From Chitinophaga pinensis (GTDB lineage Bacteria; Bacteroidota; Bacteroidia; UKL13-3), in the NCBI GenBank assembly GCA_943369665.1, contig CALRNX020000003.1, forward strand, positions 6,907 through 70,906: 64,000 bases of DNA, in the 5' to 3' direction. The notes under the pieces were generated by a model. It saw only the letters and a list, made by a program, of their open reading frames with translations. It was not told the DNA's origin and did not search any database. This document shows positions 1-64,000 of this stretch, in pieces; position 1 is the stretch's first letter, and every line of letters starts with the position of its first letter. The translations under genes were made by a program, and so were the position numbers.

Positions 1-25
1 CATTTAAGCATAATACTGTAAGACG

Positions 26-445
26 ATGTTACAGCCAAAAAGAACCAAATATAGGAAAATGCAAAAGGGCCGTGTGCGCGGAAACGCTACACGTGGTCAC
101 GAGATTGCCTACGGATCATTCGGTTTAAAATCAATCGAAGTAAGCTTCCTTACCGGAAAACAGTTGGAAGCAGCCCGTGTTGCTTTGAACCGTTACATGA
201 AACGTGAAGGACAAGTATGGATCAGAGTTTTTCCTGACAAGCCAATGACTAAAAAGCCAGCGGAAGTACGTATGGGTAAAGGTAAAGGAGCTCCTGAATA
301 CTGGGTAGCTGTTTGTAAACCTGGAACCATCATTTTTGAAGCTGATGGAGTGCCAATGGCAGTAGCAAAAGAGGCTATGAGACTTGCATCTCAAAAACTT
401 CCGGTTGTTACTAAGTTTATCGTTAAAAATGATTATTCAGAATAA
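26..445 (+). CDS. rplP: 50S ribosomal protein L16
   Basis: 139-aa ORF. The N-terminus [16 protein letters not shown] and the rest of the sequence are the L16 signature. First gene of a colinear r-protein cluster. Confidence 0.97.
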
Positions 446-446
446 C

Positions 447-650
447 ATGAAAAACGCAGAAATTAAACAACTAACGGATAAAGAACTTGCTGGTAGAATC
501 AGAGAAGAGAAATCAGCAACCGCTAAATTAAAATTTAGTCATGCAGTTTCTCCTATCGAAAGTCCTGCTAAAATAAAAGATAGCAAGAAATTAGTGGCTC
601 GTTTGCTTACTGAGCAAAAAAGCAGAGTAATTGCAGCGAAGGCTCAATAA
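447..650 (+). CDS. rpmC: 50S ribosomal protein L29
   Basis: Frame of ORF 384..650, trimmed to the ATG at 447, directly after the rplP stop at 443-445. [22 protein letters not shown] is L29-like. Lies between L16 and S17. Confidence 0.9.
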
Positions 651-660
651 TATTAGTAAA

Positions 661-930
661 ATGGAAAACACAGTAGAAACCAGAAATTCACGTAAGGTGA
701 TTATTGGCAAAGTGCTTAGCAACAAAATGGAAAAAACCATTGTTGTAAGTGTAGAGCGTAAAGTAATGCACCCTAAGTACGGAAAGTTCATTAAAATGAC
801 TTCCAAATTCAAAGCTCATGACGAGAAAAATGAGTGTGGTATTAACGATATCGTTAAACTAATGGAAACTCGTCCGTTGAGTAAAGATAAAAGATGGAGA
901 TTAGTAGAAGTTATCGAAAAAGCTAAATAA
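661..930 (+). CDS. rpsQ: 30S ribosomal protein S17
   Basis: Frame of ORF 631..930, trimmed to the ATG at 661. The core [27 protein letters not shown] is the S17 OB fold. Conserved order L29-S17-L14. Confidence 0.93.
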
Positions 931-931
931 G

Positions 932-1300
932 ATGATACAACAAGAAAGTCGTTTAAAAGTAGCCGATAATAGCGGTGCCAAAGAAGTACTTTGTATTAGA
1001 GTATTGGGTGGTACAGCAAGACGTTATGCGTCTGTTGGCGATAAAATAGTAGTGACTGTAAAGTCTGCTATTCCTTCAGGAGGTGTTAAAAAAGGCGCAG
1101 TGTCAAAAGCTGTGGTTGTTCGCACCAAAAAAGAAGTAAGAAGAGCTGATGGATCATACATCCGTTTCGATGATAACTCATGTGTATTATTGAACGCACA
1201 AGATGAACCAAGAGCAACTCGTATTTTTGGCCCTGTAGCTCGTGAGTTAAGGGAAAAACAGTTCATGAAAATCGTATCATTAGCTCCGGAGGTACTATAA
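932..1300 (+). CDS. rplN: 50S ribosomal protein L14
   Basis: [17 protein letters not shown] is the canonical L14 N-terminus. 122 aa. Confidence 0.97.
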
Positions 1301-1301
1301 T

Positions 1302-1640
1302 ATGGAAAGAAGATTTAACAAACAGGCAAAATTGCATATCAAAAAAGGTGATATGGTACAGGTTATTGCCGGTGACGATAAAGGTAAAAAAGGTAAAGTG
1401 CTTGAAATTATTGCTGCTACCAACCGTGCATTGGTTGAAGGTATCAATATCGTAAGCCGTCATACCAAACCAAATGCTCAGAACCAACAAGGTGGTATCA
1501 TTAAGAAAGAAGCATCTGTAAATATTTCTAACCTTATGTTAGTTGATAAAGCAGGAGTGGCTACACGTATTGGACGTAAAAAGAATGATGCTGGTAAATT
1601 GGTTCGTTTTTCAAAAAAATCAGGTGAAATAATTGACTAA
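1302..1640 (+). CDS. rplX: 50S ribosomal protein L24
   Basis: KOW motif [21 protein letters not shown]. Lies between L14 and L5. Confidence 0.93.
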
Positions 1641-1644
1641 GCAT

Positions 1645-2196
1645 ATGTATACTCCAAGATTAAAAGAACAATATACAAAGGATGTAATTCCTGCGCTGAA
1701 AAAGAAGTTTGCATATGCTAACGTTATGCAAGTTCCTAAGCTTACCAAAATTTGCCTTAACCAAGGTGTTGGTGCTGCAGTAGCTGATAAAAAATTAGTT
1801 GATCAAGCTGTTGAAGAAATGACGACAATTGCCGGTCAAAGAGCTGTTTCAACAAAATCAAAGAAAGCGATCTCTAACTTTAAGTTAAGAGAAGACCTAC
1901 CGATCGGTGCTCGCGTTACATTGCGTGGCGATAGAATGTATGAATTCTTGGATCGTTTGGTTTCAATCTCGTTGCCACGTGTTCGTGATTTCGCTGGATT
2001 GAACGAAAAAGGATTTGATGGCAGAGGTAACTACACATTAGGTGTTACTGAACAGATCATCTTCCCTGAGATCGTAATTGATAAAGTAAACAAGATAAAT
2101 GGTATGGATATCACTTTTGTGACAACTGCCGAAACCGATGAAGAATGTTTATCATTACTAAAAGAATTTGGTTTACCATTTAAAAATCAAAAATAA
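1645..2196 (+). CDS. rplE: 50S ribosomal protein L5
   Basis: The ORF track starts at TTG 1633. I prefer the ATG at 1645 ([10 protein letters not shown]). L5-like sequence ([16 protein letters not shown]) and position. Confidence 0.93.
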
Positions 2197-2465
2197 TGGC
2201 TAAAGAATCAGTAAAAGCTCGTCAGAGAAAAAGAGAAGCAGTAGTTGCCCGCTTTAAAGAAAAACGTGATGCAATGAAAGCTGCAGGAGATTATGAAGGT
2301 TTACAAAAATTGCCTCGTAATGCATCTCCGGTAAGATTGAAAAACCGTTGCCAGTTAACAGGCCGTCCGAAAGGATATATGCGTGACTTTGGTATTTGTC
2401 GTAATCAGTTCCGTGAAATGGCATTGATGGGTAAAATACCAGGTGTTACCAAGGCAAGTTGGTAA
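2196..2465 (+). CDS. rpsN: 30S ribosomal protein S14
   Basis: 89 aa. The C-terminal [24 protein letters not shown]...KASW is the S14 signature. The start overlaps the rplE stop (TAATG). Confidence 0.95.
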
Positions 2466-2480
2466 TAAAATAAAAAAAAA

Positions 2481-2511
2481 TTGTTAAGGGATGAGAATAT
2501 ACATATATTCG
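2481..2511 (+). promoter_or_regulatory. Putative internal Bacteroidota-type promoter upstream of rpsH (TTG-N20-TATATTCG)
   Basis: TTG at 2481-2483 and TATATTCG at 2504-2511, one mismatch to the TAnnTTTG -7 box. It sits in an unusual 130-bp gap inside the r-protein cluster. The spacing and downstream GCA..CCCCTTAA extension match the element upstream of infA. Confidence 0.45.
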
Positions 2512-2595
2512 CACCCCTTAATTTTTATAACTATAAAACAAACCTCAGTAAGCAAGAGTGCCTTTGGCTAACTACTTACGAGTAACATTAAAAAC

Positions 2596-2994
2596 ATGAC
2601 TGATCCAATTTCAGACTACCTAACAAGGTTACGCAATGCGATCAAGGCTAATCACCGCATTGTAGAAATCCCTGCTTCAAATTTGAAGAAAGAGATTACC
2701 AAAGTACTTTTTGAAAAAGGGTACATTTTGAACTTTAAGTTCGAAGATGTAGCTAATCATCAAGGAACCATCAAAATCGCTTTGAAATACAATCCTATCA
2801 CCAAAGCGTCAGCAATTAAATCATTACAACGTATCAGTACTCCTGGTTTGCGTAAATACTCTGGTGTAGCTACTATGCCACGTGTTATTAACGGACTGGG
2901 TGTGGCCATCGTTACAACATCAAAAGGTGTTATGACAGATAAAGAGGCGCGCAAATTGAATGTTGGTGGTGAAGTATTATGTTACGTTTATTAA
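2596..2994 (+). CDS. rpsH: 30S ribosomal protein S8
   Basis: MTDPISDYLTRLRNA is the S8 N-terminus. 132 aa. Confidence 0.96.
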   Translation: MTDPISDYLTRLRNAIKANHRIVEIPASNLKKEITKVLFEKGYILNFKFEDVANHQGTIKIALKYNPITKASAIKSLQRISTPGLRKYSGVATMPRVINGLGVAIVTTSKGVMTDKEARKLNVGGEVLCYVY

Positions 2995-3015
2995 TCAATT
3001 AGGAGGTAAAACAAT

Positions 3016-3570
3016 ATGTCACGTATAGGAAAAGCGCCAATTAAATTACCTGCCGGAGTTGAATTAAAAGTTTCAAACGGTAATGTAGTTACAGTAAAAG
3101 GACCAAAAGGAGAATTACACCAGAATGTAGATGCTGATATTAAAGTAGAAGTTGAAAACAACGAAATTTTAGTAAAGCGTCCTACGGATCAGAAACGTCA
3201 CCGCGCAATGCATGGTTTGTACCGCGCATTAATCAATAACATGGTTACCGGTGTAACGGAAGGATATAAAGTACAACAAGAACTTGTGGGTGTGGGTTAT
3301 AAAGCAGCTAATGATGGAAACATCTTAGATTTAACTTTAGGATTTTCACATCATATTTATTTTGAAATCCCTAAGGAGATCAAAGTAAAAACAGAACAAG
3401 AAAAAGGTAAGAATCCGATTATCACATTGGAAAGTGCTGATAAACAATTAATCGGTCAGGTTGCCGCAAAAATCAGAGCTCTTCGTAAACCAGAGCCATA
3501 CAAAGGAAAAGGTATTAAGTTTGTGGGCGAGCAACTTAGAAGAAAAGCCGGTAAAACAGCGTCTAAATAA
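3016..3570 (+). CDS. rplF: 50S ribosomal protein L6
   Basis: MSRIGKAPIKLPAGV is the L6 N-terminus. 184 aa. Confidence 0.96.
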   Translation: MSRIGKAPIKLPAGVELKVSNGNVVTVKGPKGELHQNVDADIKVEVENNEILVKRPTDQKRHRAMHGLYRALINNMVTGVTEGYKVQQELVGVGYKAANDGNILDLTLGFSHHIYFEIPKEIKVKTEQEKGKNPIITLESADKQLIGQVAAKIRALRKPEPYKGKGIKFVGEQLRRKAGKTASK

Positions 3571-3582
3571 TAGTAGAAAATT

Positions 3583-3927
3583 ATGTTGGCTAAACTACAA
3601 AGAAGAACAAAAATCAAAAAAGGCATTAGAAGCCGTGTTTTTGGTACACCTGAAAGACCACGTTTGTCGGTATTCAGAAGTAATAAACAGATTTACGCTC
3701 AAGTTATTGATGACGTTCATGGCAAAACCCTTGTTGCTGCATCATCAAAAAACATAACTGAAAAAATGACCAATGTTGAAGCTTCAGCATTAGTTGGAAA
3801 AGCATTAGCAGAAAAAGCCTTACAAGCAGGTATCAGCGCAGTAGTATTCGACAGAAATGGTTATTTATACCATGGTCGTGTAAAAAGTTTAGCTGAAGGT
3901 GCAAGAGAGGGAGGTTTAAAATTTTAA
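3583..3927 (+). CDS. rplR: 50S ribosomal protein L18
   Basis: [20 protein letters not shown] and the C-terminal [22 protein letters not shown] are L18 signatures. Confidence 0.95.
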
Positions 3928-3971
3928 TCAATTACAAGGAACAGTAATGTTTCTTTAATTAACAGAAAGAT

Positions 3972-4493
3972 ATGTCAACAGCTAACGTAAAAAGAGTAAA
4001 AACAACCGATATCGAACTCAAAGAAAGAGTTGTAGCGATTAATCGTGTTGCCAAAGTAACAAAAGGTGGTAGAACGTTTAGTTTTTCAGCTTTAGTTGTG
4101 GTTGGTGATTCGAACGGTGTGATAGGATATGGCTTGGGTAAAGCAAACGAGGTTACCGATGCAATTAATAAAGGTATTGATGATGCAAAGAAAAACCTGG
4201 TAAAAGTTCCTGTATTGAAAGGTACCGTTCCGCACGAGCAATTGGGTAAATATGGCGGAGGCCGTGTTTTCTTAAAACCAGCCGCTCATGGAACAGGAGT
4301 TATTGCAGGTGGTGCGATGCGTGCGGTATTGGAAAGTGCCGGTGTAACGGATGTATTAGCAAAATCAAAAGGTTCATCTAACCCGCACAATGTGGTTAAG
4401 GCAACTATTGATGCATTGTTAAACATGCGTGATGCATTTACCATTGCACAACAAAGAGGTATTAGTTTAAAGAAAGTTTTTAACGGAGAGTAA
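3972..4493 (+). CDS. rpsE: 30S ribosomal protein S5
   Basis: [22 protein letters not shown] is the S5 dsRBD core. 173 aa. Confidence 0.96.
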
Positions 4494-4498
4494 TAGAG

Positions 4499-4678
4499 AT
4501 GGCAAAAGTTAAAATTACACAGGTTAAATCAATTATTGACAGACCTGAACCACAAAAAAGAACCATCAGAGCTTTAGGGTTTACTAAAACAAACCAAACT
4601 CTTGAAAAAGAAGGTACTCCTCAAGTGATGGGTATGATCAAACAAGTAGCACATTTGCTCAAAATTGAAAACGTTTAA
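4499..4678 (+). CDS. rpmD: 50S ribosomal protein L30
   Basis: Absent from the ORF track (59 aa). Hand translation gives MAKVKITQVKSIIDRPEPQKRTIRALGFTKTNQTLEKEGTPQVMGMIKQVAHLLKIENV. L30-like and in the expected slot between S5 and L15. Confidence 0.87.
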   Translation: MAKVKITQVKSIIDRPEPQKRTIRALGFTKTNQTLEKEGTPQVMGMIKQVAHLLKIENV

Positions 4679-4696
4679 TAATTTAGATTAAGCACA

Positions 4697-5170
4697 ATGA
4701 AATTACATACATTAAAACCAGCTGCTGGTTCAATAAAAAGAGAAGGTAAGCGTGTAGGACGTGGTGAAGGTTCGGGTAAAGGTGGAACTGCTGCACGTGG
4801 ACACAAAGGAGCAGGTTCTCGCTCGGGTACCAGTACCAAGAGAGGTTTTGAAGGAGGTCAGATGCCTTTATACAGACGTGTTCCTAAGTTTGGGTTTAAA
4901 AACCTTAACCGTGTTGAATTCGCAGGTATTAACCTTGATAAAATCCAATCTTTGGTTGAAGCAAAGGGCTTAACATCTATTGATCTTGATACATTTATTG
5001 CAAATGGATTGACTTCAAAGAAAGATTTAGTAAAAGTATTAGGCCGTGGCGAGATTAAAGCTGCCGTTGAAGTAAAAGCTCATGCTTTCTCTGAAACTGC
5101 AAAAGCTGCAATTGAAGCTGCAGGTGGATCAGTAGTTCTAGTTCCAACTTATAAAGTAGCAAACAGCTAG
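4697..5170 (+). CDS. rplO: 50S ribosomal protein L15
   Basis: Gly/Arg-rich N-terminal region GRGEGSGKGGTAARGHKG typical of L15. Lies just before secY. Confidence 0.95.
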   Translation: MKLHTLKPAAGSIKREGKRVGRGEGSGKGGTAARGHKGAGSRSGTSTKRGFEGGQMPLYRRVPKFGFKNLNRVEFAGINLDKIQSLVEAKGLTSIDLDTFIANGLTSKKDLVKVLGRGEIKAAVEVKAHAFSETAKAAIEAAGGSVVLVPTYKVANS

Positions 5171-5173
5171 TAC

Positions 5174-6529
5174 ATGAAAAAACTCATCGAGACCATAAAA
5201 AATATCTATCGTATTGAGGAGTTGAGGTATAAACTTGCAATTACCTTTTGGTTATTGCTTATTTATCGCTTTGGAACATATGTAAGTTTACCTGGTGTAG
5301 ATCCAAATATGTTACAAGGATCTGCTGCACAAGCAACAGACGGAATTTTTGGATTAATCAATATGTTTGCAGGTGGAGCTTTTGCCCGCGGATCAATTTT
5401 CGCTTTGGGTATTATGCCTTATATCTCTGCATCCATTGTGGTTCAGTTGTTAACAATGGCTGTTCCTACTTTCCAAAAAATGCAAAAAGAAGGAGAAGAT
5501 GGACGTAGAAAGATCAATCAAATTACCCGTTACTTAACAATTGCTATTACTGCAGTTCAGTCGGTTGGGTTCCTGATCAATCTAAAATCGGAAAATCCGA
5601 ACGCGATCTTATCAATCACGCATCCTGAAATAATTTCTGACTTCATGTTCATGTTCATGTCTGTTATTGTATTAACAGCGAGTACCATGTTCGTATTATG
5701 GTTAGGTGAGCGTATTACAGATAAAGGGATTGGAAATGGAATTTCTTTAATCATCATGATTGGAATCATTGCCCGTTTACCATTTGCCTTGAAAGATGAG
5801 TTTAACTTCAAACTTTCTGAATCAGGAGGAGGATTGGTTATCTTTTTAATTGAGTTGGCTGCATTGTTTGCCGTTATTATGTCGGTGATCATGTTGGTTC
5901 AAGGAGTTAGAAAAATCCCTGTTCAATATGCCAAGAAAATTGTAGGAAACAGGCAAATCGGTGGTGTGCGTCAGTATATTCCGCTAAAAGTAAATGCAGC
6001 AGGAGTTATGCCGATCATTTTTGCACAAGCATTAATGTTTATTCCTTCAACGGTTGCTCAGTTTTTCCCTAACGAGACCATGCAAGGAGTATTGGCAACC
6101 TTTACCAATCCGTTATCATTGGGTTACAATATAACGTTTGCGCTGCTTATCATTTTGTTCACGTATTTCTATACTGCTATTTCGGTTAATCCAACCCAAA
6201 TTTCAGATGATATGAAACGTAACGGAGGTTTTATCCCTGGTGTTAAACCTGGACAAGCAACTGCAAGTTTCATTGATGACGTTATGTCGAGAATAACATT
6301 ACCTGGAGCTGTATTCCTGGCTGCCATCGCTATTATGCCTGGTTTGGCCGGAGTATTGAATATCAATAGCCAATTTGCTCAGTTTTATGGAGGAACCTCT
6401 CTATTAATCCTGGTAGGAGTTGTATTGGATACACTTCAGCAAATTGAAAGTCATTTACTCATGCGTCACTATGATGGGTTAATGCAATCGGGTAGAATAA
6501 AAGGAAGATCAACTGTAGGTGCAGCATAA
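5174..6529 (+). CDS. secY: Preprotein translocase subunit SecY
   Basis: 451-aa polytopic membrane protein in the canonical post-L15 position. SecY-like segments such as GIMPYISASIVVQLL. Confidence 0.96.
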   Translation: MKKLIETIKNIYRIEELRYKLAITFWLLLIYRFGTYVSLPGVDPNMLQGSAAQATDGIFGLINMFAGGAFARGSIFALGIMPYISASIVVQLLTMAVPTFQKMQKEGEDGRRKINQITRYLTIAITAVQSVGFLINLKSENPNAILSITHPEIISDFMFMFMSVIVLTASTMFVLWLGERITDKGIGNGISLIIMIGIIARLPFALKDEFNFKLSESGGGLVIFLIELAALFAVIMSVIMLVQGVRKIPVQYAKKIVGNRQIGGVRQYIPLKVNAAGVMPIIFAQALMFIPSTVAQFFPNETMQGVLATFTNPLSLGYNITFALLIILFTYFYTAISVNPTQISDDMKRNGGFIPGVKPGQATASFIDDVMSRITLPGAVFLAAIAIMPGLAGVLNINSQFAQFYGGTSLLILVGVVLDTLQQIESHLLMRHYDGLMQSGRIKGRSTVGAA

Positions 6530-6533
6530 AAAA

Positions 6534-6564
6534 TTGGCAATTATAAAAATATCTGCTACATTTG
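6534..6564 (+). promoter_or_regulatory. Putative internal promoter upstream of infA (TTG-N20-TACATTTG)
   Basis: TTG at 6534-6536 and TACATTTG at 6557-6564, a perfect TAnnTTTG -7 box, with a 20-nt spacer. About 20 nt upstream of the infA ATG. Confidence 0.5.
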
Positions 6565-6584
6565 CAGCCCCTTAAAAATAAAAT

Positions 6585-6803
6585 ATGTCGAAACAGGCTC
6601 TGATAAAACAAGATGGCGTAATAACTGAAGCATTATCAAATGCAATGTTTAGAGTACAACTTGAAAACGGTCATGAAATTATAGCTCATATCTCAGGTAA
6701 AATGAGAATGCACTATATTAAAATCTTACCGGGAGATAAAATTTCAGTTGAAATGTCGCCATACGATTTGTCAAAAGGTAGAATAATTTATAGATACAAA
6801 TAA
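6585..6803 (+). CDS. infA: Translation initiation factor IF-1
   Basis: 72-aa S1-like OB protein. [31 protein letters not shown] is the IF-1 signature. Confidence 0.96.
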
Positions 6804-6805
6804 CA

Positions 6806-6922
6806 ATGAAAGTTAGAGCATCAGTAAAAAAACGCAGTGAAGACTGCAAAATTGTGAAACGTAACGGAAGAGTTTACGTTATCAACAAAAAGAATCCAAA
6901 ATTTAAACAACGTCAAGGATAA
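6806..6922 (+). CDS. rpmJ: 50S ribosomal protein L36
   Basis: Absent from the ORF track (38 aa). Hand translation gives [38 protein letters not shown], which is L36. Confidence 0.9.
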
Positions 6923-6931
6923 TATATAACT

Positions 6932-7309
6932 ATGGCTCGTATATCAGGTATTGATTTACCAAAAAATAAGCGTGGTGAGATTGGACTTACCTATATCTTC
7001 GGAATAGGCCGTTCAACTGCTGTAAAAATCTTAACAGATAACGGTATCAGTTTGGACAAAAAAGTTCAAGACTGGGATGATGATGATTTGAATAAAATCA
7101 GAAAGCATATTACCGAGTTGATCACCGTAGAGGGTGAATTACGTTCGGAGAAACAATTAAACATCAAACGTTTGATGGATATTGGTTGTTATCGTGGATT
7201 ACGTCACCGTAAGGGACTACCTGTTCGTGGTCAACGTACCAAAACCAACTCACGTACTCGTAAGGGTAAACGTAAGACAGTAGCGGGTAAGAAAAAAGTT
7301 ACTAAGTAA
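6932..7309 (+). CDS. rpsM: 30S ribosomal protein S13
   Basis: [14 protein letters not shown] is the S13 N-terminus. Basic C-terminal tail. Confidence 0.96.
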
Positions 7310-7332
7310 TAAGTTGTAAATAAGAATTAGCA

Positions 7333-7728
7333 ATGGCTACAAATACAAGTAAAAAAACTAGCAAGAAAAAAACGGTTGTGATTGACGCATTGGGTCAAGT
7401 ACATATCCAGGCTAGTTTCAACAATATTATTATTTCGATCACCAACTCACAAGGTCAGGTAGTATCGTGGGCTTCTGCCGGTAAAATGGGTTTCAGAGGT
7501 TCTAAAAAGAATACTCCATATGCTGCACAAATGGCAGCAGCTGATTGCGCTAAGGTTGCAGTTGATTTGGGAATGAAAAAGATTGAAGTGTTCGTAAAAG
7601 GGCCAGGTTCAGGACGTGATTCAGCAATCCGTACTTTGGCTGGTGCAGGTTTGGAAGTAACCACCATTAAGGATATTACTCCGCTTCCACACAACGGATG
7701 CCGTCCACCAAAGAAAAGAAGAGTTTAA
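7333..7728 (+). CDS. rpsK: 30S ribosomal protein S11
   Basis: [18 protein letters not shown] ... [14 protein letters not shown] is the S11 signature. Confidence 0.96.
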
Positions 7729-7755
7729 TTATTAACGAATTAGAAGAAACAAGCA

Positions 7756-8364
7756 ATGGCTAGATTTATAGGAGCAAAAACTAAGATCGCTCGTAAGTTT
7801 AAGGAAGCGATTTACGGTCCTGATAAAAACTTTGATAAAAGAAATTATCCTCCGGGACAACACGGGCAATCGCGCAAGCGTAGCAAGCCTACTGAATACG
7901 CAATTCAGTTATTCGAAAAGCAAAAGGCTAAATATACTTATGGTTTGTTAGAGCGTCAGTTCTACAAAACATTTGAAGAGGCTGCTCGTAAAAAAGGTGT
8001 TACCGGTGAAAACTTAATGAAGTTTTTGGAAGCACGTTTGGATAACACCGTTTACCGTATGGGTTTTGCCAAAACACGTAGTCAAGCTCGCCAATTGGTA
8101 GGTCATTGCCATATTACCGTTGATGGTAAAGTGGTAAACATCTCTTCTTACTCGTTAAAAGTAGGTCAGGTAGTTGGTATCCGTGAAAAATCTCAATCAC
8201 TGGAAGTTATTACAGATGCTATCAATGGTAGCAACCCTGCGAAATATAACTGGTTAAGCGTTGATACGAAAGCAATGAGCGGAACGTTTTTAGCTTACCC
8301 TGAAAGAGACAGCATTCCAGAAAATATCAAAGAACAATTAATCGTTGAGTTGTACTCAAAATAA
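7756..8364 (+). CDS. rpsD: 30S ribosomal protein S4
   Basis: [16 protein letters not shown]-terminus and an S4 RNA-binding domain ([24 protein letters not shown]). Confidence 0.96.
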
Positions 8365-8383
8365 ACATTAATCATATACATAA

Positions 8384-9376
8384 ATGGCTATTCTCGCATT
8401 TCAAAAACCTGATAAAGTTATTATGCACAAAGAAACTGACTTCTTCGGTCAGTTTGAGTTCCGCCCTTTAGAAAAAGGTTATGGTGTTACCATTGGTAAT
8501 GCTTTGCGCAGAATTCTTTTATCATCACTTGAAGGCTACGCTATCACATCTGTAAAAATTACAGGAGTTGATCACGAGTTTTCTACGATAAAAGGTGTTA
8601 TAGAAGATGTTACCGAAATCGTGTTAAACTTGAAACAAGTACGCTTCAAACGTGTAGTTGACGGTGTTGACAACGAAAAAGTATTTATCAGTGTAAAAGG
8701 CCAAGAGCAATTTACCGCTGGTGAAATTGGTAAACATACCAATGCGTTTAAAATATTAAACCCGGAATTGATCATCTGCAATATGGACCCTAAAGTTCAG
8801 ATCGAGATGGAAATTACGGTAGAAAAAGGTAGAGGTTATGTACCTGCAGAAGAAAATAAGCCTAAAGACGCTGTTATCGGATTAATTCCGGTAGATGCCA
8901 TCTTTACGCCAATTAAAAATGTAAAGTACAGTGTTGAGGATTACCGTGTTGAGCAAAAAACCGACTACGAAAAATTAACAATCGAGATCTCTTGTGATGG
9001 ATCGATCCATCCGGAAGATGCTTTGAAAGAAGCTGCTAAGATCTTGATCCAACACTTTATGTTGTTCTCTGATGAGTTGATCACATTAGATACTCAGGTA
9101 AAAGAGGCTCCACAAGAAGTTGACGAAAATGTATTGCATATACGCAAAATATTAAAAACGCCACTTTCTGATTTAGATCTTTCGGTACGTGCTTACAATT
9201 GCTTGAAAGCTGCCGATATCAAAACATTAGGTGAGTTGGTTGCATTTGATATTGCCGACTTGTTGAAATTCCGCAACTTCGGTAAAAAATCACTTTCTGA
9301 ATTAGAAGAGCTTGCCAGAGATAAAGGCTTAACTTTTGGAATGGATGTAGCTAAATATTTAGGCAACGAAGAATAA
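8384..9376 (+). CDS. rpoA: DNA-directed RNA polymerase subunit alpha
   Basis: 330 aa. The N-terminal domain has [15 protein letters not shown]. The C-terminal HhH domain has [23 protein letters not shown]. Confidence 0.97.
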
Positions 9377-9412
9377 TAAACAGACTGTAAAAACAGACAA
9401 AATTTTTGAACG

Positions 9413-9904
9413 ATGAGACACGGAAAAACAGTTAATCACTTAGGAAGAACAGCTTCGCACAGATCAGCGATGCTAGCTAATATGGCATCTTCGCTAATTG
9501 TTCATAAACGTATTACAACTACTTTGGCTAAAGCTAAAGCATTGCGTAAATATGTAGAGCCAATTATCACTAAAGGTAAAGAAGATTCTACAAACTCACG
9601 CAGGGTAGTATTCAGTTACCTTGGAAACAAAGATTCTGTAAAAGAATTATTTGGAACAGTTGCACCAAAAGTTGGTGACAGACCAGGAGGATACACGCGT
9701 ATTTTAAAATTGACAAATCGTAAAGGTGATAACGCAGAAATGGCTATCATGGAGTTAGTTGATTTTAACGAAGTAGTGATGAATGATAAAGCAGTTAAAA
9801 CAGAGGCTAAGAAAACAACTCGTAGAAGTCGTTCAAAAGCTCCTAAAGCTGCAGAAGCAACACCTGCTGCAGAAGAAACAACAACTACAGAAACAGCTGA
9901 GTAA
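9413..9904 (+). CDS. rplQ: 50S ribosomal protein L17 (with Ala/Thr/Glu-rich C-terminal extension)
   Basis: [25 protein letters not shown] is the L17 N-terminus. Follows rpoA. Confidence 0.95.
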
Positions 9905-9930
9905 TCAGTTTGCTCTTTACTATAAAAGAA

Positions 9931-9961
9931 AAAGACGACTCATTGGGTCGTCTTTTTTTTT
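9931..9961. terminator. Bidirectional intrinsic terminator shared by rplQ and convergent acs
   Basis: AAAGACGAC-TCATTGG-GTCGTCTTT hairpin followed by a 9-T run on the + strand, with an A-run (T-run on the - strand) on the other side. Confidence 0.8.
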
Positions 9962-9984
9962 GTATTTGATCCCAGAATGGGATG

Positions 9985-11919
9985 CTATTTTATTGCGTGA
10001 TTCTTTATTTCTTCCACCACTTCCGGATCCAATAAGGTGGTTGTATCGCCCAGGTTTGTTGTTTCACCTTCGGCAATTTTGCGTAAAATTCTGCGCATAA
10101 TTTTACCACTTCGGGTTTTGGGCAAACCTTTTACAAATTGAATTTTGTCGGGTTTGGCAATAGGGCCAATAATGCGTGATACGGTTTGGATGATATCCTG
10201 GCGGGCTAAGTTTTCATCCATTTTCATTCCATCATAAATTATATAAGCATATATGCCTTGTCCTTTAATATCGTGCGGATATCCCACTACCGCACTTTCC
10301 ACAACACCGCTATGCATGTTTATGGCATTTTCAACCTCAGCAGTTCCAATGCGGTGTCCGCTTACGTTTAATACATCATCTACACGGCCTGTAATTCTGT
10401 AATTGCCATCTTCATCACGTAAGCACCCATCGCCTGTAAAATACATGTTTTCGTAGGTTGCAAAGTAGGTTGTGCGACAACGTTCGTGATCACCGTAGGT
10501 GGTTCTGATAATGCCGGGCCAAGGCATTTTAATGCATAAATTACCACTTACCGAATTACCCATAACTTCTTTTCCATTTTCATCTAGCAATACCGGGAAT
10601 ACTCCCGGCAAAGGCAATGTAGCATGTGCCGGTTTTTGTGGAGTGACACCGGCCAGGTTTGAGATCATCGTTGCACCAGTTTCGGTTTGCCACCAGGTAT
10701 CTACCACTGGGCATTTTCCTTTTCCAATGTTTTGATGGTACCAGTGCCATGCTTCTTCGTTGATGGGTTCACCCACCGAACCGATTACTTTTAATGAACT
10801 CAGATCCTTATTGTTCACATATTCCAATCCAAAACCCATTAAACTGCGAATTGCCGTTGGAGCGGTATACATGATATTTACTTTGTGTTTGTCTACAATT
10901 TCCCAGAACCTACCGGCATCAGGCCATGTAGGAATACCTTCAAACATTAAACTAGTGGCACCCGCACTCAGTGGGCCGTACAAGATATAACTATGACCGG
11001 TTATCCATCCGATATCTGCTGTACAAAAATGGATTTGTCCGGGTTGGTACTGAAACACATTCACAAAGGTGTAGTTTGCCCATATCATATAACCGGCTTG
11101 TGTATGTACCACGCCTTTGGGTTTTCCGGTTGAACCGGAAGTGTATAGGATAAACAAAGGATCTTCTGCATCCATTGCTACTGCCGGAAACGAAACTTTC
11201 CCATCTTTTTCAACCTGGTGTTCGGCATATTCCATTTCGTCTTCCCACCAAACGTCTCTTCCTTTGATCATTGAAACAGGTGTGCGTGTACGTGTATATA
11301 CGATTACTTTTTTGACTACTTTGTTTCCAATGAGTGCATCATCGATCACACTTTTTAAGGGAATATCTTTATTCCCCCTGAAAGCACCATCGCAGGTAAT
11401 GATAAATTCAGCCTTGGCATCTTCAAGCCTGTCAGCAATGCTTTGTGCGGAGAATCCCCCAAAGACAACTGAATGAATGGCTCCTACACGTGCACAACCC
11501 AAAACCGCATAAGCAAGTTCCGGAATCATTCCCATGTATATGCAAACCCGGTCCCCCTTTTTTACACCAAGGTTTGTAAGCATTTGCGCAACCTGGCATA
11601 CACGTTTGTGTAATCGATTGTATGTTACAACACGGGTACGTTCTTCAGGATTATTGGGTTCCCAGATAATAGCAGCTTCTTCACCGCGTGTTTCCAAATG
11701 CCTGTCGATGCAATTTTCGGTGATGTTTAACTTGGCTCCTTGGAACCATTCAATTTTTGGCTCCTTAAAGTTCCACTCTAATACTTTGTCCCATTTTTTG
11801 TGCCATGTAAAATGTTCGGCAATATTACCCCAGAATGCTTCCGGATTTTCAAAGCTTGCTTGGTAAGCTTCTTTGTACTGTTCTATGCTTTTTATTTGAT
11901 ATGGATATGACATATTCAT
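9985..11919 (-). CDS. acs: Acetyl-CoA synthetase (AMP-forming)
   Basis: 644 aa. Start is typical of Acs (YKEAYQASFENPEAFW). AMP-binding motif YTSGSTGKPKGV. C-terminal PKTRSGKIMRR. Confidence 0.95.
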   Translation of the reverse strand: MNMSYPYQIKSIEQYKEAYQASFENPEAFWGNIAEHFTWHKKWDKVLEWNFKEPKIEWFQGAKLNITENCIDRHLETRGEEAAIIWEPNNPEERTRVVTYNRLHKRVCQVAQMLTNLGVKKGDRVCIYMGMIPELAYAVLGCARVGAIHSVVFGGFSAQSIADRLEDAKAEFIITCDGAFRGNKDIPLKSVIDDALIGNKVVKKVIVYTRTRTPVSMIKGRDVWWEDEMEYAEHQVEKDGKVSFPAVAMDAEDPLFILYTSGSTGKPKGVVHTQAGYMIWANYTFVNVFQYQPGQIHFCTADIGWITGHSYILYGPLSAGATSLMFEGIPTWPDAGRFWEIVDKHKVNIMYTAPTAIRSLMGFGLEYVNNKDLSSLKVIGSVGEPINEEAWHWYHQNIGKGKCPVVDTWWQTETGATMISNLAGVTPQKPAHATLPLPGVFPVLLDENGKEVMGNSVSGNLCIKMPWPGIIRTTYGDHERCRTTYFATYENMYFTGDGCLRDEDGNYRITGRVDDVLNVSGHRIGTAEVENAINMHSGVVESAVVGYPHDIKGQGIYAYIIYDGMKMDENLARQDIIQTVSRIIGPIAKPDKIQFVKGLPKTRSGKIMRRILRKIAEGETTNLGDTTTLLDPEVVEEIKNHAIK

Positions 11920-11980
11920 TGTGGTTTAAATGTTCAATACGAATGTATAGTGTGTTCAATTTAAAACTAAACAGATTATT

Positions 11981-12018
11981 GCTAAATTAGTATAGTTATG
12001 CTAAATATGTATAGCTAT
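11981..12018. repeat. Tandem 19-bp direct repeat in the acs / IS1-like divergent intergenic region
   Basis: GCTAAATTAGTATAGTTAT (11981-11999) is immediately followed by GCTAAATATGTATAGCTAT (12000-12018), 16/19 identical. The core [AT][AT]GTATAG also occurs at 11943-11950. Confidence 0.7.
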
Positions 12019-12035
12019 GTTTTTATTTTTACATT

Positions 12036-12461
12036 ATGGAAACAATTAACTGTCCAAAATGCAAAAGTGAGAATATCAATAAAAGTGGCTTTGCAAAAGG
12101 GCGTCAGCGATTTTTGTGTAAAGACTGCAATTACTTTTTTTCGGTAATGAAAGAGGGTAAAAATATTGATGACTATTATGTCATCAAGGCTCTTCAATTG
12201 TATATCGAAGGGGTAAGCTTAAGAGAAATAGAACGATTGATAGGAGTGAGTCATGTTTCGGTAATGAACTGGGTGAAGAAGTTTAATTTGAAAGCACCCA
12301 AAAACAGTGATTATTATCCAACGTATAAAGTAATGCAACACGATGAATTGATAAGCTTTTTGAAGAATAGGGATAATACCAGAAATGCGGGAATGATTAT
12401 TACTGAATTGGGAGATAAATTTATGCTGATAAAATGGGAACGTTTAAAAGGTAAAAAGTAG
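12036..12461 (+). CDS. IS1-family transposase-like Zn-ribbon + HTH protein; apparently truncated, with no complete DDE domain
   Basis: CPKC...CKDC zinc ribbon and an HTH (LREIERLIGVSHVSVMNWVKKF) as in InsA-type N-termini. VMQHDELISF resembles the first catalytic-Asp block of IS1 transposases, but the ORF stops about 35 aa later. I saw no flanking terminal inverted repeats. Confidence 0.6.
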   Translation: METINCPKCKSENINKSGFAKGRQRFLCKDCNYFFSVMKEGKNIDDYYVIKALQLYIEGVSLREIERLIGVSHVSVMNWVKKFNLKAPKNSDYYPTYKVMQHDELISFLKNRDNTRNAGMIITELGDKFMLIKWERLKGKK

Positions 12462-12557
12462 CTTAAAACTATACTGTTGAGCAATTGAATAGGTGGTATC
12501 AAAATGTTGCCAAAATATGTTGTGAAATTCGTTCATCAACATTTTAAATCATACAAC

Positions 12558-13958
12558 ATGAAAAAACATTTATTCAGTGCCATTATGATTGGCTTGTTTG
12601 CTCAATCGGGTATACACGCACAGGGTACCGACAACTACGGTGCAGGTTTAAAACTTAATCTGGATACCAGCGGAAAAAAATACGTGAGATTTATAACGTG
12701 GCATCAGGTATGGTTAAGGCATAATGATAATAATCCCGGATCAACCATTAATGGAGATGCAAGCAATAGTCAATGGGATATGAGTTTACGCAGGTCGCGT
12801 TTTTTAATATATTCACAAATAAATCCCAACTTTTTAATTGTTACACATTTTGGTATAAACAATGCCAATCAGGTATCGGGAGGAGTAAATGGAATTGATG
12901 CAAAAAAGCCTCAATTGTTTATGCACGATGCTTATGTTGAACATCGTATTTTCAAAGATCATTTGAGTATTGGTGCCGGGCTTCATTACTGGCAGGGTCC
13001 TTCACGCATGAGTAGTGCGTCAACGTTAAATTTCCTGGCTATTGATGCACCTATTTTTAACTGGCAAAATATAGATGCTTCCGATCAGTTTGCCCGTCAG
13101 TATGGAGTATTTGCCAAAGGAAAGCTGCTTAAAAACAAACGAATTGATTACCGTGCGAGCATCAATTTTCCATATGCAATGGCCAAAGGAACTGCATTGA
13201 CAGTACTTGATACCACTGCCGCTAAAAATGGCGTACAAATAGCCAATTACAAGGGTGGAGGGCAGCCTAAGAATGCATTTCAGGGTTATTTTCAATACCA
13301 GTTTTTTGATATCGAGAACAATTTACTTCCCTATACCGTTGGAACGTATTTGGGAACTAAAAAAGTTTTTAATATAGGTGCCGGGTTTTATTCTGCAGCT
13401 GATGTAATGTGGAGTGCAAAACAAAATACTACAACAGGCAAATGGGACACAGTAACGAGTAATCAATTGTTTTTTTCGGCCGATGTGTTTTTGGATTTGC
13501 CACTCAAGTATAAGAATATGGCGGTTACGTTTTATGGCGTGTATAACCGTTTTGATATGGGGCCCAATTATGTCAGAAATATTGGTATAGATAATCCTGC
13601 TAATGGAACCATTGCCAGTCAGGCTTCTTATAATGGTTCAGGAAACACGATGCCTATAATTGGTACAGGAAATATTTTTTATGCACAAGCCGGATTGTTA
13701 CTTCCCAAAATGAAGAGTGTGGGAAGGTTACAACCTTACGCTGCAATTAATTATTCGCAATTCGAAAGATTAAAGGACGATGTGATAACGCCAGATTTTG
13801 GTGTTAATTGGTTCCTTAATGGGCATTCGGCAAAGCTTACGTTTAATTATCGTATGCGTCCGGTTTATAAATATGCGGATACTAGCAAACGTTATGGCGA
13901 TGTCGTATATGACTCACGTAAGGGTGAATTTGCCGTTCAATTTCAGATCTATTTATAG
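12558..13958 (+). CDS. Outer-membrane beta-barrel porin-like protein
   Basis: Trimmed to the ATG at 12558, giving the signal peptide MKKHLFSAIMIGLFAQSGIHAQ. Aromatic/Gly-rich alternating pattern. C-terminal beta-strand FAVQFQIYL. Confidence 0.6.
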   Translation: MKKHLFSAIMIGLFAQSGIHAQGTDNYGAGLKLNLDTSGKKYVRFITWHQVWLRHNDNNPGSTINGDASNSQWDMSLRRSRFLIYSQINPNFLIVTHFGINNANQVSGGVNGIDAKKPQLFMHDAYVEHRIFKDHLSIGAGLHYWQGPSRMSSASTLNFLAIDAPIFNWQNIDASDQFARQYGVFAKGKLLKNKRIDYRASINFPYAMAKGTALTVLDTTAAKNGVQIANYKGGGQPKNAFQGYFQYQFFDIENNLLPYTVGTYLGTKKVFNIGAGFYSAADVMWSAKQNTTTGKWDTVTSNQLFFSADVFLDLPLKYKNMAVTFYGVYNRFDMGPNYVRNIGIDNPANGTIASQASYNGSGNTMPIIGTGNIFYAQAGLLLPKMKSVGRLQPYAAINYSQFERLKDDVITPDFGVNWFLNGHSAKLTFNYRMRPVYKYADTSKRYGDVVYDSRKGEFAVQFQIYL

Positions 13959-13976
13959 TTTCAATCATTTATTTAT

Positions 13977-15509
13977 ATGTATATGGAAAATTCAAACAAC
14001 AACACACAAAGTATTGCCAAAGTGATAGGAGCATCTTCACTTGGGACGCTTATTGAATGGTACGATTTTTATATTTTCGGGAGTTTGGCGGTTATTATCG
14101 GCAAGCAACTTTTTCCGAGTGATGCAGGGGCTTCTGCATTGATTAATACATTAGCGATTTTTGCCGCGGGCTTTATCGTAAGACCATTTGGGGCACTTGT
14201 ATTTGGTCGATTAGGAGATTTAATAGGTCGTAAATCTACATTTTTATTAACGCTTGTATTAATGGGTGGGTCTACGTTTTTAATAGGACTCATTCCTTCA
14301 TATGCTACTATTGGTTACGCAGCTCCCATTCTGGTGCTCATTTTACGCCTCATACAAGGACTTGCATTGGGAGGTGAATACGGAGGAGCGGCAACCTATG
14401 TGGCCGAACATGCACCTCCGGGCAAAAGAGGTTTTTTTACAAGCTGGATTCAAACTACAGCAACGCTTGGATTGTTTTTGTCGTTGGGTGTTATTGTGAG
14501 TGCCAAAAATTTTCTTGGTGCTGAAGCCTTTAATGATTGGGGGTGGCGCATTCCGTTTTTGATTTCAATTCTACTTGTTATTGTATCGGTGTATATCCGT
14601 TTGAAAATGCATGAATCACCTTTGTTTAGTAAATTGAAAAAGGAAGGAAATATTTCAAAAAATCCATTGAAAGAGAGTTTCAGTCATAAGGTAAATTTCA
14701 AGATGGTTTTGCTTGCATTGTTTGGGGCAACGATGGGACAAGGTGTAATTTGGTACACAGGTCAGTTTTACGCCCAATCCTTTTTAGAAAATACTGTTAA
14801 ATTAGATTTCAATGAATCCCGCTATATATTACTATGGGCTATTTTATTTGCAACACCGTTTTTTATCGTATTTGGTAGTTGGAGCGATAAGGTAGGAAGA
14901 AAGTGGATTATGCTCTCAGGGATGTTGCTGGGTATTATTTTTTACCGCCCCATCTACCAATATTTTATTGACGCTACAAACGTTTCTGAGTTTCAAAAAA
15001 CAAGTTTGGTAACCGCTGCTGAACCTCAAATAAAACGTGAACTGATTGCTGGAAAATCGGATTCGCTTATTACAACCAAAACACTTAAAACATTAGAAGA
15101 TGGGACTACCTTTAAGGAGGTTATGGTCGATACGGTATATGCAGATATGACTATTGGTCATGGCAAAACAACGTATATTGATAAGACATTATCGCAACAT
15201 ACTTTTTGGCTCTTTGTGTTCTTGGTGTTTGTACAAATACTTTTTGTGACGATGGTATACGGACCGATAGCGGCTTTTTTGGTTGAGTTGTTTCCAACCA
15301 AAATAAGGTATACATCAATGTCGCTGCCTTATCATATTGGTAATGGTGTGTTTGGAGGATTGGTGCCTTTTATAGCTACTCTTATTGCCAGTTTTAGTGG
15401 TTCTACACCATTATCGGGTTTGTGGTATCCAATCGGAATTGCAACGGCATCATTTATTATTGGGGCAGTATATATTAACAATAAAATTGATAAAAACGTA
15501 AACGATTAA
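13977..15509 (+). CDS. MFS transporter, metabolite:H+ symporter (MHS)-like
   Basis: 510 aa. N-terminus LIEWYDFYIFGSLA and loop motif GRLGDLIGRK are typical of the MHS subfamily (ProP/KgtP-like). Contains an extra hydrophilic insert of about 80 aa. Confidence 0.85.
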   Translation: MYMENSNNNTQSIAKVIGASSLGTLIEWYDFYIFGSLAVIIGKQLFPSDAGASALINTLAIFAAGFIVRPFGALVFGRLGDLIGRKSTFLLTLVLMGGSTFLIGLIPSYATIGYAAPILVLILRLIQGLALGGEYGGAATYVAEHAPPGKRGFFTSWIQTTATLGLFLSLGVIVSAKNFLGAEAFNDWGWRIPFLISILLVIVSVYIRLKMHESPLFSKLKKEGNISKNPLKESFSHKVNFKMVLLALFGATMGQGVIWYTGQFYAQSFLENTVKLDFNESRYILLWAILFATPFFIVFGSWSDKVGRKWIMLSGMLLGIIFYRPIYQYFIDATNVSEFQKTSLVTAAEPQIKRELIAGKSDSLITTKTLKTLEDGTTFKEVMVDTVYADMTIGHGKTTYIDKTLSQHTFWLFVFLVFVQILFVTMVYGPIAAFLVELFPTKIRYTSMSLPYHIGNGVFGGLVPFIATLIASFSGSTPLSGLWYPIGIATASFIIGAVYINNKIDKNVND

Positions 15510-15534
15510 TCTTCAATTATTAATACGAATCAAA

Positions 15535-15789
15535 ATGAATACAATTAAAAAAATGTTGGGACTTGTATGGATATTATTAGCCCCATCCCTTGTTATATTT
15601 ATGATCATGCAAGCCATCGAAAAAGTGGCTAATGCTGCTGAGGGCATTGCGCGTACCAATACCCTTTTGCAATGGTCAATTATCATCATTATTTTTATTC
15701 CTATCTGTATCGGATTGGCCATATTTGGTTTATATGCCTTAAAAGGGGAGTATACCCAATTGCCCGAGAGTTCGGACGAGATCTATTAA
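15535..15789 (+). CDS. Small integral membrane protein (84 aa), unknown function
   Basis: Two or three hydrophobic helices. Follows the MFS gene by 25 nt and precedes a strong terminator. Confidence 0.55.
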   Translation: MNTIKKMLGLVWILLAPSLVIFMIMQAIEKVANAAEGIARTNTLLQWSIIIIIFIPICIGLAIFGLYALKGEYTQLPESSDEIY

Positions 15790-15805
15790 AAATCGCCTTT
15801 TCTGT

Positions 15806-15846
15806 AAAGCCCTCTTTTGCCAATAAAAGAGGGCTTTATTGTTTTG
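15806..15846 (+). terminator. Intrinsic terminator ending the porin-MFS-small ORF unit
   Basis: AAAGCCCTCTTTT-GCCAAT-AAAAGAGGGCTTT, a 13-bp stem, followed by ATTGTTTTG. Confidence 0.8.
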
Positions 15847-15898
15847 TCGAATAGTATTTTACAAAAAATGTTACATTTAAAATGTAAAACTTTCAACA

Positions 15899-16120
15899 AT
15901 GATCAATAACAAAAAGCAGAAAAATGTCATGCTGAGCATTTTACTCATGCTGTTGTTTTCGTATCCTATTATTACCATATTTAATAAAGTCGGTTTTGTT
16001 AAATATGTACCTGTTTTGTATTTGTATGTGGCTGTTGTGTGGGTGTTTGCATTATTGTTGTTATTTATATCAGCAGAGGTAAAACCTTTTAAGAAAACAA
16101 AGAAAAACGAAGATGGGTAA
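15899..16120 (+). CDS. Small two-TM membrane protein (73 aa) translationally coupled to the symporter-kinase
   Basis: Two hydrophobic helices. Its stop TAA (16118-16120) lies inside the next gene, whose ATG is at 16113, an 8-nt overlap. Confidence 0.6.
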   Translation: MINNKKQKNVMLSILLMLLFSYPIITIFNKVGFVKYVPVLYLYVAVVWVFALLLLFISAEVKPFKKTKKNEDG

Positions 16121-18824
16121 CAGCGTCATTATTCTTTGCGCTTTTTTATACTTGTTGTTATTGTTTGGCGTGGCTTACTATGCCGAGTACCGCTTGAAAA
16201 AAGGCAAAAGCATCATCAATAATGCCTATGTGTATGCCTTATCACTTAGCGTGTACTGCACCGCCTGGACTTATTACGGGAGCGTTGGCCGTGCCACGAC
16301 CAATGGAATTGAGTTTGCCACGATTTATATCGGGCCTACAATTATGGCTGTTTTGTTTATTCCGTTATTGCGTAAAATAATCAGGATAACCAAAACGCAA
16401 CGGATCAATAGTATTGCCGATTTTATTTCCACAAGGTATGGTAAAAATGCAATACTTGCGGCTGTGGTCAGCTTGTTTTGTATTATGGGTGTGCTGCCTT
16501 ATATCGCATTGCAGTTAAAAGCAATCACCCTAAGTTGTAATATCTTAATAGGGACTACTGCGCCAGCATCTTTTTTGAATGATAATACACTTTATATCAC
16601 CTTGGTATTGGCTTTGTTTATTATCATGTTTGGAACGCGTTCTGTGGATGCAACTGAAAAGCATGAAGGATTAGTTGCTGCAGTCGCTTTTGAATCTATT
16701 GTAAAGCTTATTGCATTTATTGCTGCCGGTTTGTTTGTGACGTATGGAGTATTTAATGGCTTTGGTGATATTTTTAAACAAACGGTAGAGCGTTCCGAAT
16801 TTCAAAAGTTGTTTACTTTAGGTGGTCAACATCCCGAGATGGGGTGGTTTTCTTCCATTTTATTATCAATGATGGCTGTGCTTTTTTTGCCCCGTCAGTT
16901 TCAGGTAGGAGTGGTCGAAAATATTAACGAGTACCATTTGAAAAAAGCAGTTTGGCTGTTTCCTCTTTACCTTTTTATCATGAATCTTTTTGTGATCCCG
17001 ATCGCATTTGGAGGTAAGCTACTTTTTCAGGACAGTCAGATTAATCCGGATACTTTTGTGTTGGCCATACCACAATTTTTCAATAAAGATGAATTAAGTT
17101 TATTTGTTTTTATTGGTGGTTTTTCGGCTGCGGCAAGCATGATTATTGTTGAAACAATAGCCTTGAGTACCATGGTGAGCAATAATATTGTAATGCCTCT
17201 ATTGTTTACACAAACTAATTTTAAAAGCAATATTGACCAGTCTATCCGGAAGTTTATTCTTTACATCAGGCGTTTAAGTATTGTACTCATTTTATTGTTG
17301 GCTTATATATACGATAAATCTGTTGGCGAATATTTTTCACTGGTGTCAATCGGGTTGGTTTCTTTTACGGCCGTTGCCCAATTTGCTCCTGCTATTATAG
17401 GTGGTATCTATTGGAAAACGGCTTCTAAAAATGGTGCACTCATCGGTATTCTTATTGGATTTATGGTGTGGTTTTATACCCTTATTGTACCTTCTATTGC
17501 CAGTGCACATATTATTAGCAATGATTTGATTATAAACGGTCCTTGGGGAATAGGATGGTTAAAACCAACAGCGTTGTTTGGATTGTCGGGATTTGATTTG
17601 ATCACCCATGGTTTGTTTTGGAGTTTGCTGTTAAATTGTATTTGTTATTTTGTGTTTTCACTGTATAGCAAATTGAATGCACAGGAAGTTTATCAGGCCG
17701 AAGTTTTTGTGGATATTGATAAATATAATTCACCCGAAAGTAATGTAATATGGCGAGGTACGGCTTATATGCCTGATCTATATTCTCTGCTACAGAATTT
17801 TTTGGGAAAAGACAGATCGGCTAACCTTATTCAAAGTTATGCCAACAGACATAAGATATCAATTGATTCAAAAGCCAAAGCGGATCCTCGTATTGTAAAT
17901 TTTGCTGAACGAATTTTGTCGGGAGTTATTGGTTCTTCTTCCGCCCGTATTATGGTAAGTTCGGTTACGAAAGAAGAGGAGTTGAGTTTAAACGAGGTGT
18001 TTAAAATTTTGCACGAGTCGCAACAGATGATTGAATTAAATAAGGAGCTTCGTAAAAAATCAATTGAGTTAACAAAAGCAACGGAGGAACTTAAGGAGGC
18101 TAATTATCAGTTAACTACTATGGATGAGCAGAAGGATGAGTTTTTATACACTGTTACACATGAACTCAGAACACCACTCACATCTATTCGTTCGCTCTCT
18201 GAAATTGTACACGATCACCCGGATTTAACCATTGATGAACGTCAACATTTTTTGAGTGCGGTTATTAAGGAGACCGAGCGGTTGAGTCATCTTATTTCTA
18301 CAGTTCTAAATTTAGAAAAATATGAAAGCGGGAAACAAAAACTCAATCTCGTATCATTTAATTTTTCAGATGTTGTATATGAGTTAACGGAGTCGTATAA
18401 ACTGCTGGCGGCCGAGAGAAAAATTGAACTCACCTTACATACTCCTAATAGCATGTTGTTGTTACATGCAGACAAAGATTTGTTGCAACAGGTTTTGGTA
18501 AATTTAATCAGCAATGCCATTAAGTTTACCTCTGAAGGAGGATTGATTAAAGTCATTGTGAGCGATCTGGGCGATGATATTCAGGTTTCGGTAACCGATA
18601 CAGGTAAAGGTATTGCCTTGGAATTGCATGAATTGATTTTTGACAAATTTTTCCAGGCAAAGAACCAAACTATTAAGAAACCTGAAGGAACGGGTTTGGG
18701 ATTGGCTATTTGCAAACGTATTATTGATATGCATAACGGTAAAATTTGGGTGGAGAGTGAGCCGGAAAAAGGTGCAAAATTTATCTTTACAATACCTAAC
18801 TTTGTGCGTGGGAAAACAGAATAG
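16113..18824 (+). CDS. Sensor histidine kinase with N-terminal sodium:solute symporter (SSS/SLC5) domain (CbrA/CrbS-like architecture, no receiver domain)
   Basis: 903 aa. The first roughly 520 aa are polytopic and SSS-like. Then a coiled-coil linker, H-box FLYTVTHELRTPLTSI, N-box LISNAIKFT, G1 DTGKGI and G2 GTGLGLAIC. Confidence 0.9.
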   Translation: MGNSVIILCAFLYLLLLFGVAYYAEYRLKKGKSIINNAYVYALSLSVYCTAWTYYGSVGRATTNGIEFATIYIGPTIMAVLFIPLLRKIIRITKTQRINSIADFISTRYGKNAILAAVVSLFCIMGVLPYIALQLKAITLSCNILIGTTAPASFLNDNTLYITLVLALFIIMFGTRSVDATEKHEGLVAAVAFESIVKLIAFIAAGLFVTYGVFNGFGDIFKQTVERSEFQKLFTLGGQHPEMGWFSSILLSMMAVLFLPRQFQVGVVENINEYHLKKAVWLFPLYLFIMNLFVIPIAFGGKLLFQDSQINPDTFVLAIPQFFNKDELSLFVFIGGFSAAASMIIVETIALSTMVSNNIVMPLLFTQTNFKSNIDQSIRKFILYIRRLSIVLILLLAYIYDKSVGEYFSLVSIGLVSFTAVAQFAPAIIGGIYWKTASKNGALIGILIGFMVWFYTLIVPSIASAHIISNDLIINGPWGIGWLKPTALFGLSGFDLITHGLFWSLLLNCICYFVFSLYSKLNAQEVYQAEVFVDIDKYNSPESNVIWRGTAYMPDLYSLLQNFLGKDRSANLIQSYANRHKISIDSKAKADPRIVNFAERILSGVIGSSSARIMVSSVTKEEELSLNEVFKILHESQQMIELNKELRKKSIELTKATEELKEANYQLTTMDEQKDEFLYTVTHELRTPLTSIRSLSEIVHDHPDLTIDERQHFLSAVIKETERLSHLISTVLNLEKYESGKQKLNLVSFNFSDVVYELTESYKLLAAERKIELTLHTPNSMLLLHADKDLLQQVLVNLISNAIKFTSEGGLIKVIVSDLGDDIQVSVTDTGKGIALELHELIFDKFFQAKNQTIKKPEGTGLGLAICKRIIDMHNGKIWVESEPEKGAKFIFTIPNFVRGKTE

Positions 18825-18830
18825 CACATA

Positions 18831-19202
18831 ATGAGTCAAGCGTATAAAATCCTTCTGGTTGATGATGATCCGTATATTTTAATGTCGCTGGAGTTTTTGA
18901 TGCGTAAAAGCGGATTTGAAGTAATGATAGCACGCAACGGAACAGAAACATTGGAGTTGTTGGAACAAAATATACCAGATGTGGTATTGTTGGACATTAT
19001 GATGCCTGATGTGGACGGATATGCAATTTGTGCCCATATTAAAAAGTCGAAAATACACCGAAACTGCAAAGTGGTTTTTCTGAGTGCAAAATCAAAAGAT
19101 GTTGATATTCAAAAGGGGCTTACTTTGGGAGCGGAGTTATATATAACCAAACCTTTTTCAAACAAGGATCTGGTGAATAAAATCACGGCTTTATTGGATT
19201 AA
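18831..19202 (+). CDS. Single-domain response regulator (receiver only)
   Basis: 123 aa. ILLVDDD, phospho-acceptor context VLLDIMMPDVDG, and conserved Lys in YITKPF. No output domain. Starts 6 nt after the kinase stop. Confidence 0.9.
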   Translation: MSQAYKILLVDDDPYILMSLEFLMRKSGFEVMIARNGTETLELLEQNIPDVVLLDIMMPDVDGYAICAHIKKSKIHRNCKVVFLSAKSKDVDIQKGLTLGAELYITKPFSNKDLVNKITALLD

Positions 19203-19308
19203 TAGAGGTTTAAGCAACCTCTTTGGTTGATTCTTTAGGAAATTTTAACATGGAACAAACTTTTTTTAAATTACTTTCGTTCTTTATTTAAAAATAACTA
19301 ATCGAACT

Positions 19309-19776
19309 ATGAAGAAATTGAGTTTAATATTATTGGTAGCTACTTTTTGCATTAGCACTTCAATGAAAACGGCTGACGAAGTAAGTTGGGTAGGATTTGA
19401 AGAGGGATATAAATTGGCGAAAAAATCAGGTAAAATTATGCTTGTGGATGTATATACTGATTGGTGCGGATGGTGCAAACGTATGGACAGGGACACATAT
19501 GCTAAACCTGAAATTGCAGCACTGATCAAGGACGATTACATAGCCATTAAATTTAATCCAGAGGTGAATGCAACCTATACGTTCGAGGGTAAAACATATA
19601 CAGGAGGCGAATTGGCAGGTGTATTAAGCCAAAATAAACTTACAGGTTACCCCACCACAATATTTTACTATCCTAAAGATAAAAAGACAAACGTAGTAGG
19701 CGGTTATTTTGATGCATCAAGGTTTCAAGGGGTACTTGCCCAGGTGAAAAACGATTTTAAACCGGCAAAAAAGTAA
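19309..19776 (+). CDS. Exported thioredoxin-fold protein (CxxC)
   Basis: Signal peptide MKKLSLILLVATFCISTSM. Thioredoxin-like VDVYTDWCGWCKRMD active-site motif. Confidence 0.8.
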   Translation: MKKLSLILLVATFCISTSMKTADEVSWVGFEEGYKLAKKSGKIMLVDVYTDWCGWCKRMDRDTYAKPEIAALIKDDYIAIKFNPEVNATYTFEGKTYTGGELAGVLSQNKLTGYPTTIFYYPKDKKTNVVGGYFDASRFQGVLAQVKNDFKPAKK

Positions 19777-20709
19777 TTATTGCTGCTGTTGCATTTCCTG
19801 TTCGGCAATTGATGTAAGTTCACTCAAATGAATATGTGTTGAAGTTGGGTTGCTTTCAAATTCATTTTCATACTGAACAGAAACCCTCACTTCCAACTGG
19901 TGTTCTGCCCCGCCTCTATAGGTGCCTTTAACGGGTGAGCAATCACTAAAATTTCTTCCAACTGCTAAACGAACATGTTTATCGTTGGCAATACAATTAT
20001 TCGTAGGATCAAATCCAAGCCATCCATAAAACGGTAAATAAGCTTCTACCCAAGCATGTGTTGCCCCATCTCCCCGCATACCGGTATTATTGGGACAAAT
20101 ATATCCGCTAACATAACGTGCCGGGATATTCACCATGCGCAACAATGCCAGCATAAGATGGGCAAAATCCTGGCAAACTCCCTGTTTCATTTGCCATATT
20201 TCATCGAGGGTAGTTTCCACGGTTGTGACCCCTTTTATATAAGTGCATTGTTCAAATACCTGGGTACAAAAAAAACGTGCAACCTGGTATGGATTGTATT
20301 GTGTCGGGTTGCGGGCATCAATCATTTGTTGTAATGACGTTCTGCTATCAAACGATTCAATTTTTAAGTAGTCGGCATATGGAAGGATGGCTGCCATTTT
20401 ATACAATTCCTTCCATTGTTCTTCGGTGCTTTCTGTGATATTGGGTTTGTGACGAGGTGTCGTGTTTACCGTAATATGTGAATCAATTAACAATTCGTGA
20501 TGAGGTTCTATAATGGTAAAAGTGCCAATTCTGTTTCCGAAATAATCTTTATGGGTTGAAATTACAGGATCACCACTAATGGTTAAAGCATGCTGCACCA
20601 CTTGTTGCCATTCATCCTGCATTGGGTAAAGGATGATTTGATTGGCACTGTAGCTGGCTGCAGTAACATAGGAATAGCGGGTTGTATGGTTAATTTGAAA
20701 AGTTGGCAT
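19777..20709 (-). CDS. Transglutaminase-like cysteine protease-fold protein
   Basis: N-terminal bacterial transglutaminase-like region. Core triad contexts GVCQDFAHL (Cys), THAWVEAY (His) and FDPTN (Asp). Confidence 0.88.
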   Translation of the reverse strand: MPTFQINHTTRYSYVTAASYSANQIILYPMQDEWQQVVQHALTISGDPVISTHKDYFGNRIGTFTIIEPHHELLIDSHITVNTTPRHKPNITESTEEQWKELYKMAAILPYADYLKIESFDSRTSLQQMIDARNPTQYNPYQVARFFCTQVFEQCTYIKGVTTVETTLDEIWQMKQGVCQDFAHLMLALLRMVNIPARYVSGYICPNNTGMRGDGATHAWVEAYLPFYGWLGFDPTNNCIANDKHVRLAVGRNFSDCSPVKGTYRGGAEHQLEVRVSVQYENEFESNPTSTHIHLSELTSIAEQEMQQQQ

Positions 20710-21651
20710 CTAGTAATAATTAAAATAGTAAGTGTTCAATGCATTGCTAATACCTAATAAATTACTGCGGGTATTGTGCAGAAAATCTTTGAATTCCGTT
20801 TGCGAAAAAGCTTCCACATTGGTGTAACGAATGGTGCTGCGCAGCTTACCGATTAAAAATTCAATTTCACGATAGCTGTCCAAATTTCTGTCGCTTCTTA
20901 TTTTTTCGAAATTACGTGTAAGCTGCACAACTGAATACAAAATGGCCCTTGGGAAATCGGTATTTAAGATCATCATTTCGGCTACATGTTTCCCATTCAA
21001 CCCTTCACGATAGGTTTTTACATAAAGCTCATAGCCGGAGGCCGACATCAACAAGTATTTCCAATAGGGTGTTTCGGTTTGGGCGTTCATATCGTATGCC
21101 AATGCACTGTATTTGCTCTCCAAAAGATCTACTGTTTGCAGGGAGCGTTCTAAGGCCTTGCCGATATTCATAAAACTCCAACCTTCACTCCGAGGCATGG
21201 TGATATCACATGTTCCGTAATACAATAATCCGTTCTTGAGCAATTCATCCAACAACTGAATGGATTGTTCATTGTTGATCATTTCGGTGACTTGTTCGCT
21301 CCGGATACTGTGGTAAAAATCGTTGATACACCCCCATACTTCCAATGTAATATGATCTTGCACCCCGCGTGCATTTTCGCGGGCATTGCGTATGACGTTA
21401 AACAACGAATTGGAATTGTTGCGGTCGGTGATCATATAATGCATTACCTGTTTACTGTCGTTTTGCAATACATCAATTTCGGATTGACTTAAGTTTCCAA
21501 ACAATTGCAATACGGGTTTCCAGCTAAAATCATCTCCACTGTTTTTGTCGAGCGAGGCGTTATAGTTAATTTTGAGCATGCGCATAATTCCATCGGCACG
21601 CTCAATATAACGTGCCATCCAGAAAAGAGAGTCGGCAATTCTTGCTAGCAT
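20710..21651 (-). CDS. Alpha-E domain protein (DUF403 family)
   Basis: 313-aa all-helical protein starting MLARIADSLFWMARYIERA, the characteristic alpha-E N-terminus. Abuts the transglutaminase gene with zero gap. Confidence 0.85.
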   Translation of the reverse strand: MLARIADSLFWMARYIERADGIMRMLKINYNASLDKNSGDDFSWKPVLQLFGNLSQSEIDVLQNDSKQVMHYMITDRNNSNSLFNVIRNARENARGVQDHITLEVWGCINDFYHSIRSEQVTEMINNEQSIQLLDELLKNGLLYYGTCDITMPRSEGWSFMNIGKALERSLQTVDLLESKYSALAYDMNAQTETPYWKYLLMSASGYELYVKTYREGLNGKHVAEMMILNTDFPRAILYSVVQLTRNFEKIRSDRNLDSYREIEFLIGKLRSTIRYTNVEAFSQTEFKDFLHNTRSNLLGISNALNTYYFNYY

Positions 21652-21731
21652 TGTGTGTTGAATGTGTTAATTGTGTTGTTCATATTAATTGACTCTAAGG
21701 TTCGTGACAAACGTTGAGAATCCGAATGCGT

Positions 21732-23174
21732 TTATTCTTCCAGCACCCAAGTATCTTTACTGCCTCCTCCTTGCGATGAGTTTACAACGAGCGATCCTTC
21801 GCGCAAAGCGACACGTGTAAGTCCTCCCGGAACAATTTCGATTCCGCTTGGCCCACAGAGAGCATAAGGCCTGAGGTCAACCCTGCGGGGCTGCAACTTA
21901 CCATCGATATAACAAGGAGCTGATGATAGATTGATAATGGGTTGCGCAATAAAATTACGAGGGTTCTTGTGTATCTCTTTTACATATTCTTCAATTTCTT
22001 TTTCGGTTGCTGCGTGTCCCATAAGCATTCCATATCCACCCGATTCATTGGTTTTTTTGATCACCATTGTCGAAACATTTTTCAGTACATATTCCAATTC
22101 ATCTTCCTTGCCCAATTGATACGTTGGTACATTCTTCAGAATAGGTTCTTGGTTGAGGTAATATTTTATCATGGCAGGCACAAAGGCATAAATGGCTTTA
22201 TCATCGGCTACCCCATTACCCACAGCATTTACAATGGCTACATGGCCTTTGCGATATGCCGACATCAGACCGGGGACTCCCAACATGCTATCATTTCTGA
22301 ACACCAATGGATCCAAATATTCATCATCCACCCTGCGGTAAATAACATCTACCTGCTTGAGTCCGGTGGTGGTTTTCATGTATACATGATGATTGTTTAC
22401 CACCAGGTCCCTGCCTTCAACCATTTCAATTCCCATGAAACGGGCAAGGAAGGTATGCTCGAAATACGCAGAGTTGTAAATACCCGGAGTGAGCAATACA
22501 ATATTGGGTTTGGGAATATTGCGGGGAGAAAGGGAAACGAGGTTTTGATGTAAAATATTGGTATAGTCGGTTACGCTGCGCACCTTGTTTTGTGTAAGCA
22601 ATTCAGGGAAGATCCGTTTGGTTATTTCCCTGTTTTCAATCATGTAACTTACTCCAGAAGGGGTACGCAGGTTGTCTTCCAGTATGTAAAAATCACCATC
22701 TTCGCCTCTTATCAGATCGATACCTGCAATATGTACATACAAATTATGGGGGAGATTAACGTTAATCATTTCGCGCAGAAAATGCGGACATGAATAGATC
22801 ATATCGGCCGGAATGATTCCATCTTTGATGATTTGTTGCTGGTGGTAAATATCCTTTAAAAATAAGTTGAGCGCAGTTAATCGCTGTTTGATGCCTTGCT
22901 CAATAAGCTCCCATTCCTTAGCTGTAATGATGCGGGGGATAATGTCAAAAGGAAAGATCTTTTCGATGCCTTCATTGCTCGAATACACCGTAAAGGTAAT
23001 TCCCTGGCTCATAAATAATTTTTTAGCCAGTTCTTCTTTGCCATTCAAGATTGGTTCGGGAATGGATTTAATGTATTCGTAAATGCCCTTGTATTGTTCT
23101 CTGATGGAGGATCCTGAGTACATTTCGTCCCACAAATTGGGAGCAACTTTATAGCTGTTAAAAATCTCACTCAT
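21732..23174 (-). CDS. Circularly permuted type-2 ATP-grasp protein
   Basis: 480 aa. Sequence typical of the DUF404/DUF407 ATP-grasp family (GIDLIRGEDGDFYILEDNLRTPSGVSY; VIKKTNESGGYGM). First gene of the conserved trio. Confidence 0.88.
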   Translation of the reverse strand: MSEIFNSYKVAPNLWDEMYSGSSIREQYKGIYEYIKSIPEPILNGKEELAKKLFMSQGITFTVYSSNEGIEKIFPFDIIPRIITAKEWELIEQGIKQRLTALNLFLKDIYHQQQIIKDGIIPADMIYSCPHFLREMINVNLPHNLYVHIAGIDLIRGEDGDFYILEDNLRTPSGVSYMIENREITKRIFPELLTQNKVRSVTDYTNILHQNLVSLSPRNIPKPNIVLLTPGIYNSAYFEHTFLARFMGIEMVEGRDLVVNNHHVYMKTTTGLKQVDVIYRRVDDEYLDPLVFRNDSMLGVPGLMSAYRKGHVAIVNAVGNGVADDKAIYAFVPAMIKYYLNQEPILKNVPTYQLGKEDELEYVLKNVSTMVIKKTNESGGYGMLMGHAATEKEIEEYVKEIHKNPRNFIAQPIINLSSAPCYIDGKLQPRRVDLRPYALCGPSGIEIVPGGLTRVALREGSLVVNSSQGGGSKDTWVLEE

Positions 23175-23334
23175 ACCTGATACGGTTTGCTATTAATGCC
23201 ACAGGTAAATAACGAAAAATAATTAGCAATTAAAAATGTAGTTTTGAGCCGTGGTTGATGTGTTAATTGGTTAATTATGTTACTGTGGGCTATCAACTAT
23301 TAAACTATTGACTTTTTTCAAAAAGAACAGACAA

Positions 23335-24165
23335 ATGATTTACCTAGGACAAAAAAATACATTAAGCATTTTGCGCTCAAGTGCGGTGGGTTTATACCTT
23401 ACAGATGATGAACAAAATGACGTGTTATTGCCCAATAAGTTTACAACCCCTGAGCAAAAAATAGGGGACAAGATAGAGGTTTTTGTGTACACGGACTCGG
23501 AAGACAGGCCCGTTGCGACAACCCAAGAACCGCTCATCCAGCTCAATCAGTTTGCAGCGTTGCGTGTGGTTGATATTGCACCCTTTGGAGCGTTTATGGA
23601 TTGGGGGTTGGATAAAGATCTGCTGGTACCTGCCAAACAACAAGCTGTGCCTATGCACAAAGGAGAAATACATGTGGTGTATTTATACCTGGATGAGGAA
23701 ACAGACAGGCTGGCGGCTTCATCAAAGCTCAATCGTTTTTTTGTAAATGAACACCTTGACCTAAAAGTGGGAGAGGAAGTAGATATCCTCATATTTGAAG
23801 ATCATTTTTTAGGGTATTTTGCAGTAATCAATGATGCATACAAAGGCTTAATATACAAAGATGAAGTGTTTCGTGATTTGGAAGTTGGAGAAAGAATGAA
23901 AGCCTGGGTGAAAAAAATTAAGCCTACGAAAGAGGTTGACCTGAGCATTCAAAAAATAGGTTTCGCACGTTTTGAAGACCTGAAAGATATTTTGTACGAT
24001 TACCTTAAAGCCAATAATGGTTTTATAGCACTTACCGATGATAGCACACCCGATGAAATTGCGGATGCATTGCATATCAGCAAAAAAGCATTTAAAAAGT
24101 CACTTGGAATGCTTTACAAAAAGCGTTTGGTAAGGATAGAGAAAGACGGTGTTTATTTAGTATGA
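23335..24165 (+). CDS. S1 RNA-binding-domain protein, CvfB/YitL-like
   Basis: Trimmed from TTG 23308 to the ATG at 23335 (MIYLGQKNTLSI). Repeated S1-like modules and a C-terminal winged-helix-like tail (KKAFKKSLGMLYKKRLV). Confidence 0.75.
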   Translation: MIYLGQKNTLSILRSSAVGLYLTDDEQNDVLLPNKFTTPEQKIGDKIEVFVYTDSEDRPVATTQEPLIQLNQFAALRVVDIAPFGAFMDWGLDKDLLVPAKQQAVPMHKGEIHVVYLYLDEETDRLAASSKLNRFFVNEHLDLKVGEEVDILIFEDHFLGYFAVINDAYKGLIYKDEVFRDLEVGERMKAWVKKIKPTKEVDLSIQKIGFARFEDLKDILYDYLKANNGFIALTDDSTPDEIADALHISKKAFKKSLGMLYKKRLVRIEKDGVYLV

Positions 24166-24227
24166 TTTTATTATCCGGCTCGTAGGTTGAAGCAAAAATT
24201 AGTCTATTGGGTAAACTAACAATTTCG

Positions 24228-24620
24228 TTAGTTTTCTGATGTTTTGTTTTTCAATATGATCCCAATGAGAATTGCGGAGATAAGTGTCAATATGGCAAAC
24301 GATTTTTCAAAATTTGTTTTTGCAAAAACATTTCCAACTGTATTTAGTACAAACAAGACAAGAAAGATCCAAAGTATCGTATTTATTAAAGGTTGTTGGA
24401 AATAAGGTTTAATGTATTGCCCTTTCATTAACAACACAAACGCTAAAAACAGATTGATAACAATTGAAATGCCTTCAAAAACATACATTTCCTGCGCGGA
24501 TTTTAACCTTCCTCCCCAAGCGATATTGTAAGGAATTATTTTAACGGTTATACATAAATGAAATATAATCACTGCTAAAAGTAGCCCTAACATCATTTTT
24601 GTAACGAATCTATTTTTCAT
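24228..24620 (-). CDS. Integral membrane protein (130 aa, about 4 TM), unknown function
   Basis: Four hydrophobic helices. No motif recognised. Confidence 0.55.
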   Translation of the reverse strand: MKNRFVTKMMLGLLLAVIIFHLCITVKIIPYNIAWGGRLKSAQEMYVFEGISIVINLFLAFVLLMKGQYIKPYFQQPLINTILWIFLVLFVLNTVGNVFAKTNFEKSFAILTLISAILIGIILKNKTSEN

Positions 24621-24721
24621 CTTTAAAATTTATGATGCATGGTGTTAATGCCATCATTAGAAATTGGAAAAAAATATTGAAGATTGTGTTAGCATTTATT
24701 AATTATGCAACAATATGAATA

Positions 24722-25276
24722 TTACATTCTCGGTCTCCAGGGCGTTTCAATGGCACCAGCATCATGAACGATCTTACGAGAAAGCATAAATAAATAATCA
24801 CTCAATCGGTTTAGATACGTAACGATAATTTGGGGGACTTCGCTTTCTGTTTGCAGATGCACGGTTAATCTTTCGGCTCTCCGGCAAACGCAACGGGCTA
24901 CATGACAATAGGATGCCGGAATGTTTCCTCCGGGCAATACAAAGCTCTTCAGTTCAGGTAATGTGTTATCCATTGTATCCATTTCTGTTTCCAATAAGGT
25001 TACATCTTCCTCATGCAGATCCGGAATTTTCATTTTTGATTTATCGGGGTCGCTGGCCAGCACCGAACCAACCGTAAATAAGCGATCTTGAATTTCGTAT
25101 AACACATTTCTTACATGTTCATCGGTAATACTTTCCTTTACCAACCCAATATAAGAGTTGAGTTCGTCAACTGTTCCATAACTCTCAATACGCAGATGGT
25201 ATTTAGGAACCCGGGTTCCACCAATTAATGATGTTTGTCCTTTGTCGCCTGTTTTGGTGTATATCTTGAATGTCAT
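24722..25276 (-). CDS. Cob(I)alamin adenosyltransferase, PduO type
   Basis: MTFKIYTKTGDKGQTSLIGG N-terminus and helical bundle length (184 aa) are typical of PduO/MMAB-type ATP:corrinoid adenosyltransferases. Confidence 0.88.
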   Translation of the reverse strand: MTFKIYTKTGDKGQTSLIGGTRVPKYHLRIESYGTVDELNSYIGLVKESITDEHVRNVLYEIQDRLFTVGSVLASDPDKSKMKIPDLHEEDVTLLETEMDTMDNTLPELKSFVLPGGNIPASYCHVARCVCRRAERLTVHLQTESEVPQIIVTYLNRLSDYLFMLSRKIVHDAGAIETPWRPRM

Positions 25277-25363
25277 GTTTTAAATGGTTGAAGTTTGTTG
25301 TTTGACGTTGTTTTGTTCTTAGTATTTGTTGGCCGTTTATCAAAATATGGACTATCGACTAAA

Positions 25364-26536
25364 CTAGTAGAACAAACTTGGTATTTTCTTTTTAATAAAC
25401 GGAATATTTCCAAAACTGATCAGGGCATTGATCAGCCATACCCTGTCTCCTAATAACCGCTGGAGGTAATAATGGTTTTTAAAATTATCACCCATTTTTT
25501 TATAAACACGTTTGTCGTAGGCTTTAAGGGTTGTAGCGCTAAAATCATCGGTAGAGAACGATTGCATGATTTGTTCGGCCGCAAATTTCCCACTTTCCAT
25601 GGCCGTTTCAATACCTTCTCCGCTGAAGGGATCAATCAGTGAGGCAGCATCTCCACACAACATAAAACGGTTTCCGGATATATTGTATTGTTTTGATCCA
25701 AGGGGTAACCCGAAACCTTTTACATCATCTAATGCTTCTGCATTTTTAAAACGTTCGGCTACTTCCGGAATATCGTTGATGATCTGGTGCATGCATTTTT
25801 TGAGGTCAATTTTTTGGTCGGCAATGGTCGAAGAGAGCATTCCGAATCCAACATTTGCCTCATTATTGGATAAAGGGAAGATCCAAAAATACCCGGGTAA
25901 AAACCCTTTTAAAAAATATACTTCCAATGCGTTGCCTTCAAGCCCTTTAATATTGCGGTAGTATTGCCTGATGGCTCCCGAATAATGTTTGCGGTCAACT
26001 TTAAATCCTGCTAGTTTTTTGGCAGCAATGGAATGTGCTCCATCACATCCTACCAATACGTTTGCCGTAAACTGCTCACCGGTATCGGTGGTAACCGTAA
26101 CGGATGATGAAGTTGTTGTTGCATCTTTTAGCGAAGTGTTTTGCAGCACTTTTAATGTTGGATTTGTACAAGCTTTGTTAAATAACCAATTATCAAAATC
26201 CATTCTACGGATACAATGTCCTACAAGAGGGAAGCCTATTTGCAACGATTCAAATTTAGGACTGTATAATTTTGCTTCCGTGATATATGCTTTGGGAGGA
26301 AATGCCATTAGCTCTTTTTCATACTCAGGGTCGAGTTGGCGTAACACACGTTTGGCTGTTGAGCTTACCGCATCACCACAAATTTTGTCGCGTGGAAATG
26401 TTTCTTTTTCCAGCATTAATACCCGTAGACCACTATTCTTAAGTGTAAGCGCACAAGTACTTCCTCCAGGTCCACCACCGGCTATGATCACATCATAATG
26501 GGCGGGAGCGTTTGATGTCTGGGGTTTGTCGTTCAA
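25364..26536 (-). CDS. Geranylgeranyl reductase-family FAD-dependent oxidoreductase
   Basis: Dinucleotide-binding YDVIIAGGGPGGSTCAL. GCDGAHS and LCGDAASLIDPFSGEGI motifs are typical of this family. Confidence 0.85.
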   Translation of the reverse strand: MNDKPQTSNAPAHYDVIIAGGGPGGSTCALTLKNSGLRVLMLEKETFPRDKICGDAVSSTAKRVLRQLDPEYEKELMAFPPKAYITEAKLYSPKFESLQIGFPLVGHCIRRMDFDNWLFNKACTNPTLKVLQNTSLKDATTTSSSVTVTTDTGEQFTANVLVGCDGAHSIAAKKLAGFKVDRKHYSGAIRQYYRNIKGLEGNALEVYFLKGFLPGYFWIFPLSNNEANVGFGMLSSTIADQKIDLKKCMHQIINDIPEVAERFKNAEALDDVKGFGLPLGSKQYNISGNRFMLCGDAASLIDPFSGEGIETAMESGKFAAEQIMQSFSTDDFSATTLKAYDKRVYKKMGDNFKNHYYLQRLLGDRVWLINALISFGNIPFIKKKIPSLFY

Positions 26537-26593
26537 TGTTTGATGTTCGATGATTCGTTGAATTTAAAACGTTTGAAGATTTACACTTAGTGA

Positions 26594-27874
26594 TTACAAT
26601 TCGGCTCGTTTGTTTAATGTGGCCAATGCTGCTTCTAGTTTTGAGAGCATTTGTGGAACATCAGTTTCTTTTAAGGTACCCACAGAAATACGATACCAGT
26701 CTGTTCCTTTGGCTACGCCAAATGCAGTAAAAGGAACAACTGCTAATTGTGCATGGTTCAATAAAAATGCAGTAATGTCTTCCGTTGTTTCTATTGTTTT
26801 TCCATCAGGTTGTATGTATCCTTTTAAAGCAAATTGTGCGGTAAGGTAAATGGCACCTTCGGGAGCAATTATTTTTACAGGGTATCCTTTTTGGTTGAGC
26901 GCTTCTACACCATTATAAATTCCTTCAAAGCGAACGGTTACTTTTTGTTTGAGGTTGGCTATATAATTTGAAAGGGCACTTGTGTTTTGCAAAAAATTAC
27001 CAACAGCCACCTGTTCTGCTTTTGGAGCCCAGGCACCGATATGCCCAAGAATTGCTTTCATTTTTCCGATAACATAAGCCGGGCCAAAACTCCATCCAAC
27101 ACGCACCCCAGTTGCTGCCAGAGATTTTGAGATGCCATCCACAAAAATGGTATAATCCTTCATGGCAGGAACCAAATTCACCGGGTCAACATGGTCAATT
27201 CCTTTCATGGTAAGCATCCAGTAAATTTGATCGTATAAAACGTATAAAGGTTTTTGGTTAGTGGTTTTTCTTCTGTCGTTTTCGGCAATCACCATTTCGC
27301 AAACAGGCAGTAGTTGTTCTTTCCGGAACATGGTTCCTGTTGGGTTCAGCGGAGAACATAATGCAATTATGGTCGCATCTTTTATCAATGGTTTTAACTC
27401 CTCGGCAGTTGGCAAAAATCCATTTTCAGGTAAAGTTTCAATCTCTATTTTTTGTGCATCACTCAAATGGCAATAGTGATTGTTGTTCCATGATGGGACA
27501 GGATAAATCACTTTATCGTCTTTATCGAGGAGGGTTTGGTAAATTGCGTAGATCAACGGACGACCTCCGCCAGCCACCAAATACTCATCCACAGCATAAT
27601 TCAATCCTTGCTGTGATTTGATAAAATGGGCGATAGCAGTGCGCAACTCCAGCATACCATCAGCAGGAGGATAGTTGGTTTGGTTTTGCGTGTAGGCATC
27701 AATAATGTATTGCTTCAGTTCACCCGGAATCGAAAATAAGTTCGGATCAAAATCACCAATTGTTAAATTGTAAATGGTTTGTCCTTCTTTGATTTTTTGG
27801 TTTACCTCACCCGCAAGTTTGATAATTTCAGAACCAACTAAATGTTCTGCTTTTTGTGATACTAAATTTGCCAT
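26594..27874 (-). CDS. Class I/II PLP-dependent aminotransferase
   Basis: 426 aa. PLP-lysine context VDGISKSLAATGVRVGW. Confidence 0.85.
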   Translation of the reverse strand: MANLVSQKAEHLVGSEIIKLAGEVNQKIKEGQTIYNLTIGDFDPNLFSIPGELKQYIIDAYTQNQTNYPPADGMLELRTAIAHFIKSQQGLNYAVDEYLVAGGGRPLIYAIYQTLLDKDDKVIYPVPSWNNNHYCHLSDAQKIEIETLPENGFLPTAEELKPLIKDATIIALCSPLNPTGTMFRKEQLLPVCEMVIAENDRRKTTNQKPLYVLYDQIYWMLTMKGIDHVDPVNLVPAMKDYTIFVDGISKSLAATGVRVGWSFGPAYVIGKMKAILGHIGAWAPKAEQVAVGNFLQNTSALSNYIANLKQKVTVRFEGIYNGVEALNQKGYPVKIIAPEGAIYLTAQFALKGYIQPDGKTIETTEDITAFLLNHAQLAVVPFTAFGVAKGTDWYRISVGTLKETDVPQMLSKLEAALATLNKRAEL

Positions 27875-27988
27875 GTTTCGAAAGTAAAGGTTTAATACAA
27901 AATGAAGAAACCAACACAGGAAATGTTTTCAAGAAAATAGTCACAGAAAGGGAGAGGAGTGGATTAGGCTTTGTTCAATCACCATCTT

Positions 27989-29305
27989 TCAGGGCTTTAC
28001 AAACTTTCTTTTGAAAAGAAGTCCCTTGTTTTCAATTGAAAGAAAATAAACACCACTGGAGAGTGTTGTTATGTCAATTGACGATTGATTGTTGTTTGTG
28101 AGTATAGTCTCCCCCAATGTATTTGATATGGTAGTTGAGTAATCACCATTAAAAGTGTATGCGATAAAGAGTTGATCAGAGGCTGGGTTTGGATAAACGC
28201 CAAGTGTAAACTCGTTGTTTGATTCATCAATAGCTGTGGTATTCGTACATATAACCTTATTGAGGTTAAGCCATATCTGGTCACAGAATTCTGTTGGCAC
28301 CTCAATTGCACTTCCGGGAGGATCGCCCATTCTAACCACCACCAAACCTTTGCTTTTGGCAATACTTACAATTTGTCCGTTTTTACCAATGCCGGCAAAC
28401 ATATCCGTTGGTGCATTTGGCGCATAACTACCCGGAATAACCAATTGCAAGGTTGGAACCATGTATGAAGGTTTCCCATTGAGCCACCATAAATACCCGT
28501 AAGACAGATTGTAGTTTTGTGAAGTGTTCACCATTTGATTTTTGTAAATGGTATCATACAACAAGGTATCGGTGTTCCAAATGAAATTGTTTTGTGCAAG
28601 CAAACCATAACGGGCCATGCTGCGAGGTGTACTGTAATATACGTTGTCGTCATTGGTTTTTAACCAGATACCATTCATTCCTGTCGGGGTTTTTACTTTT
28701 GAAGTGGTAAACGCATTCAGTGTTTGCGAAGTAGCCGTTGTTAATACGCCATCCAGTAAAGTGTAAGGAGCATTGTGGTATGCCCAACGGGTTCCTGCAT
28801 TGGCTTTGTATAGCAGGCAGGAAGGATCTGTACAGTGGTTGTCGGGTACTCCATCATCCAATCCGCTGGTCATTGTAATTTGGTGGCGAACGGTAATGTT
28901 TTTTTCTTGCTGTGGTGTACAGTTTGTCCAACCCACACCTAGATATTTTGATGAACTATCGCTTATCGATAAATATCCTTCTTCCTGTGCCTTGCCTACC
29001 AGGAATGACGTGAGTGATTTACCGGCTGATGCCCAGTACCAATTACTGTCTTTGGTGAACGTATCAAAATATTTTTCCAATACGATCTTACCGTCTTTTA
29101 ACACAATGAATGCTTTGGAATTGTTGGTTTCCAGAAAATCGTAAAGCGAATCAATTTTATCGGTACACCAGCCCAATGATTCCGGAGATGTTGTTTCCCA
29201 GGTTGCGGTATTGCTTAACGGGGGAAAGTATAATTGTTGAGCCTGTAGTTTTGTAACTAAAGTTATTAAGATCAAAGATCCGATATGTTTGAATAAACGA
29301 TTCAT
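27989..29305 (-). CDS. Secreted serine hydrolase (beta-lactamase/transpeptidase fold) with T9SS C-terminal sorting domain
   Basis: Signal peptide. SxxK motif in WASAGKSLTSFLVG. The C-terminal roughly 80 aa (VYPNPASDQLFI...SGVYFLSIENKGLLFKRKFVKP) match the Por secretion tail pattern. Confidence 0.8.
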   Translation of the reverse strand: MNRLFKHIGSLILITLVTKLQAQQLYFPPLSNTATWETTSPESLGWCTDKIDSLYDFLETNNSKAFIVLKDGKIVLEKYFDTFTKDSNWYWASAGKSLTSFLVGKAQEEGYLSISDSSSKYLGVGWTNCTPQQEKNITVRHQITMTSGLDDGVPDNHCTDPSCLLYKANAGTRWAYHNAPYTLLDGVLTTATSQTLNAFTTSKVKTPTGMNGIWLKTNDDNVYYSTPRSMARYGLLAQNNFIWNTDTLLYDTIYKNQMVNTSQNYNLSYGYLWWLNGKPSYMVPTLQLVIPGSYAPNAPTDMFAGIGKNGQIVSIAKSKGLVVVRMGDPPGSAIEVPTEFCDQIWLNLNKVICTNTTAIDESNNEFTLGVYPNPASDQLFIAYTFNGDYSTTISNTLGETILTNNNQSSIDITTLSSGVYFLSIENKGLLFKRKFVKP

Positions 29306-29309
29306 TGCC

Positions 29310-29648
29310 TTATTCGGTTGGAGCGTTTCTTTTGGCGGTCAAAACATAATTTAATATGAGCTCTTGTTGAGCAGGTGTAATGAGTACTTCATTTTTATTC
29401 ACCTTGCGTGTCATGATGGGCACATTAATTTGCCACTGTTCTTCTGTTATCTCGGCAGGGGTGAATAATTTATGACAACCTCTGCAGTTTTGCTCATACA
29501 GTATTTTCCCTTCATTGAACTTTGCCATTTCCGGGGTCACAGGAGCAACAGCTACGCTGTCAATAGCGGGCTTGGTGGTGGCTGCATTTTTTTTCGAGGA
29601 ACATCCGATCAACGTAAAAGCAGAAACAAGGATTAAACAGTATTTCAT
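29310..29648 (-). CDS. Small c-type cytochrome lipoprotein
   Basis: Lipobox LIGCSS. Single heme-binding CxxCH (NCRGCHKLF). Confidence 0.75.
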   Translation of the reverse strand: MKYCLILVSAFTLIGCSSKKNAATTKPAIDSVAVAPVTPEMAKFNEGKILYEQNCRGCHKLFTPAEITEEQWQINVPIMTRKVNKNEVLITPAQQELILNYVLTAKRNAPTE

Positions 29649-29757
29649 TTGGTAAATATTATTGGATGAATGAACGCATCAAATATATTGGAAACGGGTG
29701 GTTATTTATGTTTGAATAATCTTTTACGTAAAATTAAGCAGGTGTTTAGCAATATTC

Positions 29758-30396
29758 CTATTTTTTGAAGGCAAGCCCGGCATCGGATAATACTTTGGTA
29801 AGCTTGGGTATTGAAGCAGGTCCCATACCATGCAGTTTCAGAATATCAGCCGATTTGTATTTAGCAAGTTTGGCTAATGTGGTGATCTTTTCATTTTCCA
29901 ATGCACGCCTGGCCGGTGCGCTTAAAATGTTCATCCATTCACTTGCAGGTTTGCGGTTTTGTTCACATATCGGACAAGTTGGGCAATCACTTGATTTGAT
30001 AAACGTGTGCCCATTTTCACATGTTTTCTTTTTGCCTTTTTGGGCAGCTTTTTCTTCGTTTTGATTAACCCTATACAGTACAATTTTTCGAATCAGTGCA
30101 TGAGGGATTGGCTTATCAATCGGAAATTGAATAGCTCCTTTTGAGCTGTGGTACTGGGTTATATCCTCTTGAAAAGCTACAACACCTGCTGCTCCGGGAT
30201 AAAAACCAATATGGGTTTTGTATCCTCCGAAATGAACAAGATTACCGTTTAAAACAAAAGTAGGGATGCCATATTTCATCGCTTCCGTGGCTTTTGGCGC
30301 TGCTTTCTGAATGGTGTTTCGCACTTGTTGCAGCAGCGTTTGAACGGCTTTCGGAAAACTTAAAATATAATCATCAATGGAGTTGGCTGTATTCAT
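29758..30396 (-). CDS. DUF1801 (YdhG-like) domain protein fused to a Zn-ribbon and an RNAP-alpha-CTD-like HhH domain
   Basis: Start trimmed from 30498 to the ATG at 30396 (MNTANSIDDY). The DUF1801 core is KYGIPTFVLNGNLVHFGGYKTHIGFYPG. Followed by CENGH...CPTCPIC and then a C-terminal segment that aligns by eye with the rpoA CTD of this window. Confidence 0.7.
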   Translation of the reverse strand: MNTANSIDDYILSFPKAVQTLLQQVRNTIQKAAPKATEAMKYGIPTFVLNGNLVHFGGYKTHIGFYPGAAGVVAFQEDITQYHSSKGAIQFPIDKPIPHALIRKIVLYRVNQNEEKAAQKGKKKTCENGHTFIKSSDCPTCPICEQNRKPASEWMNILSAPARRALENEKITTLAKLAKYKSADILKLHGMGPASIPKLTKVLSDAGLAFKK

Positions 30397-30548
30397 AGCG
30401 TCAGTCTTTAGGATGCTCAAAATCGTGATTGAAATTGGTTTTTGCAATTTTTCAGATGAATTTTTTGTGTTTAATAATCTTGCAACAGATTGGTTCATAC
30501 GATAATTAGGATTCTAATAAGATTTTAATCAAATTGCTTGTTCTTAAA

Positions 30549-30594
30549 CTTAACAATTGCTTAACATTGTGGAGCAGGCATCAAATTACTTTTG
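30549..30594 (+). promoter_or_regulatory. Putative pit promoter with a 7-4-7 direct repeat (Pho-box-like architecture)
   Basis: CTTAACA (30549-55), ATTG, CTTAACA (30560-66). The adjacent TTG (30567-69) could be a -33 element, and TACTTTTG (30587-94) is a perfect TAnnTTTG box 17 nt later. The ATG is at 30614. Confidence 0.45.
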
Positions 30595-30613
30595 CCACAA
30601 ATCGTAAATAACT

Positions 30614-32017
30614 ATGTTTGGTTTAGATCCTACTCTCAGCACGTTACTCATCTTCTGTCTTTTGGCAGCATTTGCATTCGAATTTATCAACGGGTTTCAC
30701 GATACAGCCAATGCTGTAGCCACGGTGATCTATACCAATTCATTAAAACCATGGGCTGCTGTGGCATGGAGTGGGATATGGAATGCAATTGGAGTATTTG
30801 CGGGAGGAATCACAGTAGCAGTTGGTATTACAAGCCTGCTTCCCGTGGAAGTATTAACAGATACCAATATTCATCATAGTATAGCGCTGATCATGGCGCT
30901 GTTGCTTACGGCTATCATCTGGAATTTGGGTACCTGGTATCTCGGAATTCCGTGCTCAAGCTCTCATACTTTAATTGGATCTATTCTGGGGGTTGGGTTG
31001 GCCTATTCGCTAATTGCAGAAAATAAAAATGTTTCTTATGTAAACTGGAGCAAAGCTTCTGATATTGGATTGTCGTTGCTGGTTTCTCCATTGGTGGGTT
31101 TTAGTTTGGCTATTTTGTTGATGTATATTTTGCGCCAGGTAGTTAAAAATAAGTCGATATTTAAAGAGCCAAATACAACTGCTCCTCCACCATTCTGGAT
31201 CAGGGCCATTTTATTATTAACCTGTACAGGTGTAAGCTTCTCTCATGGTAGTAATGATGGACAAAAGGGTGTAGGATTGGTAATGCTTATTTTAATCGCA
31301 ATCGTACCGGGTTATTTCGCTATTAATGGCTCAAAAGATATTGATGATTATAAAAGGAACTTATCGTCTATTCAATCAATTATGGCCAAGGTTGATATGG
31401 AAAATATGAATGAAGCAGATAGTTTCGAATTTGCTAAGTTTAACAGATTGGTAAAAGGATTGGATGGAAGAATTGCTTACGCAAAAGAATTTGAATACCT
31501 TACAGCAAAGGAAAAATTTGCCATCCGTAAAGATGTGATCACGATTAGTAAAGCGAGCAAGAAAATGCTTGAGAGCCCTGATCTTGATTTGAGTGTTAAT
31601 GATAAATCGAAATTGAAAAAGCAAATAGAAGAGCTAAAATCTGTTACCGATTATGCTCCAAACTGGGTTATCTTGTTCATTGCTGTAGCATTGGGATTGG
31701 GTACAATGGTAGGTTGGAAGCGTATTGTTAAAACTATTGGAGAGAAAATCGGGAAACAACATCTTACTTATGCTCAAGGTGCTTCGGCCGAATTGGTTGC
31801 TGCAAGTACAATTGGATTGTCTACCTATTTTGGATTACCTGTAAGTACTACACAAGTATTGTCTTCCGGTATTGCAGGTAGTATGGTGGCAAGTAAAGGG
31901 GTTAAAAACCTACAACCTGCAACCATTAAAAGTATTGCTATTGCTTGGATCCTTACACTACCTGTGACAATTATATTGGCAGGTGGATTATTCTTATTAT
32001 TCCGTTTGGTATTATAA
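30614..32017 (+). CDS. Inorganic phosphate transporter, PiT family
   Basis: The two PiT signature repeats, GFHDTANAVAT and SHGSNDGQKGVG, flank a large hydrophilic central loop. 467 aa. Confidence 0.92.
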   Translation: MFGLDPTLSTLLIFCLLAAFAFEFINGFHDTANAVATVIYTNSLKPWAAVAWSGIWNAIGVFAGGITVAVGITSLLPVEVLTDTNIHHSIALIMALLLTAIIWNLGTWYLGIPCSSSHTLIGSILGVGLAYSLIAENKNVSYVNWSKASDIGLSLLVSPLVGFSLAILLMYILRQVVKNKSIFKEPNTTAPPPFWIRAILLLTCTGVSFSHGSNDGQKGVGLVMLILIAIVPGYFAINGSKDIDDYKRNLSSIQSIMAKVDMENMNEADSFEFAKFNRLVKGLDGRIAYAKEFEYLTAKEKFAIRKDVITISKASKKMLESPDLDLSVNDKSKLKKQIEELKSVTDYAPNWVILFIAVALGLGTMVGWKRIVKTIGEKIGKQHLTYAQGASAELVAASTIGLSTYFGLPVSTTQVLSSGIAGSMVASKGVKNLQPATIKSIAIAWILTLPVTIILAGGLFLLFRLVL

Positions 32018-32036
32018 TAGAATGAGCGATTTATGA

Positions 32037-32076
32037 AAAGAGGAGTGGAACAGATTGTTTCACTCCTCTTTTTTTG
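32037..32076 (+). terminator. Intrinsic terminator after the PiT gene
   Basis: AAAGAGGAGTG-(13-nt loop)-CACTCCTCTTT followed by a T-run. Confidence 0.8.
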
Positions 32077-32493
32077 GGACTTCCTTATGAGTAATGAGGT
32101 TTTTAACGAAATTCCTGCAGTATGCTTAAACGAAAAATTCATCAAAGCCAGCTATTCCTTATAACATAGCCTATAAGAAACCAATAATTATGCTAGTACT
32201 TCAATCGCTACTATATCAAACAAAAATGGCAGGGAAAAGAGAAGAAGGTTTTTACATAAATTACAAGCCATTCGACATTCTATGCAGGAAAAGTTGCGCC
32301 TATAAGTGTTGCAGTGTATTATATCGAAACAAAGCGTATTGGACTATATGTTTTATGTTGGCAGTATCCAATTGCAGTAGGCATGAGCAGAATGTTTAAA
32401 CGCCCCAATATTCGTCTTCCAATTATTTAAGTTGCTTTTTTGAAGTAGCTGTCGTGGTTGGATTGATATACCAAGCTAAATTTTAACGGAAGC

Positions 32494-32532
32494 AAAATGC
32501 CCAACATTGTTAAATATGTTGGGCATCTTTTT
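32494..32532. terminator. Hairpin terminator downstream of the porin gene (usable on both strands)
   Basis: ATGCCCAACAT (32497-32507), TGTTAAAT, ATGTTGGGCAT (32516-32526). Followed by CTTTTT on the + strand and preceded by AAAA (TTTT on the - strand). Confidence 0.7.
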
Positions 32533-32548
32533 GCATTTGCTGTTCTTG

Positions 32549-33727
32549 TTAAATCCCGATTTCGAGTTGGAAGCGTACCTGCCAAAAATTGGTTTTACCA
32601 GCGCCAATAATATCGTTGTATGTTACATCTGTTTGGAATTTTAAACGATGCCCACGTATAAATTTACCTACTACCACGGCATATTGTTTGATCTGCTTTT
32701 CGTATGAAGCAGCTTTTTCATCAGGAATTGTATTGCTGAAGCGACCAGCCAACATCCAGTTTCGTTTCCACAAATAACTCAAATCACCTACATACCCATA
32801 ACCTGTATACACATATTTTTGAGATTTACCATCGGGTGAAATTGTTAATGGGTTATCGCTTTGGCGTTTTATCAATTCACTGCTCAAAGCCCAGCCTTTG
32901 TATTTAAGCAAGATATCTCCTCCAAAATTGTGGTAAGAGGCATTTCCATACAATTGAGCACCAAGCGTTCCTCCTGTTCGGGTTGTATGGTCGTTAAAAG
33001 CATAATGTCCGGCAATTGCCAATTTGGGTGTTTTTTCACGAGCAAGGTCTCCTTCGAAGTAATCACCACCTTTGGTAAATTTTCCCAATGGTTGTATTTC
33101 TACTCTCGTTGAATACATTAATCCATAGTTGCTTCTTGCAACATTTCTTCCCTCCCCGTTGGTAATGGCTCCTCTTAGAATGTAATAAAAATCGTTGATG
33201 TTATTATTGTAATATAGTTGGACTCCATAATCCCTGTCGTTTGTAAACAGGGCATTTACGGCCGATCGGTCGGCAAATTGCAAATCACCTGAGGAAACAA
33301 TTCTTTGTCGGTTACCAGGCAATTTTGTTTGACCAATACCAAGGGTAAAATGAGAAGTAGGTTTGTAAAAAAACATCGCGTCACGTACAATATTGGGGTA
33401 TTGTGTCACGTCCCAATCCATATCCCCGCGAGAAAAAGAAAACTGAATGGCGTATGCAAATTTTGGGTTGTATACAAAACCATCTAAACGCAAACGTAGT
33501 CTGCGCACGATCATTTCAAACTCTTTAACAGAAAGGTCTTCATCATTTACGGAAACATACCCAACGCGGTTTTGCATCCTAAAACGAATATTGAGTGAAA
33601 AAATGCTATCACGTGGAGTGATGCCTACTCCATTGCCAAATGTAAAATAAGGCATAGGGTTATCGGCCGATTGCGAAAATCCTTTTAAAGATAAGAGCGT
33701 AAGCAAAAGCAGTAATCGTGTTTTCAT
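32549..33727 (-). CDS. Outer-membrane porin, possibly phosphate-selective porin O/P-like
   Basis: Signal peptide MKTRLLLLLTLLSLKGFSQ. Beta-barrel-like pattern with a RRLRLRLDG block and terminal strand WQVRFQLEIGI. Convergent neighbour of the PiT gene. Confidence 0.6.
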   Translation of the reverse strand: MKTRLLLLLTLLSLKGFSQSADNPMPYFTFGNGVGITPRDSIFSLNIRFRMQNRVGYVSVNDEDLSVKEFEMIVRRLRLRLDGFVYNPKFAYAIQFSFSRGDMDWDVTQYPNIVRDAMFFYKPTSHFTLGIGQTKLPGNRQRIVSSGDLQFADRSAVNALFTNDRDYGVQLYYNNNINDFYYILRGAITNGEGRNVARSNYGLMYSTRVEIQPLGKFTKGGDYFEGDLAREKTPKLAIAGHYAFNDHTTRTGGTLGAQLYGNASYHNFGGDILLKYKGWALSSELIKRQSDNPLTISPDGKSQKYVYTGYGYVGDLSYLWKRNWMLAGRFSNTIPDEKAASYEKQIKQYAVVVGKFIRGHRLKFQTDVTYNDIIGAGKTNFWQVRFQLEIGI

Positions 33728-33880
33728 ATGTTATTAAAAAGTGGTGCGATATTAATAACAAATGGATTCAATTAATATTTACTTAACACAAAATTAACAT
33801 TGAGACGCACGGCAAAGTAAAGCTAAAATTGCTGTTATACCTTGATAAATATAGTTCTAAGATAGTATTGTGTGTTGTTT

Positions 33881-33913
33881 TGAAAAAAGAAATGTTAACC
33901 AAAATTTAACATT
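33881..33913 (-). terminator. Weak intrinsic terminator after coaE
   Basis: AATGTTAA (33891-98), N7, TTAACATT (33906-13). On the - strand it is followed by TCTTTTTTC. The stem is AT-rich, so confidence is modest. Confidence 0.45.
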
Positions 33914-33920
33914 GGGATCA

Positions 33921-34502
33921 TTAATGGGTAAACAACTCATGTAGTTTGAGAACCTGAGGAATGAGTAATTGTTCCTCATCATTTTTAATTTCATACTGAC
34001 CACGTGCCAGTTTTTCTTCCTGCGTGAGTTGGTTTTTCATCCGGTTGAGCACTGATTCAAGGCTGGCTCCATCACGCGCAATTGTCCGTTCAATACGCAG
34101 TTTTTCGGGAGCAGTCACAACAATTACTTCATCAAGTTGCTTATAAGAATTGCTTTCAAACATCAATGCAGCTTCTTTGATCACATATGGAGTTTGCTGG
34201 GCGTTGCTCCATTCTTCAAAATCAGTAAACACCGCGGGATGTACCAATGCATTTAGCTGTGCTAGGATGGTTTTATCTGTAAAGGCTTTATCTGAAATAT
34301 GTTTGCGATTCAGCTCTCCGGATGGCAGATAGGCTTCGTTGCCAAAAAGTTGTTTGATGCTTTGAATTAAAGCGGGAGAGGTTACCATTAAAGATTTTGC
34401 CCTGGTATCGGCATCGTAAACCGGCACACCCAATGTGGCAAATATTTGCGTTACGGTACTTTTACCGCTTCCTATACTCCCGGTGATGCCAATTTTTTTC
34501 AT
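33921..34502 (-). CDS. coaE: Dephospho-CoA kinase
   Basis: 193 aa. P-loop IGITGSIGSGKSTV. CoaE-like length and layout. Confidence 0.9.
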   Translation of the reverse strand: MKKIGITGSIGSGKSTVTQIFATLGVPVYDADTRAKSLMVTSPALIQSIKQLFGNEAYLPSGELNRKHISDKAFTDKTILAQLNALVHPAVFTDFEEWSNAQQTPYVIKEAALMFESNSYKQLDEVIVVTAPEKLRIERTIARDGASLESVLNRMKNQLTQEEKLARGQYEIKNDEEQLLIPQVLKLHELFTH

Positions 34503-34514
34503 TTACCATTAGGG

Positions 34515-34576
34515 GTTAGCGGTTAGAGGACAGTGGTTAGTTAAAATTCACTAATCACTGTCCTCTAACCGCTAAT
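34515..34576. repeat. Near-perfect 27-bp-stem inverted repeat filling the yajC-coaE intergenic gap
   Basis: GTTAGCGGTTAGAGGACAGTGGTTAGT (34515-41), loop TAAAATTC, ACTAATCACTGTCCTCTAACCGCTAAT (34550-76). 25 Watson-Crick pairs plus two G:T positions on the + strand. Confidence 0.85.
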
Positions 34577-34578
34577 TA

Positions 34579-34896
34579 CTATTTCTTAGCGGGTGCATTC
34601 AATGCTTGTGAAGCTTCCATTGAAATAGCACTTCTGTCTAACTTTAAGCGTGTTCCTTCACTGTTTAGAATGAAAGTCGTTTCTTGTAAACGCTCAATTT
34701 TACCATGAACGCCACCAATGGTAATCACATTATCGCCTTCTTTCAATTCTTCTCTGAATTTCTTTTGGGCTTTATTTTTTTTCATTTGAGGAAAGATCAT
34801 GAAAAAATAAAATACCACCATAATTAAGATCAATGGAAGAAAAGAAGAAATTCCACCACCTGGTTGGCCCATTAATAAAATGTTTAAAAGTGTCAT
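34579..34896 (-). CDS. yajC: Preprotein translocase accessory subunit YajC
   Basis: 105 aa. One N-terminal TM, then the YajC-like PQMKKNKAQKKFREELKEGDNVITIGGVHGKI. Confidence 0.88.
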   Translation of the reverse strand: MTLLNILLMGQPGGGISSFLPLILIMVVFYFFMIFPQMKKNKAQKKFREELKEGDNVITIGGVHGKIERLQETTFILNSEGTRLKLDRSAISMEASQALNAPAKK

Positions 34897-34934
34897 GTTG
34901 TTATTGTTTGTTTATGTTGTGTGAATGATTTGTG

Positions 34935-35441
34935 TTAGTGAACGGGTATTTTGGTTGCATCTGCTCCTGGTTTAGGGTTAATAAAACCCCTGATCAGCAA
35001 AAGTGTTTCCAAAGGTTGTGTATTAGCTGTTACGGTTACGGCTTTTTCAAAAGCATCCAGGCGATAATCGCTGTTAAACTTTACTTTAATGGAACCAAAT
35101 GCTCCCGGTTTGATAGGTTCTTTTGGATAGTCAGGTACGGTGCAACCACAACTGGCCACAGCACTCGATATGAGCAGATCTTGTGTTCCGGTATTTTGAA
35201 ATTTAAAGCTATACTCGGCTTGCTCGCCTTGGGTGATGGTGCCGAAATCATGGTCTGTTTTTTCAAAGGTAATGACCGCTCCTTTGGTGTCGTCTGATGG
35301 TTTTGGAGCTGAACTGTCAGCCGTAATAGGGTTTGATACGATATCTGTTGAAGCTTTTTTAGGACCATCATTGCCACACGAAAATAAAACGCCAGCAATT
35401 AGGGTTGAATAAATTACGTTTCTTATCATACTTATAATCAC
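34935..35441 (-). CDS. DUF1573 domain lipoprotein
   Basis: Lipobox LFSCGN. FEKTDHDFGTITQGE...NTGTQDLLISSAVASCGCTVP is the DUF1573 hallmark. Confidence 0.85.
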   Translation of the reverse strand: MIISMIRNVIYSTLIAGVLFSCGNDGPKKASTDIVSNPITADSSAPKPSDDTKGAVITFEKTDHDFGTITQGEQAEYSFKFQNTGTQDLLISSAVASCGCTVPDYPKEPIKPGAFGSIKVKFNSDYRLDAFEKAVTVTANTQPLETLLLIRGFINPKPGADATKIPVH

Positions 35442-35529
35442 TTTAAGGTTTATTGTTTTTGTTTGAGGTTGTCCACAGTCAGCAACTCTGCTTATTGCAT
35501 TACGTTTACTATCTTCTTTTTTACTTGTT

Positions 35530-36474
35530 TTACTCCACCAGGCCGCGTCCTGTTTTGTTGATCTTATTTTCTTTTTTTAGGTCAATCTGCACTTTGTCCA
35601 ATACGCCATTGATAAATCCATGACTATTAGGAGTGCTGTACAATTTGGCAAGCTCCAGGTATTCGTTGATGCTAACTTTAACCGGAATATGCGGAAAACT
35701 TGTAATTTCACACAAAGCCAATTTCATTAATAAAAAGTCAACAACAGCGATCCTGTCGGTTTCCCAGTTTTTTGTTTTATCACCGATAAGTTTCGATAAC
35801 TCGTCTTCCTGTTCAATGGTTTTGCGGAATAAATCAATCATAAAATCCTTGTCATCACTACTCACGCTTGCTTCGGTAATAATATAATCACCGCTGCCGT
35901 CTTCTTTCATTAGGCTTATCGATTTGAGCAAAGCATTGGTAACAAGTACCTGATCGTCTTCCCAATTCATGAATTGTTCTTCCATGTATTTTTCAAACAG
36001 TTCGCTCTCGGCAATAAATATTTGGTAGATCTCCGACAACAGTTTCCGATCTTCATTAAAGCCATGATTCGGATTCTTGCTGTAAGAAGCGAAAAATTCG
36101 TTCTTCTGCAAATCGGCCCAGCTATTCTTAAACAGGTCGGAAGTACCTGTCCATTTGAGCTTCATGTCTTTCATTTTTGTATTGATGACTTCTGATTTTT
36201 CGAGCAATACAATACATTGATTGTTGTGCATGGCTTGCAATGGCACAATAATTTCTTCGGTAGGAAAATACTTAGAAGTTTGTTTTTCTAATTCCTTGTC
36301 AATGTAAAAACGAAATTCGGCAGGTAGCGATAGTAAGAAAATGTATAATTCGTAAGCCCTATCGAGGCTTTTAAGCATAGCTTTTTCATGCGTGGTGCGA
36401 TTAGGAGTTTCATCCTGGTGGTAGGCATACAAGGCCTGTAATACCTTGATTCGCAAAAATCTTCTGTTAAACAT
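35530..36474 (-). CDS. nusB: Transcription antitermination factor NusB (long Bacteroidota form)
   Basis: N-terminus MFNRRFLRIKVLQALYAY. The C-terminal NusB core has EYLELAKLYSTPNSHGFINGVLDKV. Confidence 0.85.
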   Translation of the reverse strand: MFNRRFLRIKVLQALYAYHQDETPNRTTHEKAMLKSLDRAYELYIFLLSLPAEFRFYIDKELEKQTSKYFPTEEIIVPLQAMHNNQCIVLLEKSEVINTKMKDMKLKWTGTSDLFKNSWADLQKNEFFASYSKNPNHGFNEDRKLLSEIYQIFIAESELFEKYMEEQFMNWEDDQVLVTNALLKSISLMKEDGSGDYIITEASVSSDDKDFMIDLFRKTIEQEDELSKLIGDKTKNWETDRIAVVDFLLMKLALCEITSFPHIPVKVSINEYLELAKLYSTPNSHGFINGVLDKVQIDLKKENKINKTGRGLVE

Positions 36475-36548
36475 GAAAAGAACCTTTTATTATTTTTTGT
36501 ATAGATAGTGTTGTGTTAAAATAACCCAACGTTTTGTTTTTTATAATT

Positions 36549-36588
36549 TAAAAAAATGAACAACCGGTATCGATACCAATTGTTCATT
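36549..36588 (-). terminator. Intrinsic terminator after the dehydrogenase gene
   Basis: ATGAACAA ... TTGTTCAT outer stem with an inner CCGGTATC/GATACC stem. On the - strand it is followed by a TTTTTT run. Confidence 0.7.
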
Positions 36589-36600
36589 TTGTCAAATATC

Positions 36601-37698
36601 TTAATAAGTAGCTTTTACGCTTCTCATATCAGCAATACGTTTTTCAGCTAATTCAATAGCCGCACGTTGTGTATGAATATTTTTAGCCGCAGCTTCTTTG
36701 TAAATACGCAAGGTTACATCATAAATGTGTTCGGTATTACGCATAGCTGTTTCGCGGTTGTAACCAATATGTTCTTGGTAAACGTTGATCAAACCACCCG
36801 CATTGATCAAAAAGTCTGGAGCATAAGCAATTCCTTTTTGAACCAACATTGGCCCGTGAACGTTTTCGTCTGCCAACTGATTATTAGCAGCACCTGCAAC
36901 GATCGCACATTTTAATTTTTCGATATTTTCAGTGTTTAACACAGCGCCCATTGCACATGGAGCAAAAATGTCAACGTCTAAGCTGTATATATCATCACCT
37001 TTAACAACTGTAGCTCCAAGTTCTTTGGCATAATGAGCCAATACGTTATCGTTGATATCGCTGATAAATAATTTGGCACCTTCAGCATGCAATCTTTCGA
37101 TCAAATGGCCACCTACTTTACCGATTCCCTGAACTGCGATCTTTTTTCCATTAAGACTATCACTTCCCCATACATGTTGGGCCGAAGCTTTGATTCCCAT
37201 GAAAGTTCCGTATGCTGTTACCGGTGATGGATCTCCTCCGCCACCCATTGATTCTGGTAAACCCACAACATGGTCTGTTTCCATGTTCACGTACTCCATA
37301 TCTTTGGTTGTTGTGTTTACATCCTCAGCTGTAATGTATTTACCGTTAAGGTTTTCGACAAAACGACCAAACTTGCGCATCAAAGCTTCTGTTTTGATGG
37401 TTGTTGCATCTCCGATAATAACCGCTTTCGCTCCACCAAGGTTTAAGCCTGAGATGGCAGCTTTATAGGTCATACCGCGCGATAATCGCAATACATCATT
37501 AATGGCTTCAGCATCCGAAGCGTAATTCCATACACGTGTTCCTCCCAATCCTGGGCCCAAAACAGTATTATGTATAGCTATAATAGCTTTTAACCCTGTA
37601 TGGTTATCTTGACAAAACACCAGCTTTTCATGGTCGTATGTAGTGAGCTGACTAAAAATGTCGAGGGGATTGCTTGTGTTAGCTGCTTGTGTTGACAT
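36601..37698 (-). CDS. Leu/Phe/Val-type amino-acid dehydrogenase (Glu/Leu/Phe/Val dehydrogenase family)
   Basis: 365 aa. Catalytic-lysine block LNLGGAKAVIIGD. Rossmann motif VQGIGKVGGHL. Length and layout typical of leucine dehydrogenase. Confidence 0.85.
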   Translation of the reverse strand: MSTQAANTSNPLDIFSQLTTYDHEKLVFCQDNHTGLKAIIAIHNTVLGPGLGGTRVWNYASDAEAINDVLRLSRGMTYKAAISGLNLGGAKAVIIGDATTIKTEALMRKFGRFVENLNGKYITAEDVNTTTKDMEYVNMETDHVVGLPESMGGGGDPSPVTAYGTFMGIKASAQHVWGSDSLNGKKIAVQGIGKVGGHLIERLHAEGAKLFISDINDNVLAHYAKELGATVVKGDDIYSLDVDIFAPCAMGAVLNTENIEKLKCAIVAGAANNQLADENVHGPMLVQKGIAYAPDFLINAGGLINVYQEHIGYNRETAMRNTEHIYDVTLRIYKEAAAKNIHTQRAAIELAEKRIADMRSVKATY

Positions 37699-37887
37699 AG
37701 ATTTTTGTATTACGATTAATTAAATAGAAGTTTGCAAAAGTAATTCAAAATTCGGGATTGACAAATTGGTTAATATCGTGCTTCACTCTTAGGATTGATG
37801 CGTATATTGGCGCTTTGTTTAATGCTGATTTTAGTCAGAACAAAACTAGTTTCTGCATTGTTCATTATAAATTGATAAGATAATCAT

Positions 37888-39687
37888 TTGAAAGCGCTCA
37901 AACACCTCAATAAGTATTTTTATAAGTATAGGCTTAGGTTTGTATTAGGAATTTTATTTGTTACAGCCTCCAATCTTTTTGCGGTTTTTCCGGCACAGTC
38001 GGTTCGCACAGCCATTGACCTTGTGCAACAGAATCTGGCAACCTATAAATTGTATGAAGGAACCAGCTTACAACCTGTGGTGTACAAACAGGTGGGGTAT
38101 ATTATTTTATACTTTGGAGTGCTCATCACCATTTTTGCCCTCATTAAAGGGTTTTTTATGTACCTGATGAGGCAAACGCTTATTGTTATGTCGAGGCATG
38201 TGGAGTATGATCTGAAGAATGAGATCTTCCAGCATTATCAGCAATTGCCCATGAGTTTTTACCGCCAAAACAATACGGGTGATCTGATGGCCCGCATATC
38301 TGAGGATGTGGGGCGTGTGCGGATGTACATTGGTCCGGCAGTTATGTACATGATCAATTTTACTGTAACGATTATCTTGGTTTTATGGGCCATGTTTTCG
38401 GTAAATGTTAAATTGTCCATTTGGGTGCTAATGCCATTGCCCATATTATCCTATGCAATTTTTAGGGTAAATACTACGATCAATAAACGTGGTGATGCCA
38501 TCCAGACTCAGTTATCCAAACTCACCACTTTTGTCCAGGAAACATTCTCCGGAATAAGGGTCATTAAAGCCTTTGCAGTAGAGCGCGATTCGCAAGAGGA
38601 TTTTGCAAAAGAAACCCAAACATATTATGATCGTTCGATGGATTTGGCAAGGGTAGATGCCTTATTCTTTCCATCAATGGTCTTTCTTACAGGCATGAGC
38701 AGTTTACTGACCGTTTTTATTGGCGGAATGATGGTGATTTCGGGAGAAGTTACAATTGGAAACATTGCTGAGTTTGTATTGTACGTGAATATGCTTACCT
38801 GGCCGGTTGCATCCTTAGGATTTACAACATCACTTATTCAACGGGCGGCTGTTTCACAACAGCGTATCAATGAGTTTTTGCAGACCCAACCCGAAATTGT
38901 TTCCCGTTCAACATCTGATAAAGGATTTCATCGTGAGATCGTTTTTAAAAAGGTAACATATACCTATCAGGGAAAAAATAGTCCGGCTTTAAAAAACATT
39001 TCGTTTGTACTTCCCAAAGGAAAAACCCTTGCAATACTTGGCTCTACCGGTTCGGGTAAGACAACACTTGTTCAACTATTGTTGCGCATGATGGATGTGC
39101 AATCGGGTAGTATTTTGATTGATGGTGAGAATATTAAGGATACCAATATGCATTATTTTAAACAGCAGATCGGGTATGCACCTCAGGATGTATTCATGTT
39201 TTCGGATAGCATTGCAAACAATATTTCCTTTGGATTGGCAGCTGATGTTTCGGATGTTGAAGAACGCATCCGGGAAGCGGCTGATGATGCAGCCTTAACC
39301 GATACGATCCAGAATTTTGCAGATGGGTTTCAAACATTGGTAGGGGAGCGCGGTATTACGTTATCGGGTGGGCAAAAACAGCGTGTATCGATTGCCCGAG
39401 CCTTAATTAAAAACCCGGAACTGCTTATTTTTGATGATTGTTTATCGGCTGTGGATACCAAAACTGAATCCATTATCCTATCGAACCTGAAAAGAATAAT
39501 GGCTCAAAAAACAGCTATTATCATTAGTCATCGTGTTTCTACAGTAAAGGATGCTGATTATATTTTGGTGTTAAATGAGGGCGAAATTGTGGAAGAGGGA
39601 ACCCATCAGCATTTGATGGAATTAAAAAGCAGGTATTTTAAACTGTATCAGAGTCAGTTGATTGAAGAGGTTTCTGTGGGTTCATAA
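37888..39687 (+). CDS. ABC transporter, fused permease/ATPase (MsbA-like exporter)
   Basis: 599 aa. Six-TM N-terminal half, Walker A GSTGSGKTT, signature LSGGQKQR, Walker B LLIFDD. The only in-frame start near the N-terminus is TTG at 37888. Confidence 0.9.
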   Translation: MKALKHLNKYFYKYRLRFVLGILFVTASNLFAVFPAQSVRTAIDLVQQNLATYKLYEGTSLQPVVYKQVGYIILYFGVLITIFALIKGFFMYLMRQTLIVMSRHVEYDLKNEIFQHYQQLPMSFYRQNNTGDLMARISEDVGRVRMYIGPAVMYMINFTVTIILVLWAMFSVNVKLSIWVLMPLPILSYAIFRVNTTINKRGDAIQTQLSKLTTFVQETFSGIRVIKAFAVERDSQEDFAKETQTYYDRSMDLARVDALFFPSMVFLTGMSSLLTVFIGGMMVISGEVTIGNIAEFVLYVNMLTWPVASLGFTTSLIQRAAVSQQRINEFLQTQPEIVSRSTSDKGFHREIVFKKVTYTYQGKNSPALKNISFVLPKGKTLAILGSTGSGKTTLVQLLLRMMDVQSGSILIDGENIKDTNMHYFKQQIGYAPQDVFMFSDSIANNISFGLAADVSDVEERIREAADDAALTDTIQNFADGFQTLVGERGITLSGGQKQRVSIARALIKNPELLIFDDCLSAVDTKTESIILSNLKRIMAQKTAIIISHRVSTVKDADYILVLNEGEIVEEGTHQHLMELKSRYFKLYQSQLIEEVSVGS

Positions 39688-39818
39688 TATTGTAGCCCGA
39701 TATTTGTTTAAACCGAGTTAAATGAACGTTTTTGTGACGAAAAAAAGATTTTGAAAAGCCAATCGCATCGGCTATTTTTCCCGAAATATTAACTTAGAAA
39801 AAAACATAGACAACCGAC

Positions 39819-40139
39819 ATGGAGGATTACAACAAAGATGACAGACAAGAGATCTATTCAAAAAAGATCAGAGCAGGAAAGCGGACGTATTTTTTTGATG
39901 TAAAAGCAACAAAAGGAAACGACTATTTTATTACCATTACCGAAAGCAAAAAACGTTTTGAAGATGGTAGCTTCGTGAAACATAAGATCTTTTTGTACAA
40001 AGAGGATTTTAATAAATTTACAGAAGCATTTACCGAAACGGTGAATTATGTAAAAACCACGTTGATGCCGGAATACAATTTCGAAGAATTTAGCCGTGAA
40101 AACTATGCTCACGACTCGGAAGAGAATGAAACAGCATAA
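39819..40139 (+). CDS. PUR-alpha-like nucleic-acid-binding protein (DUF3276)
   Basis: IYSKKIRAGKRTYFFDVKATKGNDYFITITESKK is the hallmark of the bacterial PUR-alpha/DUF3276 family. Confidence 0.8.
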   Translation: MEDYNKDDRQEIYSKKIRAGKRTYFFDVKATKGNDYFITITESKKRFEDGSFVKHKIFLYKEDFNKFTEAFTETVNYVKTTLMPEYNFEEFSRENYAHDSEENETA

Positions 40140-40184
40140 CTCAATAAACTATAATTAACAATTAAATAAAAACCTAAAACACAC

Positions 40185-41084
40185 ATGAAAAAACTAGTAA
40201 GATCATTTTTGATGCTTTCTGTAGCATCATTAGCTATTTTATCTTCTTGCTCTAAAGAGGATTCAAACGCTGACGTTACCGATGTAAAGGTAACAATTAC
40301 ACCTTCTGTTGCTAACCCATTGGAGGGAGATTCAATTACGATTACGATTACAGCGACAGGAAACGTAGACAATAAGTTAAAATCAATTTCAGTAACCAGA
40401 AATGATGGTAAAGTATTATTGTCGAAAAGTTTATCAGGAACAAGTGCAACTGAAACGGTGAAAGATCTTGTTGTTTCGGGTACGTATATCTATACAGCTG
40501 CATTAACTGGTGAAAAAGGTTCTCCTGCAACCGCTACAACTACCGTTGTAACACGCACAGCTCCAAAAGGATTGGATGTTTCAAATGCTACTCCATTGTT
40601 CGGACAGTCAAATGGTGCAGGTACCAACTCAAACTTTATTCAAGCTGAAGATCCATTTGCTGATTTTAGCACAAGTACATTTGCTGCCAATAAAGCGAGC
40701 GTTGATATTTGCTTTTTTTATGGAGAAACGAATAAAGCAACCTTAACCAGCCCTTCTGATGCTGTAATGCAAGGATTGTATAGTGGTTTAACCTGGACAG
40801 GAGCAAACACAACATCTCTATACAAAACTACTTTAACAGCTGCTCAATTTGATGCAATCGCTACCAGTGATAGTGATTCTCTTATTACTCAATTAGCTTC
40901 AACTGTTACTACTTGGACAACTTCTGCTAATCAACTTTCAGCAGGTAGTGTACTTTTATACAAAAGAGGAGCTGATGCAAAATTAGGTTTGATTAAAGTT
41001 GTAAGTTTGACTAGCAGTGATCCTGATTTGCCTATTTCATCAACAACGGCAGAGTTGAACATTGTTATTGCTGCACAAGAATAA
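40185..41084 (+). CDS. Lipoprotein with Ig-like N-terminal module, unknown function
   Basis: Lipobox LAILSSCSK. Thr/Ser-rich and beta-rich. No catalytic motif recognised. Confidence 0.65.
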   Translation: MKKLVRSFLMLSVASLAILSSCSKEDSNADVTDVKVTITPSVANPLEGDSITITITATGNVDNKLKSISVTRNDGKVLLSKSLSGTSATETVKDLVVSGTYIYTAALTGEKGSPATATTTVVTRTAPKGLDVSNATPLFGQSNGAGTNSNFIQAEDPFADFSTSTFAANKASVDICFFYGETNKATLTSPSDAVMQGLYSGLTWTGANTTSLYKTTLTAAQFDAIATSDSDSLITQLASTVTTWTTSANQLSAGSVLLYKRGADAKLGLIKVVSLTSSDPDLPISSTTAELNIVIAAQE

Positions 41085-41104
41085 TATTAAATAACAAATA
41101 CGAG

Positions 41105-41139
41105 AATCCCGGTCGGCAATTGTTGACCGGGATTTTTTA
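41105..41139 (+). terminator. Intrinsic terminator after the lipoprotein gene
   Basis: AATCCCGGTC-GGCAATTGTT-GACCGGGATT followed by TTTT. Confidence 0.8.
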
Positions 41140-41223
41140 TGCAGTTTAGTTTGCAAAGGGAAGGTTAATTAAGGCTTGTTAGGGTTATCCTATTACAAGA
41201 TACAATGACAATGGAATCCAAAG

Positions 41224-41260
41224 AAAAAGCCCATAACATCAATTGTTATGGGCTTTTTTG
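41224..41260. terminator. Hairpin terminator downstream of the Prc-like protease gene
   Basis: GCCCATAAC-ATCAATT-GTTATGGGC flanked by an A-run and a T-run, so it works on either strand. Confidence 0.75.
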
Positions 41261-41279
41261 TGATTCAAGGATTATCGTT

Positions 41280-43298
41280 TTACTTTTTTAACTGGATCAG
41301 GTCGGCTATAATTTGTTCGCTTTCTTCCAGAGTTAAGTCAGGTTTGTCGGTTGTATTTTTACGTTCCTGTTTTCGGGCTTCTTCTCTTTTCTTCTTAGCA
41401 GCGGCTTCTTTGTCGAGTATGGATTTATAGTTAGCTTCATTAAGCGACATATACCGTTGTTTATCATTTGCCTCTATCTCCCAGATGTCTTCCAGCAAGT
41501 ATTTGTATTCTGGGTCCGATTTCATCCGGTTGGTATGATTTGCAACAATTTGTACACGTAGTTGAGGAGTGACTTTTTGTGTTGATTCAACCAGCACGGC
41601 TTCAATCTGGTCCCAAGGAAGCGCATATGGGCTGGCATCTTCTCCGTATTTTTCAGAGGGGAACAGACTTGGAAGTTCAATATCGGGAGTAACGCCTTTG
41701 TGTTGGGTGCTTCCCCCGTTTACCCTGTAAAACTTAGCAATCGTTAGTTTCACCTGGCCGAGTTTTTTGTCGTTATACTGAATAAATTCATTCAGGTCAA
41801 CCATGTTTTGAACGGTTCCTTTTCCAAAGGTACGTTCTCCAACAATAATTCCCCTGTTGTAGTCCTGTATAGCTGCTGCAAAGATCTCAGATGCCGATGC
41901 GCTGAATTTATTGACCAACACCGTTAATGGACCATTATAGTAGATCGTTGTGTCATAATCATTTTCCACTTTTTTATTTCCATCGGCATATCTCACCTGA
42001 ACAACGGGGCCACTTTTAATAAACAAGCCGGTCAATTCAATTGCCTCTTGCAATGAGCCACCTCCATTGTTTCGCAAGTCGATCATCAATCCATCAATCT
42101 TTTGAAGTTTAAGCGAATCAATCAATCGTTTCACATCGCGTGTGGTACTCTTATAGTTGGGGTCGTGTTTAGCCGCAGCAGCGAAATCAATGTAAAAAGT
42201 TGGGATGCTGATGATCCCGATTTTTACTTTTTTTCCGTTACGGGTTATTTCTTTAATGCTGCTTTTGGCAGACTGATCTTCAAGGATAATCTTGTCGCGC
42301 ACCAGGTCGATCATTTTGGTCGTATTGGGCTCAGTGGCGGGTATTATTTGTAAACGCACTGCTGTCCCTTTTTTTCCTCTGATCAAACTTACCACGTCAT
42401 CCAGGCGCCAATCAATAATATTAACTACTTCGCTATCTTTACCCTGTGCTACACCAATAATTTTGTCACCTGCAAAAAGCAGTTTGCTTTTATCAGCCGG
42501 TCCACCCTTAATGATTTCGCGTATTTTAGTGTACTCGTTTTCTGTTTGCAGTTGTGCCCCGATCCCTTCAAGCGAAAGGCTCATGCTTTGCGTAAAGTCT
42601 TCGGCTGTGCGTGGTGAAAAATAATTTGTATGCGGATCTGTAGTTTCCAACAGTGCATTCATAAACAGTTGAAAGGCATCTTCACTTTTTGTTTTTCCCG
42701 AAAACTTTAAAAGGGTTTCATAACGTTTCTTTACGTCTTCCAAATATTTATTTGAAGAATCAGGCTTGCCTGCTTTTGTTGCCAGGCATTCATATTTAAT
42801 TTTGGATCTCCAAAGCCTGTCATATTCTGAATAGTTTTTTGAAAAATCGGCTTTTTCCCTGTCTGTTTCAAAAGAGTCGGTTTCGTTAAAGTTGATAGGT
42901 GTTTTAAGCAAGCCCAATGCATATTGAATGCGCTCGTTCAACCGTTCCTGGTAGGTGTTAAAAATAACAAAAGCCGGTTTGATATCTCCGCTAAAAATAC
43001 CATCATCCAGCGAGTGCTTGTATTTCTGAAAGTTGTCGATATCCGACTGAAGGAAGTAAACTTTAGAAGGGTCTAAGGTTTCAATATAATTGTTCAGTCC
43101 CTTTTCTGAGAAGGCATCATTTATCTGTGGTTTGGAATAATGATATGTTGCCACAAATTGCAATGCCGTTTGGTATATTACTTTCTGTTGCTCGCTTGGA
43201 CTGAATTTTTTGACTGTTGTGCTGTCGTTGCCCGCACAGGCGGTATTACCGGCCAATACCAGCAATATATATATCGCGCTAATCGTTTTTTTGATCAT
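41280..43298 (-). CDS. Carboxy-terminal processing (tail-specific) protease, S41 family
   Basis: 672 aa. PDZ-containing. S41 blocks DLRNNGGGSL, SASASEIFAAA (Ser) and GERTFGKGTVQ (Lys). Charged coiled C-terminal tail. Confidence 0.9.
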   Translation of the reverse strand: MIKKTISAIYILLVLAGNTACAGNDSTTVKKFSPSEQQKVIYQTALQFVATYHYSKPQINDAFSEKGLNNYIETLDPSKVYFLQSDIDNFQKYKHSLDDGIFSGDIKPAFVIFNTYQERLNERIQYALGLLKTPINFNETDSFETDREKADFSKNYSEYDRLWRSKIKYECLATKAGKPDSSNKYLEDVKKRYETLLKFSGKTKSEDAFQLFMNALLETTDPHTNYFSPRTAEDFTQSMSLSLEGIGAQLQTENEYTKIREIIKGGPADKSKLLFAGDKIIGVAQGKDSEVVNIIDWRLDDVVSLIRGKKGTAVRLQIIPATEPNTTKMIDLVRDKIILEDQSAKSSIKEITRNGKKVKIGIISIPTFYIDFAAAAKHDPNYKSTTRDVKRLIDSLKLQKIDGLMIDLRNNGGGSLQEAIELTGLFIKSGPVVQVRYADGNKKVENDYDTTIYYNGPLTVLVNKFSASASEIFAAAIQDYNRGIIVGERTFGKGTVQNMVDLNEFIQYNDKKLGQVKLTIAKFYRVNGGSTQHKGVTPDIELPSLFPSEKYGEDASPYALPWDQIEAVLVESTQKVTPQLRVQIVANHTNRMKSDPEYKYLLEDIWEIEANDKQRYMSLNEANYKSILDKEAAAKKKREEARKQERKNTTDKPDLTLEESEQIIADLIQLKK

Positions 43299-43327
43299 AT
43301 GAAAAGGGAAGGTGCTGCTAAAATGGC

Positions 43328-45181
43328 TTAATGTTTAATAATAATCTTACGTGAATCGATTCGTTCTCCATTTACGGTAAGACTGTAAAAATAAAGCCCG
43401 TTGGGAATGGCATATGTATCTATCGATTCATGTTGCAGTCCAGCGGGAATATTGTTTTTGTTAATTTGCATGATTTCTTTTCCGGTAATATCCATTAAGC
43501 TGATGCTGATGTTCGCATTTTGAATCAATTGGAAAGGAATTGTCAGTTCTGTGTTTGCCGGATTTGGATACGCAGCAAATACATGGTTTTTTGCTTTTAC
43601 AGCCAACTCATTTGTTCCGGTATTGTATCCCGCAAATTGAATGGTGTAATATCCTTCCGGAGCGGTAATGGGTTTGGTAGCAATTTTTCCATTATTGGTA
43701 ATAGCTTCCAGATAATAGTCGATTGTATCACTGGTTGTTAAAGCACCAGGAACGATATTTCCTCTGAATATACCTGTGCTATCCATTGTTAGATGCGCTG
43801 GGTTCCAAATATTCGATCCTCTTTTTCTCCAGATACAAGTAGCAACTGCAATACCACTGCGGTTGGTAATTTTAGCTTCAATAGGAAAGGAAGGAGCAAT
43901 TGCCCCGTAACCATCAATACTTGGGTGCCAGAATAATACTGGGTTGTCGGCAGGTATTTGCATGGTGATACAGTGAATAGAACCTCCAGCCGGAGATGCT
44001 GCTCTGGCATCAATCGGGATCACTTTGTACCCTGGCATATGTTTTTGGAACAAAGCCGTTGCGTCTTTGGTTTGTTGTTTATTGCCATTTACATCGTTTG
44101 AATATGATGGATACAAATAAGTTTTGTTGAGTGTGATTCCGTTTACAAATGTTCTGGCATCGGCATCTATTTGATTGCAGGTTTTACGCGTGATCGTACC
44201 ATTATCATTGGTAGGCATCGGAACCCTGATAATTCGGAAAGGCCTGTTATATGTTGTTTTCAGCGTGGTGAGGTATTGGTAATTGTCTTCGATGATTTTT
44301 TTATCCTGAGCTGTAACAACTGATGGATATTCCATGACAAACAGGGTTTGTTCGTCAACAAGTTTTGTATATAGATCAATATGACCTGTTCCGCCATCAC
44401 ACTCCAAAGTTCTGAGATTAATAGGATGACTGGCCCCAAAAAGTTTTGAAAGAGAGTCAATCGTTTGAGTGCTGTCCCAGCCATTAATAACACTATTGGC
44501 CTGATCCATTACATTGCTGAAAAACACGCGTCCAAATCCGTCTGCCATTAAATTACCACCTTCTCCATTAAGTGTAGTTTCATAATTAGGAATGCCCATT
44601 GCCGCAGCAAGTGTTTTTGGAAAATCGTTATCAAAGTTCCTGCCTTCATAGTATTTTAAATCAATAAAAGCCAAACTATCCTTATCTCCCCAGTATATAC
44701 CATTAGGTCCATAATCGCGCATCCACCAATCGTCACCGGTGGTCACAAAAAAACGGTAGTTTTGAGTAAGTGGCCAACCAAGCGTATTCATCTTTCCCAA
44801 AATACGAAGTGAATCGCTGGCAAATGGAATACGTATCCAAACGGGAAGTTCATCTGAAATATACTTAGCCAATTGTGCTGAGATAAAACCATATTCTGAG
44901 GTCGTATCTACTCCTGTGATATTTCCATTATTATCATAATCGCAGCTCCAAGAAATGCATACTGCTTGTGATTCTTCGAACTCACCCGGATAACGGATAT
45001 TGGTTGGTAATGAAATGTCGGCTTTACCGAAAACAGGAGGGTTGTTCACTTTCCTGTTTTGTAACATCAGTTCCCGCTCTTTTTCGGTTCGGTATGCCGG
45101 TAATTTATATTGAGTGTTTTGCGCAACTACAGTTGTTCCCAAACACAAAATGATGATCAAAAAATTAAATAGTTTATTCAT
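43328..45181 (-). CDS. Secreted agmatine/peptidyl-arginine deiminase-family protein with T9SS C-terminal sorting domain
   Basis: Signal peptide. Guanidino-modifying fold blocks WMRDYGP, GEGGNLMADG and catalytic-Cys block GGSIHCITMQ. The C-terminus AYPNPANTELTI...NGLYFYSLTVNGERIDSRKIIIKH is a T9SS CTD. Confidence 0.82.
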   Translation of the reverse strand: MNKLFNFLIIILCLGTTVVAQNTQYKLPAYRTEKERELMLQNRKVNNPPVFGKADISLPTNIRYPGEFEESQAVCISWSCDYDNNGNITGVDTTSEYGFISAQLAKYISDELPVWIRIPFASDSLRILGKMNTLGWPLTQNYRFFVTTGDDWWMRDYGPNGIYWGDKDSLAFIDLKYYEGRNFDNDFPKTLAAAMGIPNYETTLNGEGGNLMADGFGRVFFSNVMDQANSVINGWDSTQTIDSLSKLFGASHPINLRTLECDGGTGHIDLYTKLVDEQTLFVMEYPSVVTAQDKKIIEDNYQYLTTLKTTYNRPFRIIRVPMPTNDNGTITRKTCNQIDADARTFVNGITLNKTYLYPSYSNDVNGNKQQTKDATALFQKHMPGYKVIPIDARAASPAGGSIHCITMQIPADNPVLFWHPSIDGYGAIAPSFPIEAKITNRSGIAVATCIWRKRGSNIWNPAHLTMDSTGIFRGNIVPGALTTSDTIDYYLEAITNNGKIATKPITAPEGYYTIQFAGYNTGTNELAVKAKNHVFAAYPNPANTELTIPFQLIQNANISISLMDITGKEIMQINKNNIPAGLQHESIDTYAIPNGLYFYSLTVNGERIDSRKIIIKH

Positions 45182-45276
45182 AATAGTGCTATATGTTTTT
45201 AGTAGAAAGCAACTTCGGATAAAGTTGTTTGTAAAACAATTTTCTTTTGATAAAGGGTGTAAAAATGAGGCGAACG

Positions 45277-46233
45277 TTACTTTTTTAACCCTATTTCGCG
45301 CAATCTTTCATCCAAATATTCTCCAGCACTAATGGGTGGGTAATGAATATTGTGTTCGGAACTGATGCATGATGGCAGGCAGTCCAACCGCATTTCACTT
45401 ATGGGATGTAAAAAGAACGGAATTGAATAGCGGGGAGTGCTCCATTTTTCGCGTGGCGGATTTACCACTCTGTGGGTAGTGGATTTTAGTTTATTGTTTG
45501 TATGGCGTTGCAACATATCGCCCACGTTCACTACTAATTGTTCAGGTAATGCTGTCACATTAACCCACTCGCCTTGTTTGCTGAGTACTTGCAAACCATC
45601 GGCCGATGCTCCCATTAGCAATGTGATCAAATTAATGTCTTCATGTTCGGCTGCTCTTACCGCACTTTTAGGTTCATGGGTAATGGGAGGGTAATGAATA
45701 GGACGTAAAATGCTGTTCCCATTATGGATTTTTGCATCAAAGTAGAATTCATCCAAACCTAAATACAATGCAATGGCACGCAACATGTATTTGCCGGTTT
45801 CTTCCAATGCTTTATAGGTTTGTTTACCAACGATATTAAAGTTTGGTAGTTCAACCACATCAATATTCTGTGGGTATGTTTCTGCTATGGCATCTCCATC
45901 TTCAACATATTGACCAAAATGCCAAAACTCTTTGAGGTCACCTTCGCTTTTTCCTTTTGCATGTTCTTTGCCAAAGGATGTATAGCCACGTTGCCCGGCA
46001 AGGTCGGGGATCTCATAACGTGTTTTGGTTTCTTGTGGAAGTTGAAAAAACTTTTCTACTTCTGCATATAGTTTTGTTGAAAGTTCATCAGAAAGAAGAT
46101 GGCCTTTGATGGCCACAAATCCAACATCTTCGTATGCTTTACCCAGTTGTTGCACAAATGAATTTTTTCGATTAGGATCTCCTGATAAGAAGTCGGCCAG
46201 GTCAACGCTTGGAATACCTATGGTACTGTTCAT
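45277..46233 (-). CDS. 2-oxoglutarate/Fe(II)-dependent oxygenase (isopenicillin-N-synthase-like)
   Basis: 318 aa. HxD in AAEHEDINLITLL. Distal His/Arg in KSTTHRVVNP...RYSIPFF. Confidence 0.82.
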   Translation of the reverse strand: MNSTIGIPSVDLADFLSGDPNRKNSFVQQLGKAYEDVGFVAIKGHLLSDELSTKLYAEVEKFFQLPQETKTRYEIPDLAGQRGYTSFGKEHAKGKSEGDLKEFWHFGQYVEDGDAIAETYPQNIDVVELPNFNIVGKQTYKALEETGKYMLRAIALYLGLDEFYFDAKIHNGNSILRPIHYPPITHEPKSAVRAAEHEDINLITLLMGASADGLQVLSKQGEWVNVTALPEQLVVNVGDMLQRHTNNKLKSTTHRVVNPPREKWSTPRYSIPFFLHPISEMRLDCLPSCISSEHNIHYPPISAGEYLDERLREIGLKK

Positions 46234-46273
46234 GATTGGTATTAATTTAAAAATCGAAAATAATTAAAAGAGT

Positions 46274-49200
46274 TTAATTGTTGGGAATAATAATCTGTTT
46301 CTGCTTTTTTCGGAGTAGTTCGCTAAAGGAATCAAATTCCTTACGGTAATATAAACCAACTCCTTGGCTATTTACGTTTTGGGTGTATCCTGTATTGATC
46401 ACACTTTTGGCACTACGGTTAAACCCGATCAGTTTTAAATTTCCATCGGGTCGTAAGTTATATTGTCCTGTAATATTGCTGGTTCCCGTATTCAACATGT
46501 CAATACTGGCCCGCAATTCGAATTTGTCATTTAAAAATCTTTTAGAGGCTGAAAAATAGGCTTGTGCACCTGCACCTGCTTTTTCATCAGGGAGCCGATA
46601 ATCGGTACTTACATTCAGTCCGGGTGCGACCTTCCCCAAGATGCTATTGGTTTGCGCAGATATAAGTGATGACAAGGTATTGTTAATTTCGGAAGCAATG
46701 TCCGGGTTTTGCTGTGTTACACCTTGCATGGAAACAAAAGTGTTGAATAACATTAAACTGACAACTTGTTGTTGCATGAGATCGGGTTCATTGCGCAACC
46801 TGCGCAGCGTATTTTCCAATGCCGATGCATTATTTCCCAGCAAGGCGTTATTGTTATCAGGAAAATTAAGATCAAATCCAATTTCGGGTGCTGTTAGATA
46901 TCCTTTTAAATTTAAGAGACATTCAACGGCAACAAGTTTTCTGGTGGAATCGGAAGAGGGAAGAAGTTTAGATACATCGGCACTCCGTATTTTATAAAGG
47001 CCCTGGATATTCATTTTTGCCTGTAACGGATCCCCGGTCCAAATGATAGATCCACCGCGTTTAAGGGTGAACTTCCTGGTAAAAATATCAATGGCTGTAA
47101 ATTTATATTCTCCATCTTCAATGGTAACATCACCATAAATGTTGAAATTCCCCTGCTTGGTGAGCTCCATCTGAAGGGCTCCTTGTCCTGTACCGATTAT
47201 TTTATCATCCTGGGTCTCATCAAATACGAGTTGAATCTGTGCATCAGGCGTAATGGTTACAAACATGTTCATTCTAAACCCGATCAGGCTTGATTTATCC
47301 TGCATGTTCACAGACTTAAGTGTTGTGTCTTTGTTTACAAAATTGAGCAAGGCATCTCCATCTTCATCCTGGCTTTCGCTGAGTGGAATGTTGAAAACAG
47401 TTCCTTTTGTACTTTTTAAAGTTGCCTCCAACATCAGATCGTCTTGAGGGCCGGTTATGCTCAGTTTTCCTGTTGCATATGCTTTTCCGTAAAAAAGGGT
47501 ATTATCCTTTGAAGTTGTATTTAATACTTGAAATCCATTCAACTCATTCAGTTGAATATTATACATGAAATTAGAAAAGTATTGATGCGAAATGGATCCG
47601 CTTACTTTTGCCTTTTTTCCATAAATATCCGTTACCTGAAAAGGATTAATATTGATGGTGTTTTGGGTAAATCCAATTGTTGTATTAAACGCATATACGG
47701 TTTTTAAATATTCTATCCTTGCAAGCACCTGGTTCAAATGGATATCTCCGTCAACCACAAGTTTATTGACAGTTCCGGTTAGTTTACATTTTGCGGAAAC
47801 CCTACCATAAAAAATGGTTGCATCCTCCTTGATAAATGCCTGAAAGCTGCGAAGGTCACTTTCGGCAAATGCTAAGTTGAAATTAACTTCGTATGGCGAT
47901 TTTCGCGTATCGATATAACCACCCAGTTCTAAATTTTTAAGCTGTCCCGCTGTCGATTTAACAACACTTACAAAACGTTTCTGTTGCTCATCGTAATTGC
48001 TTGCAATTGTGAAGTTCCCGATAGAATCATTGTCCAATACAACCGTATCGAGAGCCAGCGATGTATTGATCATAAAATTATGATGATTGCCTTGCAGTGT
48101 TATTTCTCCATTCGCCTCTCCTCTGATCTTAATATTCGATTTCTGAAAAATGAGATTGATGATACTGAGGTGAACATTATCAAGATTTGCCGTAAAATGA
48201 TAATCTTTCTGTGGAGCGTAAAATCCATTCAGTGCTATATGCTCTTGATCATGAAAAAGGTTGAGATTGGTGATTGAGAACTGGTTGGTTGCTTTCGAAT
48301 ACAAGATGTTTGCGTTGTTGCCAATTTGGATCTGTTTGTGTTTATAGGTTATCTGCGATGAATCAAATTTGGTGAGGATTGTTTGATCGGAAAACAGTGT
48401 GTTGGCAAAAAGAGTCGTTTGAATAAAGCCTAAAGTATCGGCAACTAAAAAGGTTGAATTGATCTCATTTTTGTTGAGGTAGGATTGAATCGAAATTTTT
48501 TGTGCCAACATCGTGTCCCTGTTGGATAAGGTTCCAATGGCCAGCGAAATAGTTCCATTTCCTCTTTCAATGGATTCTTGAGTTGAAATCTGATTTAAAG
48601 TATAGTCGTTGTAACTTAACGCTTCTATTTCTCCTTCAATATTAAATGAGTTGTTGGTATTGTTCAGTCCTCCCTTAAAATTGGCTCCGGCAATATTAAC
48701 TGAAGGGAAAAACAGATCGGAAAGTACCCGGGTATCAATAATGTCTATTTTAAAGGTGAAGTTTTCTGTTGACTGGTTGGGTAACGTAATGGGGTGGAAA
48801 TAGTCGGGAGCGGCCTGGAAACAGATGTTTTTAAAGGATGACCACATTGACGAAAATACATATTGTCCCTGTATTTGTGCCGATAACATATCACTTGTAA
48901 TGGCGATACTTTTTTTGTTTCCGTTGATGGTAGATTTAAGACGGATATTTTCGATGGGATAATCAATCCCGTTTTTAATAAACAGGATTTTGTTCAGGTT
49001 AATTTCACCTTCATTATTGTCGATATTCTGAATAGAGAAATCGATATCGATCTTGGTAGATAATACCATATTGGACGTATCAAAATGCAATGCTTTTAAA
49101 TCGGCATAATCCACGGTTGCTTTAAACTTGTATAACGGAATTTCCTTGTTAAGGTCAATGGTTCCGTCAAAGTGTACTTCGGCATTTTCATCGTTCATAT

Positions 49201-50719
49201 CGAATCGGCCTTCAAACATTTTATGCACGAAAGTTCCTCCAAGTGCAATATGCTTATAGATATAATGGTTGGCTTCTAAATAAGCGACCTGTGCATCTAT
49301 TTTGCTTTCAATATCATGAATATTAAATCCTTTTCCGTTGATCTCGGCTTTAAGTGATGTTTTACCAATAGCCGATTGTTGAACAAGACCTCCTATATTA
49401 AAATTGGTCAAAGCCAATTTTCCTGAATAAGAAGGAATGGTGGTGCTATTACCCAATTTCATGTTCAAATCACAGGAGCCACTTCCCAGTGTTGATTGAA
49501 ATTTTCCATAAGCAACAAAGTCATTATAAAATCCTGTATACCTACCATTAAATTTCATGTCTCCAAGTTGCGTTAACTCATCAGGCAAACCCATTGTCAG
49601 CAATCGTTCAAGATCTACTTTTGTTGTTGTGGCCTGATTCGCCTTAAGATCGAAAAAGGTTTCGTCAATATCCGGTAAGCCCTTTATCGTGCCATTTCCA
49701 TTAAGTTTGCTTTGGGTACCAAAGTCAACATCCATTGTTTTGATCTTGATGTTGTCAACAGTTCCGGTAACCTCGGCATCAACTTTAAAATGTTGAGTGT
49801 TTCCGGCCAAAGCATCTGAGAAGTATTGCAGGTCGCGCATATCTACTTCTCCTTCACGTACCAGTCCATACATGTTCACCTTTTGGTTAAAATCCCCCAT
49901 GTCGTCCCAGCTCTGGTAACGCATGTGAAAAGTATGGGCAATATGACTGTATGCTGTGTTTAACTCGAGGTTGTCAAACAACATTCCCTGTGGGTAGATG
50001 GTTGCAATGGTTTGAGCGTTTTTTACTTCTATACCGCTTCGTTCTGCGCAGGCAAGTTTTCTCAGGTCAAAGTGGAGAGAGTCTTCTATGATCCAAAAAT
50101 CGCGGGCAACAATTTCAATATGGTGAAAGTCTTCGTTAAGACCGTCAAATCCGCTTGTTTCAAATGCCGAAGTGGAATCAATTAATCTAAAACGTGAATT
50201 GTGGCATGCCACCCTGTTAAAATAAAGCTGGAAAGGAGGGCTGAGGGTATCGGGAATAGTATCGTTTGGGTCCAAAATATTGAATAATACATCAATATTA
50301 AATGTGCTATCGGGATAGGTTACTATTTTGCAATAACCTCCTTCTACAATAACATCGTTGAGTGTAAGCTTAAGTTTTTCGGAGTTAAAACCACCCAAAT
50401 TAAAACGTAATTCATCCACAAAAAACAAGGTGTCATTTTTTTGATCACCCCAGTACACATTATCTAATGCAAAACCATTAAAGGGAAAATACTTAATGCG
50501 GTCAATCGTAATCTTTGTTTTAAATTGCGCGCTCAAATAGCTTGTAGCCTTGGAAGTAATCCATGTTTGAAACCTACTGCTGTTAAATACAATAAGAGTG
50601 AGCAGGAGCAAACTTAAAAAGATGCCCAGCAAGGAGTAGAAGATGTATTTAATTGTTTTTTTCAAACCCGGAATCGCCAAATATACAGAATAGAAAAATT
50701 TTATAAAAGCAGATGCCAA
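46274..50719 (-). CDS. tamB: Translocation and assembly module protein TamB-like (DUF490 C-terminus)
   Basis: 1481 aa. A single N-terminal TM anchor, a very long beta-rich body and a conserved C-terminal DUF490-like end. The start is a TTG that overlaps the divergent tsaD start, so the exact start is uncertain. Confidence 0.8.
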   Translation of the reverse strand: MASAFIKFFYSVYLAIPGLKKTIKYIFYSLLGIFLSLLLLTLIVFNSSRFQTWITSKATSYLSAQFKTKITIDRIKYFPFNGFALDNVYWGDQKNDTLFFVDELRFNLGGFNSEKLKLTLNDVIVEGGYCKIVTYPDSTFNIDVLFNILDPNDTIPDTLSPPFQLYFNRVACHNSRFRLIDSTSAFETSGFDGLNEDFHHIEIVARDFWIIEDSLHFDLRKLACAERSGIEVKNAQTIATIYPQGMLFDNLELNTAYSHIAHTFHMRYQSWDDMGDFNQKVNMYGLVREGEVDMRDLQYFSDALAGNTQHFKVDAEVTGTVDNIKIKTMDVDFGTQSKLNGNGTIKGLPDIDETFFDLKANQATTTKVDLERLLTMGLPDELTQLGDMKFNGRYTGFYNDFVAYGKFQSTLGSGSCDLNMKLGNSTTIPSYSGKLALTNFNIGGLVQQSAIGKTSLKAEINGKGFNIHDIESKIDAQVAYLEANHYIYKHIALGGTFVHKMFEGRFDMNDENAEVHFDGTIDLNKEIPLYKFKATVDYADLKALHFDTSNMVLSTKIDIDFSIQNIDNNEGEINLNKILFIKNGIDYPIENIRLKSTINGNKKSIAITSDMLSAQIQGQYVFSSMWSSFKNICFQAAPDYFHPITLPNQSTENFTFKIDIIDTRVLSDLFFPSVNIAGANFKGGLNNTNNSFNIEGEIEALSYNDYTLNQISTQESIERGNGTISLAIGTLSNRDTMLAQKISIQSYLNKNEINSTFLVADTLGFIQTTLFANTLFSDQTILTKFDSSQITYKHKQIQIGNNANILYSKATNQFSITNLNLFHDQEHIALNGFYAPQKDYHFTANLDNVHLSIINLIFQKSNIKIRGEANGEITLQGNHHNFMINTSLALDTVVLDNDSIGNFTIASNYDEQQKRFVSVVKSTAGQLKNLELGGYIDTRKSPYEVNFNLAFAESDLRSFQAFIKEDATIFYGRVSAKCKLTGTVNKLVVDGDIHLNQVLARIEYLKTVYAFNTTIGFTQNTININPFQVTDIYGKKAKVSGSISHQYFSNFMYNIQLNELNGFQVLNTTSKDNTLFYGKAYATGKLSITGPQDDLMLEATLKSTKGTVFNIPLSESQDEDGDALLNFVNKDTTLKSVNMQDKSSLIGFRMNMFVTITPDAQIQLVFDETQDDKIIGTGQGALQMELTKQGNFNIYGDVTIEDGEYKFTAIDIFTRKFTLKRGGSIIWTGDPLQAKMNIQGLYKIRSADVSKLLPSSDSTRKLVAVECLLNLKGYLTAPEIGFDLNFPDNNNALLGNNASALENTLRRLRNEPDLMQQQVVSLMLFNTFVSMQGVTQQNPDIASEINNTLSSLISAQTNSILGKVAPGLNVSTDYRLPDEKAGAGAQAYFSASKRFLNDKFELRASIDMLNTGTSNITGQYNLRPDGNLKLIGFNRSAKSVINTGYTQNVNSQGVGLYYRKEFDSFSELLRKKQKQIIIPNN

Positions 50720-51720
50720 ACCAATCCTTAATCAATATTCTTGCCATTGAATCTTCTTGCGATGATACTGCCGCGGCTGTTATTCAAAACGGAGTTGTGT
50801 TGAGCAATATTGTAGCCGGGCAAAAAGTACATGAAAAGTATGGGGGAGTGGTGCCCGAATTGGCTTCAAGGGCGCATCAGCAAAATATTGTACCGGTGGT
50901 GGATGTGGCCTTAAAGGAAGCCAATATTGCCAGGCATGATCTACATGCGGTTGCTTTTACAGCCGGTCCCGGATTGATTGGTTCGTTGATGGTGGGAGTA
51001 TCGTTTGCCAAATCATTGGCTTTGGCGCTTCAAGTTCCTTTGATTGAAGTGAACCATATGCAAGCTCATGTATTGGCACATTTTATTGATGAACCCAAGC
51101 CGAAGTTTCCATTTTTATGTCTTACCGTTTCGGGCGGACATACCATGATCACCGTGATGCATGATTTTTTCAGAGGAGAGGTAATCGGGCAAACCAATGA
51201 TGATGCAGCCGGTGAAGCTTTTGACAAAGCAGCTAAAATTTTGGGACTTCCGTATCCGGGTGGGCCACTTATTGATAAGTATGGGGCGAATGGGAATCCT
51301 AAAGCATTTGTGTTTCCCAAACCCAATATTCCTGATTTGAATTATAGTTTCAGTGGATTAAAAACGGCCTACCTTTATTTTGTGCAGGATCATGTAAAGA
51401 ACAATCCTCAATTTATAGAGCAAAACCTTGCTGATGTATGTGCTTCCATCCAATATTCAATCATTCACCATTTGATGAAAAAACTGATATTGGCAAGCGA
51501 ACAAACCGGTATTAAACAAATAGCCTTGGCAGGAGGTGTTTCGGCAAATTCCGCTTTGCGCAAAACTTTGGAAGAAGAAGGCAAAAAACGAGGTTGGCAA
51601 ACATTTATCCCGGCCTTCGAGTATTGTACAGATAATGCTGCCATGATTGCAATTGCTGCTCATTATAAGTTTTTGGAACAAAACTTCACTACTCAAGCGA
51701 TTTCGCCTTACGCCCGTTAG
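50713..51720 (+). CDS. tsaD: tRNA N6-adenosine threonylcarbamoyltransferase
   Basis: ILAIESSCDDTAAAV N-terminus. HMQAHV and SGGHT metal-binding blocks. 335 aa. Confidence 0.95.
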   Translation: MPNQSLINILAIESSCDDTAAAVIQNGVVLSNIVAGQKVHEKYGGVVPELASRAHQQNIVPVVDVALKEANIARHDLHAVAFTAGPGLIGSLMVGVSFAKSLALALQVPLIEVNHMQAHVLAHFIDEPKPKFPFLCLTVSGGHTMITVMHDFFRGEVIGQTNDDAAGEAFDKAAKILGLPYPGGPLIDKYGANGNPKAFVFPKPNIPDLNYSFSGLKTAYLYFVQDHVKNNPQFIEQNLADVCASIQYSIIHHLMKKLILASEQTGIKQIALAGGVSANSALRKTLEEEGKKRGWQTFIPAFEYCTDNAAMIAIAAHYKFLEQNFTTQAISPYAR

Positions 51721-51917
51721 ATCAATTCGTTAGAAAAAAATCACATTTTTGTTTTTGTCAGGGTTGACAATGGTTAACATGTGATTTAATGTCATTAATA
51801 AGGTGTTTTTCACAATAAGTGGAAGCAATGAAGCACGGGTAAATTTGGAATTCTCCTATCGGTTCCTATATTTTTGTTCTTTATGGGGTGAAGTAGCACT
51901 CCCAATCAATTGACTGA

Positions 51918-53174
51918 ATGAAAAACTTTTTTCAATATATATTATCATTTGCAATAGTTGGCTCCGTTGCCGTTTCTGTTGAAGCACAGCGTGTAACCAT
52001 ACCTGCCGATGAGCAGCAATTGGCCCTTATTGATAGCAATACCATTAAGTGGCGCAATAAGTTGTACCCTGAAATTGCACAGGGTGATTTGAATATTTAT
52101 GGGTTTGAGCAAACGGATGTGCCTATTTATGCCGATTCTGTTTATGCATACCGATTGGCTGTATTGGAATCGGAGATTCCGCTCGAGTACAATGAATATG
52201 TACGCCCTTATATCGACCTGTATTCGATCAGGAGACGTAAGCTTACCAGTAAAGTATTGGCCTGGAGTCAATATTATTTTCCAATGTTTGAAGAAGCATT
52301 GGACAGGGCCAATATGCCAATGGAGTTAAAATATCTTGCCGTTATTGAGTCGGCATTGAATCCAAGCGCTACCTCTCCTGTTGGTGCTGCCGGTATGTGG
52401 CAGTTTATGGCTCCAACGGGCAGGATGTATGGATTGAAAACCACGGCAGCTTATGACGAAAGACGTGATGTTCAGAAATCGACCGAAGCCGCTATTCTGT
52501 ATTTGCGTAATTCTTATCGGATTTATGGCGACTGGTTGTTGGTTATTGCATCATACAATTGCGGTCCGGGTAATGTGAACAAAGCGATCCGTAAAGCAGG
52601 CGGGGTCAAGAATTTTTGGGCGATCCAACAGTATTTACCTCGTGAAACCAGAGGGTATGTTCCTGCATTTATTGCAGCAACGTATGTGATGGAATATGCT
52701 TCTGAGCATAATATTTATCCGAGTGAAGAGGTTCAGTTTGTGAAACATACGGATACAGTGATGGTGGATAACAGCTACTCGCTAAATCAACTTGCATTAA
52801 AGTTAAACATGAGCGTTGATGAATTAAAAGCATTTAACCCAGCTTTGCGCAAAGGTATTATCCCGTTTAACAATGAGAAAATAGCACTGACACTTCCTTA
52901 TAATAAGGCGATTGCATTTACGAACGCCAATGCCGATACGGGTTTCAGAAACAAAATGAATACGGAGGCGATTGCGTTAAACAAGCAGATCCAAACGGAG
53001 AAAAAAGGAATTCCCGCTCAAACCACCTACAAGGTACGCAGGGGCGATGAGCTTGCAAGCATTGCCAAGAAGTATGATGTAACAGTAAAAGATATTAAGC
53101 GTTGGAATCACCTCAAAGGAAATAAAATAATGGCTGGCCAGAAACTCAAAATTAAGCCGACCAATAAAGGATAA
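51918..53174 (+). CDS. Lytic transglycosylase (SLT domain) with C-terminal LysM, MltD-like
   Basis: Signal peptide. SLT catalytic block LKYLAVIESALNPSATSPVGAAGMWQFM. LysM module YKVRRGDELASIAKKYDVTVKDIKRWNHL. Confidence 0.88.
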   Translation: MKNFFQYILSFAIVGSVAVSVEAQRVTIPADEQQLALIDSNTIKWRNKLYPEIAQGDLNIYGFEQTDVPIYADSVYAYRLAVLESEIPLEYNEYVRPYIDLYSIRRRKLTSKVLAWSQYYFPMFEEALDRANMPMELKYLAVIESALNPSATSPVGAAGMWQFMAPTGRMYGLKTTAAYDERRDVQKSTEAAILYLRNSYRIYGDWLLVIASYNCGPGNVNKAIRKAGGVKNFWAIQQYLPRETRGYVPAFIAATYVMEYASEHNIYPSEEVQFVKHTDTVMVDNSYSLNQLALKLNMSVDELKAFNPALRKGIIPFNNEKIALTLPYNKAIAFTNANADTGFRNKMNTEAIALNKQIQTEKKGIPAQTTYKVRRGDELASIAKKYDVTVKDIKRWNHLKGNKIMAGQKLKIKPTNKG

Positions 53175-53177
53175 TAA

Positions 53178-53215
53178 GAAAGCTGAATTCATTATGTTGA
53201 GGTCAGCTTTTCTAT
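53178..53215. terminator. Possible shared terminator hairpin between mltD-like gene and the convergent cassette
   Basis: AAAGCTGA (53179-86), a 16-nt loop, TCAGCTTT (53203-10), followed by TCTATTCTT. A modest stem and a poor T-run. Confidence 0.4.
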
Positions 53216-53222
53216 TCTTAAC

Positions 53223-53594
53223 CTATTTTTTTATCAATACACAGTAAGAGTGGGATTGCCCATTATTAAGATTAATGTTAAATTCTAATATTCCTTCTTT
53301 TTCAAAAACGAAATTGCCAATGTTTAAGACTAATCTGTTTTTGTTTTTTCCTTGAAAGTTTAATGTGAAATTTTGAGACAATTTTTCTTCGTTAGCTAGT
53401 AAAACCCGTAAATTAAAGTCTTGTTCATCTGATTCTCCATTAGTCTTTTCAAGAAGACAGAAAAATGCTGATTTTTGAAGATTGGTTGGAAATTCTGGAG
53501 CGTTTATTTCCTCAATCATATTAATTAAAGATACTGTATTAGTTGCTTTGTCTACTAATACGCTTTCAAAAAGCCCGAGACTAATTACTTTCAT
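53223..53594 (-). CDS. Cassette gene 3: hypothetical 123-aa protein, no family recognised
   Basis: Its ATG overlaps the stop of the upstream gene (ATGA at 53594-53591). No TM segment or signal peptide. Looks beta-rich by eye. Very AT-rich coding sequence. Confidence 0.65.
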   Translation of the reverse strand: MKVISLGLFESVLVDKATNTVSLINMIEEINAPEFPTNLQKSAFFCLLEKTNGESDEQDFNLRVLLANEEKLSQNFTLNFQGKNKNRLVLNIGNFVFEKEGILEFNINLNNGQSHSYCVLIKK

Positions 53595-54001
53595 ATGGAA
53601 CTATGGCTTATTATTAGTTTGTGTGTATTATCTACCGGAACTGCCTGATGATTAACATTAACATCAATATTGGTTTGTGCTGTCGGCTCATTGATTATAA
53701 TGCTGATAACCTCTTTTGCCCAATATATATTCCTAACTGATAACAAGTCAATAGTTTTAAAGTTAAAGTCTCCTTTTATATATAATGAACCTATATACAA
53801 ATAGAATTTTTGAATATCTTCTATTTCAATATTTTTGTTTTTCAATAGATCATTTAATAATGATACTATTTTATCCGTACTATTCTGTTTTGAAAAGTCA
53901 TAACACACAGAACTATTCGTAACTTTTTTGAATAGAAAATATGGGACATTTGAATATAACAATGCCTCTGATATTTCTTTTAAGTTTATAGTCGTTGTCA
54001 T
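53591..54001 (-). CDS. Cassette gene 2: hypothetical 136-aa protein, no family recognised
   Basis: Its ATG (54001-53999) shares one base with the stop of gene 1 (TAATG). No TM segment or signal peptide. Asn/Ile/Lys-rich. Confidence 0.65.
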   Translation of the reverse strand: MTTTINLKEISEALLYSNVPYFLFKKVTNSSVCYDFSKQNSTDKIVSLLNDLLKNKNIEIEDIQKFYLYIGSLYIKGDFNFKTIDLLSVRNIYWAKEVISIIINEPTAQTNIDVNVNHQAVPVDNTHKLIISHSSI

Positions 54002-54597
54002 TACAGAGTTAAATTATGATTGATTTTATAAATAGAGTCAAAGTCGTACATCCTTTCGGGAAATACTCTGTAAAACTCTAATGTAGTATTCGCATTCCAA
54101 TAAAAGCAATATTGATGAGGATGTATAAGTTCATCGCCATTTCCCCATTTGCTAACTATTGTAAAGCTAAGATTTTCTTTTTGTATTACTATTCCACAAT
54201 GCACAAAAAAACCATTTTCCTTATAAATAATAACATCCCCAGCCATTACATGTTTTTCTGCAACTTTTCTATAGTTGTCATGTTTCAGAATATTTTCAAT
54301 GTCTTCATTCTCAAAGATCCTCGCTCTTCGTGACGCAAAAACTAGTCCAAGGCAGTTATAATAGCCACAAGGGCCGCTTCTAAGTTTTGCTAGAGGGAAT
54401 TTCTGCCGCATGTCCAATATAGTTTTCATATCATGAACTGACAAATCATCTGTAAAATGATTATTTGCAATACGCTCATCTCTTCTTGTCCTTAATTTAA
54501 TGGCGTCTTCCTGTTTTCCCGTGAGTAAATACATTTTTTGAATAGTAGGCTGTTCAAAACTAACAAAAAAAAGCAAACCCCAAAGCCAACGTGACAT
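54001..54597 (-). CDS. Cassette gene 1: candidate papain-fold (NlpC/P60/CHAP-like) Cys-His enzyme, 198 aa
   Basis: PCGYYNCLGLVF (Cys82) is followed by GDVIIYKENGFFVHCGIV (His133) and IVSKWGNGDELIHPH. An alternative start at 54534 (MYLLTGK) would remove the hydrophobic N-terminus WLWGLLFFVSF. Confidence 0.65.
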   Translation of the reverse strand: MSRWLWGLLFFVSFEQPTIQKMYLLTGKQEDAIKLRTRRDERIANNHFTDDLSVHDMKTILDMRQKFPLAKLRSGPCGYYNCLGLVFASRRARIFENEDIENILKHDNYRKVAEKHVMAGDVIIYKENGFFVHCGIVIQKENLSFTIVSKWGNGDELIHPHQYCFYWNANTTLEFYRVFPERMYDFDSIYKINHNLTL

Positions 54598-54715
54598 TTT
54601 TCACTTTTTATTTTATTTAGCTTTAGGACTTGATTCTGAATAATCAAAGAACGAATTATATATGTAAAATATTGGATACATTCTTCTAGTCAAAGGTTAT
54701 TTATACTATAGTATT

Positions 54716-55366
54716 TTATTTCTGCCAACCCTTTTCGCCAATCAGGGGCACAAAGGCAAAAGAATCCAGTTCAATTGTTTCGGTTGTGTGTTCTCCGGTT
54801 TTAATGATACTCAGCATTTTTTGTTTTTTGCTATCGCCAACCGGGATAACCATGATTCCGCCTAATTTTAATTGCGCAACAAGTGTTTCGGGAACTACGG
54901 GCGCTCCGGCAGTCACAATAATTTTATCGAAAGGGGCTTTTTCAATCCAGCCTTTGGTCCCATCGCCACATTTCAATATCGGTTTAAATCCCAGTTTTTG
55001 TAGTTGTTTCGCTGCTTTAATGCTCAAGGATTCATGTCTCTCAATACTATACAGTTTGGCTCCCATTTGCAATAAAACAGCAGCCTGGTATCCGCTTCCG
55101 GTTCCTATTTCCAAAACTTTATCTCCTGGAGTAATATGCAAAACCTGGGTTTGATAAGCGACTGTATAGGGCTGCGAAATTGTTTGTCCTTCGCCAATAG
55201 GAAAGGCTTTATCTTCATAAGCATGGGAATGAAACGTGGAGCTAAAAAAGAAATGACGGGGAATCGTTTGGATAGCTGAAAGCACCTTCGTGTCAGTAAT
55301 TCCTTTGGATATTAAGAGCTCAACCAGTTTTTTTCGGGCTCCTTTGTGTTTGTAGTCGTCTGTCAT
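54716..55366 (-). CDS. pcm: Protein-L-isoaspartate O-methyltransferase
   Basis: Trimmed from 55483 to the ATG at 55366 (MTDDYKHKG). Has GQTISQPYTVAYQ and the SAM-binding VLEIGTGSGYQAAVL. Confidence 0.9.
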   Translation of the reverse strand: MTDDYKHKGARKKLVELLISKGITDTKVLSAIQTIPRHFFFSSTFHSHAYEDKAFPIGEGQTISQPYTVAYQTQVLHITPGDKVLEIGTGSGYQAAVLLQMGAKLYSIERHESLSIKAAKQLQKLGFKPILKCGDGTKGWIEKAPFDKIIVTAGAPVVPETLVAQLKLGGIMVIPVGDSKKQKMLSIIKTGEHTTETIELDSFAFVPLIGEKGWQK

Positions 55367-55541
55367 ATTCACCTGCAAATACGCCAATATATAGCGGTGG
55401 AATGTGCGCAATTTTAAACAAACGGTTAAAAGTATCGGAAGGGGTGTATAGTTTTTAGTGTTTTTCTGAAAACCAACAATCATAAACGTGTATAACTGAG
55501 GATGAGAAAAATATTTAATCCCCCCATTTTTGATCTGTCAA

Positions 55542-56480
55542 ATGATAAAAATAGGGATAATAGGCGCAAATGAATTAAGCAGAAGGCATATTGCCCAACT
55601 GGTTCAGATACCCGATTTCGAAATTGTAGGTTTATTTGATCATGATGGCCATAATGCAGCATCTTTTGCAAAGGAACTCTCCATTCCTTTTTTTGATTCC
55701 CTGCAGCTATTGCTTAATGTGGTGGATGCCGTTGATATTGCATCTCCTGTAGGTACGCACTTTAAGTATGCTTCACAATCCATTATGCAGTCGGTTCATG
55801 TATTGTTAAGTGGTTTATTGTCTGAGGATATCAGGGAAGCCAAACAATTGAACGACCTGGCCATCGAAGCCAATGTGAGCCTGAAAATACTGCATGAGGA
55901 AAAATTCCATCCCGAGATCAAAGCCTTAAGGCGCCTGGTTAAAAAACCAACTTATATTGAGTGTAACCGATTTAAGAATAAAGTACTGAGCATTTCCAAC
56001 GACTCAATCATCTTTGGGATGGTGTTATTGGATGTTGATCTATTGATATCAATTGTTGGTAGCAATGTGCGTAAGGTGGTTTCCAATGCTTCCAAAGTAT
56101 TTAATGAATATGCAGATTTTATCAATGTACGTATTGAGTTTGAAAATGGGTGCATTGCCAATATCAACTGCGGGAACTTTGAAAAGCCGGAAAGCAATTC
56201 AATTCGTATTTACCAAAAAAACGAATGCATTACACTTGACCTGGAAAAGTTTGATCTTACCAAGTTGCTCAAATCTGATACCGGTGAATATAAGGAAGTT
56301 CCCGTTAACCAAAGCCGAACCAAAGGGCAGGATGTGGTAAAGCTTGAGCTTGAGGATTTCGCCCAGGCTATCTTAAGCCGCAAAAGGATCACCCAGGATA
56401 CTTACCAGTCTTACCAGTCGCTTCGTATTGCCCACCAGATCATCGAAAAACTGCATCCAAGTACTTTGTTTGATGCATAG
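55542..56480 (+). CDS. Gfo/Idh/MocA-family oxidoreductase
   Basis: Trimmed from TTG 55530 to the ATG at 55542. MIKIGIIGANELSRRH is a Rossmann start typical of the family. About 312 aa. Confidence 0.75.
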   Translation: MIKIGIIGANELSRRHIAQLVQIPDFEIVGLFDHDGHNAASFAKELSIPFFDSLQLLLNVVDAVDIASPVGTHFKYASQSIMQSVHVLLSGLLSEDIREAKQLNDLAIEANVSLKILHEEKFHPEIKALRRLVKKPTYIECNRFKNKVLSISNDSIIFGMVLLDVDLLISIVGSNVRKVVSNASKVFNEYADFINVRIEFENGCIANINCGNFEKPESNSIRIYQKNECITLDLEKFDLTKLLKSDTGEYKEVPVNQSRTKGQDVVKLELEDFAQAILSRKRITQDTYQSYQSLRIAHQIIEKLHPSTLFDA

Positions 56481-56517
56481 TGCGTTTATTTGAGGTATTC
56501 GAATAAATTTGCCAAAG

Positions 56518-57396
56518 ATGAAATCCCTTAATTACATCCTTATACTATTCTTTTGTTTCACCATATCTGCATGCAGCATGATCGGAGAGGAAGCTGTAAT
56601 GGTACCTTCTTATGTATGTGTACCTTCTTATAGTTTTCAAACCGACTCCAATACGCAGGGTTATAATTCAGAGGGATTTAACGATATGTGGATTTCCAAT
56701 GAGGGAATATTGCTGGGCACGATCGGTCTTCCTTCTTTGATCCCTGTACAAAGTGTAGGGCCAACGGAAATCAGAATTGATGCAGGGATTTCAGTTACCG
56801 GTCAAACAGGTGTGCGCACAGCTTACCCATTTATGGCAACTCATACTGAAGTCAGAAATTTGCAAGCAGGTGTAATTGATACATTTGTTCCTGTGTTCAG
56901 GTATTTACCGGGAACCGATTTTAAGTTTATTGAAGATTATGATCGGGCCACACGTGCATTCAAAGTTAACCCTTCGTATTATTTGCCTGGCGATACTGTT
57001 ATTCCCGTAAATGATGGTCGCGCCTGGCGTATTGGGAACAATTCAGGCAAAATAGAAATTGCCAGTGGGCATCAACAATTGCAACTCATATCAGGAGAAT
57101 ATGAACTGGTAGGGCAAGGTTCTCCGGTTTACCTCGAAATTGATTACAAGAGTAATCTGAACCTGGATATCGGTTATTATTTTGATAATGCGATTGACGG
57201 AACGAGTGGAGCGCTCTCTGTTATTCAAACCTATCCTACTGAAAAGTGGAAGAAATTGTATATCGACTTAACCAATGAAGTTGCAACAAGAAGAGCAGGC
57301 AGCAAGTTCATTATCTATATTGCTATTGTAAATGTACAAAATATAGTGCCTGATATTTATATTGATAACGTTAAGCTAGTAGGTTTTAAAGGCTGA
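56518..57396 (+). CDS. Lipoprotein, unknown function
   Basis: Trimmed to the ATG at 56518. Lipobox FCFTISACSM. Beta-rich. No motif recognised. Confidence 0.6.
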   Translation: MKSLNYILILFFCFTISACSMIGEEAVMVPSYVCVPSYSFQTDSNTQGYNSEGFNDMWISNEGILLGTIGLPSLIPVQSVGPTEIRIDAGISVTGQTGVRTAYPFMATHTEVRNLQAGVIDTFVPVFRYLPGTDFKFIEDYDRATRAFKVNPSYYLPGDTVIPVNDGRAWRIGNNSGKIEIASGHQQLQLISGEYELVGQGSPVYLEIDYKSNLNLDIGYYFDNAIDGTSGALSVIQTYPTEKWKKLYIDLTNEVATRRAGSKFIIYIAIVNVQNIVPDIYIDNVKLVGFKG

Positions 57397-57400
57397 TTGA

Positions 57401-58828
57401 ATGAAGCTATCGCAACAAAAAAAAATACATACAGCCATTATCATTCTGCTTGATTATTTAGCATCATCGGCAGCGTGGTTTGGTTTCTTTTTATACCGTA
57501 AGTTATTTATTGATATTGATAAAATAGCCGGATATGAGGTGCCGGTGGCGGCCGATCAAAACCTCTTTATCGGATTATTATACATTCCGGTGTATTGGAT
57601 GGTATTGTATTATTTATCGGGAACGTATATCGATGTGTGGAGGCGTTCAAGGTTAAAGGAACTAACGCAAACGTTTACCCTTACCGCTTTTGGTGTGATT
57701 ATTTTATTTTTCCTGTTATTGCTCGATGATAAAGTTACAGGGTACAAAGATTACTACTATTCGCTTGTCACCTTGTTTGCTCTTCACTATGGCTTTACCA
57801 TGTTTGTGAGGTTGCTTTCGGCCGGTTACCTGAAAAAATTATTGATTGCCAAACGTATCGGGTTTCCTGCCATTATAGTGGGTAATAATAATAAAGCGTT
57901 CAATTTATTAACGGAGATCCAAAATGAAAAATATACCCAGGGGTTTATGCTCAAGGGTTTTGTAAATGTGAATACAGAAGAGGGGCCTCTGACAGGAAAA
58001 CTCCCACAACTCGGAACGTATGAACAACTATCGAGTATTATCGCTGAGGAGCAGATCGAGGAAGTTATCCTGGCAATTGAAAGTACCAATCATTCCGATA
58101 TTATTCGGGTAAATAATTTGCTGGAAGGTGAACAGGTGGTGCTCAAAATTATTCCTGATATTTATGATATGTTATCGGGTTCGGTGAAAATGCAGAATGT
58201 GATGGGTACTGCATTGATCGAAATTAAACCCAATATATTGCCTCAATGGCAAAAAGTAGTTAAGCGGTTGAGCGACATCTTTGTTGCTTGTATTGTATTG
58301 ATCTTATGCTCTCCGTTATATTTAATATTGATCTGGTTGGTGAAGATATCTTCCCCCGGACCTGTTTTTTTTAAGCAGATCAGGATAGGCTTACATGGCA
58401 AGCCCTTCTTTATTTATAAGTTTAGGAGCATGTATGTAAATGCCGAAGAAGACGGGCCTAAACTTGCGAAAGAGGATGATAAACGCGTTACTAGAATTGG
58501 CAAGGTATTGCGCAAATACCGCATGGATGAGTTGCCGCAGTTTTTTAATGTATTGATTGGTGATATGAGTTTGGTTGGGCCTCGTCCCGAAAGAAAATAC
58601 TTTATTGACCAGATCATCAAAGTGGCTCCGCATTACAAGCAACTGCACCGTGTTCGCCCGGGTATTACTTCATGGGGGCAGGTAAAGTATGGCTATGCTG
58701 AAAATGTAGATGAAATGGTTGAACGCCTTAAGTTTGATATCTTATACATCGAGAATATTTCACTTGCTGTTGATGTTCGCATTTTAATCTATACCGTAAA
58801 AATCATTTTGCAGGGAAGGGGTATGTAA
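57401..58828 (+). CDS. Polyprenyl-phosphate glycosyl-1-phosphate transferase (bacterial sugar transferase, WbaP-like)
   Basis: 475 aa. N-terminal TM bundle, central Rossmann-like region, C-terminal sugar-transferase domain with RMDELPQFFNVLIGDMSLVGPRPE. Confidence 0.88.
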   Translation: MKLSQQKKIHTAIIILLDYLASSAAWFGFFLYRKLFIDIDKIAGYEVPVAADQNLFIGLLYIPVYWMVLYYLSGTYIDVWRRSRLKELTQTFTLTAFGVIILFFLLLLDDKVTGYKDYYYSLVTLFALHYGFTMFVRLLSAGYLKKLLIAKRIGFPAIIVGNNNKAFNLLTEIQNEKYTQGFMLKGFVNVNTEEGPLTGKLPQLGTYEQLSSIIAEEQIEEVILAIESTNHSDIIRVNNLLEGEQVVLKIIPDIYDMLSGSVKMQNVMGTALIEIKPNILPQWQKVVKRLSDIFVACIVLILCSPLYLILIWLVKISSPGPVFFKQIRIGLHGKPFFIYKFRSMYVNAEEDGPKLAKEDDKRVTRIGKVLRKYRMDELPQFFNVLIGDMSLVGPRPERKYFIDQIIKVAPHYKQLHRVRPGITSWGQVKYGYAENVDEMVERLKFDILYIENISLAVDVRILIYTVKIILQGRGM

Positions 58829-58830
58829 GT

Positions 58831-61809
58831 TTAACGCTCAATGGTCGTTTCAATCATTGTTTCCCTGTCGATATAGTTTAAGCGTTTGCACATTTCCACT
58901 TCTATTGATAAAAAATCATATTCAACGGTTACTTTCCCTTTTATTAAATAACAGCCATTACCTGTAAATGGATATTTTTTAGCGCTTTCGGGAAAATGTA
59001 CTGTGTCGATCCAATGTCCTTTGATATCAATAAACGTTCCGAAATGCATTTTTTGCCCACCAGATGTTTGCGTTGTTTTCTTGTTGACCAAATACCCAAG
59101 GATCGTTATTGTTTGATGAATATAATTAGGTAATTGAAAAGCAGTAAGTATGGGTAACTCTGTAGCCTGCACCAATTTAAAAGGTGAACATAATGAGAAG
59201 CCCAACAATTCCATTTCATCAAACGCTTCTTCCAATTCGGAACTGACCAGCGTGGGTAGTTTAAAGTGTTTAACTTGTTTTTTAAACAATACACTTGCGT
59301 TGTTGTGTTTGGCAACGGGTTGAACCAACGCGTGTGCCTGCCATAATAATTCTTTTTTATCCTTACCTGTAAATGCAAATGTTCCTGCCCGAATTAACAA
59401 CCGCAATTGTTCTATCGAAATCGCAACACGATCCACAAAGTCTTCCAAGCTTGTGAAAGGACCATGCAACGAACGTTCATGTAAAACAAGTGTGCGTGTA
59501 TGTTCGGTTATTTCGGCAATAAAGGACAGGCCTAAATAAATGGTGTTTTGTTGAATCGTGTTTTCGTTGCTGCTATTATTGATGCAAGGCAAATGAATAA
59601 TTGCGCCATGCATCTTCGCTTCGTGAATGTACAATTCCATGCGGTAAAATCCACCACCATTATTAAGCGTGGCAACCATATACTCCAACGGGAAATATGC
59701 TTTTAAGTATAATGCCTGGTAACTCTCTACCGCGTAACTTGCCGAGTGTCCTTTGGCAAAAGCAAAATTACCGAAGCTTTCTATCTGGTTCCATATTTCG
59801 GAGATGGTTTTTTCATCGTGTCCTTTGGCCAAACAATTTTTGAAAAAGTTTTCGCGAACCTTATAAAACTCATTCCGTTGTTTAAATTTCCAACTCATTC
59901 CCCTGCGCAAATAATCCGATTCGGCTAATGTTAAATCGGCAAACAAATGCGCCACTTTGATCACATCTTCCTGGTACACCATCACACCATAGGTTTCTTT
60001 TAAGATATCGTAAAGCTGAGGTAATTTATTTCGGGCTTTTTCCCGCAGTGTTTCGTCTCTAAAACGCATGATGTATTCGCGCATCATTCCGCTTTTGGCC
60101 ACCCCCGGCCTGATAATAGAACTTGCAGCCACCAATCGCAAATAATCATCGGCTCGCAATTTGGCAAGCAACATGCGCATTCCGGGTGATTCTACATAAA
60201 AACAACCGATGGCTTTTCCTTCGCGCAACAATGTTTTTACGGCTTCATCTTCTGTGAACTTTTTGATATCATGGATGTCTATTGATACATTTTTATTTTG
60301 TTTGATAATGCTCAATGCATCTTTAATTTTTCCCAACCCGCGCTGACTTAAAATATCGAATTTATACAATCCAATATCTTCGGCTTCCAGCATACTGAAC
60401 TGTGTTGTAGGATAGCCTTTGGGTGGCATATTTGTTGCCGAATAATATGTAATAGGTTTCTCTGAAATAATGATACCACTGGCATGGATGCTTAGATGAC
60501 TTGGGAAACCTTTTAGTCGTTCACTGTAACGCAATATTTGCCGACCTATCGTATCAATATCCGTATACTGCTGTGGTTTTTGCAACCTGTCTATTTCGGC
60601 CGGAGGCAAACCAAAAACTTTTCCCAGTTGGCGCACAATGGCGTCTTGCTGAAAGGTATTATAGGATCCTAACAATGCAACATTGTTGTTTTTACCAAAA
60701 CGTTCAAAAATGTACCGCGTAATATCATCCCTGTCTGTCCACGAAAAATCAATATCAAAATCGGGAGCATTGCTGCGGAATTCGTTGATGAATCGTTCGA
60801 AGTACAGATCAAGTTGTATGGGGTCAACATCCGTAATTCCCAACAGATACGCCACGATACTATTGGCCCCGCTGCCCCTGCCTACATGGTAGTAATTTTT
60901 GTGTTTTGCATATTGGGTAATATCCCAGTTAATCAGAAAGTATGAACTAAAGCTCTTTTTACCGATCACATCAAGTTCTTTTTCCATGCGGGCAAAAGCC
61001 TCTTTATAAGCACTGGGTTCCGGGTAACGGTAGGCTAATCCTTTTAAACATTCGCTGCGCAACAACTTGATATCGTCAGCTAAATTATCGGTGTAAAACT
61101 GTAGGTTTTTGTTGCTTAGTTTTCCAAAATCAAATCGAACATGGCAGTTGGCAAGTAATGTTTCGGTATGATGGATGATATGCGGAAATTGAGCATAGGC
61201 CGCAAGCAACTTTTCTTTGGACATAATGGTTTCTGCACCTTTGGCCTGGGCATTGTGTGGCAACATACTTAGCAATGTGTTGGTATCAATGGACCGCAAT
61301 AAACGGTGCATATTAAATTGCATCGCATTACCAAAACTTACCTGGTGCAACGCAACCAATTTATTTGTATTGTTTTTGTAGGGTGATAATGCAAGTTGTC
61401 GCAAATCGGTAATCGAAACACCAATAAATTCATGCGGTTTTAATGGCCATCCAGTATATGTTGCAAACGGATAAATGATAAAAACGTTCGTGAAATCAGG
61501 AGCGGTTTGTGGAAATGGTTCGTTATTGTGTAAGTGTTTTGAAAGGTGAATATTCAATTCATTATACCCTTCATTGTTTTGTGCAAGGCCCACATATTGT
61601 TGTTGAACACCATTTCTAAAGTCAATACCAATAACAGGTTTAAGGGGTTTGCCTTCGGTTAAGCGCAGTGTCTCCAATACCGCAGACGTATTATTAATAT
61701 CGGTAAGTGCAAATGTGCTATAGCCATTAAGATAAACTTCAGTAAGTAACGTTTTTACAGGCAACGTTCCGTAGCAAAAACTATAATAGCTATGACAATT
61801 AAGAAGCAT
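58831..61809 (-). CDS. dnaE2: DNA polymerase III alpha-subunit paralog, error-prone DnaE2-like
   Basis: 992 aa, shorter than replicative DnaE. N-terminal PHP domain (LNCHSYYSF), a polymerase core and an OB fold. Lies directly downstream of a Y-family polymerase and next to a LexA-like repressor. Confidence 0.8.
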   Translation of the reverse strand: MLLNCHSYYSFCYGTLPVKTLLTEVYLNGYSTFALTDINNTSAVLETLRLTEGKPLKPVIGIDFRNGVQQQYVGLAQNNEGYNELNIHLSKHLHNNEPFPQTAPDFTNVFIIYPFATYTGWPLKPHEFIGVSITDLRQLALSPYKNNTNKLVALHQVSFGNAMQFNMHRLLRSIDTNTLLSMLPHNAQAKGAETIMSKEKLLAAYAQFPHIIHHTETLLANCHVRFDFGKLSNKNLQFYTDNLADDIKLLRSECLKGLAYRYPEPSAYKEAFARMEKELDVIGKKSFSSYFLINWDITQYAKHKNYYHVGRGSGANSIVAYLLGITDVDPIQLDLYFERFINEFRSNAPDFDIDFSWTDRDDITRYIFERFGKNNNVALLGSYNTFQQDAIVRQLGKVFGLPPAEIDRLQKPQQYTDIDTIGRQILRYSERLKGFPSHLSIHASGIIISEKPITYYSATNMPPKGYPTTQFSMLEAEDIGLYKFDILSQRGLGKIKDALSIIKQNKNVSIDIHDIKKFTEDEAVKTLLREGKAIGCFYVESPGMRMLLAKLRADDYLRLVAASSIIRPGVAKSGMMREYIMRFRDETLREKARNKLPQLYDILKETYGVMVYQEDVIKVAHLFADLTLAESDYLRRGMSWKFKQRNEFYKVRENFFKNCLAKGHDEKTISEIWNQIESFGNFAFAKGHSASYAVESYQALYLKAYFPLEYMVATLNNGGGFYRMELYIHEAKMHGAIIHLPCINNSSNENTIQQNTIYLGLSFIAEITEHTRTLVLHERSLHGPFTSLEDFVDRVAISIEQLRLLIRAGTFAFTGKDKKELLWQAHALVQPVAKHNNASVLFKKQVKHFKLPTLVSSELEEAFDEMELLGFSLCSPFKLVQATELPILTAFQLPNYIHQTITILGYLVNKKTTQTSGGQKMHFGTFIDIKGHWIDTVHFPESAKKYPFTGNGCYLIKGKVTVEYDFLSIEVEMCKRLNYIDRETMIETTIER

Positions 61810-61994
61810 TTTAGATTTCTGATTTTAGATTTGGGATGTTTTAATCGAACATTTTTTGTACACTAAGGCCACGAATTCTTAATAAAGATACGAAGCATTG
61901 ATTTTCCTTTTAGTTCCCGATAGCTATCAGGATTCTTTAACAAAATATAGTCTGCTTCTTCAACTTCGCATTTTTGTTCACTCCGCATTCCACA

Positions 61995-63179
61995 CTATCT
62001 TTTTATTCCATTAAACGGATTCATTCCATATTCCTTGAAGTCGGTTCCTACTGCTCTCGCTACGGCATCTTTTCCATATCGTTTTCTGATTTTATCCATG
62101 GCTAAATACAATTGAATTTGTTCGGGTGTTTGGTCGAAAAGATTGTATTGGTGTCCGCCATGAACAAGGTGGCTAAAGCGTATACCAATAAGCCTGATGA
62201 GCATGCGTTTTTGAAAGAGTTTGTCAAATAACTCTTTTACTTTTTCAATTAATACATGGTCAAGCGAAGTATAGGGGATGCGGGCCTGCATGGTATAAGT
62301 GTTGAAGTCGGAATAACGGATCTTTACCGTTACACATGCTGTTAGTTTTTGTTCGGTACGCAGTTGAAACGCTAATTTCTCCGTCATGCCGATCAGCAAT
62401 CCTTTTAATGCTTTAACATCAATGGTGTCTTTTTCGAAAGTACGTTCGGTTGAAATGGATTTACGTTCGGAGTAAGGAACAACAGGTGTGTGATCAATAC
62501 CTTGTGCTTTGCGCCAGATTGCGGTTCCGTTTTCACCCAAAACCTGTTGGAGCAGTTCCAATGGCATTTCCTGTAAGGTGCGGATCCACGTTACACCCAT
62601 TCCGCGTAGTAGTTGATACGTTTTATCGCCCACCATCGGAATTTTTTTGATGGACAAGGGAGCTAAAAATTCTTTTTCGGTACCACTTATAATTTGTTTG
62701 TGCCCATTTGGTTTTGCTTCGCCTGTTCCGACTTTGGATACTGTTTTGTTAACCGACATGGCAAAAGAAATGGGCAGGCCTGTTTCTTTAATGATCCGTT
62801 GACGCAGTTCGGTTGCCAGTTTGTAACAACCAAAAAATTTATCCATTCCCGTCAGGTCCATGTAAAATTCGTCTATCGAACTTTTTTCGTACATGGGCAC
62901 AGCTTCACTAATGATCTCGGTAATGGTATCGGAGTATTTACTGTATTCTGCTGTATCGCCACGCACAACAATGGCTTCGGGGCAAAGTAATTTTGCCTGG
63001 CGCATGGGCATTGCGGAGTGTACACCAAATCCGCGCGCTTCATAACTGCACGAAGCCACCACACCTCTGTCGCTTGTGCCTCCAACCAACACAGGTTTAC
63101 CCTTAAGCTCCGGGTGAAGGATTCGTTCAACCGAAACAAAAAAAGAGTCCAGATCTATATGTACGATTTGCCTATTCAC
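61995..63179 (-). CDS. dinB: Y-family DNA polymerase (DinB/Pol IV-like, catalytic acidic residues present)
   Basis: 394 aa. IVHIDLDSFFVSVE and SIDEFYMDLT carry the catalytic Asp/Glu residues. HhH block PIKKIPMVGDKT. Confidence 0.88.
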   Translation of the reverse strand: MNRQIVHIDLDSFFVSVERILHPELKGKPVLVGGTSDRGVVASCSYEARGFGVHSAMPMRQAKLLCPEAIVVRGDTAEYSKYSDTITEIISEAVPMYEKSSIDEFYMDLTGMDKFFGCYKLATELRQRIIKETGLPISFAMSVNKTVSKVGTGEAKPNGHKQIISGTEKEFLAPLSIKKIPMVGDKTYQLLRGMGVTWIRTLQEMPLELLQQVLGENGTAIWRKAQGIDHTPVVPYSERKSISTERTFEKDTIDVKALKGLLIGMTEKLAFQLRTEQKLTACVTVKIRYSDFNTYTMQARIPYTSLDHVLIEKVKELFDKLFQKRMLIRLIGIRFSHLVHGGHQYNLFDQTPEQIQLYLAMDKIRKRYGKDAVARAVGTDFKEYGMNPFNGIKR

Positions 63180-63420
63180 GCTTTGCTTAAGTATTTAAGT
63201 TGGTTAGGTTAGTTGGGGTTATTAAGTTAAGATGGCGTTGTTTGAATGTATTGACGAATAGACTTTGTCAACTTAACCAACTCAAGAAACCTAATTACTA
63301 AAAAGGAGGAGTTGTGATTAAGCAATTGATTTGACCGGAGGCAAACCCAATCAACCAATTACTTAATCAACTAATCACTTAATCTCCTCTGTAATCAATC
63401 AAAAATTTCACTTGCAAGAT

Positions 63421-63460
63421 TACTACAAAATTTAGTATTATTGTACTAAATATTTTAGTA
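63421..63460. promoter_or_regulatory. Candidate operator: four alternating TACTA/TAGTA half-sites abutting the repressor start codon
   Basis: TACTA 63421-25, TAGTA 63433-37, TACTA 63444-48, TAGTA 63456-60. Extended forms are TTTAGTA, TACTAAA and TTTAGTA. Centre spacings are 12, 11 and 12 bp. The last site overlaps the ATG at 63460. Confidence 0.5.
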
Positions 63461-64000
63461 TGTCGAAAATAGCCGCGAATATCAAGCACTTACGTTTGCT
63501 TAAAAACTGGAGCCAGGGTCAATTAGCTGATGAGATCGAACTCAGCCGCGCACGTATCGGTTCATATGAAGAGGGCAGGGCCGAGCCCTCCATTGAAGTG
63601 ATGATCCGGTTGTCCAATATCTTTCACGTGGGGATCGATGCATTGGTTAAATCAAACCTGAGTGGATTGAAGGATACGCAATTGATGAAGGTTGCGGAAA
63701 ACAGGTTGTTGTTTCCCATTATGGTGGATCATAATAATAACGATCTGGTGGAAGTGGTGACGGCAAAAGCTTCGGCCGGTTATTTAAATGGCTACAGTGA
63801 CCCAGAGTATTTTGAGAAACTGCCCAATATGAATTTACCGTTTCGGATCGTTGGTAAACACCGAGCGTTTCCCATTAAGGGAGATTCAATGCCTCCATTG
63901 AAAGATGGAAGTTTTGTGATCGGGAAATTTGTGGAATCCATTGCCGATATAAACGATGGCGATACGTATATCTTAATTACCAAAGAAGAAGGAATTGTGT
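63460..64000 (+). CDS. XRE-type HTH + S24 peptidase repressor (LexA-like), 3' end beyond the window
   Basis: Absent from the ORF track (no stop in the window). Hand translation gives MSKIAANIKHLRLLKNWSQGQLADEIELSRARIGSYEEGRAEPS (HTH), then ...AFPIKGDSMPPLKDGSFVIG (S24 catalytic Ser context). Confidence 0.85.
   Translation, partial: MSKIAANIKHLRLLKNWSQGQLADEIELSRARIGSYEEGRAEPSIEVMIRLSNIFHVGIDALVKSNLSGLKDTQLMKVAENRLLFPIMVDHNNNDLVEVVTAKASAGYLNGYSDPEYFEKLPNMNLPFRIVGKHRAFPIKGDSMPPLKDGSFVIGKFVESIADINDGDTYILITKEEGIV

Follow-up and report, generated by a model that had tools for sequence, protein, structure and literature searches.

Introduction

Sensor kinases of the SLC5 type have been studied in only four systems, namely CbrA/B, CrbS/R (together with RpuS/R), PrlS/R, and one in Halomonas, and all four end in a DNA-binding regulator (PMC7918813, PMC9100948). 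In CbrX-CbrA, the partner CbrX binds the SLC5 domain of the kinase in a cryo-EM structure (PMC13022988), while CrbS/CrbR is the acetate-switch system (PMC5436829, PMC5715377, PMC9100948).

The DNA analysed here (the window) is a stretch of 64,000 nucleotides from Chitinophaga pinensis, in which a sequence-only reading had reported a 903-aa transporter-fused kinase and a 123-aa receiver; both open reading frames were recovered exactly where that reading placed them (Table 1). The pair is best explained as the signalling core of a Bacteroidota locus for the uptake and activation of short-chain carboxylates (acetate/propionate), and sequence comparison assigns it to a widespread, previously uncharacterised branch of SLC5/STAC kinases.

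Organization of the locus

Related loci were compared in a sample of 24 from Bacteroidota and 60 from other phyla. In the window, the product of acs carries ACAS_N, AMP-binding, and AMP-binding_C domains, and the gene is present in a single copy, is the sole acs of the genome by tblastn, and is divergent from the uptake operon. It lies 4.2 kb upstream of the kinase gene, with the genes for the porin-like protein and the MHS-type MFS transporter between them, much as the earlier description of a shared neighbourhood had it. The porin gene occupies the same position in 17 of the 24 Bacteroidota loci and the MFS symporter gene is syntenic in 15 of 24, while the DUF6814 gene, always placed after the MFS gene, is found at the same position in three other loci. 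The terminator-like hairpin closes the HTH-porin-MFS-DUF6814 unit, with equivalents at the same place in two other loci, and the mini-protein, kinase, and receiver genes form a separate unit.

Table 1. Features of the locus, with positions counted from the first nucleotide of the window.
Feature	Position	Strand	Size and description
acs, acetate--CoA ligase	9985..11919	-	644 aa; NF001208, 941 bits; TIGR02188, 925 bits
Operator-like tandem direct repeat	11979..12017	+	39 bp; between acs and HTH141 gene
HTH141, Zn-ribbon + HTH + small beta-alpha-beta-beta domain	12036..12461	+	141 aa
Porin-like outer-membrane protein	12504..13958	+	484 aa; weak ExtI porin match, E 2e-13
MHS-type MFS metabolite/H+ symporter	13977..15509	+	510 aa; TIGR00883, 375 bits; Sugar_tr, MFS_1
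DUF6814 small membrane protein	15535..15789	+	84 aa; PF20664, E 2e-29
Intrinsic-terminator-like hairpin	15804..15839	+	16-pair stem and T run
Two-TM mini-protein, CbrX-like by position and topology	15899..16120	+	73 aa
Kinase, SLC5-STAC (putative)-coiled coil-HisKA-HATPase_c	16113..18824	+	903 aa; without PAS, without receiver
Stand-alone receiver, CheY-like, cognate partner of kinase	18831..19202	+	123 aa; Response_reg only

The sensor kinase

HisKA (PF00512; residues 673-740, E 7e-15) and HATPase_c (PF02518; residues 787-895, E 1e-32) are the sole Pfam domains of the kinase. The H-box HELRTPLTSI, already pointed out in the sequence-only reading, is present at residues 683-692, and its HExxT motif is compatible with a bifunctional kinase/phosphatase. 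Since the protein stops 8 residues past the end of the ATPase domain, it carries no receiver domain, as had been proposed. The use of this trait to set the kinase apart from known systems holds against CrbS but not against CbrA, which is itself without a receiver, and the missing PAS domain had been overlooked.

The family assignment rests on a structural database match, since the Pfam SSF, PAS, and STAC models are silent on the N-terminal 667 residues even at E<=10. Residues 6-616 match the SLC5-STAC portion of Pseudomonas CbrA (PDB 10ED chain A) at E 1e-76, with 31% identity over 612 columns, and with HisKA and HATPase_c following, the CbrA/CrbS architecture suggested earlier is borne out. 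That the transporter domain is a full SSS/SLC5 domain, also claimed previously, is established by this match, by approximately 13 hydrophobic segments in the hydropathy profile, by weak BLAST matches of residues 301-550 to neighbouring SSF transporters in related loci, and by a precomputed PF00474 match in a 65%-identical homologue. For the STAC stretch, HMMER aligns residues at about 540-616 with about 500-589 of the CbrA chain at moderate posterior values, including LSGVIGSSSARIMV of the kinase against LSGLMGPSVAQDMV of CbrA. From STAC to the H-box there are only about 55 residues, forming a coiled coil with no PAS domain. Six of nine CbrA pocket residues are kept, as is the lysine K196 of CbrA, which corresponds to K198 here, and the sensor domain is 37% identical to that of a CrbS-type hybrid kinase of Azospirillum. 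The SLC5 domain is thus predicted to adopt the 13-TM LeuT fold, with K198, a lysine as in CbrA, occupying the position of the Na2 sodium site, and the kinase is classed by homology as a CbrX/CbrA-like “transceptor” with a putative STAC bundle.

The receiver and the mini-protein

The receiver gene starts six bases after the kinase gene. Response_reg spans residues 7-118 of 123 (E 1e-29) and no other domain was found, AAA+ and HTH_8 included; the phospho-acceptor set is complete, comprising D12/D13, D55, S85, Y104, and K107. The lack of an output domain, noticed from the start, proves to be a general feature, for about 70 loci from several phyla have a receiver with no output domain. A receiver-only gene adjoins the kinase gene in 23 of 24 Bacteroidota loci and 53 of 60 others, and in the receiver tree the kinase-linked receivers make up one clade, apart from the genome’s other response regulators (support 91/87).

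Upstream, the end of the mini-protein gene, with its stop codon, extends 8 nt into the kinase gene. Among the Bacteroidota loci, 18 of 24 have a homologous small ORF that precedes the kinase gene or overlaps it, as do 30-55 of the 60 other loci, although the 73-aa protein itself had no sequence match among PDB chains.

Distribution and linkage to acs

The branch is present in Bacteroidota, Proteobacteria, Desulfobacterales, and Chloroflexota with a nearly constant layout, consisting of a CbrX-like 2-TM mini-gene before the kinase gene and a stand-alone receiver gene after it. Synteny with acs, which the sequence-only reading had named as the point to examine in related genomes, holds: the kinase occurs in 6 of 41 relatives, and acs lies no more than 5 kb away in all six. 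On a wider scale, no more than 7 kb separates acs from the kinase gene in 19 of the 24 Bacteroidota loci and 18 of the 60 others, and 10 loci carry a PrpE-like paralogue. Proteobacterial loci include ActP-type DUF4212+SSF transporters, and the proteobacterial pair is embedded with a PAS/pseudo-kinase-RNase T protein, a DUF294 nucleotidyltransferase, and sometimes a REC-GerE regulator; the nucleotidyltransferase and the PAS/pseudo-kinase-RNase T protein are both absent from the present genome. A literature search on this kinase-receiver branch, and on DUF294/exonuclease proteins in connection with acetate, found no study.

A transposase-like candidate regulator and its putative operator

The 141-aa protein encoded at the head of the uptake operon (HTH141) matches Zn_ribbon_InsA and HTH_28/23. 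Like IS1 InsA and the N-terminus of the IS1 transposase, it has a CxxC...CxxC zinc ribbon followed by a transposase-type HTH, and its match to the IS1 transposase model NF033558 spans positions 1-122 of 199 but, at 88 bits, falls short of the cutoff of 100. An IS1-family transposase or mobile element was considered and set aside, given the below-cutoff score, the missing DDE domain, the single copy in the genome, and the fixed position. Homologues fall into more than 2300 clusters and, among the 120 listed, are mostly of a uniform 139-143 aa; there are 46 invariant columns, strong purifying selection, and a strongly conserved C-terminal domain (TELGDKxMxIKW), and the AF2 model has a pLDDT of 85. 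The gene is syntenic across orders. HTH141 is found in 19 of 20 kinase-bearing Bacteroidia genomes and, across the phylum sample, in only one of the 368 genomes without the kinase; the two occur together in 20 of 21 genomes, and in five of six among close relatives. Where both are present, its gene lies 1-7 kb upstream of the kinase gene on the same contig and strand. From these features, HTH141 is taken to be a domesticated IS1 InsA-like protein, that is, a host gene, and it is a candidate local transcription factor.

The repeat upstream of the HTH141 gene consists of two 16-nt units with a 19-bp period, TTGCTAAATTAGTATAG TTA TGCTAAATATGTATAG, and overlaps the expected -33 region. It is kept at this place in 20 Bacteroidota loci, across orders, usually as one site per locus and in every case where the porin-transporter operon begins, and a position weight matrix scan of the 3.54-Mb genome returned this one site. 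An exact search for the window’s repeat in related loci found nothing, and the copies in relatives were recovered only with the weight matrix. The statement in the sequence-only reading that the visible genes do not explain the route from signal to gene expression was therefore too strong, because HTH141 is conserved alongside the kinase, exists in a single copy, and has an operator-like repeat of its own. The locus may prove a clear-cut example of how the DNA-binding module of a transposase came to serve the host as a regulator, with a putative operator that can be pointed to.

Receiver-synthetase fusions and a model for the output

In two loci, L019 and L021, the gene at the position of the receiver encodes a REC domain fused in frame to a PrpE-like synthetase, for a total of 762-767 aa. 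Fusions of orthologous receivers to PrpE-like acyl-CoA synthetases occur in sister Chitinophagaceae, in about 18 protein clusters with more than 200 member sequences. The fused receivers share 52-67% identity with the window receiver and keep D11-13, D55, and K107 without exception; in the receiver tree they fall into one subclade with it (support 98/92). In 16 further loci, a free receiver gene stands immediately before acs (8) or a PrpE-like gene (8). A search of one literature library for receiver::acyl-CoA synthetase fusions found no paper.

Because the receiver is fused to an acyl-CoA synthetase in sister lineages, its output may be something other than gene expression, and the fusions, together with receiver genes that directly precede acs or its paralogue, make direct control of the synthetase the best-supported candidate. 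A gene fusion denotes functional coupling, and does not specify the direction or mode of control. An AF2 model of a natural REC::PrpE fusion (pTM 0.64), in which the linker at residues 127-132 is disordered (pLDDT<50), gives no support for a fixed REC-enzyme interface and is uninformative on docking. The fusion partner is always the PrpE-like paralogue and never Acs proper, and this genome has no PrpE-like paralogue, Acs being its sole family member; action of the receiver on Acs is therefore an extrapolation. As proteobacterial pairs sit with other partners, the target is perhaps not universal.

A model can be drawn from these observations. The SLC5 domain would bind or carry a short-chain carboxylate, the ligand being suggested by gene context, and would report its availability or flux to the kinase, which would phosphorylate D55 of the receiver. 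The phosphorylated receiver would then contact an AMP-forming acyl-CoA synthetase, here Acs, protein to protein, so that acetate activation would be tuned post-translationally by a receiver that does not bind DNA. HTH141, acting at the 39-bp repeat, would separately handle transcription of the uptake operon and probably that of the divergent acs. Taken as a whole, this model is quite possible, though we stop short of calling it probable. Its more general form, in which the stand-alone receiver is the trans-acting version of a new class of response-regulator output, with the phosphorylated receiver directly switching an AMP-forming short-chain acyl-CoA synthetase (Acs or PrpE-like), is a reasonable possibility that we regard with some doubt. 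On that reading, a transporter-like kinase would let the supply of carboxylate outside the cell set the activity of the activating enzyme within seconds, alongside or in place of control of Acs by lysine acetylation, and the transposase-derived Zn-ribbon/HTH protein would supply a slower transcriptional layer.

Alternative explanations

The companionship of HTH141 and the kinase invites another reading, a split response regulator in which the phosphorylated receiver docks on HTH141 and the two jointly switch on, from the repeat, both the porin-MFS operon and the divergent acs. Near-perfect co-occurrence within the class and in close relatives speaks for such an arrangement, as do the status of HTH141 as the sole DNA-binding protein of the locus, the placement of the repeat like that of an activator site, and the conservation of the C-terminal domain. 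However, L021 retains HTH141 despite its receiver-synthetase fusion, with no free receiver gene detected in the fetched locus, and HTH141 is largely missing outside the class, where the pair is just as well conserved: 12 of 13 kinase-bearing genomes from other classes of Bacteroidota lack it, as do all 60 loci from other phyla. Likewise, one genome has the HTH141 and kinase/receiver modules on separate contigs, and the layout of the protein weakly resembles that of ligand-binding, one-component Lrp/AsnC regulators, which would need no receiver (the best Foldseek matches, at a non-significant E of 8e-3, with none at E<=1e-3). On this balance, a split regulator seems unlikely.

It is similarly improbable that the receiver is a phosphate sink, a modulator, or the first step of a phosphorelay, akin to a detached CrbS receiver, whose eventual output is an unlinked LuxR/GerE-type regulator as in the case of CrbR. 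CrbS-type relatives do have a fused receiver and a LuxR-type partner (PMC7918813), a REC-GerE regulator directly follows the lone receiver in a few (four) proteobacterial loci, and the genome encodes about nine REC-GerE regulators and one stand-alone Hpt. Yet none of the 24 Bacteroidota loci has a response-regulator transcription factor within 10 kb, and fusion to an enzyme is not expected of a mere sink. Two specific versions are unsupported: no similarity could be detected between the receiver of the Azospirillum CrbS-type hybrid and either the window receiver or anything else encoded in the genome, and Hpt, present in 30 of 41 relatives against 6 of 41 for the kinase, does not co-occur with it. 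Finally, the vicinity of acs might be incidental, with the pair controlling another process in response to redox state, to ionic strength (a proposal made for PrlS), or to an amino acid (the case of CbrA). The substrate pocket is indeed nearly identical to that of histidine-binding CbrA, and loci on a P. denitrificans plasmid and in Chryseosolibacter have no acs within 9-10 kb. Nevertheless, the pocket residues are conserved family-wide, including in a CrbS-type kinase, and so neither specify histidine nor are diagnostic of the ligand, and linkage to acs or PrpE-like genes recurs in Bacteroidota, Betaproteobacteria, and Chloroflexota in varied gene orders, for which chance is an unlikely cause. 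Coincidence is accordingly a very improbable explanation.

Comparison with known systems

The compact branch described here, with its mini-peptide, PAS-less kinase, and lone receiver, spans at least four phyla, and its carriers include wastewater and soil organisms in which acetate uptake is central, such as Accumulibacter, Zoogloea, Thauera, Paracoccus, and Cupriavidus. With CbrX-CbrA/CbrB of Pseudomonas (PDB 10ED; PMC13022988) it shares the non-hybrid build, in which a 13-TM LeuT-fold SLC5 sensor, with a STAC part that is putative here, is mounted on HisKA/HATPase, as well as the translationally coupled 2-TM mini-gene upstream (by position and topology) and the Na2-site lysine (K196 in CbrA, K198 here). 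It differs in having no PAS domain in the kinase, in pairing the kinase with a 123-aa receiver where CbrA has the NtrC-type sigma-54 activator CbrB, and in its acs/porin/MFS context, as opposed to histidine use or crcZ.

The system shares with CrbS/CrbR (also known as MxtR/ErdR; Vibrio, Pseudomonas, and Sinorhizobium) an SLC5/STAC kinase tied to acs and acetate, here by gene neighbourhood only. CrbS is a hybrid kinase with a PAS domain and a fused receiver, whereas the present kinase has neither, and CrbR is a LuxR-type DNA-binding regulator, unlike the present receiver, which has no DNA-binding domain; none of the 24 Bacteroidota loci contains a REC-GerE gene.

The lone receiver itself, with its receiver-only build, full phospho-acceptor set, and CheY-type Y104/K107 pair, resembles the single-domain response regulators CheY, DivK, CpdR, and Spo0F, which act through protein-protein contact. 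To our knowledge, an AMP-forming acyl-CoA synthetase is not among the targets of response regulators. The receiver::acyl-CoA synthetase fusions offer direct enzyme control as a concrete candidate output, and such control would place a metabolic enzyme among the outputs of response regulators.

Organization of the Locus

The features of the region are collected below. A strong, terminator-like hairpin (15804-15839) lies 3' of the DUF6814 gene, with equivalents in two related loci (L007 and L008), suggesting that the mini-gene, kinase, and receiver are probably transcribed as a separate unit. Between this hairpin and the kinase unit sits a perfect 8-1-8 palindrome, TTACATTT-A-AAATGTAA (15871-15887), 12 nt 5' of the mini-ORF, that is not obviously conserved in L007 and L008. 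DUF6814 is always found directly 3' of an MHS-type MFS gene (in the window and at L012 8814-9086, L096, and L098) and may represent a small transporter subunit, analogous to the mini-protein encoded ahead of the kinase. Elsewhere in the genome, a porin-like paralogue (C6:91670-92986; 38% identical) adjoins another response-regulator gene (receiver C6:93104-93436).

Features of the acs-kinase region, in window coordinates
Feature	Position	Strand	Remarks
acs	9985-11919	-	only acs in genome; upstream of kinase
39-bp tandem direct repeat	11979-12017		between acs and HTH141, directly 5' of HTH141
HTH141	12036-12461		141-aa Zn-ribbon/HTH ORF; upstream of kinase
Porin-like ORF			upstream of kinase
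MHS-type MFS symporter			upstream of kinase
DUF6814	15535-15789		about 80-aa membrane protein; upstream of kinase
Mini-gene	15899-16120	+	73 aa, two-TM; 8-nt overlap with kinase start (ATGGGTAA)
Kinase	16113-18824	+	903 aa; ORF map
Receiver	18831-19202	+	123 aa; starts six bases past kinase stop

Distribution and Synteny with acs

The kinase is patchily distributed, occurring in six of 41 close relatives and, at full length, in 33 of 401 genomes from an even sample of the phylum, with matches in 19 of 180 genera. A wider scan, employing one genome per species, recovered full-length relatives sharing 45-76% identity; these belong to Chitinophagales, Cytophagales, Desulfobacterales, Chloroflexota, and many Beta- and Gammaproteobacteria, including Thauera, Zoogloea, Accumulibacter, Aromatoleum, Hydrogenophaga, and Thiocapsa, and in Paracoccus and Cupriavidus they reside on plasmids or secondary replicons. 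ORF/BLAST tabulation covered 84 loci (24 from Bacteroidota and 60 others). In 23 of the 24, the kinase has a receiver-only gene no more than 600 nt away; in 53 of the 60, one is found within 3 kb. The acs gene (called at no less than 45% identity and no more than 7 kb from the kinase) is present in 19/24 Bacteroidota loci and 18/60 others, in several different gene orders, so the link to acs drawn in the sequence-only reading is borne out by synteny. Control of acs by CrbS/CrbR has been described (PMC5436829, PMC5715377), and a link to short-chain carboxylate activation is the most robust inference on function.

Receivers and Acyl-CoA Synthetases

The receiver consists of a Response_reg domain (7-118) alone, with residues D12/D13, D55, S85, Y104, and K107 all in place. 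The ORF map and Pfam thus agree with the sequence-only reading that the kinase carries no receiver domain and its partner no DNA-binding or other output domain. At two Chitinophagaceae loci, L019 and L021, the gene directly 3' of the kinase encodes a 762-767-aa protein whose residues 1-122 share 61-62% identity with the window receiver and whose remainder is a PrpE-like acyl-CoA synthetase (best NCBIfam match propionate--CoA ligase; 747 bits, under the equivalog cutoff). Searching a database with the receiver part alone retrieved about 18 clusters (more than 200 member sequences, several sources) combining Response_reg, ACAS_N, and AMP-binding domains, all of them 753-767 aa long except for one 504-aa fragment. 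The fusion partner is the PrpE-like paralogue in all clusters found, and neither the phospho-acceptor residues nor the synthetase motifs vary. In a maximum-likelihood tree of receiver domains that included the genome's other response regulators, the kinase-linked receivers all clustered apart from the latter (91/87), the Bacteroidota receivers and fused receivers formed a supported clade (96/90), and the window receiver's subclade (98/92) comprised eight free and nine fused receivers, making the fused receivers its close kin.

Of the 22 Bacteroidota loci whose downstream side is not truncated, 16 have a free receiver gene immediately 5' of acs (eight loci) or of a PrpE-like gene (eight loci). 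This Rosetta-stone and neighborhood evidence suggests that the receiver works with an acyl-CoA synthetase, a role that would make a DNA-binding output unnecessary; comparative genomics is what supports the putative phosphorylation-dependent, direct control of the enzyme. No PrpE-like paralogue was found in this genome, whereas its nearest relatives do have one. Having been kept after loss of the paralogue, the receiver must therefore have another target, and Acs would be the obvious candidate. In an AF2 model of the fusion, the linker is disordered, so that the model is uninformative on any interface. In Pontibacter litorisediminis (L020, 13137-16988), the PrpE-like paralogue and Acs share one 1283-aa open frame, either because the two synthetases have been fused in frame or because a stop codon has been lost.

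The Zn-Ribbon/HTH Protein and Its Tandem Repeat

The earlier statement that no visible gene explains the route from signal to gene expression presupposed a transcriptional output, which the receiver-synthetase fusions put in doubt, and it overlooked the conserved HTH141. This protein matches InsA zinc-ribbon and transposase-type HTH models, aligning below cutoff with the first 122 of the 199 positions of the IS1 transposase model. Public annotations name it "IS1 family transposase", and the source gene call (P0183) apparently begins at an internal Met (104 aa). The protein is not a mobile element. HTH141 is single-copy in the genome; its homologues (more than 2300 clusters) are uniform in length, mostly 139-143 aa among the 120 matches listed; an alignment of 49 sequences from several orders has 46 invariant columns, including four cysteines, the HTH, and a C-terminal TELGDKxMxIKW motif; and its position is fixed, being first in the same seven-gene cluster in Chryseosolibacter and Flavihumibacter isolates and the leading gene of the locus across Chitinophagales and Cytophagales.

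In the phylum sample, HTH141 occurs in 21 genomes, 20 of which also possess the kinase, with HTH141 on the kinase's contig and strand about 1-7 kb upstream. It is present in 19/20 kinase-bearing genomes within the class Bacteroidia, in 1/13 from the phylum's other classes, and in none of the 60 loci tabulated from other phyla. The sole genome of the sample with HTH141 (52% identity) and no kinase is G373 (C1:1242565-1242987); in G301 (C23:10926-14949), HTH141 lies just about 0.9 kb before the kinase, leaving no space for the porin and MFS genes between. An AF2 model (pLDDT 85) predicts a zinc ribbon, a three-helix HTH, and a small beta-alpha-beta-beta domain; a Foldseek search with this model returned no significant neighbor, the best weak matches being Lrp/AsnC-type regulators, i.e., an HTH plus an effector domain.

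The 39-bp repeat comprises two GCTAAwT-N3-TATAk units with a 19-bp period and is kept in 20 Bacteroidota loci across orders, upstream of HTH141 or the porin operon. A weight-matrix scan of the 3.54-Mb genome found it exactly once, in the window, and related loci usually possess one copy each, always heading the porin-transporter operon. We read HTH141 as a local regulator, domesticated and IS1 InsA-like, that acts on the uptake operon and probably on the divergent acs too. Its persistence at L021, a locus with a receiver-enzyme fusion, and its near absence outside Bacteroidia argue for a separate, lineage-specific transcriptional layer.

Proteobacterial Cassette and Other Outputs

In Proteobacteria, the kinase-receiver pair resides in a different conserved cassette containing a DUF294 (CBS-nucleotidyltransferase) gene, the mini-gene, the kinase, the receiver and, in 39/60 loci, a gene for a membrane protein of ~700 aa that combines PAS, a degenerate kinase-like module, and an RNase T-type exonuclease, often with DUF4212+SSF transporters and with acs upstream. 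The cassette is seen as an operon with overlapping gene starts and stops in proteobacterial and Chloroflexota relatives (L094, P. denitrificans PD1222 plasmid 1, 7203-14103; L030; L041; L047). A DUF294 protein also belongs to the P. fluorescens CrbS/R regulon (PMC5715377). Neither the DUF294 protein nor the ~700-aa exonuclease partner occurs in this genome.

That the real output is a LuxR-type regulator encoded elsewhere in the genome has been kept alive as an explanation by a few proteobacterial loci in which a REC-GerE regulator gene lies right 3' of the lone receiver. Such a gene is, however, absent from all 24 tabulated Bacteroidota loci, the distribution of the genome's only Hpt protein does not follow that of the kinase, and the receiver of a CrbS-type hybrid bears no special similarity to that of the window.

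The Sensor Kinase Relative to CbrA and CrbS

Pfam recognizes HisKA (673-740) and HATPase_c (787-895) in the kinase and nothing else, SSF failing to match the N-terminal domain even at E<=10. The H-box, THELRTPLTSI, is of the HExxT form that typically marks HisKA proteins with both kinase and phosphatase activity. The protein stops eight residues past the ATPase domain, which makes it a non-hybrid kinase. One solved chain aligns with residues 6-616 (PDB 10ED_A, "histidine kinase", 606 aa; E 1e-76); this chain is taken to represent the SLC5-STAC segment of Pseudomonas CbrA, and membership in the CbrA/CrbS family is thereby upheld. The cryo-EM structure of CbrA (2026 preprint, PMC13022988) revealed a LeuT fold of 13 TM helices with the STAC four-helix bundle docked underneath, and a small peptide, CbrX, bound to TM3/TM8. 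At the equivalent position, relatives ranging from Bacteroidota to Paracoccus carry small ORFs homologous to the mini-gene; these ORFs share, by eye, an (N)(F/Y)P...P.L(Y) pattern. The mini-gene is a CbrX counterpart in its position, topology, and coupling, with no detectable sequence similarity between its product and any PDB chain.

When the pocket and Na2-site residues listed in PMC13022988 were transferred to the kinase via HMMER alignment, six of nine were identical (Y48, W52, F68, Y72, F418, and K198). K198 is the counterpart of CbrA K196, which stands in place of the Na2 sodium and is the proposed carrier of the coupling proton (PMC13022988). The same pocket residues occur in an Azospirillum CrbS-type hybrid kinase and are thus a mark of the family, not of the substrate.

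As a whole, the sequence-only reading was partly right: it counted the missing receiver domain as a difference from CbrA, which also has none, and overlooked that the PAS domain of CbrA and CrbS (PMC7918813) is absent here, where only about 55 residues of coiled coil join the putative STAC bundle to the H-box. The sensor domain is somewhat closer to the Azospirillum CrbS-type protein (37% over 672 residues) than to CbrA (31%).

Follow-up and report, generated by a model that had tools for sequence, protein, structure and literature searches.

The question raised by this locus is whether three small genes chained together between pcm and an MltD-like gene form one functional unit, and what such a unit would do. 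In the window, the 64,000-nucleotide stretch of DNA analysed here, the cassette consists of gene A (54001..54597; a 198-aa ORF), gene B (53591..54001; a 136-aa ORF) and gene C (53223..53594; a 123-aa ORF), all on the minus strand. The minus-strand sequence was read directly at both junctions. A and B overlap at TAATG (53999..54003), where the TAA stop of A occupies 54003-54001 and the ATG of B 54001-53999, and B and C overlap at ATGA (53591..53594), where the ATG of C occupies 53594-53592 and the TGA stop of B 53593-53591. These overlaps indicate translational coupling of A, B and C, and the chain of three minus-strand ORFs described in the first-pass annotation was confirmed. At the composition of the cassette, stops are expected in 8.5% of codons, so that the chance of 123-198 open codons is 2e-5 to 2e-8; 11 of 1000 shuffles yielded at least one ORF of at least 123 aa. 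The cassette ORFs exceed chance expectation, and homologues of all three keep the same order elsewhere.

The surroundings of the cassette were also as first annotated, in that pcm (PCMT) lies upstream of gene A in the same orientation and an SLT+LysM (MltD-like) gene runs towards the cassette from the other side. The G+C content of the cassette is 30.7%, compared to 41-42% for the flanks, and its GC3 is 24-29%, compared to 38-43%. The composition of the cassette is foreign within the window. No flanking direct or inverted repeats marking its insertion were found in the window. The AT-rich spacer between the pcm stop and the first ATG of gene A (54598..54715, minus strand; 118 nt, or 181 nt up to the codon for M22) is the likely site of a putative promoter of the cassette's own. 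The sigma-70-like matches in this spacer were generic only and not above shuffle expectation, and a terminator scan between pcm and gene A found none. An imperfect inverted repeat with 19-nt arms and a 6-nt loop (53173..53216) separates gene C from the MltD-like gene where the two converge and may be a bidirectional terminator; it was not called by the terminator scan.

To determine what gene A encodes, we compared its product with its homologues. Residues 1-21 (MSRWLWGLLFFVSF...) are missing in all homologues and have a pLDDT below 50 in the AlphaFold2 model, so the true start is probably M22 at 54534, which gives a protein of 177 aa. In the homologues, whose N-termini are polar, the protein begins ~10-15 residues ahead of the conserved core. 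When A and C were used as queries in word-indexed protein searches, hardly anything but the query itself came back, which suggested an orphan. This was overturned by an exhaustive HMMER search, which recovered 1203 representative proteins. The cassette, previously described as orphan, is thus neither rare nor lineage-restricted, as the A family has ~1200 representatives counted at 50% identity. Its 90% clusters are mostly singletons. The family is large and uncatalogued by Pfam.

C82, H133, R91, D121 and K150 are invariant among 134 gene A homologues, and G120-D121 is conserved. The recurring motifs are YNC(H/L)GLxFASRR, PGDxxxY, H(S/C)G, SKWG, E156 and H159; E156, H159, S149 and K150, which may include a third polar catalytic residue beside the His, are at least 97% conserved in sequence. 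The family also has a conserved N-terminal segment of its own, [IL]x[LV]xTRxGxxIxNxQ. Position 83 is Leu in the window copy compared to His in 124 of the 134 homologues. The AlphaFold2 model of A has a pLDDT of 86.8. In this model, helix 82-87 begins at C82, where the pLDDT exceeds 95, and H133 lies within strand 130-141. The best Foldseek matches of the model were the NlpC/P60 and CHAP hydrolases MepS/Spr, CwlO and CHAP endolysins, with Gsp amidase also among the matches; all were weak (E 1e-2 against PDB and 8e-4 against BFVD; TM 0.3-0.5). Using hhalign, C82, the GD motif and H133 were placed in register with the DCSG and HVGIY motifs of MepS. These results agree with the small Cys-His enzyme guessed at first, and suggest that A is a divergent papain-fold, NlpC/P60-CHAP-like Cys-His amidase or peptidase with C82 and H133 as the predicted catalytic residues. 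A CX4C...HX4C zinc site was ruled out, as C77 and C164 are unconserved across the family.

A shares with the NlpC/P60 and CHAP enzymes (MepS/Spr, CwlO, phage CHAP endolysins) the predicted core, a Cys at a helix start, a PGD-hydrophobic motif and a His on a strand. No Pfam model reached its gathering score with A; the sub-threshold matches were to papain-like amidase families only (NLPC_P60, CHAP, Amidase_5, Amidase_6, DUF1287 and DUF7689), and sequence and profile searches of PDB with A gave no match. Since neither a curated family nor a solved structure was matched significantly, A is a superfamily-level relative in a separate family. Besides these sub-threshold scores, A differs from the known enzymes in its own N-terminal segment, its SKWG/E/H motifs and its two linked partner genes, and in having no signal peptide, lipobox or cell-wall-binding domain. 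A SAR sequence was not found either. Since A has no signal peptide, lipobox or cell-wall-binding domain, it is expected to work in the cytoplasm.

The two partners of A were at first assigned to no family, and this stood for only one of them. Gene B matched no family in Pfam, PHROG, PADLOC or NCBIfam and no solved structure in sequence and profile searches of PDB, and to judge from its sequence it encodes a 136-aa protein of a new family. By its pattern of conservation, B looks like a ~100-aa N-terminal helical domain followed by a variable Ser/Thr/Asn-rich tail; its conserved features are the motif (S/A)N(T/V)PxF(L/I) and W94. In contrast, gene C belongs to Pfam DUF6941 (PF22091; E 3.7e-10; 40.7 bits compared to a cut-off of 27; model positions 12-120 of 125), and this family was matched by all ten of the ten aligned gene C homologues (best E 1.5e-12). 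The alternating hydrophobic pattern of C suggests an all-beta protein. PDB sequence and profile searches with C gave no match, and it weakly matches phrog_5881. A relationship of C to HORMA was rejected, resting as it did on one match at E 0.02. None of the three proteins was placed in a characterised housekeeping family by profile searches. A literature search for DUF6941/PF22091 found no paper mentioning DUF6941, and one for DUF7689 or NlpC together with defence found no relevant paper. Neither a TM segment nor a signal peptide is conserved in any of the three proteins, which bears out the earlier reading of the B and C products.

If the three genes form a unit, their order should be kept in other genomes. 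HMM checks of 15 independent A-family loci revealed the order A-B-C with tight coupling in 14, with gene B directly downstream of A and gene C third. The A/B overlap is conserved at 4 to 49 nt, and the B/C junction elsewhere is either an overlap of 4-8 nt or a gap of 1-9 nt. One A relative (L009) has neither B nor C beside it. The genes flanking the triad include no recurrent fourth member, and no transporter, regulator or pathway gene was ever seen linked to it at the examined loci. At least four phyla, as well as viral contigs, are represented among the triad loci, which include the Bacteroidota window, one MAG each of Melioribacter and Syntrophaceae, Leptospira and high-G+C loci. Their distribution across distant phyla is patchy, and the flanks differ at every locus. 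The triad is present on two IMG/VR viral contigs and on a 390-kb contig with a phage-like look; additional IMG/VR scans, run with B or with individual proteins, gave no contigs beyond the two, so the triad is rare there. No match was obtained when homologues of A and C were searched by tblastn against 50,697 GenBank phage genomes. The triad was also absent from the 72,556 plasmids of PLSDB by tblastn, the sole match being a distant single-domain relative on a Flavonifractor plasmid.

We then examined the genes beside the triad in ~13 informative loci, a small and non-random sample from which raw counts are given. Recognised defence genes lie beside the triad in only ~4 of the 13. A Type II methyltransferase and restriction endonuclease (PADLOC 2e-66) adjoin one triad (L007), accompanied by an SDH protease and RadC, and a restriction endonuclease is directly 3' of another (L017). 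At a third (L024/L025), a C5 methyltransferase, an MvaI_BcnI restriction endonuclease and NOV_C precede the triad, and SLFN_AlbA_2 and GmrSD_N follow it. Candidate defence genes (DUF2726 and PDC-S33) are near the triad at L020. Elsewhere the triad lies between RusA and HicA (L013), neighbours a Fic gene (L022) or adjoins an IS-type transposase (L005). At L015, it adjoins the portal gene of a P2-like phage, in an accessory region with unannotated small ORFs around it. P2-like phages have a documented hotspot for defence genes between gpA and gpQ (PMC9122126). Housekeeping genes surround the triad at several loci, among them the window, L004 and L010, the flanks seen being pcm, the MltD-like gene, dnaG-rpoD and a DEAD helicase, and most triad loci have no phage genes nearby. 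A search of PADLOC-DB v2.0.0 with A, B and C at E up to 1 gave no match, which leaves the cassette without a link to any validated defence system. The defence or toxin-antitoxin role first proposed for the cassette is strengthened by its context (restriction systems, GmrSD, prophage accessory regions and low G+C), and is still something that we infer.

We consider it an evenly balanced question whether the triad is a self-contained, horizontally mobile defence or conflict module, with A as the effector and B and C regulating or sensing. This reading is preferred because of the A-B-C linkage across phyla, the mobile and defence contexts, the foreign composition and the plausibility of A as an effector. 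Against it stand the missing PADLOC match, the small share of loci with recognised defence genes alongside, the housekeeping surroundings of several loci, the rarity of the triad in IMG/VR, its absence from the phage and plasmid collections, and the Leu at position 83 of the window's A. A would be a cytoplasmic effector that cleaves an amide or peptide bond with its predicted C82-H133 pair, and translational coupling would supply B and C in fixed proportion. B and C would probably bind A and keep it inactive or direct it, roles that are conjectural. A trigger such as infection would then free the activity of A against a host or phage target. The output of such a conflict module would most likely be anti-phage defence or abortive infection. 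More specifically, the triad may be an anti-phage immune system with a cytoplasmic NlpC/P60-like amidase effector controlled by the B and DUF6941 families, a narrower proposal that we hold only tentatively. Upon infection, such an effector would act by a new route, for example by breaking down cell-wall precursor peptides or cutting a phage protein. This effector class is missing from the PADLOC models searched and, to our knowledge, from the other defence systems described.

Small peptidase or amidase operons of known function offer partial parallels to this arrangement. In CalpL-CalpT-CalpS and in the bacterial gasdermin and protease systems, which are small operons, the response starts when a peptidase acts on a protein encoded beside it. 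By analogy, the disordered tail of B is a conceivable substrate of A, although any such processing of B or C is purely speculative. The triad has no homology to the proteases or substrates of these modules, and no recognisable cyclic-nucleotide sensor domain or pore-forming protein. In the T6SS pairs Tse1-Tsi1 and Tae4-Tai4, an NlpC/P60-type amidase toxin is encoded beside small dedicated blocking partners, and the immunity proteins are all-beta or all-alpha, thereby resembling C (beta) and B (helical) in predicted fold class. However, the T6SS amidases work in the periplasm and are paired with immunity proteins that have signal peptides, whereas nothing in the triad is secreted and there is no sequence similarity. 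Given the lack of signal peptides, and since none of the neighbours called at any locus is an Hcp, VgrG, PAAR or other T6SS gene, a T6SS effector-immunity pair was rejected.

A toxin-antitoxin or addiction module that stabilises mobile DNA, rather than providing anti-phage defence, is the strongest of the rival explanations and is in our view unlikely. A would then be a toxic cytoplasmic amidase, acting for example on cell-wall precursor peptides, and B and/or C would serve as antitoxin and as regulator or chaperone. The omega-epsilon-zeta and PezAT systems are three-component toxin-antitoxin operons in which the zeta toxin, a kinase, poisons peptidoglycan precursor synthesis. Like them, the triad is a three-gene, coupled, mobile operon of an enzyme and small partners, with roles assigned by analogy, and they are a possible precedent for a cell-wall-precursor target. 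The triad differs from them in its protein families, in having the enzyme first and in having no recognisable DNA-binding regulator in B or C. An addiction module would agree with the compact layout of coupled genes for small proteins, headed by the enzyme like a reverse-order type II system, with the mobile and patchy distribution, with the nearby toxin-antitoxin genes HicA and Fic, and with the fact that no fourth gene is required. However, no DNA-binding antitoxin domain (HTH, RHH or AbrB) or other antitoxin-type Pfam domain was recognised in B or C, the pI values of the cassette partners follow no consistent acidic/basic pairing, and the triad is absent from plasmids, where addiction modules are common. 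The addiction and defence readings also overlap, because many toxin-antitoxin systems act in defence.

We regard as still less probable that A serves metabolism, as a housekeeping or niche amidase with B and C as its accessory subunits and no part in conflict, engaged for instance in the cytoplasmic turnover of murein peptides or of other gamma-glutamyl or isopeptide compounds. NlpC/P60-CHAP relatives that work in the cytoplasm and have metabolic roles do exist, as the Gsp amidase among the Foldseek matches illustrates, and the housekeeping flanks at several loci and the A relative that lacks B and C are consistent with such a role. A metabolic function fits poorly with a sporadic occurrence in distant phyla without conserved flanks, with 90% clusters that are mostly singletons and with the foreign composition of the window copy. 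It also leaves the triad's presence on viral contigs and inside restriction and defence clusters to be accounted for, and a transporter, regulator or pathway gene was never linked.

A phage-derived function, either a lysis module of an endolysin and its helpers or a counter-defence or takeover enzyme that persists in chromosomes as prophage remnants, is very improbable. Many phage CHAP and NlpC/P60 endolysins are among the closest structural matches of A, the triad is carried by the two IMG/VR contigs and the phage-like 390-kb contig, and C has its weak phrog_5881 match. Against this, no conserved TM protein resembling a holin or spanin and no conserved signal or SAR sequence is present, the copy in the P2-like phage lies in an accessory region by the portal gene among unannotated small ORFs, most loci lack phage genes nearby, and the GenBank phage genomes gave no match. 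A lysis cassette in particular was rejected, as A has no signal, lipobox, SAR sequence or cell-wall-binding domain and no accompanying holin.

Collectively, these results make the triad, a hitherto undescribed three-gene module, a credible candidate for a new system of anti-phage defence or conflict. The module is small, self-contained and found in very different hosts, so the defence or conflict reading is directly testable by cloning, with the C82 and H133 pair as a ready loss-of-function control. Should the triad prove to act in defence or conflict, it would be a compact and widespread module of ~1.3 kb that uses a papain-fold amidase chemistry without counterpart in the catalogued systems searched, and it would give DUF6941 and two uncatalogued families their first functional context.

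The three minus-strand genes, which we call A, B and C and together the triad, are ORFs of 198 aa (54597..54001), 136 aa (54001..53591) and 123 aa (53594..53223). Reading of the sequence confirmed, exactly as described in the first-pass annotation, that they are chained by a TAATG junction between A and B (54003-53999) and an ATGA junction between B and C (53594-53591). Because the G+C content of the cassette is 30.7%, stops are expected in 8.5% of codons; at this composition the probability of an open run of 123-198 codons is 2e-5 to 2e-8, and 11 of 1000 shuffles yielded even one ORF of at least 123 aa. The flanking genes are also as first described: the PCMT gene pcm lies upstream in the same orientation, and an SLT+LysM (MltD-like) gene converges on the cassette from the other side. 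TsaD, TamB and a GFO/IDH/MocA oxidoreductase are encoded further away, and Por_Secre_tail-domain proteins encoded on the same contig indicate a Bacteroidota origin. The cassette is compositionally foreign in this setting, its GC3 being 24-29% compared to 38-43% in pcm, the MltD-like gene, tsaD and the oxidoreductase gene. Neither flanking repeats marking its insertion nor a nearby integrase or tRNA insertion site were found, and the whole 64-kb window (1-64000) contained no tRNA genes and no Rfam families at gathering score. An imperfect hairpin (53173-53216; 19-nt arms, 79% complementary) sits precisely between gene C and the MltD-like gene, whose stop codons converge on it, and may serve both as a terminator; a consensus terminator scan made no call there.

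Residues 1-21 of A (54535-54597, minus strand) form a hydrophobic N-terminal extension, MSRWLWGLLFFVSFEQPTIQK, that is unique to the window copy. Since these residues are absent from every homologue and are modelled with pLDDT below 50, M22 at 54534 is the more likely start, giving a predicted product of 177 aa. The extension may reflect a start called in error; otherwise it is an addition specific to this lineage, which could alter localisation.

Against Pfam, A gave only sub-threshold matches to Amidase_5 (E 3e-3), NLPC_P60 and CHAP, and PADLOC, NCBIfam and PHROGs gave no useful match. A word-indexed protein search recovered, besides A, a single relative (46% identity). When this pair was used as the query, an exhaustive HMMER search detected 1203 representative proteins at E ≤1e-3 and 642 at ≤1e-10, nearly all of them stand-alone proteins of 150-200 aa. 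None of the members scanned singly had a Pfam match above threshold, and papain-like amidase families were the only ones touched: DUF7689 (15 members), Amidase_6 (8), NLPC_P60 (5), Amidase_5 (4), DUF1287 (4) and CHAP (2). The suggestion that A is a small Cys-His enzyme held up, with C82, G84, R91, D121, H133 and K150 invariant in an alignment of 134 members and Y80, N81, R90, D107, Y109, G120, Y125, S149, W151, G152, E156, H159, Y166 and R177 at least 90% conserved. A zinc site involving C77 and C164, apparent among close relatives, was rejected as neither Cys is conserved family-wide. Residue 83 (codon 54349-54351) is His in 124 of the 134 members and Leu in the window copy and its closest relative (L001), changing the motif from NCHG to NCLG; the Leu83 subfamily may have altered catalysis or specificity.

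An AlphaFold2 model of A, built with the 134-member alignment, had a mean pLDDT of 86.8 (>93 for residues 30-180) and placed C82 at the opening of a helix and H133 on a long central strand. The best Foldseek matches in the PDB were E. coli Spr/MepS, CwlO and other NlpC/P60 enzymes, CHAP endolysins and Gsp amidase (best E 1e-2, probability ~1, TM 0.3-0.5), and those in BFVD were CHAP and NlpC/P60 proteins (best E 8e-4). A statistically weak profile-sequence hhalign match (E 3e-3) to MepS, using a sequence identical to PDB 8xud_I, nevertheless aligned C82 with DCSG, the GD-hydrophobic motif with GDLV and H133 with HVGIY of MepS. A is predicted to share the fold-level working of NlpC/P60 or CHAP amidases, but it misses the Pfam gathering scores and its structural scores are weak. 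A therefore represents a family of its own, uncatalogued and lying on the margin of the NlpC/P60-CHAP superfamily, with its Cys-His pair intact. Unlike secreted wall hydrolases, A has no signal peptide, lipobox or wall-binding domain, and it is therefore predicted to be a cytoplasmic amidase or peptidase.

B and C had been considered unassignable to any family. This remains the case for B, where no Pfam, PHROG, PADLOC or NCBIfam model matched any of 9 homologues. C, on the other hand, matches Pfam DUF6941, a family of unknown function, above gathering score (E 3.7e-10), as do all 10 aligned C homologues. Conservation in B defines an N-terminal domain of ~100 aa, marked by an invariant Trp and the motif (S/A)N(T/V)PxF(L/I), and then a variable Ser/Thr/Asn-rich tail. 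The alternating hydrophobic pattern of C suggests an all-beta protein. Neither protein matched a solved structure, and neither has a conserved TM segment, in agreement with the first reading.

The cassette had been described as an orphan; it is instead a member of a large, widespread triad. Independent loci were gathered by exact-protein look-ups, genome and metagenome pattern scans and IMG/VR, and HMMs from the alignments recovered co-oriented A, B and C genes, in this order, at 14 of 15; where a contig was short, every part of the triad present on it was found. At L022, where the B HMM had no match, a putative B was assigned solely on an IANDPVFL motif spotted by eye in an ORF overlapping the end of A. 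B is short and weak at L012 (5700-7650), where a 266-aa A-domain protein with an N-terminal extension precedes a short B-like ORF and a C homologue; this 390-kb contig, with dozens of small ORFs lacking Pfam matches and a ribonucleotide reductase nearby, may be a jumbo phage or other very large mobile element. The sole locus with A alone is on a high-G+C contig (L009, 4284-4835), where A carries an insertion before the catalytic His and adjoins a PAS-HWE histidine kinase. In all loci the triad genes overlap by 4-49 nt or are separated by 1-35 nt. Named hosts include a Syntrophaceae MAG, a Melioribacter MAG and Leptospira saintgironsiae, and the G+C content of the measured loci ranges from 29% to 62%. 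When 43 proteins encoded nearby were compared all-against-all by BLAST, no fourth gene recurred, and the triad is therefore a self-contained unit. A distant A-like domain (local HMM E 6.5e-8) forms the C-terminal part of a 348-aa hypothetical protein, WP_172711468.1 (L018, 5329-6375), on Flavonifractor plautii plasmid NZ_CP095095.1. This protein is not accompanied by B or C, and its plasmid encodes a YoeB/RelB toxin-antitoxin pair as well; its architecture shows that fusion of the A domain to other modules is possible.

The flanks of the triad differ in every locus and include mobile and defence-associated contexts. At L007 the triad is preceded by RadC and then by a Type II restriction-modification pair, comprising a C5 methyltransferase and a restriction enzyme (PADLOC 2e-66). 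Between this pair and the triad is a 344-aa serine protease of the SDH type, ClpP-like (6772-7806), which has no PADLOC match and may be defence content of the island or mobile-element backbone. A Type II restriction enzyme lies directly downstream at L017. L024/L025 is a typical defence island, where SLFN_AlbA_2 and GmrSD_N border the triad at one end and NOV_C, a C5 methylase and an MvaI_BcnI restriction enzyme at the other. At L020, the PADLOC candidate PDC-S33 occurs within 8 kb, as do DUF2726 and a weakly SIR2-like protein. Elsewhere the triad lies between RusA and HicA (L013), abuts an IS-type transposase (L005) or faces a Fic gene (L022), and in the window, L004 and L010 its neighbours are housekeeping genes. 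On a P2-like phage fragment from IMG/VR (L015) it is next to the portal gene and a DksA-like gene, with the terminase and scaffold genes coming after these. The interval from gpA to the portal gene gpQ of P2-like phages is a documented hotspot of anti-phage systems (PMC9122126); the fragment does not include gpA, so that location in this hotspot is consistent with the arrangement rather than proven.

These restriction-gene, GmrSD and mobile contexts support the earlier proposal of a defence or conflict role, and we favour, with moderate confidence, the view that the triad is a mobile conflict module of three components, most probably one for anti-phage defence or abortive infection. In this model the effector hydrolase would be A, with a phage protein, an isopeptide or cell-wall precursor peptides as candidate substrates. 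B and C, as its stoichiometric partners, would keep it in check, direct it to its target or set it off, presumably by regulating it within a complex. The triad could also, though with clearly lower probability, be a toxin-antitoxin or addiction module, a reading that partly coincides with the defence one; it differs from such operons in having no recognisable DNA-binding antitoxin domain, and its pI values are not paired in the manner of toxin and antitoxin. That it encodes a niche metabolic amidase plus accessory subunits is unlikely given the sporadic distribution, the singleton clusters and the absence of a linked pathway gene. A phage lysis or counter-defence function is more doubtful still, as there is no holin or signal sequence, the triad is missing from the 50,697 GenBank phage genomes searched, and its position in the one P2-like phage is in an accessory region.

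In its logic the triad most resembles protease-triggered defence modules, T6SS amidase effector-immunity pairs and the three-gene toxin-antitoxin operons of the omega-epsilon-zeta type. It shares homology with none of them and, in contrast to the T6SS pairs, has neither T6SS linkage nor signal peptides. No PADLOC model matches the triad, and we found no literature mention of DUF6941, PF22091 or DUF7689 and none of an NlpC-type defence effector. Collectively, these results identify the triad as a candidate mobile multi-gene conflict cassette of uncharacterised families, with a function proposed from genomic context. Candidate defence cassettes are many; this one is clearly delimited and open to direct testing, and its effector class is unusual.
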